Under the pieces are notes generated by a model. That model was not told where the DNA came from, did no database searches, and worked only from the letters and a program-made list of their open reading frames with translations. 64,000 bases of DNA from positions 558,001-622,000 of the forward strand of contig CP120456.1 of the NCBI GenBank assembly GCA_034226945.1, written 5' to 3'. A program made the translations under genes and the position numbers. Source of the stretch: Picochlorum sp. SENEW3. Taxonomy: Eukaryota. Shown one piece after another: positions 1 through 64,000 of the stretch. Each line of letters opens with the position of its first letter. Within the stretch, counting starts at the first letter, position 1.

Positions 1-96
1 CAACTTTGGCAACTTCTTCTTTCCGTCAATGTAGGGAATGCGAAAAGATGACGTGCACATCCGTATATTCCAAACCAGGCCACTCAATTCTGTGTC

Positions 97-783
97 TCAC
101 AGGGAGAGCATGGCAACAAGAGTGCAGCCAACTGCTGCCCACAGGCTGCCAACAAAAGCCCCCGCAGATGCCTCTGTTGCTGCAGTTCCCATGGATCCAT
201 CCATATCTCCGTGATCATGCCCATCATCTTCACTGTGATCCATATCCCCATCCATGGAGCCGCCCATGGCCATCCTCATGGACTCAGTCCCAGTGCCTTC
301 ATAGCAATCTCCATCTTCAGCAAAGGTCAAAGGTCCATATGCGCTGACTCCATCAGTTGTATTTACCACAGCAAAGATGTGTCCCATACACATGTGACCA
401 GCCAATTGCAACGCATTCGTCATGTTCCTCTCTTCTTTGAACAAAGTTGGCATATTCTCAGCCTTGATGGCACTGTCGCCAAAGGTACCATTATACGTGA
501 GAATGGCCCCACCATCAACCTCCACTGGCTCCTTTTGCAGATCCAAATCCACCAGATTGGTGAGCACAGGGTTCAAAGCATCACCTCTGCGGTCGGCAAT
601 TTCTGCCGTCAACAGCGACTCGGTCGAATTCAGCGTCCAGGTCCACTCTCCGTCGTGAATGTACGCTTGTACTTCACCGATGGAATCTCCATCATTCGTC
701 TTCAATTCAGTGACGAAATACGTGTGAGCGGACGCATATCCAGCCAAGCAGGCGAAAAGAAGTGAAACGATAACGCTCTTCAT
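97..783 (-). CDS. Secreted, probably GPI-anchored His/Met/Asp-rich protein (possible CHRD-like domain, possible metal binding)
   Basis: ATG at 783 begins a signal peptide (MKSVIVSLLFACLAGYASA). A MDGDMDHSEDDGHDHGDMDGSM tract precedes a hydrophobic C-terminal tail. Confidence 0.7.
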   Translation of the reverse strand: MKSVIVSLLFACLAGYASAHTYFVTELKTNDGDSIGEVQAYIHDGEWTWTLNSTESLLTAEIADRRGDALNPVLTNLVDLDLQKEPVEVDGGAILTYNGTFGDSAIKAENMPTLFKEERNMTNALQLAGHMCMGHIFAVVNTTDGVSAYGPLTFAEDGDCYEGTGTESMRMAMGGSMDGDMDHSEDDGHDHGDMDGSMGTAATEASAGAFVGSLWAAVGCTLVAMLSL

Positions 784-833
784 GTCCGTCGCGCAAAACG
801 AATCTCTAAAGTTTACGTTTGTTACGGCCCGTA

Positions 834-1241
834 GTACCGAGTAGTACTCGTGCAAAACGAATCAATAAAAAGAATATCACACTGTACTTGCCAACGTGAT
901 GGGATGAAATAACCGATCGAGCGTCGTCCAGATCTACTAGATATCCAGATCGATCTGACCGGATATCCGGATATGTCCGTACACACGTGTGTATGGTGTC
1001 CGTAGCGCTGGCGCCATGCATGGCCTATCCATATGGATCGATCGCGATCGCGATCTCCAGATGCAGAGATCGGATGGACCGTCATGTGGAGTCAACATTG
1101 TGGACCGCCCATAGCAGTAGTGCGCACCAAATCATAGCGCCATGGCACAGTGATCTATAGCATGTACAACTGTATACATATACTACAGTATATGTACTGC
1201 CACTCGTGGCGATACCGTTATCGCCATATCGATCGATGTAC
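834..1241. promoter_or_regulatory. Divergent promoter with 7 GTAC cores and tandem palindromes
   Basis: GTAC at 834, 844, 884, 979, 1164, 1194 and 1238. Five perfect and one near-perfect 12-20 bp palindromes lie within 946-1055. Confidence 0.5.
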
Positions 1242-1543
1242 ATGATACAGTATGCCTATATATCTCCACATTTTGGATCGGACATGTCCAAGTTCCTAAA
1301 CTTGTCAAGTTTGCAGGGAGGATGACAATATTGTCACATGACATTAATGTCGACGGTCTGCCGTTCTAGAACGTTCACTCGATGGAGTGAACTCTTCGAT
1401 CGGAGAATTCGGCCGTGGCCGACGTTCTTCCATGCATCAACGGAGCATGCCCATATCCTGATAAACACGTGAGGCATGCGCCTCACCTGCACAATATAAT
1501 TCAGTTTTTTTCTTTGAAAACTTACTACAAACAAATTAACAAA

Positions 1544-2235
1544 ATGGCTTCTACTATCGCTGCTTCATCTGTCGTTATCGCTCCAAGAGCTGCTGCTTCT
1601 TTCAAGCCAGCCGGAAAGACTGCCGCCAGGGCCAGCATTGTCAACAACCGCGTTGCTGCCAAGACCAATGCTTTCCAGGTATGATTTACATGTTTATTGA
1701 AGCACAGTTTATGACACGCGTGAGCTCCAATGCGCGACGTTCCAAGTCAGCGCCTCGGTGCACTCCGCCATTGTGAACAAGGCGCTAACCCTCGTTGTTT
1801 GTCATCATGCAGGTGTGGAACCCAATTGACAACAAGTTCTTCGAGACTTTCTCTTATCTCCCACCACTCTCTGAGGAGGAGATCATCAAGCAGGTTGACT
1901 ACATTGTCCGCAACGGATATACTCCATGCTTGGAGTTCTCTTCCCCAGAGACTGCCTATGTCAAGTCCACCAACACTGGACGTATGTCTGGAGGAGTGAC
2001 ATGCAACTACTTCGATAACCGTTACTGGTCCATGTGGAAGTTGCCAATGTTCGGATGCACTGATGGCGCCCAGGTTGTGACCGAGATCAAGGCTTGCACC
2101 AAGGCCTTCCCAGATGCTTACATCAGACTTGTTGCTTTCGACAACGTTAAGCAGGTGCAGTGCTCTCTCCTCTTGGTCCACCGCCCAACTGGTGCCAAGG
2201 ACCACCAGTCTCCAGAGAAGCGCTCTGTTGCATAA
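1544..2235 (+). CDS. rbcS: RuBisCO small subunit precursor; exons 1544-1678 and 1813-2235
   Basis: Transit peptide MASTIAASS..., then the mature motifs [36 protein letters not shown] and [17 protein letters not shown] intron 1679-1812 with a GCTAAC branch point. Confidence 0.98.
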
Positions 2236-2397
2236 GTGATCCAGGTATAGACAAGGGATGAAAAAATAGCAAATCTAATCAAAATTTTACAATGTATATG
2301 ATACTCTGACATGTACTCCATTCGATATGACAAATGGCATGTAAAATATGTATGATTGTTACAGTTGTTATTACTCATAGTGTACATGGAGTGCGAA

Positions 2398-3169
2398 TTA
2401 CTGACTCATTACAGTTGATGGTGCATCATCTGCATTGTCCTCTACTTTGGAGGACAAAGAGGGATGAATATCTGGATATTCGTTCAAATATATATCCTCC
2501 TTCCCTTTCAAATAACATCTTGGAGACTTGTGCAGCTGAATACCATCCTTCAGTCTCGCAATCTTACTAATGGAAGCTGTCATTTCTCCAACCCTTCCGC
2601 TTGGTCCTCTGTAAAAGTGGAAATATGGCAGGACTTTCACCCCTAATCCCTTTGCCATTTTTCTATTATCCTCAAAATTTAACATGAGAAATTTGACATC
2701 TTCATGAAACAGACACAGCTTTTTCAACTTGTGGAATAACGCTTTGCAAGCTCCACACCAAGGAGCAAACACTTCAAGCACCACGAGCTGATCATTTCTA
2801 GATGCCTCTGCCAGCTCATCAACAAGTTCTTGTACGGTGGAGATATGAGTCACGTTCTCTGGTACATCTTTTGTCCACCAGCCTCCTCCCTCTTCACCTT
2901 GGGCCGACGTCGCCGCGGTCGTTGTCCCTCCGCATCGTCTCAAAAGCTGCTGCTGCTGCTGCTGCTGCCTGTGGAGTTGACTACAGAGAAAGTCAGGGTT
3001 ACAGCAGTCAACAATGGTTTTCCCCCACTATGAATAGACAATAAAATTCATATAAAAACACACACCATGGTCGTTGGGTCAAAAGACGCTGTGGCCTCGT
3101 CTGAACGAATCGCTGCCCTACGATGCAACTGCTCGGCCCCAAGGGCGCTGATACACGGGTTGGCTGCAT
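2398..3169 (-). CDS. Atypical Cys/His-rich (ACHT/Lilium-type) thioredoxin, probably plastid-targeted; intron 2981-3065
   Basis: WCGAC active site, VKVLPYFHFYRG motif, upstream WW motif. The splice joins a transit-like exon and a polyQ tract in frame. Confidence 0.85.
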
Positions 3170-3339
3170 GGAGCAACAGGGTGTCTCAATATCAAATATT
3201 TCAACTTTTTTTGGTACGATATATGATTTCAGAAGAGGAACATGCAACACCTTCAACTCTGTCTGAACTTTTCTTTTTCTTCCTATTTAAGGTTTTATCA
3301 TCTGAAAGAAAACCTCGAGACTATGAATGACACTGTATT

Positions 3340-4878
3340 CTACAACTCCAGAGCTAACGCAAGGATACTACATCCCACTCCAAGCAGCAGGACTGTCAGC
3401 GGAACACAAACAAATGTCACAATGTCCATGACTTTGGCAAACACGTTGGGTCTCTCAGCAAGCTGGCTCACATGAGGATACCTATTCAAATGATCCATCT
3501 TTCCCTGTTGCTGTTTCCGCGTCGTCAGATGATGTCTGATGCTGTCTTCCTGAATGTACACTGAGCTTGTATTTCTTTGAATAGTACCGTGGGATTCCTC
3601 ATGGTCATCATCTTCCTGCTCTTCCAACTGGGCAGCATCTTCCAAGAGCCAAATCTGTGCCTCGTGGTTGGATACCTCTCGTCGTACGGATCCGAAAAAA
3701 TAAAGCCTTAGATGCACATATATAGGTAATATATACCCGATAATGCATACTGCTGTCGCCCCTGTTATTGAAAAGAACATTGCAGACTCTTTTGGATATG
3801 TACCTGCAACCATGGTTGGGACTCCAATACAACAGACTGTGGTTATGACATGCCTACGTGTTGAAACATCAAGCATGGATGTGCTATCCTGATCACCCTG
3901 ACTGATAGAGTAGACAAGATAACGCATGGCAAGTACAATGGGTGCCATGCTGACTGAGAGATATATTGCTACAGCCACATCCAAGAAGGGTGCATATGCA
4001 TCAGGCAGCCAATCATTCATAATAATATCTCCTTGCACCTTGTGACCATATCTCATTCCAGAAAAAAGCCCCAAAGATGTATATGTAAACATACCGACAC
4101 CAAGGGTAACAATGCGTAGAGCTGAGCAGGTGACAACAAGACCTGTAGGATTCTGGGGCATTTCAGAGAGGAGAGGCAATAACACTGGGTGCAGATAGAA
4201 CGCAAAGCTCAATATAGCGATTGATTGAGGAATCTGAGATCTGTACTCCACTGGAATAGAAAATAGAGGGAAATCCCCATCCATGAGGGCTGGGAACCCA
4301 GACGAGATGCAATTATATGCAACGATGCAGACGAGTGAGATGACGAGAAGGATGCCAGCAGCCGCTGCTCTTTCTAAAGATCTCATCTGTCGTTTCAGAG
4401 ACAATGGGAACACAAAGGCTAGTATTAAAAGAATCATGGGCCACCGAGAATCCTTCACAAATACTTCTGGAACATAATCTGCAACAAACTGCATTGACAT
4501 GGATCCACAGTCTGCCAGCAGGGCTGCATCACCAGTAAGTGTTCCAAATAATAATAAAAACATGGCCGTCTGGGCGATCAACTTCATGCTAGAGCCCTTT
4601 CCAGGACCAACCATGGCACACATGCCTTCATACGTGTATGGAGGACCTTTACCCAATACATACGATGCTACGAGTACAATATTACCAGTATAATTATTTG
4701 CCAGTGCCACGAAGAAGGCAAAGCTTACACCCCAGAAAAGCCCCAGATTTGAAAAGGCAAACCCAACAGGCAAACAGCTGGACCCAAGTATCCCAAGAGA
4801 CAAGGTCAAAACGCTTGCCCAATACGCTGACGACTCACTCGTAGAACAAGGTGAGGGCAAGGGTGGTGTCTCAGCCAT
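3340..4878 (-). CDS. Amino acid transporter (AAAP/Aa_trans family)
   Basis: About 11 hydrophobic segments; ILGSSCLPVGFAF and AILSFAFYLHP motifs. Confidence 0.85.
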   Translation of the reverse strand: MAETPPLPSPCSTSESSAYWASVLTLSLGILGSSCLPVGFAFSNLGLFWGVSFAFFVALANNYTGNIVLVASYVLGKGPPYTYEGMCAMVGPGKGSSMKLIAQTAMFLLLFGTLTGDAALLADCGSMSMQFVADYVPEVFVKDSRWPMILLILAFVFPLSLKRQMRSLERAAAAGILLVISLVCIVAYNCISSGFPALMDGDFPLFSIPVEYRSQIPQSIAILSFAFYLHPVLLPLLSEMPQNPTGLVVTCSALRIVTLGVGMFTYTSLGLFSGMRYGHKVQGDIIMNDWLPDAYAPFLDVAVAIYLSVSMAPIVLAMRYLVYSISQGDQDSTSMLDVSTRRHVITTVCCIGVPTMVAGTYPKESAMFFSITGATAVCIIGYILPIYVHLRLYFFGSVRREVSNHEAQIWLLEDAAQLEEQEDDDHEESHGTIQRNTSSVYIQEDSIRHHLTTRKQQQGKMDHLNRYPHVSQLAERPNVFAKVMDIVTFVCVPLTVLLLGVGCSILALALEL

Positions 4879-5316
4879 GGCTATCAAAAAGGAGCACTTG
4901 GGCTGTCCAGCAACCCAAACCTGCAATGCAGTCACTGGTCCATATCCCGTATCAATATTGATTTTTAATCAACCGTGTCTGATTGTATCCGTCGCATCCA
5001 TGTCGGAATGATTGGAACCTAGGCAGCATGGAGACGTTAAATGTTCTTTTTACGGAGGGATTGCGACGCTGCCGGAGATGGCGAGTCGAGCTTTTCTTTT
5101 CACATATTAAAATTTAAATGTAATTTAAACGTAGGAGTAGCCTCCAGATGAGAAGAGACTAAGCAACGTTGACTAAAACATGGAATGTTCGGCGTAGAAA
5201 ATAATTTTTAAACTCTTGCGTGCTCCAGAGAACTATTTGCAGGCGTTTGCCCATTGTAAAAATAACATATTTTTATAGTGGTGATTCCCTGTATAAAACT
5301 GGTCGCACAGAATCCA

Positions 5317-8103
5317 ATGGGAGAGTTGGTTATGACGCAGCAGGAACAGGGTGGTCGGGAACGTGGTCGGGAGGATTGGGTCTGCTGCGATGGATGTGGA
5401 AAATGGAGACGGGTTCCAGCGGAATTCGTTGCATCTCTAGATGACGATGCGTCGTGGTTCTGTTGGGATAATCCTGATGTTGCCTTCAACTCTTGTGAAA
5501 CTCCTCAGGAGTTTACAGATGAAGAAATAGATGCTATTCAGAACAGAGAACATGCCCAAGCCACGAATGGATATGTTCGAGGTAAAAAGAGACCAGCAGT
5601 GTGGCAGTTGATCAAGACGAATTTGTATCCCCACAGGAGTAAGAAGCAGCAGGACGAAGATGAGATTATGGTGTGCCAGTGTAAGGATTCAGATGAGGAT
5701 CCTTGCGGGGAACATTGCTTGAATCGAATGTTGAACATCGAATGTGTAGAGAAGTATTGTCCAAATGGTTCCAGGTGCCTCAATAGAGCTTTTTCTCAAA
5801 GAAGATATGCATCTCTGGAGGTTCGGCGGGCTGGGAAGAAGGGATTTGGGCTATATGCAAAAGAGGATTTGAAAGCTGGGCAATTTATCGTAGAATACGT
5901 TGGTGAGGTTCTAGATGAAGAAGAATATATGCGAAGAAAACAATTTTATGAAGCGTCACACCAGCGCCATTATTATTTCATGAACATTGGGAATGGAGAA
6001 GTTGTGGATGCAACAAGGAAGGGTGGTTTTGGAAGATTTATCAACCACTCGTGCTCACCGAACTGTGAGACTCAGAAATGGGTGGTTCAAGGAGAGCTTT
6101 GCATTGGATTGTTCACGCTTGTGGATGTGCCAGCTGGCACCGAGTTGACATTTGATTATAATTTTGAGAGGTATGGAGATAAGCCTGTCAAATGTCTGTG
6201 TGGATCCGCTCAATGTAGAGGATTGATTGGTGGAGAGAAGGAAACGAGTGAATCTGTTGGCGTAACAATCACAGCGACTGAGGAAGAGGAGGATTTGGAA
6301 CCAATCATGGTGACAGAAAATGAGGAAGATGACAAGCTTGGTGATATTCTTGATAGAGTGATTGGGCTTGGTTGGGAGGATGGATGGACACCTTCTCTTC
6401 AGAAAAAGCTTGAGAATCTAGCGGAGAGTCGTGGTCTTACATTGCCCGCATACAAGGGACCTGCTAATGGGCCTTCTGTCGATGATGAATCCTTCCTGAG
6501 AGCTGCTGCCGAGTCTGCTTTTTCTGCCGTTCCTGAAAGCGCAAGGAGAGCGAAGAGCAGATTTTCATCAAAGACGAAAAGAAGCAATATGCATGATCCA
6601 GACTGGAAAGATCCTGGGGATGTTGGACAACAGGTAAAGAAGGGTGCACGAAAGAGGCAGCCTGCAACGAGTACTGTTACCAAGGGTGCAGGAACAGTTG
6701 TGCAGAATCGAACCTTCGTGCCCAGGTCTGAAGTGCAGCGAAGACTTGAATCCATGATTGGTAAATCTGGAAGATTGAAAGAAACTGGCAGCAAGAGTGT
6801 GGTTCAATTTTTACGACTTTTTAATCTGTGTGATTTAGGCACCACAGTAATTGAGGGCAAAACAGAGGGTGAGACACTCAATGGAGATTTCAAAGGCAAA
6901 GACGGGGCTACACATAAGAATCCTGAGAGAGAAATAACGCGCCAGAGAGCTAGAATTGTTGATATATCATTGTTGATTGATGTGATCATCAGGACGGATG
7001 GGTTAACTGCAAAACACAAGTTTGTTGAATTGGGCCTGCTCCGTCAATTAGTTCCGATCATGATACACAAGACGGGATCTTTAGAAGGCGAGCACGTTGT
7101 CATTATCAGAAAAGCCTTGAAAGCAATAGAAATGCTCCCTTTCAGTGCTGACGTAGTCACTCGAACAAGATCTGCCCATGGCACGTTTGAAGACATCCTG
7201 AAGGCGTTGGCAAGTCATACAGATTACGAAATTAGAAACAAGTCATGGGTCCTTTTGAAAAAGTGGTCTTTGTCGCTTGATTCGGTAAAATCCAATAGAT
7301 TGTACACTGATGCTCAAGGACGAGCTGGCAGGTACAGGTCACATGGGTCTTCCACATTTTCCCCATTGCACAGCAATAGAACCCCATCAATGAACAGGGA
7401 GCAATATGGAGGATATCGACAGCAATCAAATGATTCCATGCGCTCTCATGAATTTTCCAGCTATTCCACGGAGAGATCCAGATCTAATGGACACAGGGGA
7501 TACCATGAGGGAAGAAAGCGTGAGCGTCCAGAAACCGAGTCTCTGGGCAAGAAACGAAGTAGATGGGACGAGAAGAAAGAAGAACAAATTTTACCTCCTC
7601 CTGCTCCAGAACTATCTCCTATGACAGACGAGGAAGAACCAGAAGAAGGCATTCTGACTGAAGAGAAGAAGGAGGTGCAGGGGGCAATCAAAAAGGTTGA
7701 CGAAACAAAGAGACCTGATATCCTAGCATCTGCCGCGCTGGAATTGATCAGTGATCCATTTGATGGCGCATCAGCAAAATCTGCACTCCAAATGAAAGTT
7801 GTCGGAACTGAGAAAAAGACCTGGAAGTACCCTAACGAAGACTTTGAGAAATTTGTCATCAATGTGATTCGAAGCAGACTAAGCAAGTATGAGAAACCTG
7901 GACATCCGTTACAGTTGAAGAGAGAACAAGCAGCAACGTTGTTCAGCAAAATACGAAAAGACATCATGATACGGGAAAAAGCGGCCTACAAAGAACGTGA
8001 GTCTACAGGAATGAGAAAGCCAATTGAGAAGGAGAAAACAGAAGCAAGGATAAAGTCCTATGTCAAAGACAGAGTTCAACGATTCTTGGCACAAGAAAAG
8101 TAA
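5317..8103 (+). CDS. CW-AWS-SET-postSET histone H3K36 methyltransferase (ASHH2/SETD2-like)
   Basis: CW finger WVCCDGCGKWR...WFCWDN, SET motifs RFINHSCSPN and ELTFDY, post-SET CLCGSAQCRG, SRI-like C-terminus. Confidence 0.92.
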   Translation: MGELVMTQQEQGGRERGREDWVCCDGCGKWRRVPAEFVASLDDDASWFCWDNPDVAFNSCETPQEFTDEEIDAIQNREHAQATNGYVRGKKRPAVWQLIKTNLYPHRSKKQQDEDEIMVCQCKDSDEDPCGEHCLNRMLNIECVEKYCPNGSRCLNRAFSQRRYASLEVRRAGKKGFGLYAKEDLKAGQFIVEYVGEVLDEEEYMRRKQFYEASHQRHYYFMNIGNGEVVDATRKGGFGRFINHSCSPNCETQKWVVQGELCIGLFTLVDVPAGTELTFDYNFERYGDKPVKCLCGSAQCRGLIGGEKETSESVGVTITATEEEEDLEPIMVTENEEDDKLGDILDRVIGLGWEDGWTPSLQKKLENLAESRGLTLPAYKGPANGPSVDDESFLRAAAESAFSAVPESARRAKSRFSSKTKRSNMHDPDWKDPGDVGQQVKKGARKRQPATSTVTKGAGTVVQNRTFVPRSEVQRRLESMIGKSGRLKETGSKSVVQFLRLFNLCDLGTTVIEGKTEGETLNGDFKGKDGATHKNPEREITRQRARIVDISLLIDVIIRTDGLTAKHKFVELGLLRQLVPIMIHKTGSLEGEHVVIIRKALKAIEMLPFSADVVTRTRSAHGTFEDILKALASHTDYEIRNKSWVLLKKWSLSLDSVKSNRLYTDAQGRAGRYRSHGSSTFSPLHSNRTPSMNREQYGGYRQQSNDSMRSHEFSSYSTERSRSNGHRGYHEGRKRERPETESLGKKRSRWDEKKEEQILPPPAPELSPMTDEEEPEEGILTEEKKEVQGAIKKVDETKRPDILASAALELISDPFDGASAKSALQMKVVGTEKKTWKYPNEDFEKFVINVIRSRLSKYEKPGHPLQLKREQAATLFSKIRKDIMIREKAAYKERESTGMRKPIEKEKTEARIKSYVKDRVQRFLAQEK

Positions 8104-8125
8104 GATTTATTCATATGATTTACGT

Positions 8126-9571
8126 TTATGATGTAAATGGCAATTTCGTCATGACATCTTCGCATGCATTCCACAAAATTCCAACGTCAACTGCCAAGCA
8201 TTTTAAGGCAAAGGAAAAAGATAGCAGCTCTTGAGAGTACTCTCTATCTGCACCAAACCGTGGGCGACAGGACTGATCTTCTTCAATAGAAGTACCCGAA
8301 TCCGAATCTTCAAGTAGCGAGGCATCAAACGTATCACGCAAGACAAGTGATGCTCGTCTCTCCAATCCATCCAGTGTATTTGAAAACTCCCTATACTTTT
8401 GCAACGACTCAAGGCTCGTCAACTGACCCTTACTTTCCCATTCTTTGACCACACGAATCAGCTCTAGAAGCAACAGTGGATTCAAATTGCGATCCAACGG
8501 AAACTTTGACCGAATCTCAAATAGCGCATCCCTCATAGCCAAAGTGATGCTTTTCAACACACCAGACTCTGCCTGTCTACTCATTTTTTCTTCACCCAAC
8601 ACCTCGAACCAATCATTCAAAGCTTGTTCAATCGTAAAAAACCCACGAGATACCCGCCTCACAGAATTTGCCATCTCGTGTAAACTCTGTATTGGAAGTG
8701 GAGATGAGACTCCACGTGCTGAACCACACCATACAAACACATTTGGCACGAGAATCAGGTGGTTATTTGATGTACACCACAGTAGTAGCTCGGATCGAGA
8801 GACCTCCAAATGGTTCTCCATAGCAAATAAATGGCCATACAACTGAGTCACTGAATCCTCCATATGTCTATGGTGCACCTCCCGATGAGTCACTCTCCGT
8901 GACGAGAGCAAAGACGCTTCTAAATCGTCACCATCATGAATATCGTCATCCGCATCCAAAAATCCACAAGGTTTCCACACACAAGCATGAAGATGGCACA
9001 GGTACTTGAGTGCTTCATCCATATCATGAAGTGATTCCACTGTTGCACTCTTTGGAAAAAGAACCACAGATAAAAAAAGCGTCATTACAACCCCCAACAG
9101 TATACCACAAATCCTCGCAATCCCATAATATTGCATCTTCTGCTCTTGCCCAGAGTCCACAGGAAAGGCGGACAAGAGCACAGTCACAATAAATATATTT
9201 GTCAAGCTCACCCTCTTCACCCCGAGAAAAACGCTGAATCCAGCCAACAATGCCGCTATCGATGCTAAGAAGAATCCGTCTTCAGCCTCTCCCAGGAATT
9301 CTTGACCAACCCTATGCAAAAGATACCCAAGTCCTCCTCCACAGGCAGTACCCACAATTTGCTCACTTCCAATGGCACTCGCTCGTCCAATCAATGGATG
9401 CGTTACGATAGCCCCCGTAATTGCCATCCACTTACAAGCAGACTTTACAGCAGCAGTGTGCGCCACATGCCGAGGTCCTAGGATGGCAAAACCCAAGAAA
9501 CAGGGGACAAAAACACCAACTGCTAAGCGAAGGCTACGCCTAAAATACTCTGGCTTTGAATTTGGAAGCAT
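8126..9571 (-). CDS. ALMT/aromatic acid exporter family membrane protein (5' end uncertain)
   Basis: WMAITGAIV, GTACGGGLG and RICGILLG...SVVLFP transmembrane motifs, followed by a long helical C-terminal domain. Confidence 0.75.
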   Translation of the reverse strand: MLPNSKPEYFRRSLRLAVGVFVPCFLGFAILGPRHVAHTAAVKSACKWMAITGAIVTHPLIGRASAIGSEQIVGTACGGGLGYLLHRVGQEFLGEAEDGFFLASIAALLAGFSVFLGVKRVSLTNIFIVTVLLSAFPVDSGQEQKMQYYGIARICGILLGVVMTLFLSVVLFPKSATVESLHDMDEALKYLCHLHACVWKPCGFLDADDDIHDGDDLEASLLSSRRVTHREVHHRHMEDSVTQLYGHLFAMENHLEVSRSELLLWCTSNNHLILVPNVFVWCGSARGVSSPLPIQSLHEMANSVRRVSRGFFTIEQALNDWFEVLGEEKMSRQAESGVLKSITLAMRDALFEIRSKFPLDRNLNPLLLLELIRVVKEWESKGQLTSLESLQKYREFSNTLDGLERRASLVLRDTFDASLLEDSDSGTSIEEDQSCRPRFGADREYSQELLSFSFALKCLAVDVGILWNACEDVMTKLPFTS

Positions 9572-9905
9572 CTATAGAGCATATCAGGCCATACGTATTT
9601 CATGAAGAAGAGTAATATTCAGTCTGGCGTCGAGGGTTGCCTTGTGAGAAAATATTCGGTTCAAACACCGGGGCCCATGGCAACGGATGGTCATGCTCAT
9701 CGGTCAAATACATCTGTTGACCGAACGCATGGCGAATTAACACACTCCTTGTTCAAAAAAGAAAAACAGATCAATACCTTTTATTCTGTATCGTGACATT
9801 GCACACTTTTACAAATTAGCATTTTGAACATGATTTGATATCGCAAGGGACCGTCTGAGCTGCGAGGAACTCAGGAATACGAGAAAATTGCTGTGCTGTA
9901 CAACC

Positions 9906-11285
9906 ATGGGCGTTGAAACTTTCGATACAGAAGGCAAGAGGGACGTCAACGATGAGACTGATAAGATTATTCAGGCAGCAATGGAAGAGGAGCGGCGTGA
10001 GAAACGGAAGAAGGCTCTCGAGTACCAACAACAGGGAGGTGTAGGGAAAGCAGCTTTGCTGACAGATAGCGATGATGAAGACAACGACGATACATTGCGT
10101 GGGAGAAGGAGAAAGGCTGCTCGAGTTGAGGATGATTCTGATGATTCTGAAGGAGAGGAAGGCAGGCCTCGTCTCGATGAGGAGACAACACATGAACAGG
10201 ACACTGGTACTCAAATTCAAGAGGGACTCGTTGCGATTGCACAGAAGAAGAGAGCTGCTCAGCGGAGAGGCAATGGGTCAAACGTAGAGGACACGGGTCT
10301 TGTTGGGAATATCGAGCAAGCTGAGGAGCAGTATGATGCTAATCAGATGAGAAAAGAAGACATGGAGAAGGAACATGGGATTGAGCTAGAAGCCTTTAAT
10401 CTGGTAGAGGAGAGGAAGCGAGGGTATTTTGATAAAGATGGAAATTATATGGAGGAGGAGGAAGAGAAGGAAGACGATGAGGAAGCTGATGCATGGCTAG
10501 ATGCAGAGGAAGAGAAGCAGGTGGTAGATGAGGCCACAAGAAGAAGGATTGAGGAGAGGATGATGGAGCAGCAAGATGAGCCTACAAAGATGACAGCGAT
10601 AGATATAGCTAGAGTTCAGTACAAGGTAGCAAAGATTTTGAGGCCAGAAGAAACTGTGGCATCAGCACTAAAGAGATTAGGTGGGGGACCACGGCGAGGT
10701 CATGGACGCAAAGCTGTCACCACAATGGACGATGAGAACAGGGCATTATTTGATAGTTTGACAGAATGCGCAACCATTTTAATGGATGCAGGAGAGATTG
10801 ATGTATATAGCAAAGATAAGCGGTACTTTCAGAGTGCAGCCTCTGTGTATATTGATGTTGATGAACCTGGAGGCATCATAACACAATCCAACGCAGCCTA
10901 TGCGGATGCTGACGAGGATATGTTTGCTGATAATAGCGAGGAAGAAGATAAAGAAGATGATAAGACTCAACTAGAATCGAGCGCAAAGTTCATTGAGTGG
11001 CCTGTGAAGGAATTGAAACGCTTCTGCTCAGAGCATGGGAAATCCTGTGATGGAATCACAGAGAAGAGTGACCTTGTCGCCCTTGCAGTCGAGATCTCTG
11101 AAGAAATTAATGCTCAAAAGGGGAGGGATCCGCCAGCGGGGTATGTCTACGATCCTACATCAGGATACTATTATTCCTGGGAGTCAAAACTGTATTTTGA
11201 TCCTGCATCGGCCGGCTATTTTAATCCAATCAGTAGAGAATGGTATACATGGAATGGGACCACGTGGATCCCATGGAAACACTAA
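9906..11285 (+). CDS. CD2BP2/LIN1 (U5-52K)-like splicing factor with a C-terminal OCRE-like domain
   Basis: LEAFNLVEERKRGYFDKDGNY, DAWLD and LRPEETVASALKRLG motifs; C-terminal GYVYDPTSGYYY aromatic repeats. Confidence 0.8.
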   Translation: MGVETFDTEGKRDVNDETDKIIQAAMEEERREKRKKALEYQQQGGVGKAALLTDSDDEDNDDTLRGRRRKAARVEDDSDDSEGEEGRPRLDEETTHEQDTGTQIQEGLVAIAQKKRAAQRRGNGSNVEDTGLVGNIEQAEEQYDANQMRKEDMEKEHGIELEAFNLVEERKRGYFDKDGNYMEEEEEKEDDEEADAWLDAEEEKQVVDEATRRRIEERMMEQQDEPTKMTAIDIARVQYKVAKILRPEETVASALKRLGGGPRRGHGRKAVTTMDDENRALFDSLTECATILMDAGEIDVYSKDKRYFQSAASVYIDVDEPGGIITQSNAAYADADEDMFADNSEEEDKEDDKTQLESSAKFIEWPVKELKRFCSEHGKSCDGITEKSDLVALAVEISEEINAQKGRDPPAGYVYDPTSGYYYSWESKLYFDPASAGYFNPISREWYTWNGTTWIPWKH

Positions 11286-11328
11286 TTAATTATTTATTGA
11301 AATTACCTGTAAGAGTACAATTTCATCG

Positions 11329-13202
11329 ATGAGTCTGTCCCCTGAGCGGTCGGAGGAGGAGGTGGGGGAACTGACGAGCGAACTCAGCAGTCAACAGAAT
11401 CGCTCAGATGATGCCGCTGTTCAGTCATTCAACATTGTTGTCGATCCATTTGATCAGGACGATATGGAAAAGAGCCATACAGAAATGAGTGTTCGCATGT
11501 CGCCTCGTCCAAGTTCGGTGGTTGCGAGGGAAGGGACTTGGCCATTTTTGTCACCTCGTGCTTCTATAAACACCGTGATTGATCCCGAGGAGGCGTATGT
11601 GAACTTGAAGGATGCGAATATGATTGTTCAGATGGAGAATGCTGAACTCATTAAACAGGAAGATGCGAAACATGGATCGAAGAAGACACTTGGCTCATTA
11701 AAACAAAAGGGAGGTCCAGAATTTCCTCCATGGGTAATCAATCCATACTTTGCAAAGCTGAAACAGCCGAATGCCTTTTGGGTGGACTCTCTCATTCTGA
11801 TACTGATGGGTGGGTTGATTGGGCTCGTCAATCTTGGGTATAAGTATGCCATAACGTCTGCTCCACAGGCATACCTCACAATCGGAGATGACAATGACTA
11901 TCCAAATTCAAAAGCAACTGTTGGCTTTGCCACGGGAAGGCTTTGGTGGATCGGGCTAGGAGCGGGTACTGGTTTTGTCAATGCCGTTGCCAAGATTATT
12001 TTGAAATTAGGAAACCACGTAGGCTTTATGGGAGCCATTCAGATGCAAAAGTCTGATCCAGTGGAGTCGCTCAAGGTGGTTATTTGCACCATCATCTCCC
12101 TGGTTGGCGGGAGTTCTATCGGCCCAGAAGCTGGATTGGCGGCAATTGGCGGAGGCATTGCCTCTTTTCTGTATACTAGAGTTTTAAATTTTACGTATGA
12201 CGAGGATCGGCGGTACAAATACTATGTTCTTGCCGGGATGAGTGCAGGGTTCACTGGGTTCCTACCGTCTCCAATCTTGGCAGTGATGATGACGTGGGAA
12301 TTAGGCATACCACCCGCATTCTGGGGCATAAATCAATTGCATGCTCTTACACTATTTGCCATGGCTGCTGTGCCAGCAGCAGCAGTTTTCTTTGCAATAG
12401 AAGAGACCACGCTGTATGACCCATTGAACATTCAAGTTCCCAATGCAGATGACTACACCCCTACAAAATATGCCTTTGCAATTGGCATTCTTTTCGGTAT
12501 TATGGGAGCCCTTCTAGCGATTGTATACTATTTGATTTGCAACTTTGTGCGGCTTGCGTTTGTATACCCTAAAAGGTATGCCAGCAAGTACTTTGGTCCA
12601 AAGATTGGATCCATTGTCATCAACACACTTGGAGGTGTCCTCTATGGAACCTTGGGCTACGTGATGCCTCTCACCATGGGAGATGGAGCTTTTCAAATTC
12701 AGGGCATTATTTCTAGCTCAGGTGTGTTTTCATTTGAACGTGTACCATTCTTCTCTGAGCTGTTGAATGAACCTCCCATGCAGAACAAATTGGATCCAGT
12801 ATTCTCGCCGCCTCCTGCTTTACAAACATTTTAACCTTCTGGATTTGCATGGAGACTGGATTTGTCGGCGGCATCTTCACCCCAATGCTTGCCACGGGCA
12901 ACTTGCTTGGAGCAGTCTTTGCCAACATCACTGGTGTCCTGCCAAGCGTAGCAGTAGGATGTTCATTCATCTCTCTTGCCGCAGCAGTGATACCCGCGCC
13001 GCTCTTTCTAGTGTTTTTTAGCTCTTCTCTGTTCCAATTGGGAGCCAGAGGCATCATACCCATAACAACGTGTGCATTCACGAGTCAATTACTGATTGGG
13101 GGAATCGGTTTGTTGCCTCTCTTGAGCAACAATTGGGCATCTGTGCTCACGTCCAAAAATAAAGCACGATTTCGATGGGCCAAAAAGCCTGGGTCAGCAT
13201 AA
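11329..13202 (+). CDS. CLC-family anion channel/transporter of prokaryote-like type; intron 12722-12783
   Basis: GGSSIGPEAG, GMSAGFTG and GFVGGIFTP motifs. The splice joins the two ORFs in frame. No CBS domains. Confidence 0.85.
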
Positions 13203-13381
13203 AAAATTAAATATACAGTTGAGGGTACTTTCTGGGTAAAATATGTAAACTATGAACAACGCTTTTTCACAACAGAAACGTCTTCTTTTTCTCACATTAC
13301 TCTCTCTGTGGGTAATAATAGCCAACCATGCCGGATCCAACACATAAATTGGTGATATATAGATAATTTATCCCATTCGGA

Positions 13382-15562
13382 ATGCCGTGGCAGAGTATAT
13401 GGGGTCAGATACGACTCATCGAATCCCAACTGTCAAACCCTTGGTTTGTCGGTCTACTGGCTGTATGCTTGATATATTACCTGGTTGGAATTTTAAATAG
13501 AACTCGGCATGTTTTGCAAGGGAGTAAAGTGGCGAAAGTGGCAGCGGCGACCTTGGACGCTCTCAGGTCAGTGGAGAGTTCAGAGTATCCCCCAAGGAGA
13601 CATGTATGGGGTACAGTAGCGAGGAAGAATGGGGCGAAGGCTCCTATTTTATGTGTCGAGTGTACTGATAACATTAGACCATACATTGTCGCGTCAACTG
13701 TTCGTAGATGTGTTTGTTGTGGAGTAGCAGCACATGATGGATGTCTCAAGCACGTAAAAGATACTTGTAGGCCAATTGCGACACCTGTGCACCCTCAGCC
13801 ACATTTTTGGGTGGTATTTGGAACCACTTTTGATTATGAAGAGGAAAATAGATCGCCAAGTCAAGAAAAGCGATGCATTTATTGTCATCATGCCATACCT
13901 GGTGGGGTCCTGACGGTGGAGCCAACCTGGGTTTGTGCACAATGCCATTCGTATGCACATGTATCTTGTTTCGTTGCTCGGCACCCAGGATTACATTCCG
14001 TAGCTAAAGCTCATAGAAAGGCCCTTAGGAGTCAGGAGCAGGGTTTATTTGGTAATTTGTACGGAACAATGCGACATAATTCTCAACATCATTCTCGCAG
14101 CAACAGTTGGGATGATGTGCCAATGATGGGGAATTCATGTGGTCCTGATGAATGCCAGATGGGTGCTATTCGGTATGTGATTTTCTTATTTTGGGTGGTG
14201 AACCAAATGAAGTGCTAATTCAATCTTGAATGCAGGAGCTTTGCTTTGCCAACATCCACTGTGCGATATGGAATGCAGAAGCAATGGATGGATGCTCAAG
14301 AATCAAAAGTCGTGAACTACAATGGATCAAAGGGGAAATCTACAAAGCGCAATAAAGGCTCGAGGCGTAAGAGGGCGTGGTGGCGAAGAGTGTTTGCCTC
14401 ACAGTCTCTTGACTGGTCACAATGGGACATTTTGGGTGCAGCCTTGCCCCGCCAGTGTCACCCCATCCTTGTGTTTATCAATACAAAGAGTGGTCCTCAG
14501 GTGGGCCATATCTTGCGTAATAGGTTTTCCAGAATCTTAAATCCATTGCAAGTTGTTACGTTGCCGAGGCATGATCCAAAGGCCCCGTTGAGAACATTTG
14601 CTCATGTTCCACACTTGAGAATAGCTATTGTTGGGGGAGATGGCACTATCGGATGGATCATATCATGCGTCGAAGAACTCAGAATGGAATTTCAAGCGCT
14701 TGGGAAAGCTTGGATTCCTCCTCCGATTGCAGTGATGCCTGTTGGCACTGGGAATGACCTTGCTCGATGCCTTGGCTGGGGCTCTGGGTATTCAGCATGG
14801 AAGTCAAAGGGCGTTTGTAACGCATTGAATGAAATAAACCATGCAGTTCCTGTCACAATAGATAGATGGAAGATTTGCTTCACGCATCAGATGAGGAGAA
14901 AGGATTCCATTGTGGACAAGGCACTCCACATGATTTCTCCAAGGCATCAGCAGCACACGGCACACTTTGAGGAGGAGCAGGAGGACGAGGAAGATATGTA
15001 CATGAATAATTATCTTGGTGTCGGTGTTGATGCCAAAGTAGCATTAGAATTTCATGGAATTCGAGAATCTCACCCACAGTGGTTCCAGTCACAGATTGGC
15101 AACAAGATTGTGTACACTGGCATGGGAGCATTGGATGTAGTTGGCGCCATTGGAGACCAGCTCGATTTATCATCAAAAGTCAGCCTTGTATGTGATGGTG
15201 AACATATTGAACTACCCAAAGGGTCACAAGGAGTACTTATTGTGAACATAGCTTCATACATGGGAGGGATAAACATTTGGGAACAGAGCGATGGCAAAAT
15301 TGAAAAGAAGGAGCAATCAATGAATGATGGCAAGTTGGAAGTTCTCGCAGTATATGGCAGTTTCCACTTGGGTAAACTCACTGTTGGGTTATCTAGAGCA
15401 ACAAGAATCGCGCAAGCATCCAGGATTGAAATCAAAACGATGGAGAAAATTCCTATGCAAATAGATGGAGAACCATTCAGACAGGATCCATGTGATATTG
15501 ACATTACATGGTCCTCACACACAAAAATGCTGGCGCCCAAACATGAAAGTATTGCTAATTGA
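13382..15562 (+). CDS. Diacylglycerol kinase with an N-terminal TM segment and C1 domains; intron 14173-14235
   Basis: C1 Cys/His patterns; VFINTKSG, GGDGT, PVGTGNDLAR, NNYLGVGVDA and PMQIDGEP motifs. Confidence 0.92.
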
Positions 15563-15627
15563 CATATCATAATGATTTCAGTATTCGGTTAAATAAATAC
15601 ACGTATATTATAATGGCGAAAACAATC

Positions 15628-16737
15628 CTACTGTATCCTCTTGCTCAAATTGGTGACTCCAGCTCCAATACATGACAAGAAAATTGTCCCTGACGTATTT
15701 TCTGGCCTAATATTAAACTGGACTCCTAAAAACTCTTTGATATGCCGAAGGGTTTTAACCGTATATGGAGTCAATGGTCCCAATCTGACTTCATTAATCT
15801 CCTCTGGACCAAATGCACACATGAGCAAGATGAGTGCCTGATGCGATGTATCCACCACACCTCCCTTTGACACTTCCTCTAGCAACATATATGAGGCTCT
15901 CTTTCCTACGTCTTCCGGAATAAATTGATCATCACGTTGCATATCCCCCGCCATGGCAACTTCTGCTCCCAACATGCGCCCCGAATTAGTCTCTGCAACA
16001 AGCAACACACCATACCCAGGAGACTCCCCAGCCTCTCTCCCACTCATATGATCCGTAAATATATACACATCTGGCAAGAGATTATTCAAAACCCCTCGAG
16101 CCCCATCTACTACTCTATTCGTTGTCTGCGGAGATACCTTTGTCGCAAACGCAATGCCTCTCACCCGCTTCACCAGCCCTTCCTCAACCAACGACACAGG
16201 AGGCAGCTTACGCTTCATCATCGGCACCTTGAACAAAATTTCACCTCCTCCATTCGGAACAGATCCTCTCTTGATAATTTTCAGCTCAAAATTCCCCTCA
16301 ACACCTTCCTGTCCCACAAGTTGACGCATCAAAGGACACGTTACAGTCCTCCACGTATCCACACTGACGTCCGTCGAGTCATTTGTGATCCCATACAGCC
16401 GTATCGACAATGGATACTTCCCAAATATAGATATAAGACATAAGGGTTCTAAAAAATACCCAATGCCTCGCGATAGCCCACAGTCATGCTCCAAATCAAA
16501 TCCTCCATGCACAAACCCAGGTCTGTATCGAAGCCGAGTACCTGTTTCATTGATTTCTACCTTGCATCCATTTGTCACTTTCTCAAATAGTCTCAATAGA
16601 GAAGCCTCGTAGTCTCGAAGCCCTGGATTCTCATCGTCTGCCCGAATATTATCAATCTGCATGGCTTTGCCAGAGATGGTCGACAACACCAGTCTCTGTC
16701 GGAAGTGCTGACTTCCATCCAGTTTTAGCATGACCAT
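15628..16737 (-). CDS. RCL1: RNA 3'-terminal phosphate cyclase-like protein (18S processing)
   Basis: GSQHFRQRLVLSTISG, PGLRDYEASLLRL, SPGYG and PEDVG motifs. Confidence 0.95.
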   Translation of the reverse strand: MVMLKLDGSQHFRQRLVLSTISGKAMQIDNIRADDENPGLRDYEASLLRLFEKVTNGCKVEINETGTRLRYRPGFVHGGFDLEHDCGLSRGIGYFLEPLCLISIFGKYPLSIRLYGITNDSTDVSVDTWRTVTCPLMRQLVGQEGVEGNFELKIIKRGSVPNGGGEILFKVPMMKRKLPPVSLVEEGLVKRVRGIAFATKVSPQTTNRVVDGARGVLNNLLPDVYIFTDHMSGREAGESPGYGVLLVAETNSGRMLGAEVAMAGDMQRDDQFIPEDVGKRASYMLLEEVSKGGVVDTSHQALILLMCAFGPEEINEVRLGPLTPYTVKTLRHIKEFLGVQFNIRPENTSGTIFLSCIGAGVTNLSKRIQ

Positions 16738-17508
16738 TTTTTCAATATAGTTTTGGATCAGAAGAATGGAACTCAAAGAGGAGAGGTGGGTCATCGTATG
16801 AGCATATCTCTAGAGATCTGTAGAGATCGCGCTACCGACTCGCGAGACGTCGGTCTCGATCACCAATGGCCGCGATTCCTCTTTAGGGAAACACAATGAG
16901 ATACTCGAAAGAGTAAAGAAATATCATTCAGCTCATCATGAGCGTTGCTCCATCGTCTCTGTTGGAATATACTAGTGATGCGTTGCAATGTTGGGCGAGT
17001 TGTACGCAGAATCACGTCATGATCGGTCCCAGGTATACTTTGATGGGTACACTTGTATCCATTGCAGAACAGTCATCCAACCGACAATCCGAGAATTTGA
17101 AATTGGTGGCACATGCAATGCCCTCTCTCATACATAATTTACAAAAAATTACCTTTTCAAAACATTCAAAAACGTTTTGACGTCCGTGATTCGTTGCACA
17201 TTGGTGACAGCGATACAAACACAGCATATAGACCACCCACGTCAAATCTCATTCGATTCGACTTGAACGCAAGTTTCACGCCACGCTCATATTTATGCAT
17301 CCAAGCCTACAAGTATGTTTCTTTTGTTTTTTTTGAATATTTTGTGCACATGGATGGGTGTTTTGCGATGAATGACGCATGCCTTCTATGCTGCTCCATA
17401 ACGGTTTTCCTTGCTATTGCTTTGGGGACACGGTGTTGTGTCATGCATTCTTTGTTTTCCCCGCGTTCGAGTCTTCATGTGATTTTGACACTCTTTTTAT
17501 GTTCAGGT

Positions 17509-18876
17509 ATGCAGCAAACGATGGTTTTATCCCGCAAGGGAAGAAGGATGGCGGCCAAGGCAGAGGCCAAGGCGAGGAAGGCTGCTGCCCAGGAGGCTGC
17601 AGAGGAGGCTGCCGTGCAGGCCGCTGTTGAGGCTGCTCATGAAGCTGCTCTGCTGAGGAGCAAGGAAAGGAATAATGACCGTACCCCAACGTGCCTTGAT
17701 ACAATCAGCGCAGTATTTCCGAGCATCAAGACTGAACCAAAGACTGCTGAGATGCCAGGACAGAGCCCTGAAGACACAGAGGCGGATTGTGTCCAAAAGC
17801 CAGTGGTTGCCAAGAGCATGTCCCGAAATGCAATCAGAAATCGCAGAAAGCGTGCTTCGAGACGCGCAAAGAAAGCAATGCAGAAAGCCGCTGCAAAAGA
17901 AGATGGTGTAGATACACCACGCATTGCTGCAAGTACAAGCTCCAAACCTCTTGTCGCACCCAAGGATGAGCACGTGAAAGACACTGTCAAGCAAAAGGAA
18001 AACACGTCTATAACATCTCACGATAGACAGGTGACAGATGACAATAATGAGCATGTTGATCAGCCAAAATGGCTCAGAAGCACAGCCTACCTCTTTGGAG
18101 TAGAATCTTGGCAGAACAAGACGCACGAGTTCTATCTTGGAGATCAGTTGGATGCTCACGAGAAGATCCATTGCGTTCTGAATTCCATTAGAAACGAGTA
18201 TCTCTCACACGATGGCTGCCAGAGGCAGGTAGATTTGAAAAACTGGCGCGACTGGCAAAAGCTTTCTGGACCATGCAAAGGACTCTTGGAAACCCCTCAG
18301 AATGATTCTGCAACATACATTCACGAGCTTCCATGCAGCCCCATGGATACGGGAGTAGTCACACTGTATCAAACCAAGGACACACAAAAGAATTATCACA
18401 CGTTTACCAGCGAAGGTGTCCCACTCCATGCCGCGCAAATCTTTGAATGCTATGAAAAAGGATGCAATCAACAATGCCACACTACGCAAGACTTTGAAGC
18501 ATTGATGATCCATCACAAGATGGCAATCGCACAGTCCTCCAGTATTGTGTTTGATTCTTATGGAAACCCATACGCACAGAGTCTATCAAACTTGGAATGC
18601 GGTGGAGTCGTCTACAGAGGTGCCCCTCGCTGTGTTCGACTTCACATTATGGTTGTTGCAGGACACAATGAAAAGGGAGAACCCATCTACGTCGAACAGT
18701 ACACCAAGACAATGCTCGCATACAAATCATTCTATAGGGTCATGTCAACAAAGGATAGGGACATGTACCATTATGGAGGTGAGCACCTCTTTTATCCATC
18801 AGGGTATCCCTCAATGCATCTCTGTGAGAATCTTGAGCCAGAATTCGAGGCCAATGACAAATTCATCTTTGTCTAA
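17509..18876 (+). CDS. Hypothetical protein: basic Ala/Lys-rich N-terminus and an unrecognised globular C-terminal domain
   Basis: Long ORF with an ATG immediately after a probable 5' intron (17313-17506). No family recognised. Confidence 0.6.
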   Translation: MQQTMVLSRKGRRMAAKAEAKARKAAAQEAAEEAAVQAAVEAAHEAALLRSKERNNDRTPTCLDTISAVFPSIKTEPKTAEMPGQSPEDTEADCVQKPVVAKSMSRNAIRNRRKRASRRAKKAMQKAAAKEDGVDTPRIAASTSSKPLVAPKDEHVKDTVKQKENTSITSHDRQVTDDNNEHVDQPKWLRSTAYLFGVESWQNKTHEFYLGDQLDAHEKIHCVLNSIRNEYLSHDGCQRQVDLKNWRDWQKLSGPCKGLLETPQNDSATYIHELPCSPMDTGVVTLYQTKDTQKNYHTFTSEGVPLHAAQIFECYEKGCNQQCHTTQDFEALMIHHKMAIAQSSSIVFDSYGNPYAQSLSNLECGGVVYRGAPRCVRLHIMVVAGHNEKGEPIYVEQYTKTMLAYKSFYRVMSTKDRDMYHYGGEHLFYPSGYPSMHLCENLEPEFEANDKFIFV

Positions 18877-18981
18877 TGCCACAAACCCCCATTCAGCGGT
18901 ACTGCACATATATATGTATTGATTTATTCGTGTAATTACTGGGGTACAGAACCTGGACGAGGCGAATACTTGTTGATCAAT

Positions 18982-20560
18982 ATGACTACAGGTGAAGGAA
19001 ACTCTGCCCTTCTCAAGGAGGTTTTCCCTGAGGGAGTAATGTCCCTGAAGGAGGCTGATCCTGAATTATATGCTATTATTAAGGATGAAAAGCACAGGCA
19101 ACGGTACGGAATGGGAAGTTGTCACTGTGTGGTCATTGCGGCTTACTGATTTAACGCGATTTAAACTCTTGCAGGCATGGAATTGAGCTTATTGCGTCTG
19201 AAAATTTCACAAGTTTGCCTGTGATGGAGTCTCTTGGCTCCTGTTTGACAAACAAGTACAGTGAAGGGCAGCCAGGGGCAAGATATTATGGAGGAAACGA
19301 GCATATTGACAGGGTTGAGCTCTTGTGTAAGAAGAGGGCACTTGAGGCGTATCGATTGGATCCTGAAAAGTGGGGAGTCAATGTTCAGCCATATTCTGGT
19401 TCTCCAGCGAATTTTGCGGTGTATACAGCTCTGTTGCAGCCACATGATAGAATTATGGGGTTGGACCTACCAAGTGGTGGGCATTTGACACATGGATATT
19501 ACACTGCGGGAGGAAAGAAGATATCGGCGACGTCAATTTTCTTCGAATCTCTCCCATACAAATTAAACCCGGAAACTGGGTATATTGATTATGAGAAACT
19601 GGAGGAGAAGGCCATGGACTTTAGGCCAAAGCTCATCATTTGTGGAGGTTCTGCATATCCAAGAGAGTGGGACTATGCCAGATTGAGAGGCATTGCTGAC
19701 AAGGTTGGGGCATATTTGATGATGGATATGGCTCATATTTCTGGGCTTGTTGCGGCAAATATTGTGGATCAGCCATTTGAGTACTGTGATGTGGTGACGA
19801 CAACAACACACAAATCTCTGAGAGGGCCTCGTGCTGGAATGATCTTCTTCAGAAGGGTACGACACTTTCTTTTCATGTTCTGTATTGAATATGTTCATGA
19901 CCGCCTATGAATTTCTTGCAGGGAGTGAAGCCAGCAGATAGACTTGCACGAGGAGAAGCTGAGGGGTCTATGTACGACTTTGAGGACAAGATCAACTTTG
20001 CCGTGTTCCCATCTCTTCAGGGAGGACCACACAATCATCAAATTGGAGCTCTTGCATGTGCACTGCGTTGGGCAGCAACAGAAGATTTTAAAAAGTACCA
20101 AGAGCAGGTTGTGTCAAACTCTCGTGCTCTTGGAGCTGCGCTTGTGAAGAAGGGATACAAACTTGTGACTGGAGGAACAGACAATCATCTGGTTCTTTGG
20201 GATCTTCGCCCAGAGGGGGTGACTGGCTCCAAGATGGAAAAGGCATGTGATCTCTGTCATATTACTTTGAACAAAAATGCTGTGGTCGGAGATGTCAGCG
20301 CCATGACCCCAGGAGGTGTCCGTATTGGTGCCCCTGCTATGACATCCCGTGGGCTCAAGGAGACAGACTTTGAGCAGATTGCAGAGTTCTTGCACGAGGT
20401 ACTTGAGGAATGCAAGAGGGTTCAGGAAACAAGTGGTAAGCTTTTGAAAGACTTTACTGTCGGTATTGAGAACAGTGCAACAATTGCTGCCATCAAGGCA
20501 CGAGTGGAGGAATGGGCTGGCTCATTCCCAATGCCAGGACATGACCAATCTGGACTGTAA
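18982..20560 (+). CDS. SHMT: Serine hydroxymethyltransferase, cytosolic type; introns 19104-19174 and 19857-19921
   Basis: [37 protein letters not shown] and [11 protein letters not shown] motifs. Confidence 0.97.
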
Positions 20561-20626
20561 TTGAGCGATTTCGTTCATCCTCTCTCCATATGAATGTGCA
20601 TTTATACATATTTAAACTCATATATA

Positions 20627-22777
20627 CTATTCATTGACCCATTTTTGCTCTCTTCCACGTGCCAACATGTTTTCCCGGCATGCAACACCATCAGTCAACA
20701 TGGCCTCGACTGCCTTGGGGACATCCCGTTTCATGCTCTGACTTTCAAAGTGTGATTGCTTTGACCCACATTTAACGCATGCATCGGTTGGATATCTCAC
20801 CCCGAGTGTCCAAAACGTCTTGTTGCAATCACTGCATTTCCACCATCTCTTCTCTGTCACCACCTTTTTGAGAGCCCCTGGATGTTCTTTCATGCACTGT
20901 GGGTGTTTACTCGCCAGTGTGACGTTGCAAACAGAGCACTTCCATCCAGAGACCTTTAACTTCTTTATAGAGTCCATTTTCTCAGCCATGTCGTCTTTTT
21001 TCTCCAAAATCTCCAATGTTTGCATGAGCTCATTATCATGCCCTGCATCCACAACTTCCTTGTAGTTGCTGTGAACATGATTGTCCACGACTTTATCCTG
21101 CATTTCCTGTATAACATCTCCGAAGAGCTTTTCAAACGAACTTTTTTCGTGTACATCTAGCTTTTTCTGTACATTCTTCTGTACATTCTCGTGATGAGGA
21201 TCATGTTTCTGCGTATTCTTTCCAATGACCACCTCATCCCCATCAGATGGTACCACAGGCGAATCGCTCACATTGTCCATCATTGTTTTCCGTGTCTGCG
21301 CTTCCAACCCATATGTCAAGAAAGGAGCCTTTTGAGAACAATCCTCTGCAGCAGGGTCCTTCGACTGTCTGGATTTCTTCAAAATAGCTGCCGCTTGTGC
21401 CCGGGGAGGCAATGCAGAGGACAGTTCTGCAGCAAATGCACTCCCATCACTGCTCTCCAATCGAACTAAATTTGAATCATCACGTGAAACAAGACTTTTA
21501 CCGGCAAATGAGGTTATTCTTGGTCGCTTGGATTGCTCTGCTCTGTACTGAGCTATAGGGTCTCTACAAACCACACGAGGCATGTGCTTTTGTGGAATGG
21601 GTGCCGCTGACGTATCCTTCCCACTACTAGCATTTCTCTTCCTCATATCTTCTTCTCGTGCAACTTCCCAAGCTTTCCTTGGATCGGCGCATGTCACAAG
21701 ATATTTCGAACCCATTGATCCAGGCTTGGTTGACTTTTCTGCCACACGAGATAAATCCTTTGAAGAAGGCTTTGTATCATTCTTTAATGATGATGCTGCA
21801 CTGAAATCGCCCACGTTCCATTTCAAAGCAGGTCCTCGCTTAAACGCAGTCCTCAGGTTACCACCCTGGATTTCAAGCCGCTTGGAGCTAATCTTGTTAT
21901 AGGCCTTCTTCACATGATGAGAACAGTACGCACACTTGTTCACATTCACTGGAACCCTACATGGCTTGCCTTCCTTTGTTATCTCGGAACAATACCCAAA
22001 GTCTGCTGATTCACCCAAGATAAGAAGCTGTCTATAAGAATCCACGCTCAATGTGAAGGAACCTCCTGTAGACCTCTTCCTTGGAGATACAAGTGCAACA
22101 AGAGAACCAGGCCGAACATCATCCTTGTAGTCAACATATGCATCCCCAAAAACATACAATAAAACCAGAGCTTCATTCAAATCTGTCAATTTCCATACCA
22201 CATATGGAGTATTCTGTGAAGATGTTCTCACAACGGACATCTCCCCAACAACACCAATAGTACACCATTTGTGTGGAATTGTGTCCTGTGTCGCTCTACC
22301 CTTCAATTGATTCAACTTGACAAAGGCCGTATTCTCAAAAAATCCTTCCAATTGAGAGCTTGATACCAATGCATCTCTAATTTTCAGTCCAGAGTACTTG
22401 AACACCAAGGCACCCTGCCCAACGTCCTTGAATTTTCGAGGAGCATTCTTGGACACATACCCCTCCTTGCGCGCCTTCTTCGCCACCATCGCAGCCTTTC
22501 GTATTGCTAAACTCCCAATCCCATTAGAACCTGATCGTGACCCCAACACGCGCTCGATATCGTCGCGTGAGACCCTGTGTGCAACCCGTTCGTTGTCATT
22601 CTGGTTGTGGCGTGGAATGACATTTTCCTTCCTTGGCTCTGAGACCAATTGAGGAATCATTCCAGGCATTTCTTTTTCTTCTTCTTCTTTGCATCGAGTA
22701 TCATCTTCATTCGGGGCTCGATCATGCTCTTCCCTGTCGAGTGCGAAACACAAGGCATCCAGTGAATCGCCCTCCAT
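20627..22777 (-). CDS. MCM10: Minichromosome maintenance protein 10
   Basis: OB fold (WCTIGVV...WKLTDL...VFGDAY), CCCH finger (DFGYC...C...CAYCSHH) and C-terminal Zn motifs (CSVC, KRWWKCSDC, CVKC). Confidence 0.88.
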   Translation of the reverse strand: MEGDSLDALCFALDREEHDRAPNEDDTRCKEEEEKEMPGMIPQLVSEPRKENVIPRHNQNDNERVAHRVSRDDIERVLGSRSGSNGIGSLAIRKAAMVAKKARKEGYVSKNAPRKFKDVGQGALVFKYSGLKIRDALVSSSQLEGFFENTAFVKLNQLKGRATQDTIPHKWCTIGVVGEMSVVRTSSQNTPYVVWKLTDLNEALVLLYVFGDAYVDYKDDVRPGSLVALVSPRKRSTGGSFTLSVDSYRQLLILGESADFGYCSEITKEGKPCRVPVNVNKCAYCSHHVKKAYNKISSKRLEIQGGNLRTAFKRGPALKWNVGDFSAASSLKNDTKPSSKDLSRVAEKSTKPGSMGSKYLVTCADPRKAWEVAREEDMRKRNASSGKDTSAAPIPQKHMPRVVCRDPIAQYRAEQSKRPRITSFAGKSLVSRDDSNLVRLESSDGSAFAAELSSALPPRAQAAAILKKSRQSKDPAAEDCSQKAPFLTYGLEAQTRKTMMDNVSDSPVVPSDGDEVVIGKNTQKHDPHHENVQKNVQKKLDVHEKSSFEKLFGDVIQEMQDKVVDNHVHSNYKEVVDAGHDNELMQTLEILEKKDDMAEKMDSIKKLKVSGWKCSVCNVTLASKHPQCMKEHPGALKKVVTEKRWWKCSDCNKTFWTLGVRYPTDACVKCGSKQSHFESQSMKRDVPKAVEAMLTDGVACRENMLARGREQKWVNE

Positions 22778-23006
22778 TCCACGAGTATTATTGTCTATCT
22801 ACCCAATTATCTATATATATTCCTATTACATACTTTATATTTGTGTAAATATTGAATTTGAAACTGACTTTTTGACAGGACGGTGGTTGTTGATATTTGA
22901 ATTCTTCCTTGTCTTGAGGAGATTACAACAAGCACCACACATCATCCTGGTGGTCTTTTTTTCTGCTACTTTCAATACTCTTATGATGCAATCACGGATA
23001 CTAGGT

Positions 23007-24055
23007 TTAGATGAAGAGTTGTGCCATCATTATTAAACTTACTGCTACGAATGGCAGGGTCCTGTATCCAGAAGAAGAAGGAGAAGAACTAGTATCATCA
23101 GTGGTGATATCACCAGGACTGGTGCTAGCAGGCGTGGATGTTGCAGGGCTAGAAGGAGCTGCACCACCCTTGGCACAAATAGCTACTGAATTGCGAACAG
23201 ATTCAGAGGATGATGGCCTTGGAAGCGATATGAAATCTGGCTCTTCATCATCTTCCCTCTGACACGTGTCCTCTGCAAACTCACTTTGCACAGTACACGT
23301 TCCGCCGCCAGAGTACTCCAATTCTCCATTGCCTGTTTGGCTCCCAGAAATCACAGTCTGGGCAGAGCCACCAATGAATGCATCACCATTGCCTTCAAGC
23401 TTCACATTCGCATTTCCAGTGAGACCAAATATGTCAAAATCCCCGTTTCCACTCAGAGTCAAATCCAGAGATCCAAAAGATCCCACCAACTCAACATCTC
23501 CATTGTCTTCCACTCGCACTGTGATTGTATCTGAAACAGCCAAGTCAGCTTCAACATCCCCATTACCTGAATTGACTATCTGGAACGAAGGACTGGTGAA
23601 TCCGTCGACCAGGTACACATCTCCATTTCCTGAAACTGTTAGATCCTTGATAGCGTCCTTTGGAGCCGAGATGATGGCCACCACGTCTCCGTTATCTGAC
23701 TGGGCAGCTTTCGGCGACTGCACATACAGCACCCCATCTTCCACCACTACATACACGCATATTGTTTTATAGTAACATTCACTCATGTAGATGATACACT
23801 CTAAAAGATGCAATCTTTATGGAGATTGGTGCGACTCTCGAGGGGTCACGTGTGCCGCGTACCTGCTTCGACAGTATCAAACAGCTCTTGGTTCCCTTGC
23901 ACAACCATGGAATAACTGGAATCTGATGATGGCTGAAAACCGACATCACTGTTGGCACAAACAACAACAGATGTGAAGGGTTGGAGGACTTGCTGGCAGT
24001 GCCCGAAAGCAACCAACAGGCACACAACGAGTGCACGAAGAGCGAGGGAAATCAT
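23007..24055 (-). CDS. Secreted, probably GPI-anchored protein with a GIN/DUF2807-like beta-helix; intron 23747-23862
   Basis: Signal peptide, VVEDGVLYV, repeated (S/D/E/T)GNGD-type units, Ser/Thr/Pro stalk, hydrophobic C-terminal tail. Confidence 0.75.
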
Positions 24056-24320
24056 CTAATTGTTACGAGCAAGATGGCACGAAATTCTTTGAATGGTATC
24101 TATATAGATTTTGATTGAGAATGGGTCACGTTTTTACGACATCATCTCTTGCCATGACATGAGAGAAAATCTCTGTGTTTTTCGAATTCGAAGAAGGGAA
24201 ATCGCCCATCGACCCCATCGCGTGACAGGAAGAGAGAGAAAAGCAATTCTATTCGCCATCACCAACATTCGCCCATCGTATGTTGTGTTCAGAACCAAAA
24301 CTGATACTAATGTCACATTG

Positions 24321-24941
24321 ATGAGTGAGAAGCTGTCAGAGCGAGAAGAGCAGGACATTTTGAATGCCATTGTGGAATTCATTCAAGCAGCTGTGCACTC
24401 GGTTCTCTATTACAGGTCTATATATCCGAGAGAATCCTTTGAACGATGTCGATTATATGGTATTGTGGTTTTTAGGAACAGACACCCGGATGTGGTTCGA
24501 TATGTAGAAGAATCAGTGCAACACATCCTTGGTCCTCTGCGGGAAAAGAGGCTGGTGGAGTTTCAAATCCCAGTACTATACCTCCACAATGATGAGCGTA
24601 TTGTGGAGCAGAGAGTTCGAGAGAGGTTTAGAATTATGTTTCTGGATCCACGTGGTGGTGATGGCGGTGATATGACACGCGATGATTGGTATAGAGTGTT
24701 TGATGACTGCAAAGCAACACTGATGCGGTTGCAAGCATTGTCATCTTCTGACATGATGCCAGAGGCGGTTGTAGGGCAGTCAAGCTTTCGATTGAACCTT
24801 ATAGTACGAGGAAGGGAGGGCATGGAGGAGTTGATGTGTGTTGATGGTGTATCGACAGAGGATGGGAGCATCACGCTGCCTCTGAGAACTGTGCAGCTCC
24901 CCATGTGCAGCATGGTGTGTATGATTGATATTACATCCTAG
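24321..24941 (+). CDS. REV7: HORMA-domain protein, DNA polymerase zeta subunit REV7/MAD2L2
   Basis: EFIQAAVHSVLYYRSIYPRESFERCRLYGIVVFRNRHPDVVRYV. Confidence 0.85.
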   Translation: MSEKLSEREEQDILNAIVEFIQAAVHSVLYYRSIYPRESFERCRLYGIVVFRNRHPDVVRYVEESVQHILGPLREKRLVEFQIPVLYLHNDERIVEQRVRERFRIMFLDPRGGDGGDMTRDDWYRVFDDCKATLMRLQALSSSDMMPEAVVGQSSFRLNLIVRGREGMEELMCVDGVSTEDGSITLPLRTVQLPMCSMVCMIDITS

Positions 24942-25037
24942 CATTGTGTTTGTATCACACATGAAAAACTCAATAAAAAGGTACTTTTGAGACCACAGAA
25001 TAACTTCATACGAAAGCATATACGGTATTATTTTATT

Positions 25038-25949
25038 CTAAAACAATAACAGACACATGATGACAAAAGAGCCCAGCATCAATAGCAATCTGGACAGAAA
25101 GGCCTGATGCTGCTGCTCAGGTGTCAAGTGATCCTGATAGGTCGCCCCAGAACTGAATCCGAAAATCGAAGGAAACACGCCAGACTGACCCCCACCGACA
25201 ATCAGACCATTCCTATTATCCACTGGCTGTGGCCGTTGCCCAGTTGGCCGAGATGGCACAACAGTCTCCATCTTTTTGGCCCTGGGATCTTCATTCCCAC
25301 CTCTTCCATAGACTGGAATCACTTTATCTCGGTCCACGCCTGCCTTGCACACAGGACATGTCCTATAATTATTCTGCACCTGAAGCCATTTGTATAAACA
25401 CGGCCAGCAATACAAGTGGCCACACAGTGTCACCACTGGTTCTGAAGCAAGCTCATAACAAATGTTGCAGCTAAACATAACCTGCTCCTCTGTCTCTCCC
25501 TCATTCTTACTCTTCTGCGTTGGTTCCACACTATCTGCAACCTGCTCCACTGATGCATCCCTCTGAAGCCTTTTATGAACCTGCATCCTTCGACCCTCCC
25601 CGCTGGGCTGTTGAATGATACTCCGCCCTGACGGTTTTCTACCACCACGCGTGGTCGCCATCTCCCTCCTCATACTACTGCCCGGCGGCCGCACCATATC
25701 ATTTCCTTCTTCTTCCCTTCCATTATGAGCACACTCACAACGCTGATTGATGTCCAAATCAGTAGCGAAGCAGTCGCCCTCGAAAGGGACATCGCCTTCT
25801 TCACTCTCACTACAACTAGCGCCTTGGTACTCCAAGTTCATCTCTTCTTGGTTCCCAGAAAAACGACGAATTAGGGCACCCCTCCTCCTACCTTGTCGTC
25901 GGGAAGGAACCTCGACGACGTTGCTGTTGTCTTGAGTGACCGACGACAT
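25038..25949 (-). CDS. RING-HC E3 ligase of the RMA1/RNF5/RNF185 family
   Basis: FSCNICYELASEPVVTLCGHLYCWPCLYKW...CPVCK...VIPVYGRG, plus a C-terminal TM anchor. Confidence 0.92.
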   Translation of the reverse strand: MSSVTQDNSNVVEVPSRRQGRRRGALIRRFSGNQEEMNLEYQGASCSESEEGDVPFEGDCFATDLDINQRCECAHNGREEEGNDMVRPPGSSMRREMATTRGGRKPSGRSIIQQPSGEGRRMQVHKRLQRDASVEQVADSVEPTQKSKNEGETEEQVMFSCNICYELASEPVVTLCGHLYCWPCLYKWLQVQNNYRTCPVCKAGVDRDKVIPVYGRGGNEDPRAKKMETVVPSRPTGQRPQPVDNRNGLIVGGGQSGVFPSIFGFSSGATYQDHLTPEQQHQAFLSRLLLMLGSFVIMCLLLF

Positions 25950-26213
25950 GTGTCCTATTCTTTGAATACGAACACGGTTACTACCTTTTTACGATTCTTG
26001 AATACACAAATAGTACTGAAAAGATGGTATACATATTAGGTGGGATGGGGGTATGGGTGATTTGGTTCGTGTGCGAGCATGCCCGCGCTTAGTTTCTATA
26101 TATCTATTTACAGAGCAAGGTGTGACCAGAGGACTCTTGCCTTCGCCTATTCCACGCTCTTTCATCCAAAAGAAATATATTTCATGTAACTGGGGATCCT
26201 GTGACTGCATCCA

Positions 26214-26804
26214 ATGATGAGAAACGCGTGCTTGGGTGCACCTGTCAACAAGAGTGGTCTGCAGAGAAGAGTTTGTCCAAAGCAACACGCATTTTCTTAC
26301 ATAAAGACACATGGATATAGAAAGAGACAGCATCATATATTGAATGCGACGAGGAGGACCACTGGTGTGGTGGTGGTAGATCATGGCTCCAAGAGGGCAC
26401 TAGCAAATGACATGTTGGATGGGGTCGTTGATCTGTATAAAACATTGATAGAAGAGGACATGATGGAGGAGGGTTCGACAGAGAGGGATATTGTTGCGGT
26501 ACAGAAGGCTCATATGGAAATTGCTCGGCCTTCCATCCTGGATGCTGTGCGTGTGTGTGTGCAAGAGTATGGGGCACAGGACATTGTTGTGGCGCCATAT
26601 TTTCTATCAAAGGGGAGGCATATACAGGAGGATATTCCTTATTTGGTGAAGGAGGCTGAGGCAATTGTCAGAGAGGAAAGTGGGCTGGAGGTGGCGTGTG
26701 TTGTGGCGGAGCCTCTTGGGGTTGATAGGGATGTTGTCGAGGTTGTCAAGCGACGTGTAGATTCGTGTCTTGATAACAAAACAGATTATCAGAAGCTACT
26801 CTGA
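26214..26804 (+). CDS. SIRB: Sirohydrochlorin ferrochelatase (CbiX family), probably plastid-targeted
   Basis: GVVVVDHGSK, AHMEIARPSI and PYFLSKGRHIQEDIP motifs. Confidence 0.9.
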   Translation: MMRNACLGAPVNKSGLQRRVCPKQHAFSYIKTHGYRKRQHHILNATRRTTGVVVVDHGSKRALANDMLDGVVDLYKTLIEEDMMEEGSTERDIVAVQKAHMEIARPSILDAVRVCVQEYGAQDIVVAPYFLSKGRHIQEDIPYLVKEAEAIVREESGLEVACVVAEPLGVDRDVVEVVKRRVDSCLDNKTDYQKLL

Positions 26805-27152
26805 TGATCACATTATATCTAATATATATTGTTGTGAAAGGGAGGAGATTTTCCATCTCCATGCCGGCGTTTGGTAGCATACAAACACCAAGAGCAGCCT
26901 TTTCTTGGAGCAACAATTTTTCTGCTGCCGATGCTGCTCTTTTTCCTTTTGACCTGTTTCATCTCTCTCTCCAAATTCAATGTGAGAAGGAGATTCACTG
27001 AGACTGTGTATAGTATATTTACGTTCATAGTAGTAGTAACCACTGTCATGAAACTAGTAGTATGTGTGTGTGCCAATGCAAAATTATCTGGAAATGAATT
27101 GAAACCTCTGCCATCTGCTGAGAAAAAATTAATACCTCTCTTCCGAATTTAC

Positions 27153-27867
27153 TTACGGCTTTGTCTCTGAAACAACAACTTTATGCACGCCATCTGATGT
27201 TGTGAATGTGCCCTGTGCACTTGCGGCGTGTGATGACGTCCCTGTTGGTCCCTTGGAATTAGCTTTTCCGTCCACAGAGGTTGTTGCTGACCCCGGCGTG
27301 TCAGTCTCCAGGGAAGCTGTCGCTGATGCCGAATGCACCACGTATGATGTTGTCCCATCATCATTTAATTTCAGTGCAGAATACCCAGAGGTACTCGACG
27401 AGCTGGATGCGGAGCCCTCTTCTACCTCTGCAATGACCAAAACTGGCATTAGTCGGCCTGATCAGTTTATAATCATGGTCACATCATGTCATACCTGATG
27501 ATGCTGAGGCCTCACCGGTGACCACAGTATTACCATCTCCATCCGATACTATTTTAGAAAAGGAAATTGCTGATACGGTCGAGGCTCCTTGCGCTTGTAC
27601 ATCTGCATTGGATGTCTGTGCAGCGTCACTCTGCAGACCTCTCGTACCATGGGCATGCATGCCCAGAGGGCGTGCAATAGAGCCCTGTGCCCTGCAACAG
27701 CATAGTGCGCTGGTTAGATACGCCATAACATTGTAAAATAATTATAAAGTGGAACTAGTATGTCCAATTCCTGTCGCTTTCATCCAACGACTCGAAGAAG
27801 CTTCTCTGCTCAAGCAGACATACCCTAGAAAGACATAGAAGAGTGCGAGTATGAGATGTAGCATCAT
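27153..27867 (-). CDS. Secreted Ser/Thr/Ala/Gly-rich hypothetical protein; introns approx. 27692-27823 and 27428-27494
   Basis: A signal exon (MMLHLILALFYVFLG) splices in frame to AQGSIARP..., and the second intron is also in frame. The 3' end may include another exon. Confidence 0.55.
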
Positions 27868-28135
27868 TTGAACTATTTACAAAGCATTGATAAATGAAGA
27901 TAGACGTAAGTAATTATACAATCTAATGAAATTTGATTACTGTGCTGACGAAGTGCGCGGAAGATTTCATCGGGGCACCAAAATCGCTGAATTTCTTGGA
28001 TCGCTATTCTTGGAATGTTCCAGCGATCGCCGACTCGCGAGTCGGACGGTTGTCAGACTGAAGGCGCGGGTAGCCTCGAGTCGCACAGAGACGTATGATC
28101 TTCTCATATTAATGTATGGATAACAATATATCGGA

Positions 28136-31100
28136 TCATGCACGATCAATAATTTCTTCTGACTCATAATCCAAACTACCATCATCAATGAAGGAGTCGT
28201 GCAGGTCGTACTCGTCAGGAGTGTTTCTAAAGGTTTCCTGTGTACCCTGTGCGATGCCTTGCTTCCTCGCTCGGAGCAAATCCATAAGTTTATTGGGGGT
28301 TGGGCTCTGCGTTTCTTTGTTGACGTGCCACTGTGGAAGCGAGGATGGTCTGGCTCCCTGTGGTGTACTGTCATTGATGAAATCAGAGTCCCACTGGTCC
28401 ATGCCATCATCATCCCCTGAGAGAGCGTCGCTCTCGCTGCCCGAATGCTCAGCTTCGTTATCAATAAGACCCGCAGCAATCTTTTTCGGTTTGTTTCCAT
28501 CGTGAAATGGCGATCCAGCGACCTTCTTCTTTTTCTTCCTCCTTGGTTTCTTCTCTTCCTCCTCGGGGAGACCATCTCGTGCCCTCTGAAGCCTCCCCAG
28601 CTTTGAAGGCTTTAGCTTGCACGCAGACATGGGAGATTTTCCAATCTTTTCTACAAGACTGAGAGCTTCTAATGATAATGGGGATGATTCTCTATTATTC
28701 TGCGGAGACTGGCTGTCTAGTAAATAGTTGTTCCTTTTTCTTGCTCCCATCACCATGGGTGATGTATTGCTGCAGGAGACTGTTTCAGGCTTTTGGCCAC
28801 TGATACCATGCGACGCCGGTGATATTAGATTCACAACACTTTCTGCAGAGCGAATGTCTTTCTTTCCGGTCTTGTCTTGACCTTGAGCCGAGGACATTGC
28901 TTTCCGGATTTGTTCTAGTTGTACAGCCAATGGAGTATTCTCATCTGTGTTGACTGTCCTAGTAGAAGCTTTCCCTGGTGTCGCATGCATATCATCGATT
29001 TCGATATGCGCTAATTTGGGGGTGAATTCTCTGGGAAGCATGCGTGAAACATTTGTATTCAATGAAAAGTATCTGTCAGCTTCTTTCAGTTGTGCATGCA
29101 ACTTTTTCATTGCTTGGGCAGACTTGTTGAACCGCTCCTCTTCTTGCCCAGCCGTGACCAAATAAATTACTTTACCGTCACCGTGTCTTCCGGTTCTTCC
29201 CTGCCGTTGAAGCGCCCTTGTAGGGGATGAGATTGCATCAAAACAAATGATGAGATCCACATTTGGAATATCCAAGCCTTCTTCTCCAATGCATGTTGCC
29301 ACAAGAACGTTGCACTCTCCCGACGAAAAGTCGGCAAGTACTTGCTTTTGTTCTTTTTGCTTCATGCCTGGAGCTCCTTTTCGACTCCCACCTCCTTGTC
29401 CAATAAAACTTTTTGCTCGAACTCTTGGTGCCATGGGTGCAAGCGCATCCGTTATTGCTGCCACACCATCTCTCAGTGTGGCGAATATAATTGCTCTTTC
29501 GATTTTTTGACCATTCTTGGAAGTGAAACTTGAGTCCAAGATTTGCTTTAATTTCTGAATCTTTGGGTTTGGTCCTCCCTGCCGAACAGCTTTTTCCAAG
29601 CTCGTCACAAAATTTGAGAACTGTGGATCCTTTGAATACAGAGCCTTGAGAGATTTTTCCTCGCGCAATTTACTCTGTAGGAAATCCAATGCAGCCTTGG
29701 GACCGTAGCCGTCTAACTGATCCCGTACATCTGCCAAGATTGAGGCCTGGGTAAACTGCTGGATCACGTGCCAGGATCCTCCTTTGTAACTCTTGCGAGC
29801 CTGCTGCATACCAAACCTCGTTATTCGCTCGGCATCTGCTACTCCATAATAGTGCCCTTTTCCTGATAAATCTCCCACAATGAGTTGTAAGGATGCCATG
29901 AGCGTACTTCTGCAGGCATTTCCAACATACTCTGGATTGACAACATGAGTCTCCGATTCCTTCTTGTGGACGTATGGAGCAACATCCCTGTCAGTTTCGT
30001 CCTTGAACACCACAGTATTTATACCAAGAGAATTGATCACTTCTTGAACTTGCTCTTGGGAACTGCCAGGAGTCGCTGATAACCCTAGAACTCTAAATTT
30101 GGACTTTTTTACTTGTCTCATGTGTTTGAGTGCCTGTACGACATCAGCTTGACCTGTAGCCCTATGGCATTCGTCGACAACAATGCAAGATACAAGCTCA
30201 TATGGGCATATACCCCTTTTGACATCATTCCAAAATGTTTGAGGAGTACAAAAATAGGCTTTGACATTTGGGTCGACCCATGAGCCCCTTCTTTCTTCAC
30301 CTTTTGCTTTTCCAGTCATTTCAGATGTCAAAGACTTGTGAAGACCCATGAAAGCCTGGCACGCTTTCATTTGCTGCGACACCAGTGGTTTTGTAGGAGC
30401 AATAAATACTACTTTACTCTGCACAGCGTGACAAAAAAAAATGTGAGAGACGAACACAAAAGAAGAGCCCTATATGCTGGTACGCACCTTTGGGAACCAT
30501 CTGACAAAATTATGCATAACAACTGCAGCTATTAATGTTTTCCCCAACCCAGTTGGATAACAGACAAGTGTATTCGATAAGAGCGCTCTAGATATTGCGT
30601 GAAGCTGATATCTGCGCTCAGGAATATGAGAAGGATAAATCCAATGCTGTGCTGCATTTCTACAAACTTGGAGCCCTCCTGTTGTCGTGCTGCATGCCAT
30701 TAGATTCTGCTCGATATCAGAAGGAATCACTTCTCTCTTTTCATAATACCAATCCTCATATAGCTCCACTTCTTCATCGCTATCAGATGTCTCATACCAT
30801 GGACGACAGGATTGTCCATTATTATTATCCTCAACCATATTTTGGGCCTGTGCAGTCTCCCTTTGAGCATCCTCCGCAGGACAAGCATTCCTCACAGATA
30901 ATACTGGATTTTCCTGTAAATACCGATCACAGTGGTCGACAGCCCTCGAAGAATTTTCCTGCAATGCCATACTGATAGCACCAGTGTTCAGCACATTCTC
31001 AGCCTCAGGAGCATTTGTCTCGGGCTTTTCCCATAAAGATCCACTTGCTGGCCTCCACATTGGCTGATGCGCTGGTTTCCATGAGTTTTTAGACTGTACA

Positions 31101-31480
31101 ACACCGATAGCCTGCTGCACAGACTGATGGACATTATGTGCCGTCTGAAACTTCTCCTGAGGTGGCCCATCACACCCGCGTACATGCTTCACATGTCCCT
31201 CAAGACATTTGTCATCACTCTTTGCGCGAACAATATTGCTCGTATCCGCCAAGCCCCCATTCTGAAACAAGTGACCCCACAGGGACCCTGAACTGTTCTG
31301 GTTACCAACAACTCCCTTGGAGATATTGGGGTGCACCCCGTCCCGCCCAGACACTGTACATTCACGAGCGCATATGTTTTCTTTATTCTGATTAGCCCTG
31401 TGCTCGGTCTGTATCCTCCTCTCAGACAGAGCCTGTTGCTCGAGCATGTCGATCTCCGCGAGATCAAAGTCCTGCGTCAT
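28136..31480 (-). CDS. FANCM: FANCM/Mph1 DEAH helicase; intron 30419-30487
   Basis: NTLVCYPTGLGKT, APTKPLVSQQ, VDECHRATG, LGLSATPG, ATCIGEEGLDI and QRQGRTGR motifs. Confidence 0.93.
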
Positions 31481-31722
31481 ACAAACCCTCTGTGACTGTT
31501 CTTGAACGACATTTATAGCTACAATAGCGCCCATGAATGCAATATACGTACGAAATCGTCGTCCATTCGATGTATAGTGTGTCTCAACTAACGAATGTTG
31601 TTGAAGGCTTACGAGTCCATACGTTGATACTCTGTGACCCAATTATCAACGTTTTATACTCCGAAATGGAAACATTTTATTAAAAAGTGAATTATGTAAC
31701 ACTATTATTCAGAGGAGAGGGG

Positions 31723-34700
31723 CTAATCTATTGGTTCTCGATGGATTCGAGAGTGCTGATTTTCATCCTTGGTGACTCTCCACAAATACTCAATGTATTC
31801 CCTTGATCCAAGTCTTCTTGCGAATTCTTCGTCATGTGTGATGACAATGAGCTGGAAAGAATCAAAATCTTTGCGAGCAATCATCAGCGACTTGAGAGCT
31901 TCGGCAAGGGAAGCTGAGTTCTCGGCATCCAAGTTGGTGGTTGGCTCATCCAGAGCCAAGACACCGCAGTTGAGGCAAAAGTTCTCTGCAAGAGCAAGAC
32001 GTATAATGAGACATGCTAAGACTTTCTGTCCAGCGCTGCATCGGCCTCGCATGTCCAGCTCTGCGCCTCCAACATACATGACGACCCTGTAATTGTATGC
32101 TGCCCTCTGGGATGTAGTTTCTGTGTCTGCTTTGATCTGGATGTAATCGATATCAACGCCACGATACGTTTTCTGCCAGAGTTCTTTGATTGTTTTGTTT
32201 ATTTCGGACATTTTAGAGGCGTGAAATGCGAGAAGAGCACGTTCAAGGGCCTTATAATACTTTTCTAAGTCTGCTGTCGCCATTTCTATTGACTCTGCCT
32301 CAGTGAGCTGAGAAAAATACCTACTGTCAATATTCGAGAATTCCGCACTATGCAATCGATCCTTTGCATTTTTGATATTTTCTGTGATGGCAGCATAGGA
32401 TCCTGCTGCCATATCTGCCTCACTCTGCTTGGCAGACCGAATTTCTTGAAGATTTTGTGCCTTTTCTGCAATGATTGCTTCGCGTTCAAAGACAGAGTCG
32501 TCGACACCCATTTGCTCCATCTCTGTTCTGACTTTTTGCAACTCAGACTCTTTCCTCTTATAATGAAGTATATCACTCAATTGCTGTGTAAATTCTTGTG
32601 CATCTGCGAATTCCTCGGATTTCCCAGCCATCTCAGCTTGAAGTCCCCGCAAGCTATCATCCAATGCAGTCTTTTCGTCTTCCATCTGTTTCAAAGATCG
32701 CTCCATATCTCTAGCTGCTTGATCCGGATCTCCTTCTCCGAATTGAGGCTCAATTGATTTTATCTGAGTGGAGAACGTCTGTAATAACTGCAAGGATGTT
32801 TGCAATTTTCCAAGGGTCTCTTCAAATGCTATGCTGGAATTTTCCTTGTTAGTCACAAGGGATACTTTTTCCTCCTCCATTGCCTTTAATTCGATTGAAA
32901 ACTCAGCAACCTCTGTCGCAAAAATTTCATTTTCCTCGATCAATGAGTTCAGCTCCCTTTCAAAGGAAATTTTGGACTCATACCCCTCATTCATGGTCCG
33001 AATTTCTTCCTGGAGCTTATGCACTTGGTTCCTCGATTTTGATACATTTTTTTCCAACTCAGAGACATGGAAAGATAATTTATCACGCTCTTCTTGCTTG
33101 GAAGCGCGTGAAGATTCCACCAAGGTCAGTTCGTTGTCAATATCCTCAATGGTTCTTGATCCCCCTAATCCACCAAGTAAGTCCAAGTGCTGCTTACAGG
33201 CCGCTTCGTCTTCTTCTATTTGTGCCATCATCTGACACCAAGGCAAGACTATAGATTGAAACAGTTCAGAAGACGCTGCAAGAGAAGACCTGGATGCTTC
33301 CATTTCTTTTTCTGCACCTTGCACCTCCAGTGTTACTTTTGTGAATTCATCAGATGCATCCTGTACCTCCTGAAGAAGCCTGGGTATGACGGAATTCTTC
33401 AATCGTTTATATCTTTGAACATCCGGTTCTATTATTTGCAATGCCCTTAGTTTGGATTCCAGGAGCTCAATTTCCCCTTGAGCCTTTGAGACCTGTGCTG
33501 GAGATTCGAGAATCATCTTTTCTGTTTTTGTCATGAAATCAGACTTTTCCGAATCATTCGCAAATTCTCTGCTGCAAGTCCAGCATGTGGATGTACACGA
33601 GGCATGTTCTTTCTGTTTGGTCCAAATTTCAACATATGCATCACAGTAATTGACCTTTTTCACATTTTCTTCCTTTTGGCCTTGCAGACTTGCAATCTGC
33701 TCACTCAGATTGTCCACATTCCCGTCAAATTTACTTTGTATGCTATTTTGCAGTGCATTCAATTCTTCCTCAGCCTGTGATACAGCTTTTTGCTTTGAAT
33801 CGAGTAAAAATTTTGCTTCTGCATGTCTGGCTTTCGCGGCATTGAAGACCTCTTTGACCTTCGCGTCAGCCTTCTCCTTATTGTGAAGAAATTCTTTGAC
33901 GTTGCTTTTCAGAGATGAACCATCATGTGGAATTGATGCTGGTGCAATGCCCATATCTATTGCAAGTCTGCTTGCATTGATTGCTCTGAAACTTTGCTCC
34001 TTTTGCTTTAACTTCTCAAGCTCTTGCGACCTGATCTTCATTCTCAAGGAGGATTCTCCTGCCGATGCGACTTTGCTTCTCTCCTGCCGAAGCTTTTGAA
34101 TATCCCCATTAGACTGCTGGATAGCAGCATCCAGATCCTTTATCCTTTTCCCGTGATTGCTTTGCTCAAATTCCTCCTCCATCTGTTTCAGTTCCCTCTC
34201 AGCTGCTCTCAACTGCTCGACTAAAAAACTGTGCCGACTTTCTACATCTACAGCGATGCTGCTCTGAAGATCAGATAACTTTTGCTGAATTTCAGTGATT
34301 CTGGCACCATTGCTTTCCACTGCTTCCTTCTTCAATCGTGATTTTTCCTTCGCTGCACTGATCCTGTCATTCAAGGAATCTATTGTTGACTGTAGGGAGT
34401 TCTGGTCGCTCCTTTGTTTCGACTTGATTTGCTCTATTTGGCTCTTCATTTCATTCTCTTTGGCATACAAAGTATCCAAGGTTACTAAAGCCTCTTGTCT
34501 GCCGACATTTGAATTCCCATGGAATGGTAAATCTATCTCCAGTCTAATCTTGCCTAACAGGGTCATCAAGGAGCCCTTGGCACTCCTAAACGCCTCCGCT
34601 TTACCAATAGCCTGACCATACGATTTCATGAGAATGTCTTTCCGTCTCAGTACATCCCGAATGTTTTCCTCCGCATCTGCTATATAACCTCGCACTTGTT

Positions 34701-35847
34701 GCATAGACTCTTCCAGTTCAACAAGGCGTGGACCAAATTCTGCCTGAAATCCCTCCACCTCTTGTATTGAAACGTCGAAATCTTCAGGTTTATATTTCTC
34801 TCGTAGATCTGCTACTAATTTGTGGAGCTCAGCCTGGAGAATGTCGTATCGAGCCTTTATTGAGGACACTTGACCCTTTTTGTTTGAAATATCCTTCATT
34901 TCTGCTTGCAAGACTTCCAAATCTAGGTCAATCTGTGCTATTTCGGACCTCAGACTAGAGATTGTATTATTATGAGCTTCAATAGAATGCTCCCCATCGC
35001 TTATTGTCACGCGCAAACGCTGTGCTTCGTTTCTATAGCTTCTGAGCGTTTCCAGCTGCAACCTTTTTTCTCTAGCTTCTGTCTGCTCTTTATTCCTGAG
35101 TTTCTTCAACTCATCTAATGCTTTGGTATACTTGGTTGCAGCAAAAATATCATCAAAACGCTTCTTGACGGTGCTGGCATCTGAAAGAGGCCAATTAGAC
35201 TCTTCCTGATGGACAAATATAACATTCTCTAGGATGGCCTTTGTCACTCCCATTGAGTATGGAACTTCCTGATTAATATTACTACATCGCTGTGGCAGAG
35301 CACAATAATCCTGGATCTCTGGATCCCAAATCGTCAATGCATTATCCACAGCTTTGAACTTGAGAGTCTTCTGCTTCTGAGAGAGAGAGAAATTTCGAAT
35401 TGCCATGAAAGAACCTCTTCGTGGTCCATTAAAACAGAGTTTGATCTGTGCCTTTACCTCCACTTCTCCAGCAACCTTTGGATCATGAATGAAATTCTGC
35501 CCTGACCTTACATTGGGAGGCAAATCGCCTGTACAAGCCATTTTCAGGCATTCGATGATTGTCTGCAAGGGAAAAAAACGTCTGTAAGACACACCCTCTC
35601 CAACGGAAAAAGAGCACACAAACCTACCGTCTTTCCAGCCCCGTTATGACCAACTATAAGCGTTAATGGCTTATAAAACGTTATTTTTTCATCATTATCC
35701 GGGCTAAAGGCACGTATGCCCTTGATCGACATCTACAAGAACAAATCAACAAATCGTCGTTTCAAACACGTGTCCACATATCGGCGACATGCGCATCGTT
35801 AAATGCTCAGGAAATATAAATATACGCACAACTTCTATCGTGCTCAT
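31723..35847 (-). CDS. RAD50: DNA repair protein RAD50; intron 35563-35627 (first exon approximate)
   Basis: IKGIRAF, Walker [27 protein letters not shown], long coiled coil, [19 protein letters not shown] and IVITHD. Confidence 0.96.
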
Positions 35848-36007
35848 TGTGAAATGGCATGTAATTTCCCGCCTGGTGCCCCAGCTGAATTCGTGCCCAA
35901 CAGAATTCTTTTCAAATGCTTTTCCTGTAACTTTCTTCTTTCATGATGTTTTTACAATATCTGTGTCAATATAATATAAATATGTTGAATTCTAATTACC
36001 GCTGGAG

Positions 36008-38775
36008 TTATTGGACCTGTGCAGGCTGTCCGGAATTGGGGCTCTTTGGAGGGATGGGGAAATCATCCAAAGAAGACCTAGAAGCAAAGTCTTGCAGAGT
36101 TTCCAATCGTTTCCGTTCCTCGGGATTCAGAAGTTGTTCTTTTACTTGCTCAGCCTTTCGTTTCAGAATCCGCGTCGGCACCACATCCCAACCTGAGACT
36201 CTTCCCATGACAAGCTCTGCAAGAGACTGTACATCTGCCTCACCAACATCCTCCAAGACGTCTTCAACATCCACTTGCACATCTGAATCCATCTCAAAGC
36301 TCTCATACGGAGTATTCTTCAATAAATATACTAATCGCTCCCCTGACACCGTTTCATCAGTGTTCGTGCACAATTCTTCGGCAACAGTCTCAATGACGTG
36401 CCGTCTTTCATGCACCAACTTCCATGCCTTGTTGTACGCACGTCTCTGAAGCGCCATGATGCATTCATCGTGCTTGGTATCTTGCCATGCCGTTGTAGGG
36501 TCTTCTTTATCACCCATATACATATTCGTCATGACTGGAGAAGACTTATTAGAAGGATGCAACTTTGAATCGATAACAAGCCACTTGGCAAGCGATCCAG
36601 CTTTTGAGATCTCTTTGCCAGTCAACAGTGTCACTCCGTCTTCCCCATACATCATCTCTTCACAGCATCTAGGAACGTATAGAGGGGTCATCAATTCGCA
36701 GCATAAATCAAATTGGCTCAGCGGCTCTGATATGTGCACAGCATTTGTAGTGCTTCCTTCCTGCGCAAGAAGGTGCCATGTTCCTCCATCAGATCGTGGC
36801 TCTTGTGGCACGAAAAGTATACGAGCCTGAACACCACCTCTAGGTTTGATCGTCACATATTGAATATCTGGCAACCCTGGAGTTAAAGCGAAAGCAACGG
36901 CTCTCGCGGCTTCAACGAGGGCAAACCGCTTCTTCGCAGGGGAATCTGGAATGCTTGATTGTGGCAGACCTACCCGAATCTTCGACATGGCATCTTTCAT
37001 AATGTCCATATCAATGATGGGCGAATCTTTCCTAACGCCTAAAATAGCTGCCTCATTCAACAAGTTTGCTAACTCCGCGCCACTATATCCAATAGTTAAA
37101 TCAGCCACCTTTTCCAGCATTGCATTATCATCTGAGCGATCTATCGGCTTTCCTTTTGCATGGACTTCCAGAATCTTCAACCTATTCCTAGGGGTGGGCC
37201 TTCCCATATGAATAATTCTATCAAATCGACCTGGTCGTAACAACGCATCGTCTAATGCTGATGCAAGATTTGTGGCTCCAATTATTAGAACCTGGTCATC
37301 TTGAAAGAATCCATCCATCTCCGTCAACAACTGAAGCAACCCTTGCTCTCGTTCTGCCGAACCTGAATCGGCAATTGTATCATCCCTTGCTTTCCCTATC
37401 GCATCAATTTCGTCAATAAATATGATAGCTGGAGCATTCTTACGAGCTGCGCTGAACAGTGACCGTATCCTTGCCGCAGCCACACCCTGGAACATCTCCA
37501 CAAACTCCGCTCCATTCGCAGAATAAAAGGGAATCCCTGCTTCTCCAGCCATTGCTTTTGCCAGTAGCGTCTTTCCTGTTCCAGGAGGACCCTCGAGCAA
37601 AACCCCCTTGATCGGGTGTGCCCCCATCTCTCTGAATCTCTCCCCTCCCAACAGGATATCCAACACAACCTTGATATCATCCTTCACTGCATCGATACCA
37701 GCGACATCCTCATACCGTACTCCAGTATCTCTTTTCGTGGCTTTTTTCTTTCCTCCATCCTTCACATCCTCCTCCACATTAAACGCTGTTGCACGATGCC
37801 TTCCTAACTCCTCCGCCATCTCTTCCTGAGCACTCTTCTTCTTCTTCCCAAACTTTTTCAGAACCCAATCCCCACCTCCAACCACTAAGCGAAGCACCAA
37901 TAGCCCAATGATTGGAAGGAATTGCGTACTATACTGGTTCAGAAACACATACGAATCCCCTGGGTCCACAACCTGCAATTCTGGCCTCACTTCATTCAAC
38001 CGAAGCAAATTCTCATACGGCACTCGCAATTGCCCATTCATCATAACTCTCTTCTCCTGATTATCTTTAATCAGCCTCATCAGCGTGCCTTCCTCCCACA
38101 CATCCCCAGGAAGCTCGCAATAATACCTATTCTTCTCCATTTTCCACTCTGGAACCTCCTCAGCGTATTGAATAGTCAAATCCTTCCGATCATAGCATAC
38201 GGTACTAAAGTCAGATTCCGTATTCTCCACCGGAATCTCCACAATAGCAGATTTACCATCCGATAAGAGCACTAGACGCTTCACCTTTCGTTTATACAGC
38301 AACTCCAACAACCTTGCATACGACAACTGAAAGGATCCCGTAGGGGCAAACAAGTCCCCATAGTACACTTTATCATATAATCTCTTTGCTGAAGACTTGA
38401 TAGCCCCTGCAACCTCGCGAACAGAGTCTTTGTCCTGGGGAGGTGTCGTCTCCTTCGCCGCCACTGCCAATTCAGAATACTACACAGGCGACCATACATT
38501 GTCATATACATGTATATACAAGTACATCCATCATACCCAATCCAACGTACCACTTCCACAGTCGAAGCCTCGCATTCCACCACTGGAGAATTCTCCTCAA
38601 ACGGATTCTTCGATGCTTGCATTCTCAGACTCCGTCTAATTAATTTTTTATTACAGATCCTTCGAGAACAGGGTACCGGCATGTTCCGTGTGTATTGTCT
38701 AGGAAGAGCAGCACTGTTCCCGATTCTCGTCTGTGTAGACGCGAGAATTCGAGTACCACGCCGAGCAGTATTCAT
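36008..38775 (-). CDS. Plastid FtsH-like AAA ATPase lacking HExxH (FtsHi type); intron 38480-38550
   Basis: GPPGTGKT, IFIDEIDAIG and LLRPGRFDR motifs. LVEAARA stands where HEAGH is expected. N-terminal exon is transit-like. Confidence 0.88.
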
Positions 38776-39050
38776 GATTTCTATCAACCACCACCACCAC
38801 TATTGTATCTATTTTACAAATGGGTATCTCTGCGATGCTCCCAATGGGATATACCACAGAGCTGTCTCTGGCATCATGATGCTGCCTCTCTCATGAGAGA
38901 TTGAGAGTTGCAAGATTGTCTCTCAATGTGTATATATGCATGTGTTTGTACAATGCATTATCATTCCATGTTACAGTGAGGAGACATGCATTTCATCCAC
39001 ATTCACACACTCACAGACAAGATCAACTAAACAAATGGCAAGAGGAATCC

Positions 39051-39974
39051 TTATGCAAGGCAGGATGGGGCACCGAGGCAGGAAAACAGACCAAAGAATT
39101 TTGACAATGCGCGCTTTGATCTGCCCATCTTCTTTGCGAAACGCCTCAATCGTGGCTTTTCCTCGGAGGCAGTGTCAAAGACACTTGCCTTTGTTTGCCC
39201 CTCGGAGGCAGCGGCACGTGGGCCATCGTCTTTGTTTGTTCCATGTTGATGGAAAGAGTCAGGATCTGCCTTTTCACTGACGATATCGCATGGAACATTA
39301 TTCTCCTGTCCATTGACAGACTCATCGATAGATTCGTCGGCAGCAGCTGATGCGGGTCTGTATGCTCCAATCTTCTCAAGAGAAATAGCACTGATGTCAC
39401 CCTCTGGCATCTCAGCTGGGCATTGCTCAATGCATGTTTCGCTTGCAAGCTCGTCAGAAAAAACGTCCAATCGAAGCATATCATCGTTCCATTCTTCTTG
39501 ACTCAGTTCCTCGAGTCCTGCCAAAACTTCTTCCTGATACTCCTTGTCATCCGACAGCTTGACCAGGAACTGGGCAACATCCTCTCCAAATTCCTCTTCA
39601 ATATTGAGTGGTTCGAATGCCACAAACACATCCACTTTGTACATATCCTTGTTCACGATACAAGAGTGCGTGCACGTCTGGAGCAGGTACGCCAAATCGT
39701 CTTCAGTCTCAATCTTTTTCAGATGAATAGGGTTCCCATTGAACCTCTTGCCGGGGAGTCTGGAAGATACTGATGTAATCTTACCCTTGTAGCCAGCAAC
39801 GGGGGCAACCGTGTCCATCAAACGGAGATTGAGGTCAGAATAGGTGATATCTGTAGATATTTCAGTCTCCACGCAGAATTTCTGGTTGTAGCGCCAGCAT
39901 CCTTTCTCCTTGTAAAAGTCGCAATTGCAGTGCAGTGCAAGTCGTACAGTCCCTGGAACTCGTTGCTCCATCAT
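39051..39974 (-). CDS. Hypothetical protein with a possible N-terminal PB1-like domain
   Basis: Long ORF with the pattern ITYSDLNLRL...RLPG...IETEDDLAYLL...VDVFV. Confidence 0.55.
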   Translation of the reverse strand: MMEQRVPGTVRLALHCNCDFYKEKGCWRYNQKFCVETEISTDITYSDLNLRLMDTVAPVAGYKGKITSVSSRLPGKRFNGNPIHLKKIETEDDLAYLLQTCTHSCIVNKDMYKVDVFVAFEPLNIEEEFGEDVAQFLVKLSDDKEYQEEVLAGLEELSQEEWNDDMLRLDVFSDELASETCIEQCPAEMPEGDISAISLEKIGAYRPASAAADESIDESVNGQENNVPCDIVSEKADPDSFHQHGTNKDDGPRAAASEGQTKASVFDTASEEKPRLRRFAKKMGRSKRALSKFFGLFSCLGAPSCLA

Positions 39975-40637
39975 TGTGAGAGTAGACTGAGTGAATTCAC
40001 GAGTAGATCTGTATGGCACATACGGTGATATATATTATTTACAATGCATTACACAAGGTTTCGATGCACCTTGTCACGATGACTCGGCCTTCCACGGTGG
40101 GTTTCAACGGTCTCGTTGCCACCAGACTCGTGACACCAAAACACACGCATTCATCACAATGAACATGTATACGAGGTATATATTTCAATTTTGGGATTAT
40201 ATATACCAAATGAAGACAACCGTTGGTCCGAATATACAGTAGATCGACGTGACGTATTCAAACGGTTGGAATGGATCTGGACTCGAATTTTACATACCTT
40301 TGTTACTTCGCGCAGCAATGTGCACTTTGGGTTGTAAATAGTATTTATTGGTATTATATAACTAATTTGTATTAGATAGAGTCGTCTGGGCGGGTGTAAT
40401 TCACTCATATGCGCATGCATCTATGCTCAGCGCGCGACCGTTGAATTTGAAAACGGTAACAACATGCACACACGGATGAAACACGCATTCCACAATATAT
40501 TGAGATTCAATCTCAGCAAGAATTCAACTTTTTATTTGTAAATATAGATATTTGAGAGGAATTCGAGTCCTTGTTGACTTTTGACACATTCGCTCAACTG
40601 TTCACATTACGCATTACGTCAACAACATGTCTTGTCG

Positions 40638-41219
40638 ATGCAGAGGTATTTGCATATGCATAGTATTACTCGATCGTTTGTTTTAAGTTTTTCATCTCAT
40701 GACCCACGACGGCTCGTGTGTGCAGGAAGGAAGGTCGTGACATATTTGAACAGACCTCAGGTTGCTGTCCAGCACTGTCCGAGTAGGAAGATGGGTACTC
40801 CGCCAATGTATTTGCAGTCATATGATCTCCATCCCGTGTCACTAGACCTTGCGTCCGAATCATCATTGGATGGTGCGTACGAATTGTTCTCGGAACCAAG
40901 CGAATGGTGTTTGCCCCTGGAGCCTTGTCAACCACTGTGGTCTGGAGAGATGGATGTTCAGGCATGTGTGGGCACTGTCCCTGTCTATGCGAATGAAAAT
41001 GATTCCAACTCCGTTTCTTCAGCTCATGTGATTGTTCTGCGTCGAAAAGACGATGATGAAGGTAACGATATCAGCGAGGAGCAGGTGTTTGTTGTCCATG
41101 GTGGACACAAATATTCAGACGAGGAATCCGACTTTTTTAATTTGGCGACGCATGGTTGGATGGATATTCGGAATGCCATGGCCATTTCTTTCTCCTCGAC
41201 GTTTTGTCATGCATATTAA
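40638..41219 (+). CDS. Hypothetical protein
   Basis: ORF of about 190 aa between AT-rich spacers. No motif recognised. Confidence 0.35.
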   Translation: MQRYLHMHSITRSFVLSFSSHDPRRLVCAGRKVVTYLNRPQVAVQHCPSRKMGTPPMYLQSYDLHPVSLDLASESSLDGAYELFSEPSEWCLPLEPCQPLWSGEMDVQACVGTVPVYANENDSNSVSSAHVIVLRRKDDDEGNDISEEQVFVVHGGHKYSDEESDFFNLATHGWMDIRNAMAISFSSTFCHAY

Positions 41220-41263
41220 TACCATATATAACATATAGAGTTCATTCATTGTAATTCAATACA

Positions 41264-42340
41264 TCAGGCAACAACAAGCCATTCAGAGTCAAAGACATCA
41301 TCATCATTCATGCCATAGTCCAGAGGAGAATCGACGTCATCGATGCCGAGATATCTATCTACGAGGCTTCGTACTCGCTTCATGCAACGCTGCACACCAG
41401 GTGCTGGATGCTCTTCTGGTGTTGCTTCAGGATCCAAGGAGGTAAGAGAGTAGGCCCGATTCAGGGATGTTTGAGAACCTAGAGGATGACTACGCGGTTC
41501 TATATGCGCACTATAATCCATTTCTGCCCCTTCATCAGTCTCTATGGACAAAAATCTGCTTTTTAATTTGCTAGAAATTGCTTCTGGGGTGTTCTGAGAT
41601 GGGGCAGTCACTTTAATCTTCTCTTGCAACAGGGATTTAACTGATTCTATGGATTCGTTTTCACACGTCGAATCCTCACAATGTATTTCTTTCATGACTG
41701 AACTCATATATGGAGGAAGCGTAGCTCTCCCAGTTCGTATTCGCCACGCTTCAGAGACAAGGTCCTCAAAGGTCCGCCTGATCTGACTCACTGCAGCCCG
41801 TTCCATGGGAGCCTGCAACACCTTTGGGATTGACTCTCGAAACACGAATCGTTGATACAACGTCACCAGACACTTTTCTGCTAGAACAGTTTGTGCGTCT
41901 CCGGCAGGAAAGAATTTCCTCAACTCTGGTTGGGAGAAGTTGTACACATGCCAAATACCATATAAATCAGTCAGTATGCTGCTTGAATCTGGCACAGCGG
42001 TAAAGTGCATACACTGAGATGACATGCTCTGCTCTACGAGAAGCTTTGATACAACCGTCCCATGAACGAGGCCAAGAACATTCCAATCACTTGCATTGTG
42101 AACTTGAAGCATCATGGTGCCTTTTCCATCATTGTGCAGAATGGTCCGCCTCACGCAGCCAGAAACAGCCCTAAATATCTCATGATTGTCTGGATGGGTG
42201 ATCAATTGGTAGAATTCCCAGTCGCAAATTGGGAATACGGCAGCAGCATTGACTTGAAGCGTCACACCTTGTCGGTCCACATCAAAAATAACATTCTCTC
42301 GTACCCAATTTCTCGCGTCCTTGTCATTTTGGTTACACAT
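41264..42340 (-). CDS. SRPBCC/polyketide cyclase-like (START) domain protein
   Basis: FYQLITHPDNHEIFRAV, LTDLYGIWHV and a C-terminal helix (QIRRTFEDL) fit a helix-grip fold. Confidence 0.55.
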   Translation of the reverse strand: MCNQNDKDARNWVRENVIFDVDRQGVTLQVNAAAVFPICDWEFYQLITHPDNHEIFRAVSGCVRRTILHNDGKGTMMLQVHNASDWNVLGLVHGTVVSKLLVEQSMSSQCMHFTAVPDSSSILTDLYGIWHVYNFSQPELRKFFPAGDAQTVLAEKCLVTLYQRFVFRESIPKVLQAPMERAAVSQIRRTFEDLVSEAWRIRTGRATLPPYMSSVMKEIHCEDSTCENESIESVKSLLQEKIKVTAPSQNTPEAISSKLKSRFLSIETDEGAEMDYSAHIEPRSHPLGSQTSLNRAYSLTSLDPEATPEEHPAPGVQRCMKRVRSLVDRYLGIDDVDSPLDYGMNDDDVFDSEWLVVA

Positions 42341-42645
42341 TCCACTTTTAATACACTAGTAGGAAACATTCGATGTACAATGATGCATTTTGGTGTTGTG
42401 GGTACGGTAGTTGCCACACGCAGATTCTTTAATATGAGTATATAAAAAACACCGCGATGCTCGAGTCTTGCCCATGAATTCATCGGTGTCGGTTACAGAA
42501 CCCATGAATGTATGTAGAAATCCCAAAATCCATTTCGAAATTTGTTCCTCTCTCTATCGACAAGCGCACAGACTAATCTTACGATAGTCTATCCTTATTG
42601 CTACGCTTCTGTGAAAATTTCATTTCAATCATTTCATTCACCAAC

Positions 42646-44090
42646 ATGAAAATTGAAGAAGATTCCGTTTGCAACATGAATGAATTAAAGGATGTTTTAA
42701 TGAAACGTTCGAGAGTCTTGTTTGAACTGCATGTCTTCGAAGGCGAGCAAGAGAAGGGGTCCTCCTCAGGATCACCAAAAGAGAAAGGTTCGAACCATGA
42801 ATTCATGCACGCATCTGCGTTGGAATCGTGAGAATTTCAGGGGTGTGATTGCTCACATTAGAAACATTGTTCGACAACTATACTTTCCTTATTGCGAAGA
42901 TACAGACGAAATTCTGATACTCCATGATACTTTTCTTATCGTTAACGATGATGATGTACAATGTCTTGTACAAGATATGACATATCCTCACAACATACTG
43001 CGCCTCGAGTGCAAATGCACCAAGCAGGATGACTCGGATAGGTAAGCTAGATATAATTTCATCTCAACCGTAAGATAAGAATCATAAGAGCAACTTGCCA
43101 TCCAGTAGCACTTCTTTGTAGGGAAAAGAAGACGGAAGAAAGCAAGGATGACCAGCTCCTGGAATCTTTAATCTCCCTTTGTATTCAGGATACTTTCCCC
43201 TATTGTAAGGGATATTTCAGGGAAAGTGTGGACAAACTGGAAGATTTCGAGCGTATTCCAGCGAAACACTTTGCAGTTATGATGCAAAATATCATGGAAG
43301 TGCTACATTTGGATGAGGAAGCAATCAATAATTTTTGCCAAAAAGTCAATCAGTATGTTCTTTCATTTCTTGCACCGCTCGATCAATGATACATATTGCC
43401 ATATATCTTGAAGTGTATATTTATCTATGTCTACATGTGTATGCAGAAAAATAAAAGATCACAATGCATTAGTGCATCCTTCACCGATCAAGACACAGGA
43501 GCATACAAACAGTTGCTGCAGTCACTGGCAATCGGACGCTTGTGATTTACTCACAGCTCATGCCACATCTCACTCACAGTGCATGAAAGCTGCAGTATGG
43601 GATGGACTGGGTAGAACCATACATACTGCCACTTCAGTGCGTATTCCTGTTTACCTAGGACCTGCTCATGTGCAAGGATCGTCTGGATATGTTCACAGTC
43701 ATTATCCAGAGCCTTCTACAAAACGTGCTTGTTTGTCAACATCTCCTGGAAAGCCTGTGCGCAAGAAGTCGTGTTGCACCCAAAGCTTCTTTCTCACCAG
43801 ATCTCTGATCAACCCCAGTCAATCATGCAAGTGGAGAGTAATACAAGCAACATGAATCATACCAGTATGCTGCAGAAATGCAGCCCGGAACAAGAGCTGC
43901 AGCTGTATCATCCATACCCTCTTGAGATGGAGATTCATCAGATATCCTCTGAGTACTGCTTTGGACGATATTGATTCACTTCCGGTGATATCAATGGACT
44001 CCTGAACCGAATTTTCCATTGATACCATGAAATGCGGTCTTTTTTGTAATCCTGATACTACCACAAACATTCGATTTATGCCGTACTAAG
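42646..44090 (+). pseudogene. Fragmented coding-like sequence (decayed or mis-assembled gene)
   Basis: Several short protein-like + strand frames broken by stops and frameshifts, with splice-like GT/AG sites. A YFPYC motif occurs twice. Confidence 0.4.
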
Positions 44091-44534
44091 TTGGAGGCAG
44101 AAATCCTTAATTAATGCATCGCAAATACATTTCCATGTCTTATGATCATTTCATCGGTATCTATGGCTCAATTTATGATAGGATCTCTTTCTGATGCCAA
44201 TACAAACCGGTACATTGCCAAACTTGGTTGCTGCTGCAGTCCTTGTTGTCTAAACAGATTCAAGCTTTTTTTATGATCCTCGTGATACTATACCTTGCTA
44301 CCACAAGTGCCAATATAATCATGATGTGACCATTTATGCAATGTATCAGCCGGCATTGCCCAATGTCCAAGGGATTTACATTTAAGGTTGTATTCAACGC
44401 TCTTTCGTCCCAAAGTCACAGGGTTTCCACACAATCCATTCTGTTGTAGAGAGCACATATGGTCCAGGGAAGAGAGGTGGAATTGCCTTGATTTACAAAT
44501 TTCTTACATCTAAAACACCATAATTGTACAGAGG

Positions 44535-47500
44535 TTAATGTCTTCTGCGCTTGGCCTTGCGGCCTTTCAATGCACCATCCTTGGCAGCATTGACAACTTT
44601 GTCCAGGCCTTGTTTAGCAGACTTGGTCTTCTGCTCTCTCCTATTCAGCATCTTTCTATCCAAAGGCCAGTACGCATATGGCTGTACGGACCCTTTTCCT
44701 TTGACATCGCCTCCTGTACCTTTCCTTTTGGCTTTGAATCGGTCACCAGAGTGATGAGATCCTTTCTCATTCTTTCTTCCCATGGATGATTTGCCTCCTG
44801 CAGAGCGGACGGTTCCAGCATATGAGCTTGCTTTTGCTATTGATTGAGCTCCTTTCAGGGCCAGTTGGGCCCCGTGGATACCCTTGATATCTTCGATATC
44901 AGAGTCATCAGAGTCAAAGCCGTCGAGAAATTTATCTCTGTCTCTCTTCTTCTCCTTCTTTTCTTCACTAATGATGAGCTTTCCATGCTTGTCTTGGGCA
45001 AATACCACATCGTCTTCCTCCCTTCTTTCTTTTTCAACATACCCAGACCGTCTCACATTCATTCCTACCATTCTTCGAGAAGTGGACGCATCTAAAAGAT
45101 TCAGGACATCTTGTGACTCTGAAATTGAGACATTTCTTGCCTTTGCTGGTTCACTCTTGAAGCTCACTTTCGAAGACTTCTTTTTCTCGACCCCAAAAAG
45201 GCTCTTTGCTCTATTTGTCTTCTTTCCAAAAGAATCGTCTGAGAATACATCACTCTGCCACGCACTAGGACCATTTGAAGCATTGCCCTTGGAGCGACCT
45301 CCTCTACTGTGCAATGTGTCAGCAAAAGATTGCCCATCCCAGTCCATTTCGGATTGTGCACTCTTCAATCTATCCTTTCTACTCATTTGTTTTCGAATGT
45401 GGGTGAGCAATGATTTGTGAGATTCTGGTATACACGCTGCTAGTGGCTCAAATCCAACCTTCTTTGCCAGTCGCTCGAGGATTACTCTCACTTTCAATCT
45501 AAATTTATTCTTTGAATCTTCTGCCCAAAGAAGAGTTCCTTCTAAAATCTGAGGAGTATAATTGAGCAATGTCTGAGAATCTAACCTCATTACTGCAACT
45601 TTTAGAAAGCCAAGAACAGATTTGATAACTTCCCGAGCTTTTGATCTGAGAAGCATGATAACTGCTGGTAACAATTCATCCATCATTGGCATCATGATTG
45701 GTGTGAATTCAAAAAGAATTCGAGCGAGCGCCATCACAGAAGCAGAGACCATTTGAGATGTGCTTCCAACTAGACCTCCTAAAACCAAATGAACCAAGGA
45801 TACAACTCCACCTTGTGGATCTTTCTCATTCATTGCATTAGCAACCTCAATGATGAGTTCAAACGCAGCTGCTCTCGTCTTTTTGTTGGATTCTTTGATG
45901 CTGAGAACGATTTCTGATACCATTGGCATGATAATTACGCGTACTGTGTCCATTGTAGGCATTTCAGTGCCTTCCGCATTAATAAACGGAATCTTGGACA
46001 AGTCTACATTGCTCCCTTTGTCACCTAACAAGTGAAGAATGATCGATTTCAAGCAGCGTATACGGAACGCACGAGAAGCAGATATTGCTGTAGCCCCTCC
46101 CTCAAGAACATTTTGAATTATAGTTTCAAATTCAGTGCCACAAAAGTCTGATCTGTCAGCTACAATGTAGTGCAAGATCTTGTATGCCTTCTTCTGAACA
46201 GCTGGATCTTTTTCTTGCATGCCATTCAAAACTAATTGATAGACTAATTTAAGGCCACTGACGTCAATGCCACCTAGTAAAGCATAAATGGCTTCGAGGT
46301 ATGTGCAGTAGCGCTCGATGTCCGTATCACCTCCATCAAGGACAGCATCTTTGCCCAACTCTCCAGTTTTGATTTGGTTTGCAATCTTCATCAATCTCGT
46401 CATGGCAGACTTGAACACAGCATTCACTATATTTTCATCACAAAGACAAGCAAAAGATGAAATCGCGCATTGAAGATGATTTCTTTTTGAAGAATGTGTA
46501 TTGACAAAGGCATTGAGCAAAAGAGGCATCCATATTTTTGATTGCATTTTGAGCGCCTTGAGTCTTTTCTCGCCATAATCAGATGTGGATCTATTTATGT
46601 AGGTAGAATCGTCATCAAAATCATCATCCATATCATCTTTATCTTCAAAATCACTGCGTGTGCAAGGATCAGGAAAGCCACTCCACAAATCATAATGCGA
46701 TAGAATTCTCCTGGTCTGCCCACAAATACTTTGAATGGCCTGGCTTGTGTACAATCTCAAGTCATTGCGCTTCTCAAAATAGGGGCCAACAGTCTTCGTC
46801 AATTCCCTACATGAAAATACAAAATCATTACTCAGCTTGACATAAACATACCAGAGATGCAGTCAGATGAACAGCCTCAGTGGTAGTGACAACTTTGACA
46901 TAATCCTCATAACAGATCTCTCTGTTTGGATCTCAACAACGAATAAGCAAAGTGTTTCGTCATTGGCCATATTTTAATATTCATTCATACCCATAATACG
47001 TACGGCAAAATCTCATCGACATCCTCAGCCCAACTTGAAAATGATGGCAGCGTGCTCCAGAGCTGTAATTCCAAAGCGTATAATGTGCTAACCTGTCTTG
47101 AATGAGGAGAATCCTTTGCAGCATTCAATCGCCGGGATTCAATTCTTGAAATCAAAGGCCGAATTTCTGACAACCAAAATGCGATTCGGCCTCCCTTCAT
47201 ATGCAGTTTCAGCAAAGGTATCATCCATGTCCTGCCCTCAGTCTGCCCATCCAAAGCATCTTCAAGGTCTAGAGGTAAATGGTCAAGAACAATTTCTGGT
47301 CCTAGACTCCTGATACAGATTCCCAATGTATTTTGAGCTATTTCAGCTATCCGAGCACTCTCTCCAGATTCTCCTGCTGCGACATCTTCGACTCCAGCAC
47401 ACAGCTCACCAATCTTTTCTAGCAAACCTGATGCAAGCACAGATCCTGTTCTGCCCAATTTTGGTATCAACTGCTGAGTGATTGAAAGGGAGAGTTCCCA

Positions 47501-48799
47501 CGAGTCATAATATTGCACCCCAAAAGAGCTCTCAATCGCAGTGATAAGGCTCACAAGAGGAGCACGCTGCTGCCTTGCATTATCCAGGGCCTCCTTGATG
47601 AGCGCATCCGTCACAGTTTCCCTAATAATACTCTCCATGGATCGAGCTGCACTCCTGGCAACTCCCTCAGCCTGAGAGGCCAACTGAGGAACAAGAATAT
47701 GCATTACTTTTGACAGTAGAGAGCCCAAATCCCCGCCTTTTTGATGAATATGTACTGTCAAACTCTCCAACAATTGAATAGCTGACATTTCCAGGGTAGC
47801 ATCTGATGAATTCCACAAAGCATTGATGGATAATAACGCTTGCAAGAGTTTAACCAAAACTTTCACATGAATTCCTGAACTAGGAGCATTGCAAAATGCA
47901 AGTAGGATCTCTGTCGCTGATGATGCTAACAGCGCCTGCTGCAAATGATACAGAGACAAAACCCTGCTGCACAACTGTTGTGCACAAGACTCTGAAAGAA
48001 GGTGGACAATCTGCTTCAGTGTACCCATCAATCTGAGAGCGTTTGACACTGCCGCTCTAATATCATCCTCGGCTTTTTTCCTCTGCTTGTTTGATGCTTT
48101 TGCAGCAGCATGTGCAGTATGCTCCGGACCTGACAATACCTGAGTACTCAACTCCAGCACATCCCCGCTTGCTTGATCCAGCATTCCAACACATGCGTCA
48201 TTCTGAAACGCAGCAAAGATCTCGACGACGGCAGATTGAGCCTTTTTCCTCACCTTGGGATGCTGATCCAGGAGATGAGACAAAACCAATCTGAACACAG
48301 GAGTCATGGCAGTCCAATCTCGAGGTCCAGATGCTGCAACAAACTGTCCTAAACACGGAATGGCTGTCTTCAACACCATTGGATCTTTGTTCACTTTCTC
48401 AATAATACCCATGACTAATGCTGCACATTCAACACATTTGGAACGGAGAACAGGCATTGGCACACGTGCCACAACCAATGACAATGCATGGCAGCATGCT
48501 GCTGATGCAACCACATTCTCTTGTCCCTGATCACTCCCCATAAAGCTCATCAAAGACGCAAACACAGCAGTGGCAGAAGGACTGATACCCTCTTGCTTCA
48601 AGGTTTCCAACACAGCCTCCAACACAAAGCACAAGTACTTGCTCTCTTCCTGAGTACTCCGTCGATGCTTCTTCAGAATCTCATCCACCACATTCTCTCG
48701 ACCACGATCATCATACCCATAGTCACCCCGAATCTCGCCCCCTTTGTCCTCCAGAGACGGCAACAGTGACGTCCTAAGATCAACACTCAAATTCTCCAT
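44535..48799 (-). CDS. RRP12: RRP12 (NUC173/HEAT-repeat) ribosome biogenesis protein; intron 46808-47003
   Basis: HPKVRKKAQ, RTWMIPLLK, QLWSTLPSF, VQKKAYK, REVIKSVLGFLK and GGDVKGK...PYAYWPLD. The splice gives ILP/ELTK in frame. Confidence 0.93.
46873..46968 (-). ncRNA. Intronic box C/D snoRNA predicted to guide 2'-O-methylation of 18S rRNA (GGUAmGUGAC)
   Basis: Minus strand: stem GGCC, box C ATGACGA (46963-46957), D'-like TTGA, C'-like ATGAGGA, guide TTGTCACTACC (46892-46882), box D CTGA (46880-46877), stem GGCT. Confidence 0.8.
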
Positions 48800-49002
48800 A
48801 GGTTCCTGAATCTACTCTTTCCAGGTCCCAGACAAGAGAAACAATTATATCGTATACGTAAATACGAAATTCGCAGCACAGAATTAAAACTTAATGCGTG
48901 GGTACCATGTGCCATGCGGCATGCAATTCGAATACAAAAAGGGACTCAATTCACCCACAAAGGCCGAATATCATACTCTAATAAAATTATTAAACGTTAT
49001 AA

Positions 49003-49507
49003 TCAAAAAGATAAGTCATCCTGGTGCTCCTTTTTCCTCTCCACAGAAGACTTGGATGCTCTCATGATGGTGGTGTACTTTGATCGAATAGCATCCATTT
49101 TATCCTGCAGTGTCTCATCCTACAGCATAGACGTATCATCATTCATTCCATAGATATCATAGATGCGTGTAAAAGCAAAGACAGCAGTGCAGTCATCGTA
49201 CGTGAGGAGAACCCAAAGGAAACTCTTCCAGCATGGCATGCAGTGACTCTACCAGCCTACTCACTTTTGCTGACCGAATATCCATACGTCTCCACACGAG
49301 TACATGTCCAGCATACATGCCAATCTCATAACCTATCTCAAACCCTTTTTGCAGCCCCATAACACGACCTTCATCCCTTCCAAGCATCCTTCCCTCTCTG
49401 TATCCATCTTCAAAACCTTCTTGGTAGTGCTCCTCTTCCAATGTGAGACATGAATCTAGCACATCTTTGCTTTCTAATACTCTATTCTCATTTCCACGTG
49501 AATCCAT
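49003..49507 (-). CDS. LTO1: LTO1/ORAOV1 (Yae1_N domain) Fe-S maturation adaptor; one intron
   Basis: LEEEHYQEGFEDGYREG...GLQKGFEIGYEIG deca-GX3 motif; second exon DETLQDKMDAIRSKY...DLSF. Confidence 0.85.
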
Positions 49508-49624
49508 CGGTGTAGACGTGTCCAAGTATGACATGCACATGCAACCCTACGTTCGATTTTCAGAAGAATACATTCATTATAGAGTATTGACATAGTATAT
49601 TTCATTTTTTAATCTTTAATCAAG

Positions 49625-50263
49625 TCAGAATTGTGCAAAGCACCGAGTGCATTCTCCAGCACAGTCTCCTTGGCAATCAGTTGTGGCCCCGAGGACCTTT
49701 GGTTTCCTCACAATAGATTTGGTTAATGCCTTTCCTTTGAGGAAGTAATTCTTCTTTAATTTGCCTACATTCGCTTCCATCAGAGTCTGGTCAACCTTGA
49801 GAACTTCTGGAAACTTTTCCAGAACCTTCACTTTGTCTGCATTGGAATCCATGCCAAGATTGATGGTGAGATACTCTAGGCAGGCGTGTACTGCTTGCGC
49901 GGATGGTGGTTCTCGAACAAGCTCTTGCCTCCAATACGCCTGACTACCCCATCCAAAACCTCGCACCATTGCCTTCTCAGCACTATCTTTTGTCATACCG
50001 ATATCCACCAAAATATCGATGCACTCGCTCCATGCTGGGACGTCTTGTGTGGACAGTCCTTCCGGGCCACATGATGACGTACATGAGCAGGATGGTCGAT
50101 GCGTTATTCGCACCGATGGCGCATTCATTCGTCTTAATCTCCAATCTAATGTTCCTGAGACGGCGTTGTGATGCTTGATTGAAACAGGAAGCCCTGGTGT
50201 GTTCCTAGTGGTGGTCCAAGGCTGAGGAGAACACCTTACCCCATGTGCATTAAGCGCTCCCAT
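49625..50263 (-). CDS. Probable plastid protein with mTERF-like repeats and a C-terminal Cys4 motif
   Basis: Transit-like N-terminus, KFPEVL and RKPKVLG repeats, C-terminus DCQGDCAGECTRCFAQF. Confidence 0.65.
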   Translation of the reverse strand: MGALNAHGVRCSPQPWTTTRNTPGLPVSIKHHNAVSGTLDWRLRRMNAPSVRITHRPSCSCTSSCGPEGLSTQDVPAWSECIDILVDIGMTKDSAEKAMVRGFGWGSQAYWRQELVREPPSAQAVHACLEYLTINLGMDSNADKVKVLEKFPEVLKVDQTLMEANVGKLKKNYFLKGKALTKSIVRKPKVLGATTDCQGDCAGECTRCFAQF

Positions 50264-50399
50264 TGTGAGCTACTCGTGTTTATTCGAGGGCCGGTAATAG
50301 GCTTCCAAACTTTTTCACGATGTCGCTCCCTCGGCTCCCCTGGCGCGTATTAAATTCCCTCGCACCCCTAAATCAATGTAATATTGTATTAAGGTGTCG

Positions 50400-53300
50400 C
50401 TCGAGTCGCTGGAACGTGAAAATGGTCAGAATCGCGCGAAAACGTCGCGAAAAACACGAAATCTGCGGGGGAGTAGTGTAACCTCAGCCCTGCTCGACCA
50501 CAAAATCGGAAAGAAAATGAAAAATTAAAACTTTTAGTAGCGTGGAATATCCCTGTAAGTGTTCCGTTTTGCTGCACGAGTGCGATGAAGACAATGGAGG
50601 AGCAATAACTTTGTCGATACGGCCAACAGAGACCTTTAAAAGATTTAATAAACGATATTATTCGGAGATCTGGGTCGTATAAGGAAGGGAATTGTGAGAT
50701 ACTGGCGAGATGTGGTGACTTGGACGAAAATCGAATTGTATTACCTCGAACCACGGGCCCCGTTGACACTTGAAATGGGTCCTAGAAAGTACAAGGAATA
50801 TTTTGGGAGAAAATATGGACAAAATGGACCAATGACGAGGAAGATATTGCGACTAATGTTCGCGATAGTCGACCTTGACCTCAAGGGTTGACTGGACACT
50901 ACCTAGGTGGCCTGGTGACAGGGTAGTCAACGTGCTATGATGTCCTGAGTGACCATGGTTTTATCCATAAAATGACCATGTTGACTGCTATCAGTATGTA
51001 ATACTTAGAATATTCACGAAAAAAAAAGATTGAACCTTCAAGAACCTTTAACAACATTGGTCATGTGTAACCCTAAACATGTAGAAGATCAGGACTTTAC
51101 AGTAAACTACAGGACCGAACGACGCATACGAAGAGGTGCAGAATCGATGGAGACAGTAACAGAAGACCAATGTTTTACTGTTCGGTCTGAAAGACCCAGA
51201 AGGCGTGCCACCAGGAAGACACACCTGCAAAATGGAGACTTCTTGCTCTTCGATGATGACGCTGGTGTGGATGACCCTTTGACTCAATCTTCCAAGAGGA
51301 CGGGGCGATGGAAATGTCAGACGATAGTCATGGAAAGGTTAATATCCGTTCTTCTTCTTCTCGGCCGAGGGAAAAACCACGCCAACGCCCAAGAGATGCA
51401 AAGGATGCAGACTATTGTCTTGAAAACGAGGAACTGGACAATTTGTCGGACGACCAAACTAAAGGTTTGAAAGTCATGTCACACCAAAAGGATGGAGCGT
51501 GTCGCAAGTACGTGCCTTTCCCATGTGTTGTTCTTGACAGTGATGTAACAGGAAACATTGAATGACCAGTTCACACCTTACTGATTGTAGAGGCAATACT
51601 GTTCTCCTGACAACGGCTCGACAAAAGCGACGAAAGGCCTATGAAAAGGATAAGGACTTTAAAGTTCGAAGTTATATTCGCAAGCAATGTGAGCAACGAA
51701 ACGCAACTGTCAACGAGCAACCTGAACCTCAACTTTGCAAGGAACATGGTGATACCTTGGCCAAGCACAAGGGTGCCTGTACGGAATCAAATGGCTTGAT
51801 AAACGACACTGCGGAAAAGATGGTCGATCCCGACGACGAAACTGAAAGTATGAACGTCAGGTCACAGGAGAAAGATGAAGCATATGTGAATGAAATTAAG
51901 GGTGGCTGGACATGTGTTGAGAACATCCCATTCTCCACCTTCACTCGCGTCTCTGAGATTGATCTGTACGAGAAAATGGCCCAGAAATGCGAGGAATGGA
52001 ATAAACTATGCCAACAAACGTTCACGGAGATGATTCGTTGTTGCATCTGTGGGGTGTGTGAGCTTGGGAGTGTCAGGAAATCCACCTTTGAATACATTGT
52101 AGCTCACCCTGAATTAATGGTTGGTGGTGATGTGCCCAGCCGCGCCCACAACCCTGGATTGCCTGGAAAGTACGTAACTACAACGGATGGCGTTACGGAA
52201 ATGTGGAAGGTGTGTAAGGACTGCAAGAAAGACCCCCAAGAAGGGTTTGACTTTTGTGTGGACTTTGGTCTTCAGTCTGGGGAGTACCTGGAATGGATCA
52301 TGGCAAGTGACATAGAGGAGCGACAGGCATTGCAGTGCGTAGACGTAGGGTATCAGATCAGCAAAGCGAGGCCTACGGATACTGGCTACACTGGTCAGGC
52401 CCATGGGTTTGCCATGTTCATGGCCCCCATCATCCGTGCTGTTGGCTCAGTTTATCAAAAAACTGACGACTCCGAGCCGATTCAATCATGCGATACCTTG
52501 CTTTATACGCCTTGGATGAAGAATAGGCTGAAGAAGTCCAGCCAAAAACTGTTGATTTACAACCTCTCTACGAACAGGATCTACCACAACCTTCGGTGCA
52601 TGGCAGAAATCCCTGATTTCAACGGAAATTCCTTCTTGTCCCATGACATCGTGCAAGAAATTCTGGAATTGGCCAGGAACAAAGACCCGCTGATAACCAG
52701 GGTGGATAATCAACACGCAGAAGCAGCGTTAGAGGACAGTGAAGCCTTGGTGGGCGAAGGACAAAAGGATAAAAATGAAGAGGGTGTCACACAGACAGAC
52801 ATGTGCAGGACCAAAGACAAGGACCCTGTTGAGGATTTGGAAGAGGAAGCAGTGGACAACACTGCTGATGACGCACCACGGCAGAACATGATTGTGTTGC
52901 CTGTGGATCCGCCATACAAGTCTGTGTTGACAAATGATACCCTGCTGTCTGTTGGGCACGTGTATCCTCGTGAAGGAACTAGCAAGGAAATTTTCCTGAG
53001 TAGACCTCAAGGCGAATCCAGTTTGGAAATAGACGGTCAAGTGGTAACTCTAGAGTCCACCCTGTTTCCATATCTGTTCCCAGAGGGAAAGGGCTGCTAC
53101 ACCCCTGCTGAGGGTAGCAGAAAAACTTCACTGTCCGACTTTCAGAATTACATGAAACGCAGGATGTCAACCTTATTCTCGCCTTTCACTATGATTCAAG
53201 AATATATCTTGATGATGTACCAGATTGTCAGAGTAATGTTGTGTACAACCTCTGGTCAAAAGCATACCCTAAAATCAGCGTACGACAAGCGACTCAAGAA

Positions 53301-56300
53301 GTATCCAAGAGAATCAGAGCACGATCGGATCAAAAATTTGGTGACGTACGTGATGCCCAAGAGCGTCCCATACAGTCCTTCATGGTGGCGTCACAAACTG
53401 AACGACCTAATTGCCATCACCAGGGACATGGGGCTCCCTCATTACTTCCTCACCCTCACAGTTGACAACACGAGCGAGCTGCGTTGGGACGAATATAACA
53501 GTATGGAATCTATTTTAGGTCAAATGAATAGGAAATATCGTAAAAAGGGCAAGAAACACCTGAACCTTGGGATAGCTAATGCTCAGGCTGAAGCGGCTGC
53601 TCTATTCCACACCAGGGTTTCAAACTTCATGGACATGTTCATTCTGGAGGGGCATAAGACGCTTGGGGAGATCACGCACCACGTGGTTCGGTACGAAATG
53701 CAGGGCAGGCAAGCTCTTCACGCCCATATTTTGCTGTGGTCGAATCCAGAAGATGTCAAGGTGCATGAACAGGAAATCACCAGAGACATTTTAATGGAAC
53801 TAAACGCCAGCGGCGACTGGGTGTCGCCCGACCCCCACAAAACCCCATCAAGTACAGACTACATTGTTTATTGCAAAGAAAGAACCGCCACACATGTAGG
53901 CCTTCCGTTTGTGGCAAGAAACGTCCATGCAAATTAGGATATCCATACGACATTTACAATGGTCCAACCATGTATGACGAGCATCGCAAGGAGTACTTGT
54001 ACAAATGTCCAAACTACCACAGTAGAAATGTTGTTTCGTATCATCCAGAAGTACGTGTTATTATGTGGCGTTTCTTGAGCATTGCGTCCGTATGCATATA
54101 TGAACAACACTGGTCATTGATTGCTGCAGTTGATGCTGGCTTGGAATGCCCACATGTGCCTGAAGCGCGTGACACATGCTGATTTCTCGTACTATTTGCT
54201 AAAGTATACATTGAAATCAGAGCCCACAGGTCAGTTGTCGTTGAACAAAGAGGTTGAATCGCAAATGAACATGACCAACCTCGATGCTGGAGTTGTCAAG
54301 GTTGTCAATGCAATGACTCAATCACAGCCTGTGAGTGAAGTCGAAGCAGCTCTTCAGATGATGCGCGTGCCCATCGTGTACATGCACATCAAGTATGACA
54401 ATAACGTTGTGGACAAGTCTCCAGTCCAATTCCTAATGTCAACACCGCCAGATTTGCGCAAGGCCACTGTGGGCATGGCACGCGGTACAATTACGTCACA
54501 TATGGATTATTACGAGAATAGGCCGGACGACACCTTGATCAACCGCATGTCGTACATGAAGTATCACCGCAACTGCTATTTTCCAGGGAAGCTCCTCACT
54601 TCTGACAGAAAACAAAGCAAGTATGTGGGCACTGACATGAAAGGACGCCATGTGTACTACCGTGATCACAGAAAAATCGTGCGCATAGCCAACTATTGGC
54701 CAAGCAACGATCCGGAAAATTTCTTTTACACGGTTATTTTATCCAAGGTTGCTTTTCGACTGGAAGGAAGTCTCAGGAACAACGACAGCGAGACATACTA
54801 TGAACACTGCCAGCTGGCTGGACTTGTGGAACCTCTGGATCGTGTCAAGCAGGGTCATTGCTCCAAACTTGAGGCAGTGCTACAGGAATATTACACGGAC
54901 CACTTTACCAAAAAGTACTGTATTGAGTCGACCATCGACGAAATTCTGGAGTATTACGATACCAGGAAGCACAAGACGGAGGTAACAGCAAAGGTCAACG
55001 CTTCCCTAGTCGATCAGTTCAATTCCAAACACTTGGTCATCGAAGGCCTCCCCGAGTTGAATTCAGATCAGGCAAAGGTATTTTCAAAACTAGCACGGGA
55101 AAACTTTGTGGGCCTACACGTCATCAAAGGGCCAGCTGGCACGGGCAAGTCTGTCCTCATTCGACACATTGTCCGCCACTGTACAAATGTATTACATCGA
55201 CACGTCCTGGTGACTGCCACGTCTGGCACGGCTGCGTCTCGGCTTCCCGGAGGAAAAACGCTTCATTCAGCGCTGAGCATGGGACAGGGCAACAAAACAA
55301 GCATCCTGAGCACGGTCTTCAGGCCAGGCACTTCACAGTATGCTGAATGCAAAAAATCTTCTGTCCTCATCATTGATGAGGCATTCATGCTGTCGGCAGA
55401 CTTTCTGCTGACGGCAATCAGCAAGTATGCGTCCACAGACGACATTTCATATGTGGAGGATATTTTTTCTCTAAAGGGCGTCATCTTGGTCGGGGATGAT
55501 AATCAGCTGCCTCCAGTGTGCCAGCACAAACCCAAGGACCACTCCAAGGGCCAGGGAGGCCTGAAACCACCGTGCATGCGCTGTTTAACAAAAAATTGCA
55601 TCCTCTTTAAGCATGCAATGCAGTACGAATTAACTGTTCCTGAGAGACAGAAAGGCGACCCCGAGTTTCGGGCCTTCATCCAAAGCCTTCACCAGCAAAT
55701 TCCGACACAAGACGAGATCCAGCGCGTGCTGGGCGAGCATGTCCTCCTTCCGAGTAGTGACAAAAATTCTCCGAATTACAAAAGGGAATGTGAGGACCTG
55801 TGGCTAGAGTTTCTGTCCCAGGAAAATGCTGTTTCATTGCATGCCCACAGAGAAACCACTGCCATGTTCAACAACATGTGGCTGGACAGGTATTTAGGAC
55901 AGGAAAAAAAGGTCAAAATTTCTCCTATGACAAACTACGATGATATATATGCCATCGATCCTGTGGCTGCAAAGGAAATGCATTCATGGTACTACGACAA
56001 GAAATTCCATGAGCTTGCTGTTATTGCTGTGGGGTGCCCGGTCGTTTCGCTCACCAACAAGCATTACAAGGGCACGTATCTGACCAACGGCAGTATTGGC
56101 GTTGTCCAAGCAATCTATTATGATTCAAAGTTTACAACAGCCCAAAATGATGAACCAGTTGTCAAAAGGATCGACGTTTTGATGGATGGGTGTGAGACAG
56201 CGGTTCCAGTATACCGTACAACAAACACCACCGTCCACAATGGGCATACGTGCAAGAGAAAGAATTTCCCGCTGTTGTTGGGTAAATCAATGACCATTCA

Positions 56301-57780
56301 TAAATGTCAGGGCAGTTCGATGGCGGGCCCAGTCCTCTTGGACTTTCGAGACCTTTTCGAGGTTGGTATGGGGTATGTCCTACTGACGCGAAAGACCTCC
56401 AGGGACCAACTTGCATTAACTTGCTGCCCCACCCCAGAGCAACTTCAGGTGTTATCAACGTACTCTCCCCCATCTGGGTGCGAGCTCCGTAACGAGGCCA
56501 AAAAGGAGCCTAAAACCAAAGGAAACAAACATAGCCATGTTCACAGCCAAGCACAGAAACTTCTTGCTATAGACAGGTCTGCAAATACCTTTATGGACAA
56601 ACCCCACACCCGTGTTGAGACCGGACAACAATGGTTGAATCCTATTCCAACCACCGTGACGTCCATTATAAATGCCAACGACTGGATATCCAACTTTGCC
56701 AACCCAGTGTACGAAAGCACCAGGGATTTTCTTCAGCATATCCCCACTGCATCCATGAAAAAGCTGGTCGATCGAAAGCAAGCGCTGGAGATGAACACGA
56801 TGGAATGGCTTTATAACGAAGAAATTGATTTCTATGCAAAGTATATCAAATGGAGGTTGGAAAAAAACAGCAGCTGGTGTCACATTCTTGAGACAGAAAG
56901 TTACCTGCTCATTTTCCGCAACAACGATCCCTTGGAGCACATACTCTCGGCGTGGAAAAATATAGATTCATCAGCAAAGTTTATATGCGCATTCACTGCT
57001 CACGACTCGCATTATTCCTTGCTAATCCTGGGGAATTTTTCATCTGATTCTGGCTCCCCATATGCCTTTTACTTGGACTCTCTACCTGCGTCCATGGCTT
57101 CGGTGGAACACCGGGTGAGCCCATCCATTCTTGGACAATTCATCGACGCCTGCCCATGGAGGACGAGTCCTTTGGATGCCCCAGTACAGATTGAATGTTT
57201 GTCAGTGCCCCAACAGAAGCTGTCAGATGGTAACTGTGGACCCTACGTACTCTTATTTTTCCAGAGATTTCTTCACATGCTGTCAAAACTCGACAGCCCA
57301 CCGTCACAGGAAATCCTCAGAGAAGAAATTCTGTCGTGGAGAACGTTGCACCATTCCCCAGCACCATACTCAGAGTACGCCGTGGCTTTGCGTCATAATT
57401 ACGCAAAACTTTTAGACCAGTGTGCTTTATTACAAGGTTCAGAATACTAAGCTCTACTTCAGAACCCGTTCTTCTGCCTCAGGCAAAAGGCCAAAGTTGC
57501 AAGGCCAAAAAAACTTGCCAGGCAATTGCCTTGTTGCAACACTGCACTACCACTAGTAGGCTACTTAGGCTACATCAATACAGATCTGTGTTCAATTTCT
57601 ATTACATTTGTTACCACAGATTTCTGTAATTTACAATGTAAATGCCCCTCCCACCGTCGATACAAGTTCTCCCTGTCCTTTTTATTACAGACCATCCTGT
57701 CTAAATTTGGATTTACACCTTTGCTTACAATCACTAATCGCCGACTCTCACTTTCGGCCCTCCACTACTTGTTTTTTTTA
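50400..57780 (+). mobile_element. Helitron-like rolling-circle transposon (Helitron2/Helentron-type Rep); ends approximate
   Basis: Encodes an HUH Rep and a Pif1 helicase. Occupies about 7.5 kb between two divergent host genes where spacers are otherwise a few hundred bp. Confidence 0.85.
51063..57450 (+). CDS. RepHel transposase (Zn finger-HUH Rep-Pif1 helicase) fused to a Ulp1/C48 peptidase; introns 51508-51590 and 54051-54129; apparent frameshifts near 51305 and 53868
   Basis: Rep: PHYFLTLT, RYEMQGRQALHAHILLW, YYLLKYTLK. Helicase: GPAGTGKS, IIDE, GDDNQLPPV, RQ, TIHKCQG. Protease: WLYNEEIDFY, HYSLL, YLDSL, QQKLSDGNCGPYV. Confidence 0.88.
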
Positions 57781-57962
57781 TTAAATACAACTAATGTTCC
57801 AGAAAGAATTATCAACGATGATTATGGATGCCTCTGACAGATAATGCAAATGCTCATTTATTTACGGAATTTTGATGGGTCAGGTGGAGTCGGCATTATT
57901 CATTCGATTTTCCCATTATTTCAGTTTGAAACATAGATTATTGAATATCTGGTATTACGTGT

Positions 57963-59768
57963 ATGACAATGAGTGCGGAAGAGGCTCCAGTGAAAGAAAT
58001 GGCTGACATGGAGGTCCAAGAGCAGCAGGTACGTTTGTATGCGTAACGCATTTTTGGCCTCATCTAATGATTTGATTTATTGTAGGATGTTGATCCAGAG
58101 GTTGCAGCGAAGAAAAAGGCTGAGCGTGAGGCAAAGAAGGCAGCAAAGGCTGCAGAGAAGGCCAAGAAAGAAGCAGCCAAGGCTGCGGCAAAGGTGGGTG
58201 CATATGGATCGCGTTGTATTCCATTCTGACGAGATTTAATGTGATGAATATATCGATTGTAGGCTGCAGAGGCTGCGAGAAAGCTCGCTTTGACTACCCA
58301 GCCAGACCCTGAGGATCCGCTGAGGGATCAGTATGGGGATCCACCCATGGTTCAGAGTCGCGAGAGGACGGGCCGAGTCTGGACATCTGTGAGGGACCTT
58401 GATACTACTTTGTCGGATGCACAAGTCCTTGTACGAGCAAGAGTTCACGCAGTCAGAGGAAAGGGCAAGTCTGCATTTGTTGTGTTGCGTCAGCAAACAG
58501 CAACTGTGCAGGCGGTTTTGTTCGTTGATGATGAGACTGTCAGCAAACAAATGGTCAAATATGCTTGCAATATTCCCAAGGAATCTATTGTAGATGTGGG
58601 TGGTATTATCAAGGTGACGGACACGCCAGTAGAGTCCTGCTCTCAGTCTGCAGTGGAACTTCATGTGACTGAAATTCGATGCATCAGTCGTTCAGCAGCA
58701 TTGCCATTTGAGCTTGTGGACGCTTGTAGAAGCGAACAAGAAGTAAAGGAAGCAAATGAGCGTGGAGAAATATTGCCAGTTGTGTCTCAGGATACTAGAT
58801 TAGACAACAGAGTGATTGATTTGAGAACACCAGCAAATCAGGCAATTTTCAGGATCCAGAGTGCTGTGTGCCAGTTGTTCAGAGAGGCGTTGCTTTCTAA
58901 GGACTTTGTGGAGATTCATACTCCAAAAATGCTTTCAGGGGCATCTGAAGGAGGCGCTGCAGTGTTTCATGTGGATTACATGGGACGCCCTGCATGCCTT
59001 GCACAGAGTCCCCAGTTTTACAAGCAAATGGCAATCTGTGGTGATCTGACCCGGGTGTTTGAAATTGGATCTGTATTCAGAGCTGAAGATTCAAATACCC
59101 ATCGACATTTGACAGAGTTCATTGGATTGGATATGGAAATGGCTATTTTTGAAAGTTATCATGAGGTTTTGGATGTGTTGGACCATCTCTTTGTATACAT
59201 GTTCAGGGGACTTCAAAGTAGATTCTCCAAGGAATTATCGGTCATTTCGCAGCAGTACCCATTCGAGCCATTGCAATATCTCCCTGAAACGTTGCGAATC
59301 ACATTTGCCGAAGGTATTCAGATGCTCCAAGATGCAGGACATGCAGTTGATCCTCTTGAAGATCTCAACACTGAGATGGAGCGTACTCTGGGTCGTTTAG
59401 TGAAGGAAAAGTATAATACAGACTTTTACATTTTGCATAAATTCCCATTGGGTATTCGTCCATTCTATACTATGCCTGATCCAGAGGATGATAGATATTC
59501 TGCCTCATTTGATGTGTTCATTAGGGGCGAGGAAATCATCTCCGGAGCACAGAGAATTCACGATGCCGATCTGCTCAGGGAACGGGCAGAAAAGTACGGT
59601 ATTCCTATCGATCAGGTACAGTCTTATCTTGATGCATTCAAATGTGGAGCATATCCTCACGGAGGCGCTGGTGTTGGCCTCGAACGAGTTGTCATGCTCT
59701 TCTGTGGCCTGAATAATATTAGGAAAACGTCCATGTTCCCAAGAGATCCAAGACGTCTTGCCCCATAA
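57963..59768 (+). CDS. DARS: Cytosolic aspartyl-tRNA synthetase; introns 58029-58085 and 58194-58262
   Basis: OB-fold anticodon domain; TRLDNRVIDLR, SEGGAAVF, LAQSPQ, FRAEDSNTHRH, GLER and FPRDPRRLAP. Confidence 0.97.
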
Positions 59769-59814
59769 TTTACAAATGACTGTAATGTGTGCATACGAGT
59801 TTGGTGAAAGAGAA

Positions 59815-61110
59815 TTACTTCTGGAAAAATGAGCTGATATCTTTTGTAGAAGAGATTGTACGTTTCCTTTTGGTTGTCTTTGTATTCCGCTGCATGAATG
59901 GGTTTTGATACACAAAATCCCACCCGCCTTTTCCATCCGGGCCCTTTTTAATGAATTTTGCGCTATCGTCCAATCCAGTGGTTGCGAATTCAGAGTTTCC
60001 GATGAAGGATGGCCCAGGGGCTGCTTTCAGTCCCATTTTGCTTGGACCTGCTTTTGACAATACTGCTGGTTTGACATGGTGTGTATTTGAAACCGACAAA
60101 ATATGCCTCGGTACTGAATCATTTCTCTCCCTGTTTGCCGCTGCATCGGGTTCGTCGTCGTCAGAGATAATCACCAGATCAATCTCATTGTCAGGTTTGC
60201 TTTCTTTGCCAGATGGAGCTCCTTGATCTTGCAAGATCTCAGTCTCCCAGATAGGAGCCTCTGCATCTAGGTCATCAAACCTGAGGTTCCCCCTAGAAAT
60301 ATCTAACTTTTCAATGGGACTAGTCTTCTGCCGAGGCACTCCGCCATGATCCCATGATGAATTCTTCTGAGCCTTCTCCTGCTGCAATAAGCCAACCTCT
60401 CTCTGTAGAAGAGCCTTGTCCTTCTCAGTTTGCTCCAATCTTTTGGTCAAATTCATAAGCATTTTATTTCGCTTATCCAGCAACTCCTGGAACCAGACGG
60501 GAGACTTCATCGATGGATCCACGATATTCTTCAGTTGTCGAGTGAGACTGGCCCCATGAAGCTGAGTATCGAACACAATTCTTTGCTTTGCTGATAGCGT
60601 TCTTTCTTGCTCTAGACTAACTTTTAGATTAGCAATTTTATTTTTCAAAGCAGCCTCGTTTGATTTGGCTTTCCGTGTTGCTTCTCGTGCTGCAGAGAGC
60701 TCACTAGTCTTCTCCTCCAAATCAGTTTCAAGTGCTTCTACTTGTTCCAGCAAATCATCACCCCTCTTCTGCAAGTACCGCAAGTCACGCTTCGTCGACG
60801 AAATAGTATGCCGTTCTCTACTTAACTGTGCCTCTAAATTTCTAATTCTATCCCGTAATTTACGTGATTGCTGCTCATCCAACTCCTCAACATCTTCAGC
60901 ATCCTCTAGAGTCTCCAATGTGAAGAACAATCTCCTCTCGTCCCCAGTTTGATACGTATCTCTACATATTGGGCATTGCACACCACCTCTCCCGTGTCTC
61001 TTCATCGTACTGAGGCATGCCTCATGCAACACATGTCCACAGTACAGAGACATCCAAGGAAGCTCCTCTTCATCGGCAGTCTTCAGACAAATCGGACACT
61101 GCATCGACAT
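59815..61110 (-). CDS. RING finger plus coiled-coil E3 ligase, TRAIP-like
   Basis: N-terminal CPIC...CGHVLHEAC...CPICR, long coiled coil, GPDGKGG and a terminal PIP-like TKDISSFF. Confidence 0.7.
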   Translation of the reverse strand: MSMQCPICLKTADEEELPWMSLYCGHVLHEACLSTMKRHGRGGVQCPICRDTYQTGDERRLFFTLETLEDAEDVEELDEQQSRKLRDRIRNLEAQLSRERHTISSTKRDLRYLQKRGDDLLEQVEALETDLEEKTSELSAAREATRKAKSNEAALKNKIANLKVSLEQERTLSAKQRIVFDTQLHGASLTRQLKNIVDPSMKSPVWFQELLDKRNKMLMNLTKRLEQTEKDKALLQREVGLLQQEKAQKNSSWDHGGVPRQKTSPIEKLDISRGNLRFDDLDAEAPIWETEILQDQGAPSGKESKPDNEIDLVIISDDDEPDAAANRERNDSVPRHILSVSNTHHVKPAVLSKAGPSKMGLKAAPGPSFIGNSEFATTGLDDSAKFIKKGPDGKGGWDFVYQNPFMQRNTKTTKRKRTISSTKDISSFFQK

Positions 61111-61626
61111 ACTGAATAATTTCTACCGTATATCAATCTCCTACCGGTCCATTGACTGAGAATATTTGGAATGAAACTTGTGAAACGTGCCCTGCACTCG
61201 AGCAAATTTGCACAAACTTCCTCGACACGAAAGGGCTCAGTTCCGCATTCTGCCCCTTGAACTAAAGAAGCATCATGGATAGTAACGCATTCTTTCGGAT
61301 TTAAATTGAACGCGAATACCTGAGATTCTCGGTTGAAAATTCGGTAACAACGGCATTTCTCCTTAATAAGATCTGTTTTTGATGAGATGCCACCGCTACG
61401 CGAGAATCTCCTTTAGGAGATGGCATTGATAAGCCCAATGGTGTATCAATTAATGAAAAGTATCTAGATTCAGATCAGATCGTGCGGTTTCCGAGGACTC
61501 TTCTTCCAGTGCATCGCTTGGAGACCAAGCGATGTGCTCATAGGCGAGCATGATTCCATCATCATTGTTGAGAGATTTATCAGAAGGGTGGAATATTTAG
61601 GATTCTATAGTGAGTGAGCAAGTAGG

Positions 61627-62592
61627 ATGTCTATTAAACGAGAGAAGAGGAAGGATGAGGCATTTGCAGCTGCTGTGTCAGGGGCCATTTCAGGGGCAAT
61701 TTCGAGGTTTGTGGTGGGTCCTCTGGATGTGATGAAAATCCGTTTTCAAGTCCAATTAGAGCCTATCAAGGATTCTATTGCTCGATCTGGGGAACATGTG
61801 CTTCATAGTAAGTATACATCTCTTCGACAGGCTGTGGCCACTGTTGTCAAGGAGGAGGGTATTCAAGGTCTATGGAGGGGCACTGTTCCGGGACAACTGC
61901 TGGCGATTCCGTACACTGCTGTGCAATTTGTAGCTTTGGAGCAGGCAAAAATATTTGCTGATAGATTGGGGTTGAGGAACCATCCATTGGAGCCATTTTG
62001 CAGCGGTGCTGTTGCTGGGGCTGCTGGGACAGTGGCAAGCTATCCATTTGATCTCTTGCGGACAACGTTGGCAGCACAAGGAGAGCCAAAAGTTTATAAT
62101 GGAATGATAGAGGCTGTAAGAGGAATTTATAGGGAGACTGGAGTTAAAGGCTTGTACCGAGGGGTAGGTGTTACTGTGCTTGAAATCATGCCATATGCAG
62201 CATTACAGTTTGGCTTGTACGACGCCTTCTTGAAAATTGTGAACAATTATGAGGATAATGCGTCCAAATCAATGCCGATGAAGAACTTTGTGTGTGGCCT
62301 TGCGGCAGGGACACTTGCCAAGCTGGGCACACATCCATTAGATGTAGCAAAGAAGAGATTCCAGGTTGCAGGACTGGCTAGATCGATGTCGTATGGAAAA
62401 AGAGTTCCAATCACTGCTTCGAAGTCATTATTAGCATGCATGAGCGATATTGCGCGAAATGAAGGATTCGCTGGGTTTTACAAAGGTGCTCTACCAAGTG
62501 TATTGAAAGCTGCACCAGCCGCAGCCATCACATTGGCATGCTACGATGTGATCTACGCGTCGCTAATACATGGTAATTCCATAAAGAAATGA
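61627..62592 (+). CDS. Mitochondrial thiamine diphosphate carrier (SLC25A19/TPC1-like)
   Basis: PLDVMKIRFQVQLEP, YPFDLLRT.LA.QGEPKVY and HPLDVAKKRFQ carrier repeats. Confidence 0.88.
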   Translation: MSIKREKRKDEAFAAAVSGAISGAISRFVVGPLDVMKIRFQVQLEPIKDSIARSGEHVLHSKYTSLRQAVATVVKEEGIQGLWRGTVPGQLLAIPYTAVQFVALEQAKIFADRLGLRNHPLEPFCSGAVAGAAGTVASYPFDLLRTTLAAQGEPKVYNGMIEAVRGIYRETGVKGLYRGVGVTVLEIMPYAALQFGLYDAFLKIVNNYEDNASKSMPMKNFVCGLAAGTLAKLGTHPLDVAKKRFQVAGLARSMSYGKRVPITASKSLLACMSDIARNEGFAGFYKGALPSVLKAAPAAAITLACYDVIYASLIHGNSIKK

Positions 62593-62603
62593 TTCTTTAT
62601 TAT

Positions 62604-63773
62604 TTAAATATTTCCCTCTCGCATGATTTTCGACACTATTCTGATGTGTTCTTCATCAAGTGATAAAGTTCTGGTTTTACTCAATTTCTCGTAATCAGGA
62701 TCCCCATTATCATGGAACACTCTTTTTATATTGTTCCACTTGTCATGCATGTCGCGATTTGTAAAAGATATGATATCCGTTTTCAACTTTCGATCTTTAG
62801 GTTCGAAGTGTGGATCTTTAAGAGGGAAAAGCCCTGCATATTTTTTTGAAGCCTTCTCCATAAGATCTTTCCATGGGTTTTTGTTCATGTAAGTTTGCTC
62901 CAAAAGCTTAATCATTGCGTCTGTTCGTTCTTTTGTCCATTTCACAGCACGTCGCTTTGAACCAGTGACAGGAGTTTTCATCTCCTCGTGCACCCTCTTC
63001 ACACCAGACTTTTGGGTGCTATCAGGTGCTGGCAATATTTGATAATGGACACCATCAACATCCTCTCCTTGGAAAATTCTTTGCATTTTCCTAATGCTTT
63101 CATCATCAGAGAATTTAAGATGTGAGAAGGATCCCTGTGCGGCTCTGGCTTTGGATTCATGAATCATTGAGTCTTGAACTTTCTTGTCATTTGAGGCCTG
63201 TATCACAACCTTTGTCGTCAAATGATACTCATTGTCGATAACAAAGTCAAAGCTACTCAAAAAGTTTTCAAACATATGCGGTCCCTCTTCCGTCAGCTCT
63301 ACTTGTTTTCCTTGGCTTTGGACCCAAACCAACTGATACTTGTCAATCTGTGAAAAAACGCCCTTTTTCAAACTTTCCCTGAATATTCGCCTTTTCAAAT
63401 ATTTGACAGATTCATACATAGGGACAGACACTTGCATGGGACTCATTATCAGTGGTACATCCACGATGAATTTGATCAACGCGCCAATTCCTGAGCCTAT
63501 CTTGAAAATGGCATCATCTGTGTTCATCTGCTGGACAACTACATCCAGCTCTTGGGGATCCAGATGAGTCGCGAGAAGAGCAATCTCACTTTTACCTATC
63601 GCATCATTTGACACCTCTTCTTCATTCTCCTCCACTTCTGAGTCGGATATTATTACATCCTGAGGCCGCTCCTCCTGCTCCAGCTCTTGTTCCTCCTGCT
63701 GCTCTTCCACCACGCCATCCTCCTCCTCGTTTATTTCTACTTCCTCTTGACTGTGTGCACTCTCCTCAACCAT
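62604..63773 (-). CDS. Myb/SANT (telobox-like) protein with a possible ubiquitin-like domain
   Basis: RRAVKWTKERTDAMIK...W...TNRDMHDKWNNI; central IKFIVDVP...VPMYESVKYLKRRI; acidic N-terminus. Confidence 0.55.
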   Translation of the reverse strand: MVEESAHSQEEVEINEEEDGVVEEQQEEQELEQEERPQDVIISDSEVEENEEEVSNDAIGKSEIALLATHLDPQELDVVVQQMNTDDAIFKIGSGIGALIKFIVDVPLIMSPMQVSVPMYESVKYLKRRIFRESLKKGVFSQIDKYQLVWVQSQGKQVELTEEGPHMFENFLSSFDFVIDNEYHLTTKVVIQASNDKKVQDSMIHESKARAAQGSFSHLKFSDDESIRKMQRIFQGEDVDGVHYQILPAPDSTQKSGVKRVHEEMKTPVTGSKRRAVKWTKERTDAMIKLLEQTYMNKNPWKDLMEKASKKYAGLFPLKDPHFEPKDRKLKTDIISFTNRDMHDKWNNIKRVFHDNGDPDYEKLSKTRTLSLDEEHIRIVSKIMREGNI

Positions 63774-64000
63774 TAGTTTAGAATAACGAAAGGCAGTCAA
63801 CCCTGAATCAGTATTCACGAATACCTACTTGCTCACGTTCACTAGGAACAGTCGTAAAGTCTGCCAACAACACACCACTATATCAACAAACGCACCGTCT
63901 AGTCACTATTTTAAGAATTTTAATGATAATTAGCCCTCAGTGTGAGCCTGTCACGCACTTCTACAGAATAGTGAGAAGTGCCAATTTTCAAATTCGAGAG

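Follow-up and report, generated by a model that had tools for sequence, protein, structure and literature searches.

Structure of the locus

The window analysed, a stretch of 64,000 nucleotides, carries an HLE2 rolling-circle transposon that is intact and has moved recently, with the following features:

50284–57771, forward strand: whole HLE2 element, 7,488 bp in the assembly and 7,490 once two read-supported bases are added
50284–50293, forward strand: 5′ terminus with terminal inverted repeat, 9/10 bases complementary to 57755–57764
51063–51507, forward strand: exon 1, start Met and charged low-complexity N-terminus; one base missing after 51277
51508–51590, forward strand: intron 1, 83 nt, GT..AG; spliced out in one contig of run X3 and, identically, in NCBI model P0001
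51591–54050, forward strand: exon 2, Zn finger, DUF6570-like region, Rep motifs 1 and 2; base missing after 53838
52039–52224, forward strand: C2-C2 zinc-finger-like Cys pairs, CxxC at 52039–52059 and 52213–52224
53689–53727, forward strand: Rep motif 2 with HUH, RYEMQGRQALHAH, aligning with the Helraiser HUH motif
54051–54129, forward strand: putative intron 2, 79 nt, GT..AG, phase 0
54190–54207, forward strand: Rep motif 3 with two catalytic tyrosines (YYLLKY), from motif position and Helraiser alignment
55054–56463, forward strand: Pif1-like SF1B helicase, Pfam PIF1 72.9 bits, PDB Pif1 and Helraiser matches
56464–56679, forward strand: variable linker, 72 residues, no Gly-Gly, 28% identical to P0004
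56680–57447, forward strand: C48/Ulp1-SENP-like protease domain (Trp 56806, His 57010, Asp 57076, Gln 57214, Cys 57235)
57740–57758, forward strand: 3′ hairpin, 5-bp stem, overlapping the subterminal repeat; z −4.1, 1/200 shuffles equally stable
57755–57771, forward strand: 3′ subterminal inverted repeat and terminus, then TT; 12-mer with eight genomic matches

The ends of the element were fixed by the C10 copy, which is 99.9% identical and lies in unrelated flanks, and by non-autonomous copies; segmental duplication is ruled out as the source of the second copy, since identity ends at the element boundaries. The inverted repeats, starting at 50284 and 57755, comprise 8 perfect base pairs (9/10 when extended) and are retained in the non-autonomous copies. 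The 13-mer of the 5′ end occurs nine times, against none for the reversed control, and the 12-mer of the 3′ end has eight genomic matches, against four for its control; T precedes all nine 5′ ends, and all eight 3′ matches reach the same end and are followed by TT, so that insertion takes place between T and T, in T-rich flanks and with target duplication absent. Only about 3 bp of the 3′ hairpin stem are retained in the non-autonomous copies, and no significant hairpin was found at the 5′ end, where the fold was equalled by 187 of 200 shuffles.

Reading frame and splicing

The first-pass annotation had described one spliced path of about 2,000 residues over 51063–57450, and the start ATG at 51063 and the stop at 57450 were confirmed. 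The window as assembled does not give a single path, since removal of both introns leaves a stop at codon 136; the path is recovered, as an open frame of 2,075 aa, when the introns are removed and two bases present in the read contigs are restored, one after 53838 (4/4 runs) and the other after 51277 (3/4 runs, the fourth having a depth of 3.5 there). The NCBI model for the locus, P0001 (1,940 aa), skirts the error at 53838 with a false intron, which is rejected here because the reads show the missing base and the 53 skipped codons are conserved Rep sequence; single-base errors in the assembly have distorted the two gene models publicly available for this element. The helicase and the C48 domain share a single stop-free frame of 1,109 codons, which places the protease in the helicase exon.

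The donor heptamer of intron 2 is identical to that of intron 1, its removal gives a sequence continuous as in family C and Helraiser, and family B, whose DNA is 74–83% identical to the 5′ region of the element, is interrupted at the same place. The intron 2 junction was not joined in any read contig examined, and in the contigs of runs X3 and X4 the neighbouring gene is spliced and intron 2 is not; these contigs lose minority forms and carry no strand, and no record identifies the runs as RNA. Read cover in X3 and X4 is low over 51767–52328, which was not counted as evidence.

Rep and helicase

The transposase almost certainly has the architecture Zn finger-Rep(Y2)-Pif1 helicase-linker-C48. 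The Cys finger, HUH Rep, YxxKY motif and Pif1 helicase proposed beforehand were confirmed in motif and position, with Pfam matches to Helitron_like_N (72 bits) and PIF1; together with the alignment to Helraiser (PDB 7lcc) and the 2,075-aa frame, these identify RepHel as a Y2 HUH Rep fused to an SF1B helicase. Rep motif 1 lies at 53446, the motif 2 region matches 7lcc in a profile comparison (E 2.4e-15), and similar Cys pairs are found in P0026 and P0027. For the region ahead of Rep, all 30 Atlas matches fall in DUF6570 clusters (top 0.95–0.96), with a recognition value of 1865, below the 2300 mark, and the Pfam scan gave no match there. A psi-K-x-E motif right behind the catalytic Tyr was discounted, since relatives devoid of C48 have it too.

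The data support assignment to the HLE2/Helitron2 type without endonuclease, as first suggested: RepHel, inverted repeats and T/T insertion are present, and no Exo_endo_phos match was obtained, the C-terminus being occupied by C48 instead. According to PMC4067079, the motif 2 signatures of the group are F/Y-x-R ahead of ExQ and a Ser between Gly and Pro; here the Arg is present but behind V-V, and RQAL fits neither RGSP nor RGLP. The RQA variant, taken earlier as the mark of an algal lineage, is indeed common to families B and C and P0026; the Rep tree covered relatives without curated names.

The C48 domain

The in-frame C48-like domain noticed in the first reading holds its His, Asp, Gln and Cys where they had been placed, within the helicase exon. 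An alignment with nine other C48 domains shows the His-Asp-Cys triad and the oxyanion Gln in order. C48 enzymes accommodate the Gly-Gly tail of the modifier in a tunnel formed by two Trp residues; the first of these is retained, and the second, after the catalytic His, is replaced by Tyr here and by Phe in P0004 and P0011. This substitution, together with a Gln-Cys loop (Gln-x6-Cys) that exceeds those of the other aligned domains by one residue, suggests that specificity may have shifted. The HMM scan proposed as a check succeeded for Helitron_like_N and PIF1 and narrowly failed for Peptidase_C48 (PF02902), which scored 20.5 bits with the isolated domain and 15.7 in the long ORF, short of the gathering score of 20.7; the domain is absent from the list of a genome search with PF02902, and a single-sequence phmmer search against the PDB found no match. 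Folding from the sequence alone gave a low-confidence model (pLDDT 47), whose structure searches yielded weak CE-clan hints only; it was replaced by an alignment-based model, on which the comparison rests: the predicted fold is that of C48 (clan CE), with SUMO and NEDD8 enzymes tied within 1 Z unit. When the Helitron and Mutator-type domains were combined in one profile, with the host SENP8-like protein included, SENP1, SENP7 and Ulp1 (58–62 bits) ranked over SENP8 (47–49 bits). The domain is probably catalytically active. In the host SUMO gene, an intron splits the sequence ahead of the last strand.

Distribution and origin of the C48 domain

Five of the seven close members of the RQA lineage end 10–20 residues past the helicase, without C48, and those that have C48 group together in a single nested clade of the Rep tree. 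The idea of a distinct algal lineage with its own protease therefore holds for the lineage and not for the protease, which is confined to that clade; this supports, without proving, the gain of the protease by one ancestral element behind the natural end of the helicase. The capture is probably old: the GC3 of the domain (0.52) is close to that of the element (0.55–0.57) and unlike that of the Mutator genes (0.42–0.46), which implies long residence. The domain is 41% identical to that of P0004, against 71% for the helicase.

The nearest relatives of the domain are carried by Mutator-like elements of the same genome, as a separate convergent gene of 540–590 codons with an extra N-terminal region, and the donor was likely, from sequence relationships, the Ulp1-like accessory gene family of such elements in the same algal group. 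Nesting within the Mutator-type group is not demonstrated (AU p 0.109, with long branches, 17–19 sequences, and P0011 and P0015 as the two closest relatives), and no DNA similarity is left between the Helitron domain and the Mutator copies. A host ULP gene was rejected as donor for each of three paralogues, as was grouping with the host SENP8-like protein.

Searches point weakly to a narrow range for the fusion. Among 1.84 billion representatives there were seven matches, two of which (P0013, P0014) are repeat proteins discarded as spurious, and that of P0016 overlaps 29 residues only. None of the 15 loci of the metagenome scan carried C48 (best E 0.12), a result that says little, since the majority break off ahead of the helicase end or are ordinary Pif1 genes; viral contigs gave two weak helicase loci and no C48 relative, and phage records no match. 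Searches for longer proteins, which covered those of up to 2,000 aa and at most 7,999 candidates, missed even P0004. A Josephin domain was observed in P0029.

Possible role of the protease

Cells mark DNA-protein crosslinks with SUMO, and then with ubiquitin, for destruction. RepHel would nick the element end, attach itself covalently to the single strand by a catalytic Tyr and unwind that strand, and the resulting adduct would resemble such crosslinks. The tethered C48 domain, acting as an isopeptidase on a ubiquitin-like modifier, of which SUMO is the likeliest, could strip these marks from the transposase or adjacent proteins, so that the intermediate would survive until integration; the domain would then be a booster rather than a requirement. 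The chances are about even that C48 is an active isopeptidase working alongside the transposase where the latter acts, and SUMO may or may not be its main substrate with similar odds; that its specific role is to protect the covalent intermediate is put forward tentatively. The full proposition, a Mutator-derived SUMO protease used in cis to hide the intermediate from SUMO-directed crosslink repair, is a speculative one, and a literature search returned no report of SUMO acting on a Helitron intermediate.

An active isopeptidase could instead serve NEDD8/RUB or ubiquitin and damp cullin-ligase or proteasomal turnover of the transposase; the profile ranking and the rejected grouping with host SENP8-like make this somewhat unlikely. 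An active deSUMOylase might also, in line with an early suggestion for this locus, reverse SUMO-dependent repressive chromatin on the copies, targeted by the end-binding of RepHel. The probable Mutator-borne donor favours such anti-silencing, as does the link between Ulp1-bearing VANC and hypomethylation of its own elements in Arabidopsis Mutator-like KAONASHI/VANC (PMC13317346), but no fused protein would come from an element that is silenced, and the catalytic domain alone was taken, without the N-terminal part of the donor, so this is an unlikely reading.

The domain might also be a passenger, tolerated at the C-terminus with no part in transposition. The five relatives without C48 still multiply, and sister families devoid of it have 3 and 2 long copies, so that no advantage is visible; C48 also drifts faster than the helicase, and P0012 and P0016 resemble decayed forms. 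However, the open frame and all catalytic residues are kept across 59% divergence while the linker decayed, and the GC3 value speaks for long residence, which renders a passenger distinctly improbable. Also hard to sustain is a split product, with intron 2 mostly retained or an internal promoter yielding a helicase-C48 protein or a non-coding RNA apart from the Rep HUH half: the X3 and X4 contigs that bridge the neighbouring gene's intron agree with it, but they have the limits given above, intron 1 is joined in X3, the intron 2 signals are clean and conserved in family B, and the recent transposition of the element requires the whole Rep. Self-processing of RepHel into subunits, an early suggestion for this locus, parallels a proposal for Helentron OTU domains (PMC4067079), and viral CE-clan maturation proteases have the same fold, with lower scores; it is very improbable because the linker has no Gly-Gly.

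If the full, speculative proposition is correct, the in-frame C48, the Josephin of P0029 and the herpes-type and OTU domains described in other Helitrons would have been acquired independently, time and again, under a single pressure: the surveillance of rolling-circle intermediates by ubiquitin-like systems of the host. Ulp1-like domains have been known for years in Mutator, Ginger, Crypton and Helitron elements, and the present case opens their role to testing, since the element is intact and was copied recently, its host genome is compact, its protease and transposase are one covalent chain, and the sister families that lack C48 offer natural controls. Domain transfer between transposon classes is also plausibly exemplified here.

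Comparison with known elements

With HLE2/Helitron2 elements such as Fusarium FoHeli (PMC5148889, PMC11417382), the element shares the Y2 Rep-Pif1 fusion, short asymmetric inverted repeats, T/T insertion, the absence of endonuclease, a probable DUF6570 region and non-autonomous derivatives; it differs in RQA instead of RG(S/L)P in motif 2, in a 3′ repeat just 7–9 bases from the end, in the lack of a clear 5′ hairpin, one hairpin being absent in some Helitron2 (PMC5148889), and in the in-frame C-terminal C48. Helentrons in the strict sense have a C-terminal AP endonuclease, absent here, and HLE1, the canonical Helitrons, have TC...CTRR ends and A/T insertion without inverted repeats, whereas this element begins with TC but ends in CTTG, sits between T and T and has inverted repeats. 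Solved C48 enzymes (SENP7/Ulp2, Ulp1/SENP1, SENP8/NEDP1) have the same fold, triad, oxyanion Gln and first tunnel Trp, at 15–20% identity and without the Tyr after His and the Gln-x6-Cys spacing found here.

Regarding transposon-borne proteases, C48 occurs in Mutator-like elements (KAONASHI/VANDAL; rice, melon, grape), as Ulp1, and in oomycete Cryptons (PMC13317346, PMC12903978, PMC3212892), transposon classes different from Helitron; PMC13317346 links VANC proteins with Ulp1 to hypomethylation of their own elements and states the role of Ulp1 to be unknown. Ginger1 (PMC2836005) likewise has an in-frame Ulp1, or OTU, at the transposase C-terminus, which its authors suggested to take an active part in signalling for repair as the element transposes, but its transposase is a DDE cut-and-paste enzyme of animals without a covalent single-strand intermediate. 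The HELIANO survey (PMC11417382), in which HLE2 was absent from the one Trebouxiophyceae genome, lists Peptidase_C48, OTU, UCH and Herpes_teg_N among 20 domains stably borne by HLEs; four domains lie in the RepHel ORF, Herpes_teg_N and OTU being located within RepHel proteins, and the remaining ones, including C48, in separate ORFs. Ulp1/C48 in Helitrons, whose novelty had been left to a search, is already catalogued there, and Ulp1-transposase fusion is also known; the present element differs in having C48 in frame with RepHel, in the helicase exon rather than in a separate ORF.

Structure and coding capacity of the element

The element is an HLE2 transposon whose C48 protease domain lies in frame with RepHel, and both its parts and its theme have precedent. 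Its ends and the introns of its transposase gene have the following window positions:

50284 and 57771: element ends
51508-51590: intron 1, joined in one contig from sequencing run X3
54051-54129: intron 2, placed by homology

The window corresponds to 558001-622000 of contig C4 in a genome of 13.85 Mb and 14 contigs. A DNA search of this genome returns 31 matches to the element; one of these, a second full copy at C10:671085-678584, is 99.9% identical across 7.5 kb, with unrelated flanks. The 5' 13-mer occurs nine times in the genome, against none for its reversed control, and all nine occurrences, each inspected, are preceded by T. The 3' 12-mer occurs eight times, against four for its reversed control, a count weak by itself, and all eight extend to an identical terminus followed by TT. 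An 8-bp repeat close to the 5' end has an inverted counterpart 9 bases short of the 3' terminus, and this counterpart overlaps a hairpin (z -4.1); folding at the 5' end is no more stable than in shuffled sequences. Three complete non-autonomous copies (1,228-1,830 bp) match the element over about 630 bp at the 5' end (81-86%) and 23 bp at the 3' end. Termini, T/T insertion, inverted repeats and non-autonomous derivatives of this kind are HLE2 traits according to PMC11417382 and PMC5148889.

The insertion point, flanked by window 49625-50283 and 57772-57969, lies between two divergent genes. A minus-strand mTERF-like ORF (weak Pfam match) has its first ATG 20 bp from the element, which lies upstream of it; the other neighbour, about 200 bp downstream of the element, is presumably an aspartyl-tRNA synthetase gene. 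The insertion may have split a promoter common to both.

The long ORF is identical to the NCBI protein P0001 of Picochlorum sp. SENEW3, which, with the close match to P0003 given below, marks the host as a Picochlorum green alga. Apart from one base in the 5' T-tract, the differences between the assembled copies are seven single-base indels at six places. Read contigs from four runs, all of one sample and one study and possibly the assembly's own source, carry an extra base after 53838 (4/4 runs) and after 51277 (3/4), and none of them has the C10 copy's four private indels. In run X1, a single 6,092-nt contig covers 51689-57779 and otherwise does not differ from the window; its depth is 119 and that of the flanks 60 and 57, consistent with two identical copies, although depth is no copy number. 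With both bases added and both introns removed, the reading frame runs uninterrupted for 2,075 aa; without the base corrections, it meets a stop at codon 136. The single spliced path of roughly 2,000 aa proposed in the first-pass annotation therefore holds with two read-supported bases, but not as assembled, and the NCBI models P0001 and P0002 are both patched by false introns. Contigs of runs X3 and X4 span window 52569-57778, the element's 3' part, in one piece and retain intron 2, yet the neighbouring gene is spliced; the unspliced intron counts against the full-fusion reading.

Distribution and related families

The RepHel-C48 fusion is known from the window element's two copies, from P0003 of Picochlorum sp. 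BPE23 (C48 domain about 95% identical) and from the ENA protein P0004, this range being what the wider, insensitive searches could show. P0004 shares 71% identity with the window protein in the helicase, 28% in the linker and 41% in C48. The window protein continues 337 residues past the last helicase motif, where proteins of the same lineage (P0005-P0007 and the sister families B and C) stop after 10-20 residues. Families B (three long copies, 46% identity) and C (two copies, 31%), from the same genome, have in common the RQA motif. PMC4067079 is the source of the motif signatures used. In a helicase tree of 12 sequences, the two C48 bearers form a clade (100/100) nested among C48-less relatives, which argues for a single gain. 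Of the distinct algal lineage with its own protease suggested earlier, the RQA lineage is supported, but families B and C and P0005-P0007 lack C48.

Family B (L036:1545-7500, L038, L037) has 74-83% DNA identity to the element in the 5' coding region but diverges at the termini, where it has a 10-bp inverted repeat and, on the 3' side, CTAG before T; this canonical-Helitron-like ending on an HLE2-type element suggests end swapping or inter-family recombination. In both family C copies (L040:1486-1995, L039:8764-9273), a conserved 170-codon opposite-strand ORF, for which Pfam gave no match, abuts the RepHel stop. On contig C4, the family C Helitron has an LTR-retrotransposon integrase/RNase H region (L040:8117-9998) on its upstream side, and mixed-transposon clusters occupy C4 1.04-1.14 Mb and C6 0.57-0.63 Mb. 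Intron-rich kin of the same Rep lineage (L066, L068, L069, L071-L074, P0026 and P0027) come from metagenome contigs and one MMETSP transcript; with the motif 2 variants QGQQS and QNRG among them, they make up a wider Helitron clade that is probably algal.

Origin of the protease domain

A PF02902 profile search of the genome gives eight matches in seven genes. Three read as host ULP1-, ULP2- and SENP8-like; the other four are convergent to Mutator-like transposases (two called by Pfam SWIM/MULE, the others by tblastn, E 1e-109 and 6e-28), all enclosed by terminal inverted repeats of 66-161 bp. The Helitron C48 matches these four domains at 18.8-23.8 bits, against at most 2.6 for the host three. 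It matched seven of 1.84 billion representative proteins; after P0004, the best full-domain matches are P0011 and P0015, which also resemble Mutator-borne proteins beyond the protease (E 3e-15, 2e-23). In trees of 19 and 17 domains, Helitron and Mutator-type domains together stand apart from cellular enzymes (98/96 and 98), and topology testing rejects a grouping of the Helitron C48 with any single host ULP (p about 0.002). Nesting inside the Mutator-type group is not established (p 0.109), and long branches are a risk. Together, these comparisons point to a domain that is probably Mutator-derived. The capture is old, since the Helitron C48 has no DNA similarity left to the Mutator copies and its GC3 matches the Helitron; the single nested Helitron gain, as against a diverse Mutator-borne family, suggests a transfer from Mutator to Helitron.

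The four Mutator-like elements (L090 on C2, L091 on C3, L055 and L054 on C4), about 5.5 kb each, go unnamed in the main text of the genome paper (PMC11092101). Their Ulp1-like proteins possibly have N-terminal SH3/KOW-like modules (weak SH3_12 match).

Possible role of the protease

In the Helraiser structure, the covalently bound 5' end is reportedly protected. Rep HUH enzymes bond covalently to DNA through tyrosine (10.64898/2026.01.09.698661), and topoisomerase adducts acquire SUMO and then ubiquitin before they are degraded (PMC7511601, 10.1101/2020.06.08.140079). A RepHel-tethered protease would strip such SUMO or ubiquitin marks locally. The C48 domain is predicted to be active, since all catalytic residues are retained over 59% divergence, and, being tethered, would act where RepHel acts; it is optional, as sister families do without it.

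Comparison with known systems

Literature searches, whose scope did not extend to Repbase, Dfam and most subscription journals, turned up neither an in-frame RepHel-C48 nor any description of Helitrons in Picochlorum. Part of PMC10288648 notes Chlamydomonas Helitrons with Ulp1 unmentioned; the genome paper for the strain named on P0001 gives DNA transposons as 0.35%, and its main text does not contain the words rolling, helicase or Mutator (PMC11092101). A Ulp1-type protease in a Helitron has precedent: in HELIANO, Peptidase_C48 is one of the 20 domains that Helitron-like elements stably carry (PMC11417382), the supplement listing it without taxa.

Among other protease-bearing elements, the HELIANO supplement places Herpes_teg_N and OTU inside HLE2 RepHel proteins (PMC11417382). 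Josephin is absent from that supplement; another RepHel, P0029 (ENA, 1,972 aa), ends in a Josephin deubiquitinase domain read in the same frame (39.2 bits, above cut-off). The non-LTR retrotransposon protein P0023 (ENA, 1,687 aa) has a C48 domain ahead of its reverse transcriptase; in the domain tree, this C48 clusters with cellular ULPs, apart from the Helitron domain. According to parts of the respective sources, Ginger1 transposases have an in-frame C-terminal Ulp1 or OTU (PMC2836005), and C48 is borne by oomycete Cryptons (PMC3212892) and Mutator-like elements (PMC13317346, PMC12903978). The present element adds a probable cross-class domain origin and a ready-made test system; whereas HELIANO, in the section concerned, assigns Peptidase_C48 to separate-ORF domains (PMC11417382), its C48 is in frame with RepHel.
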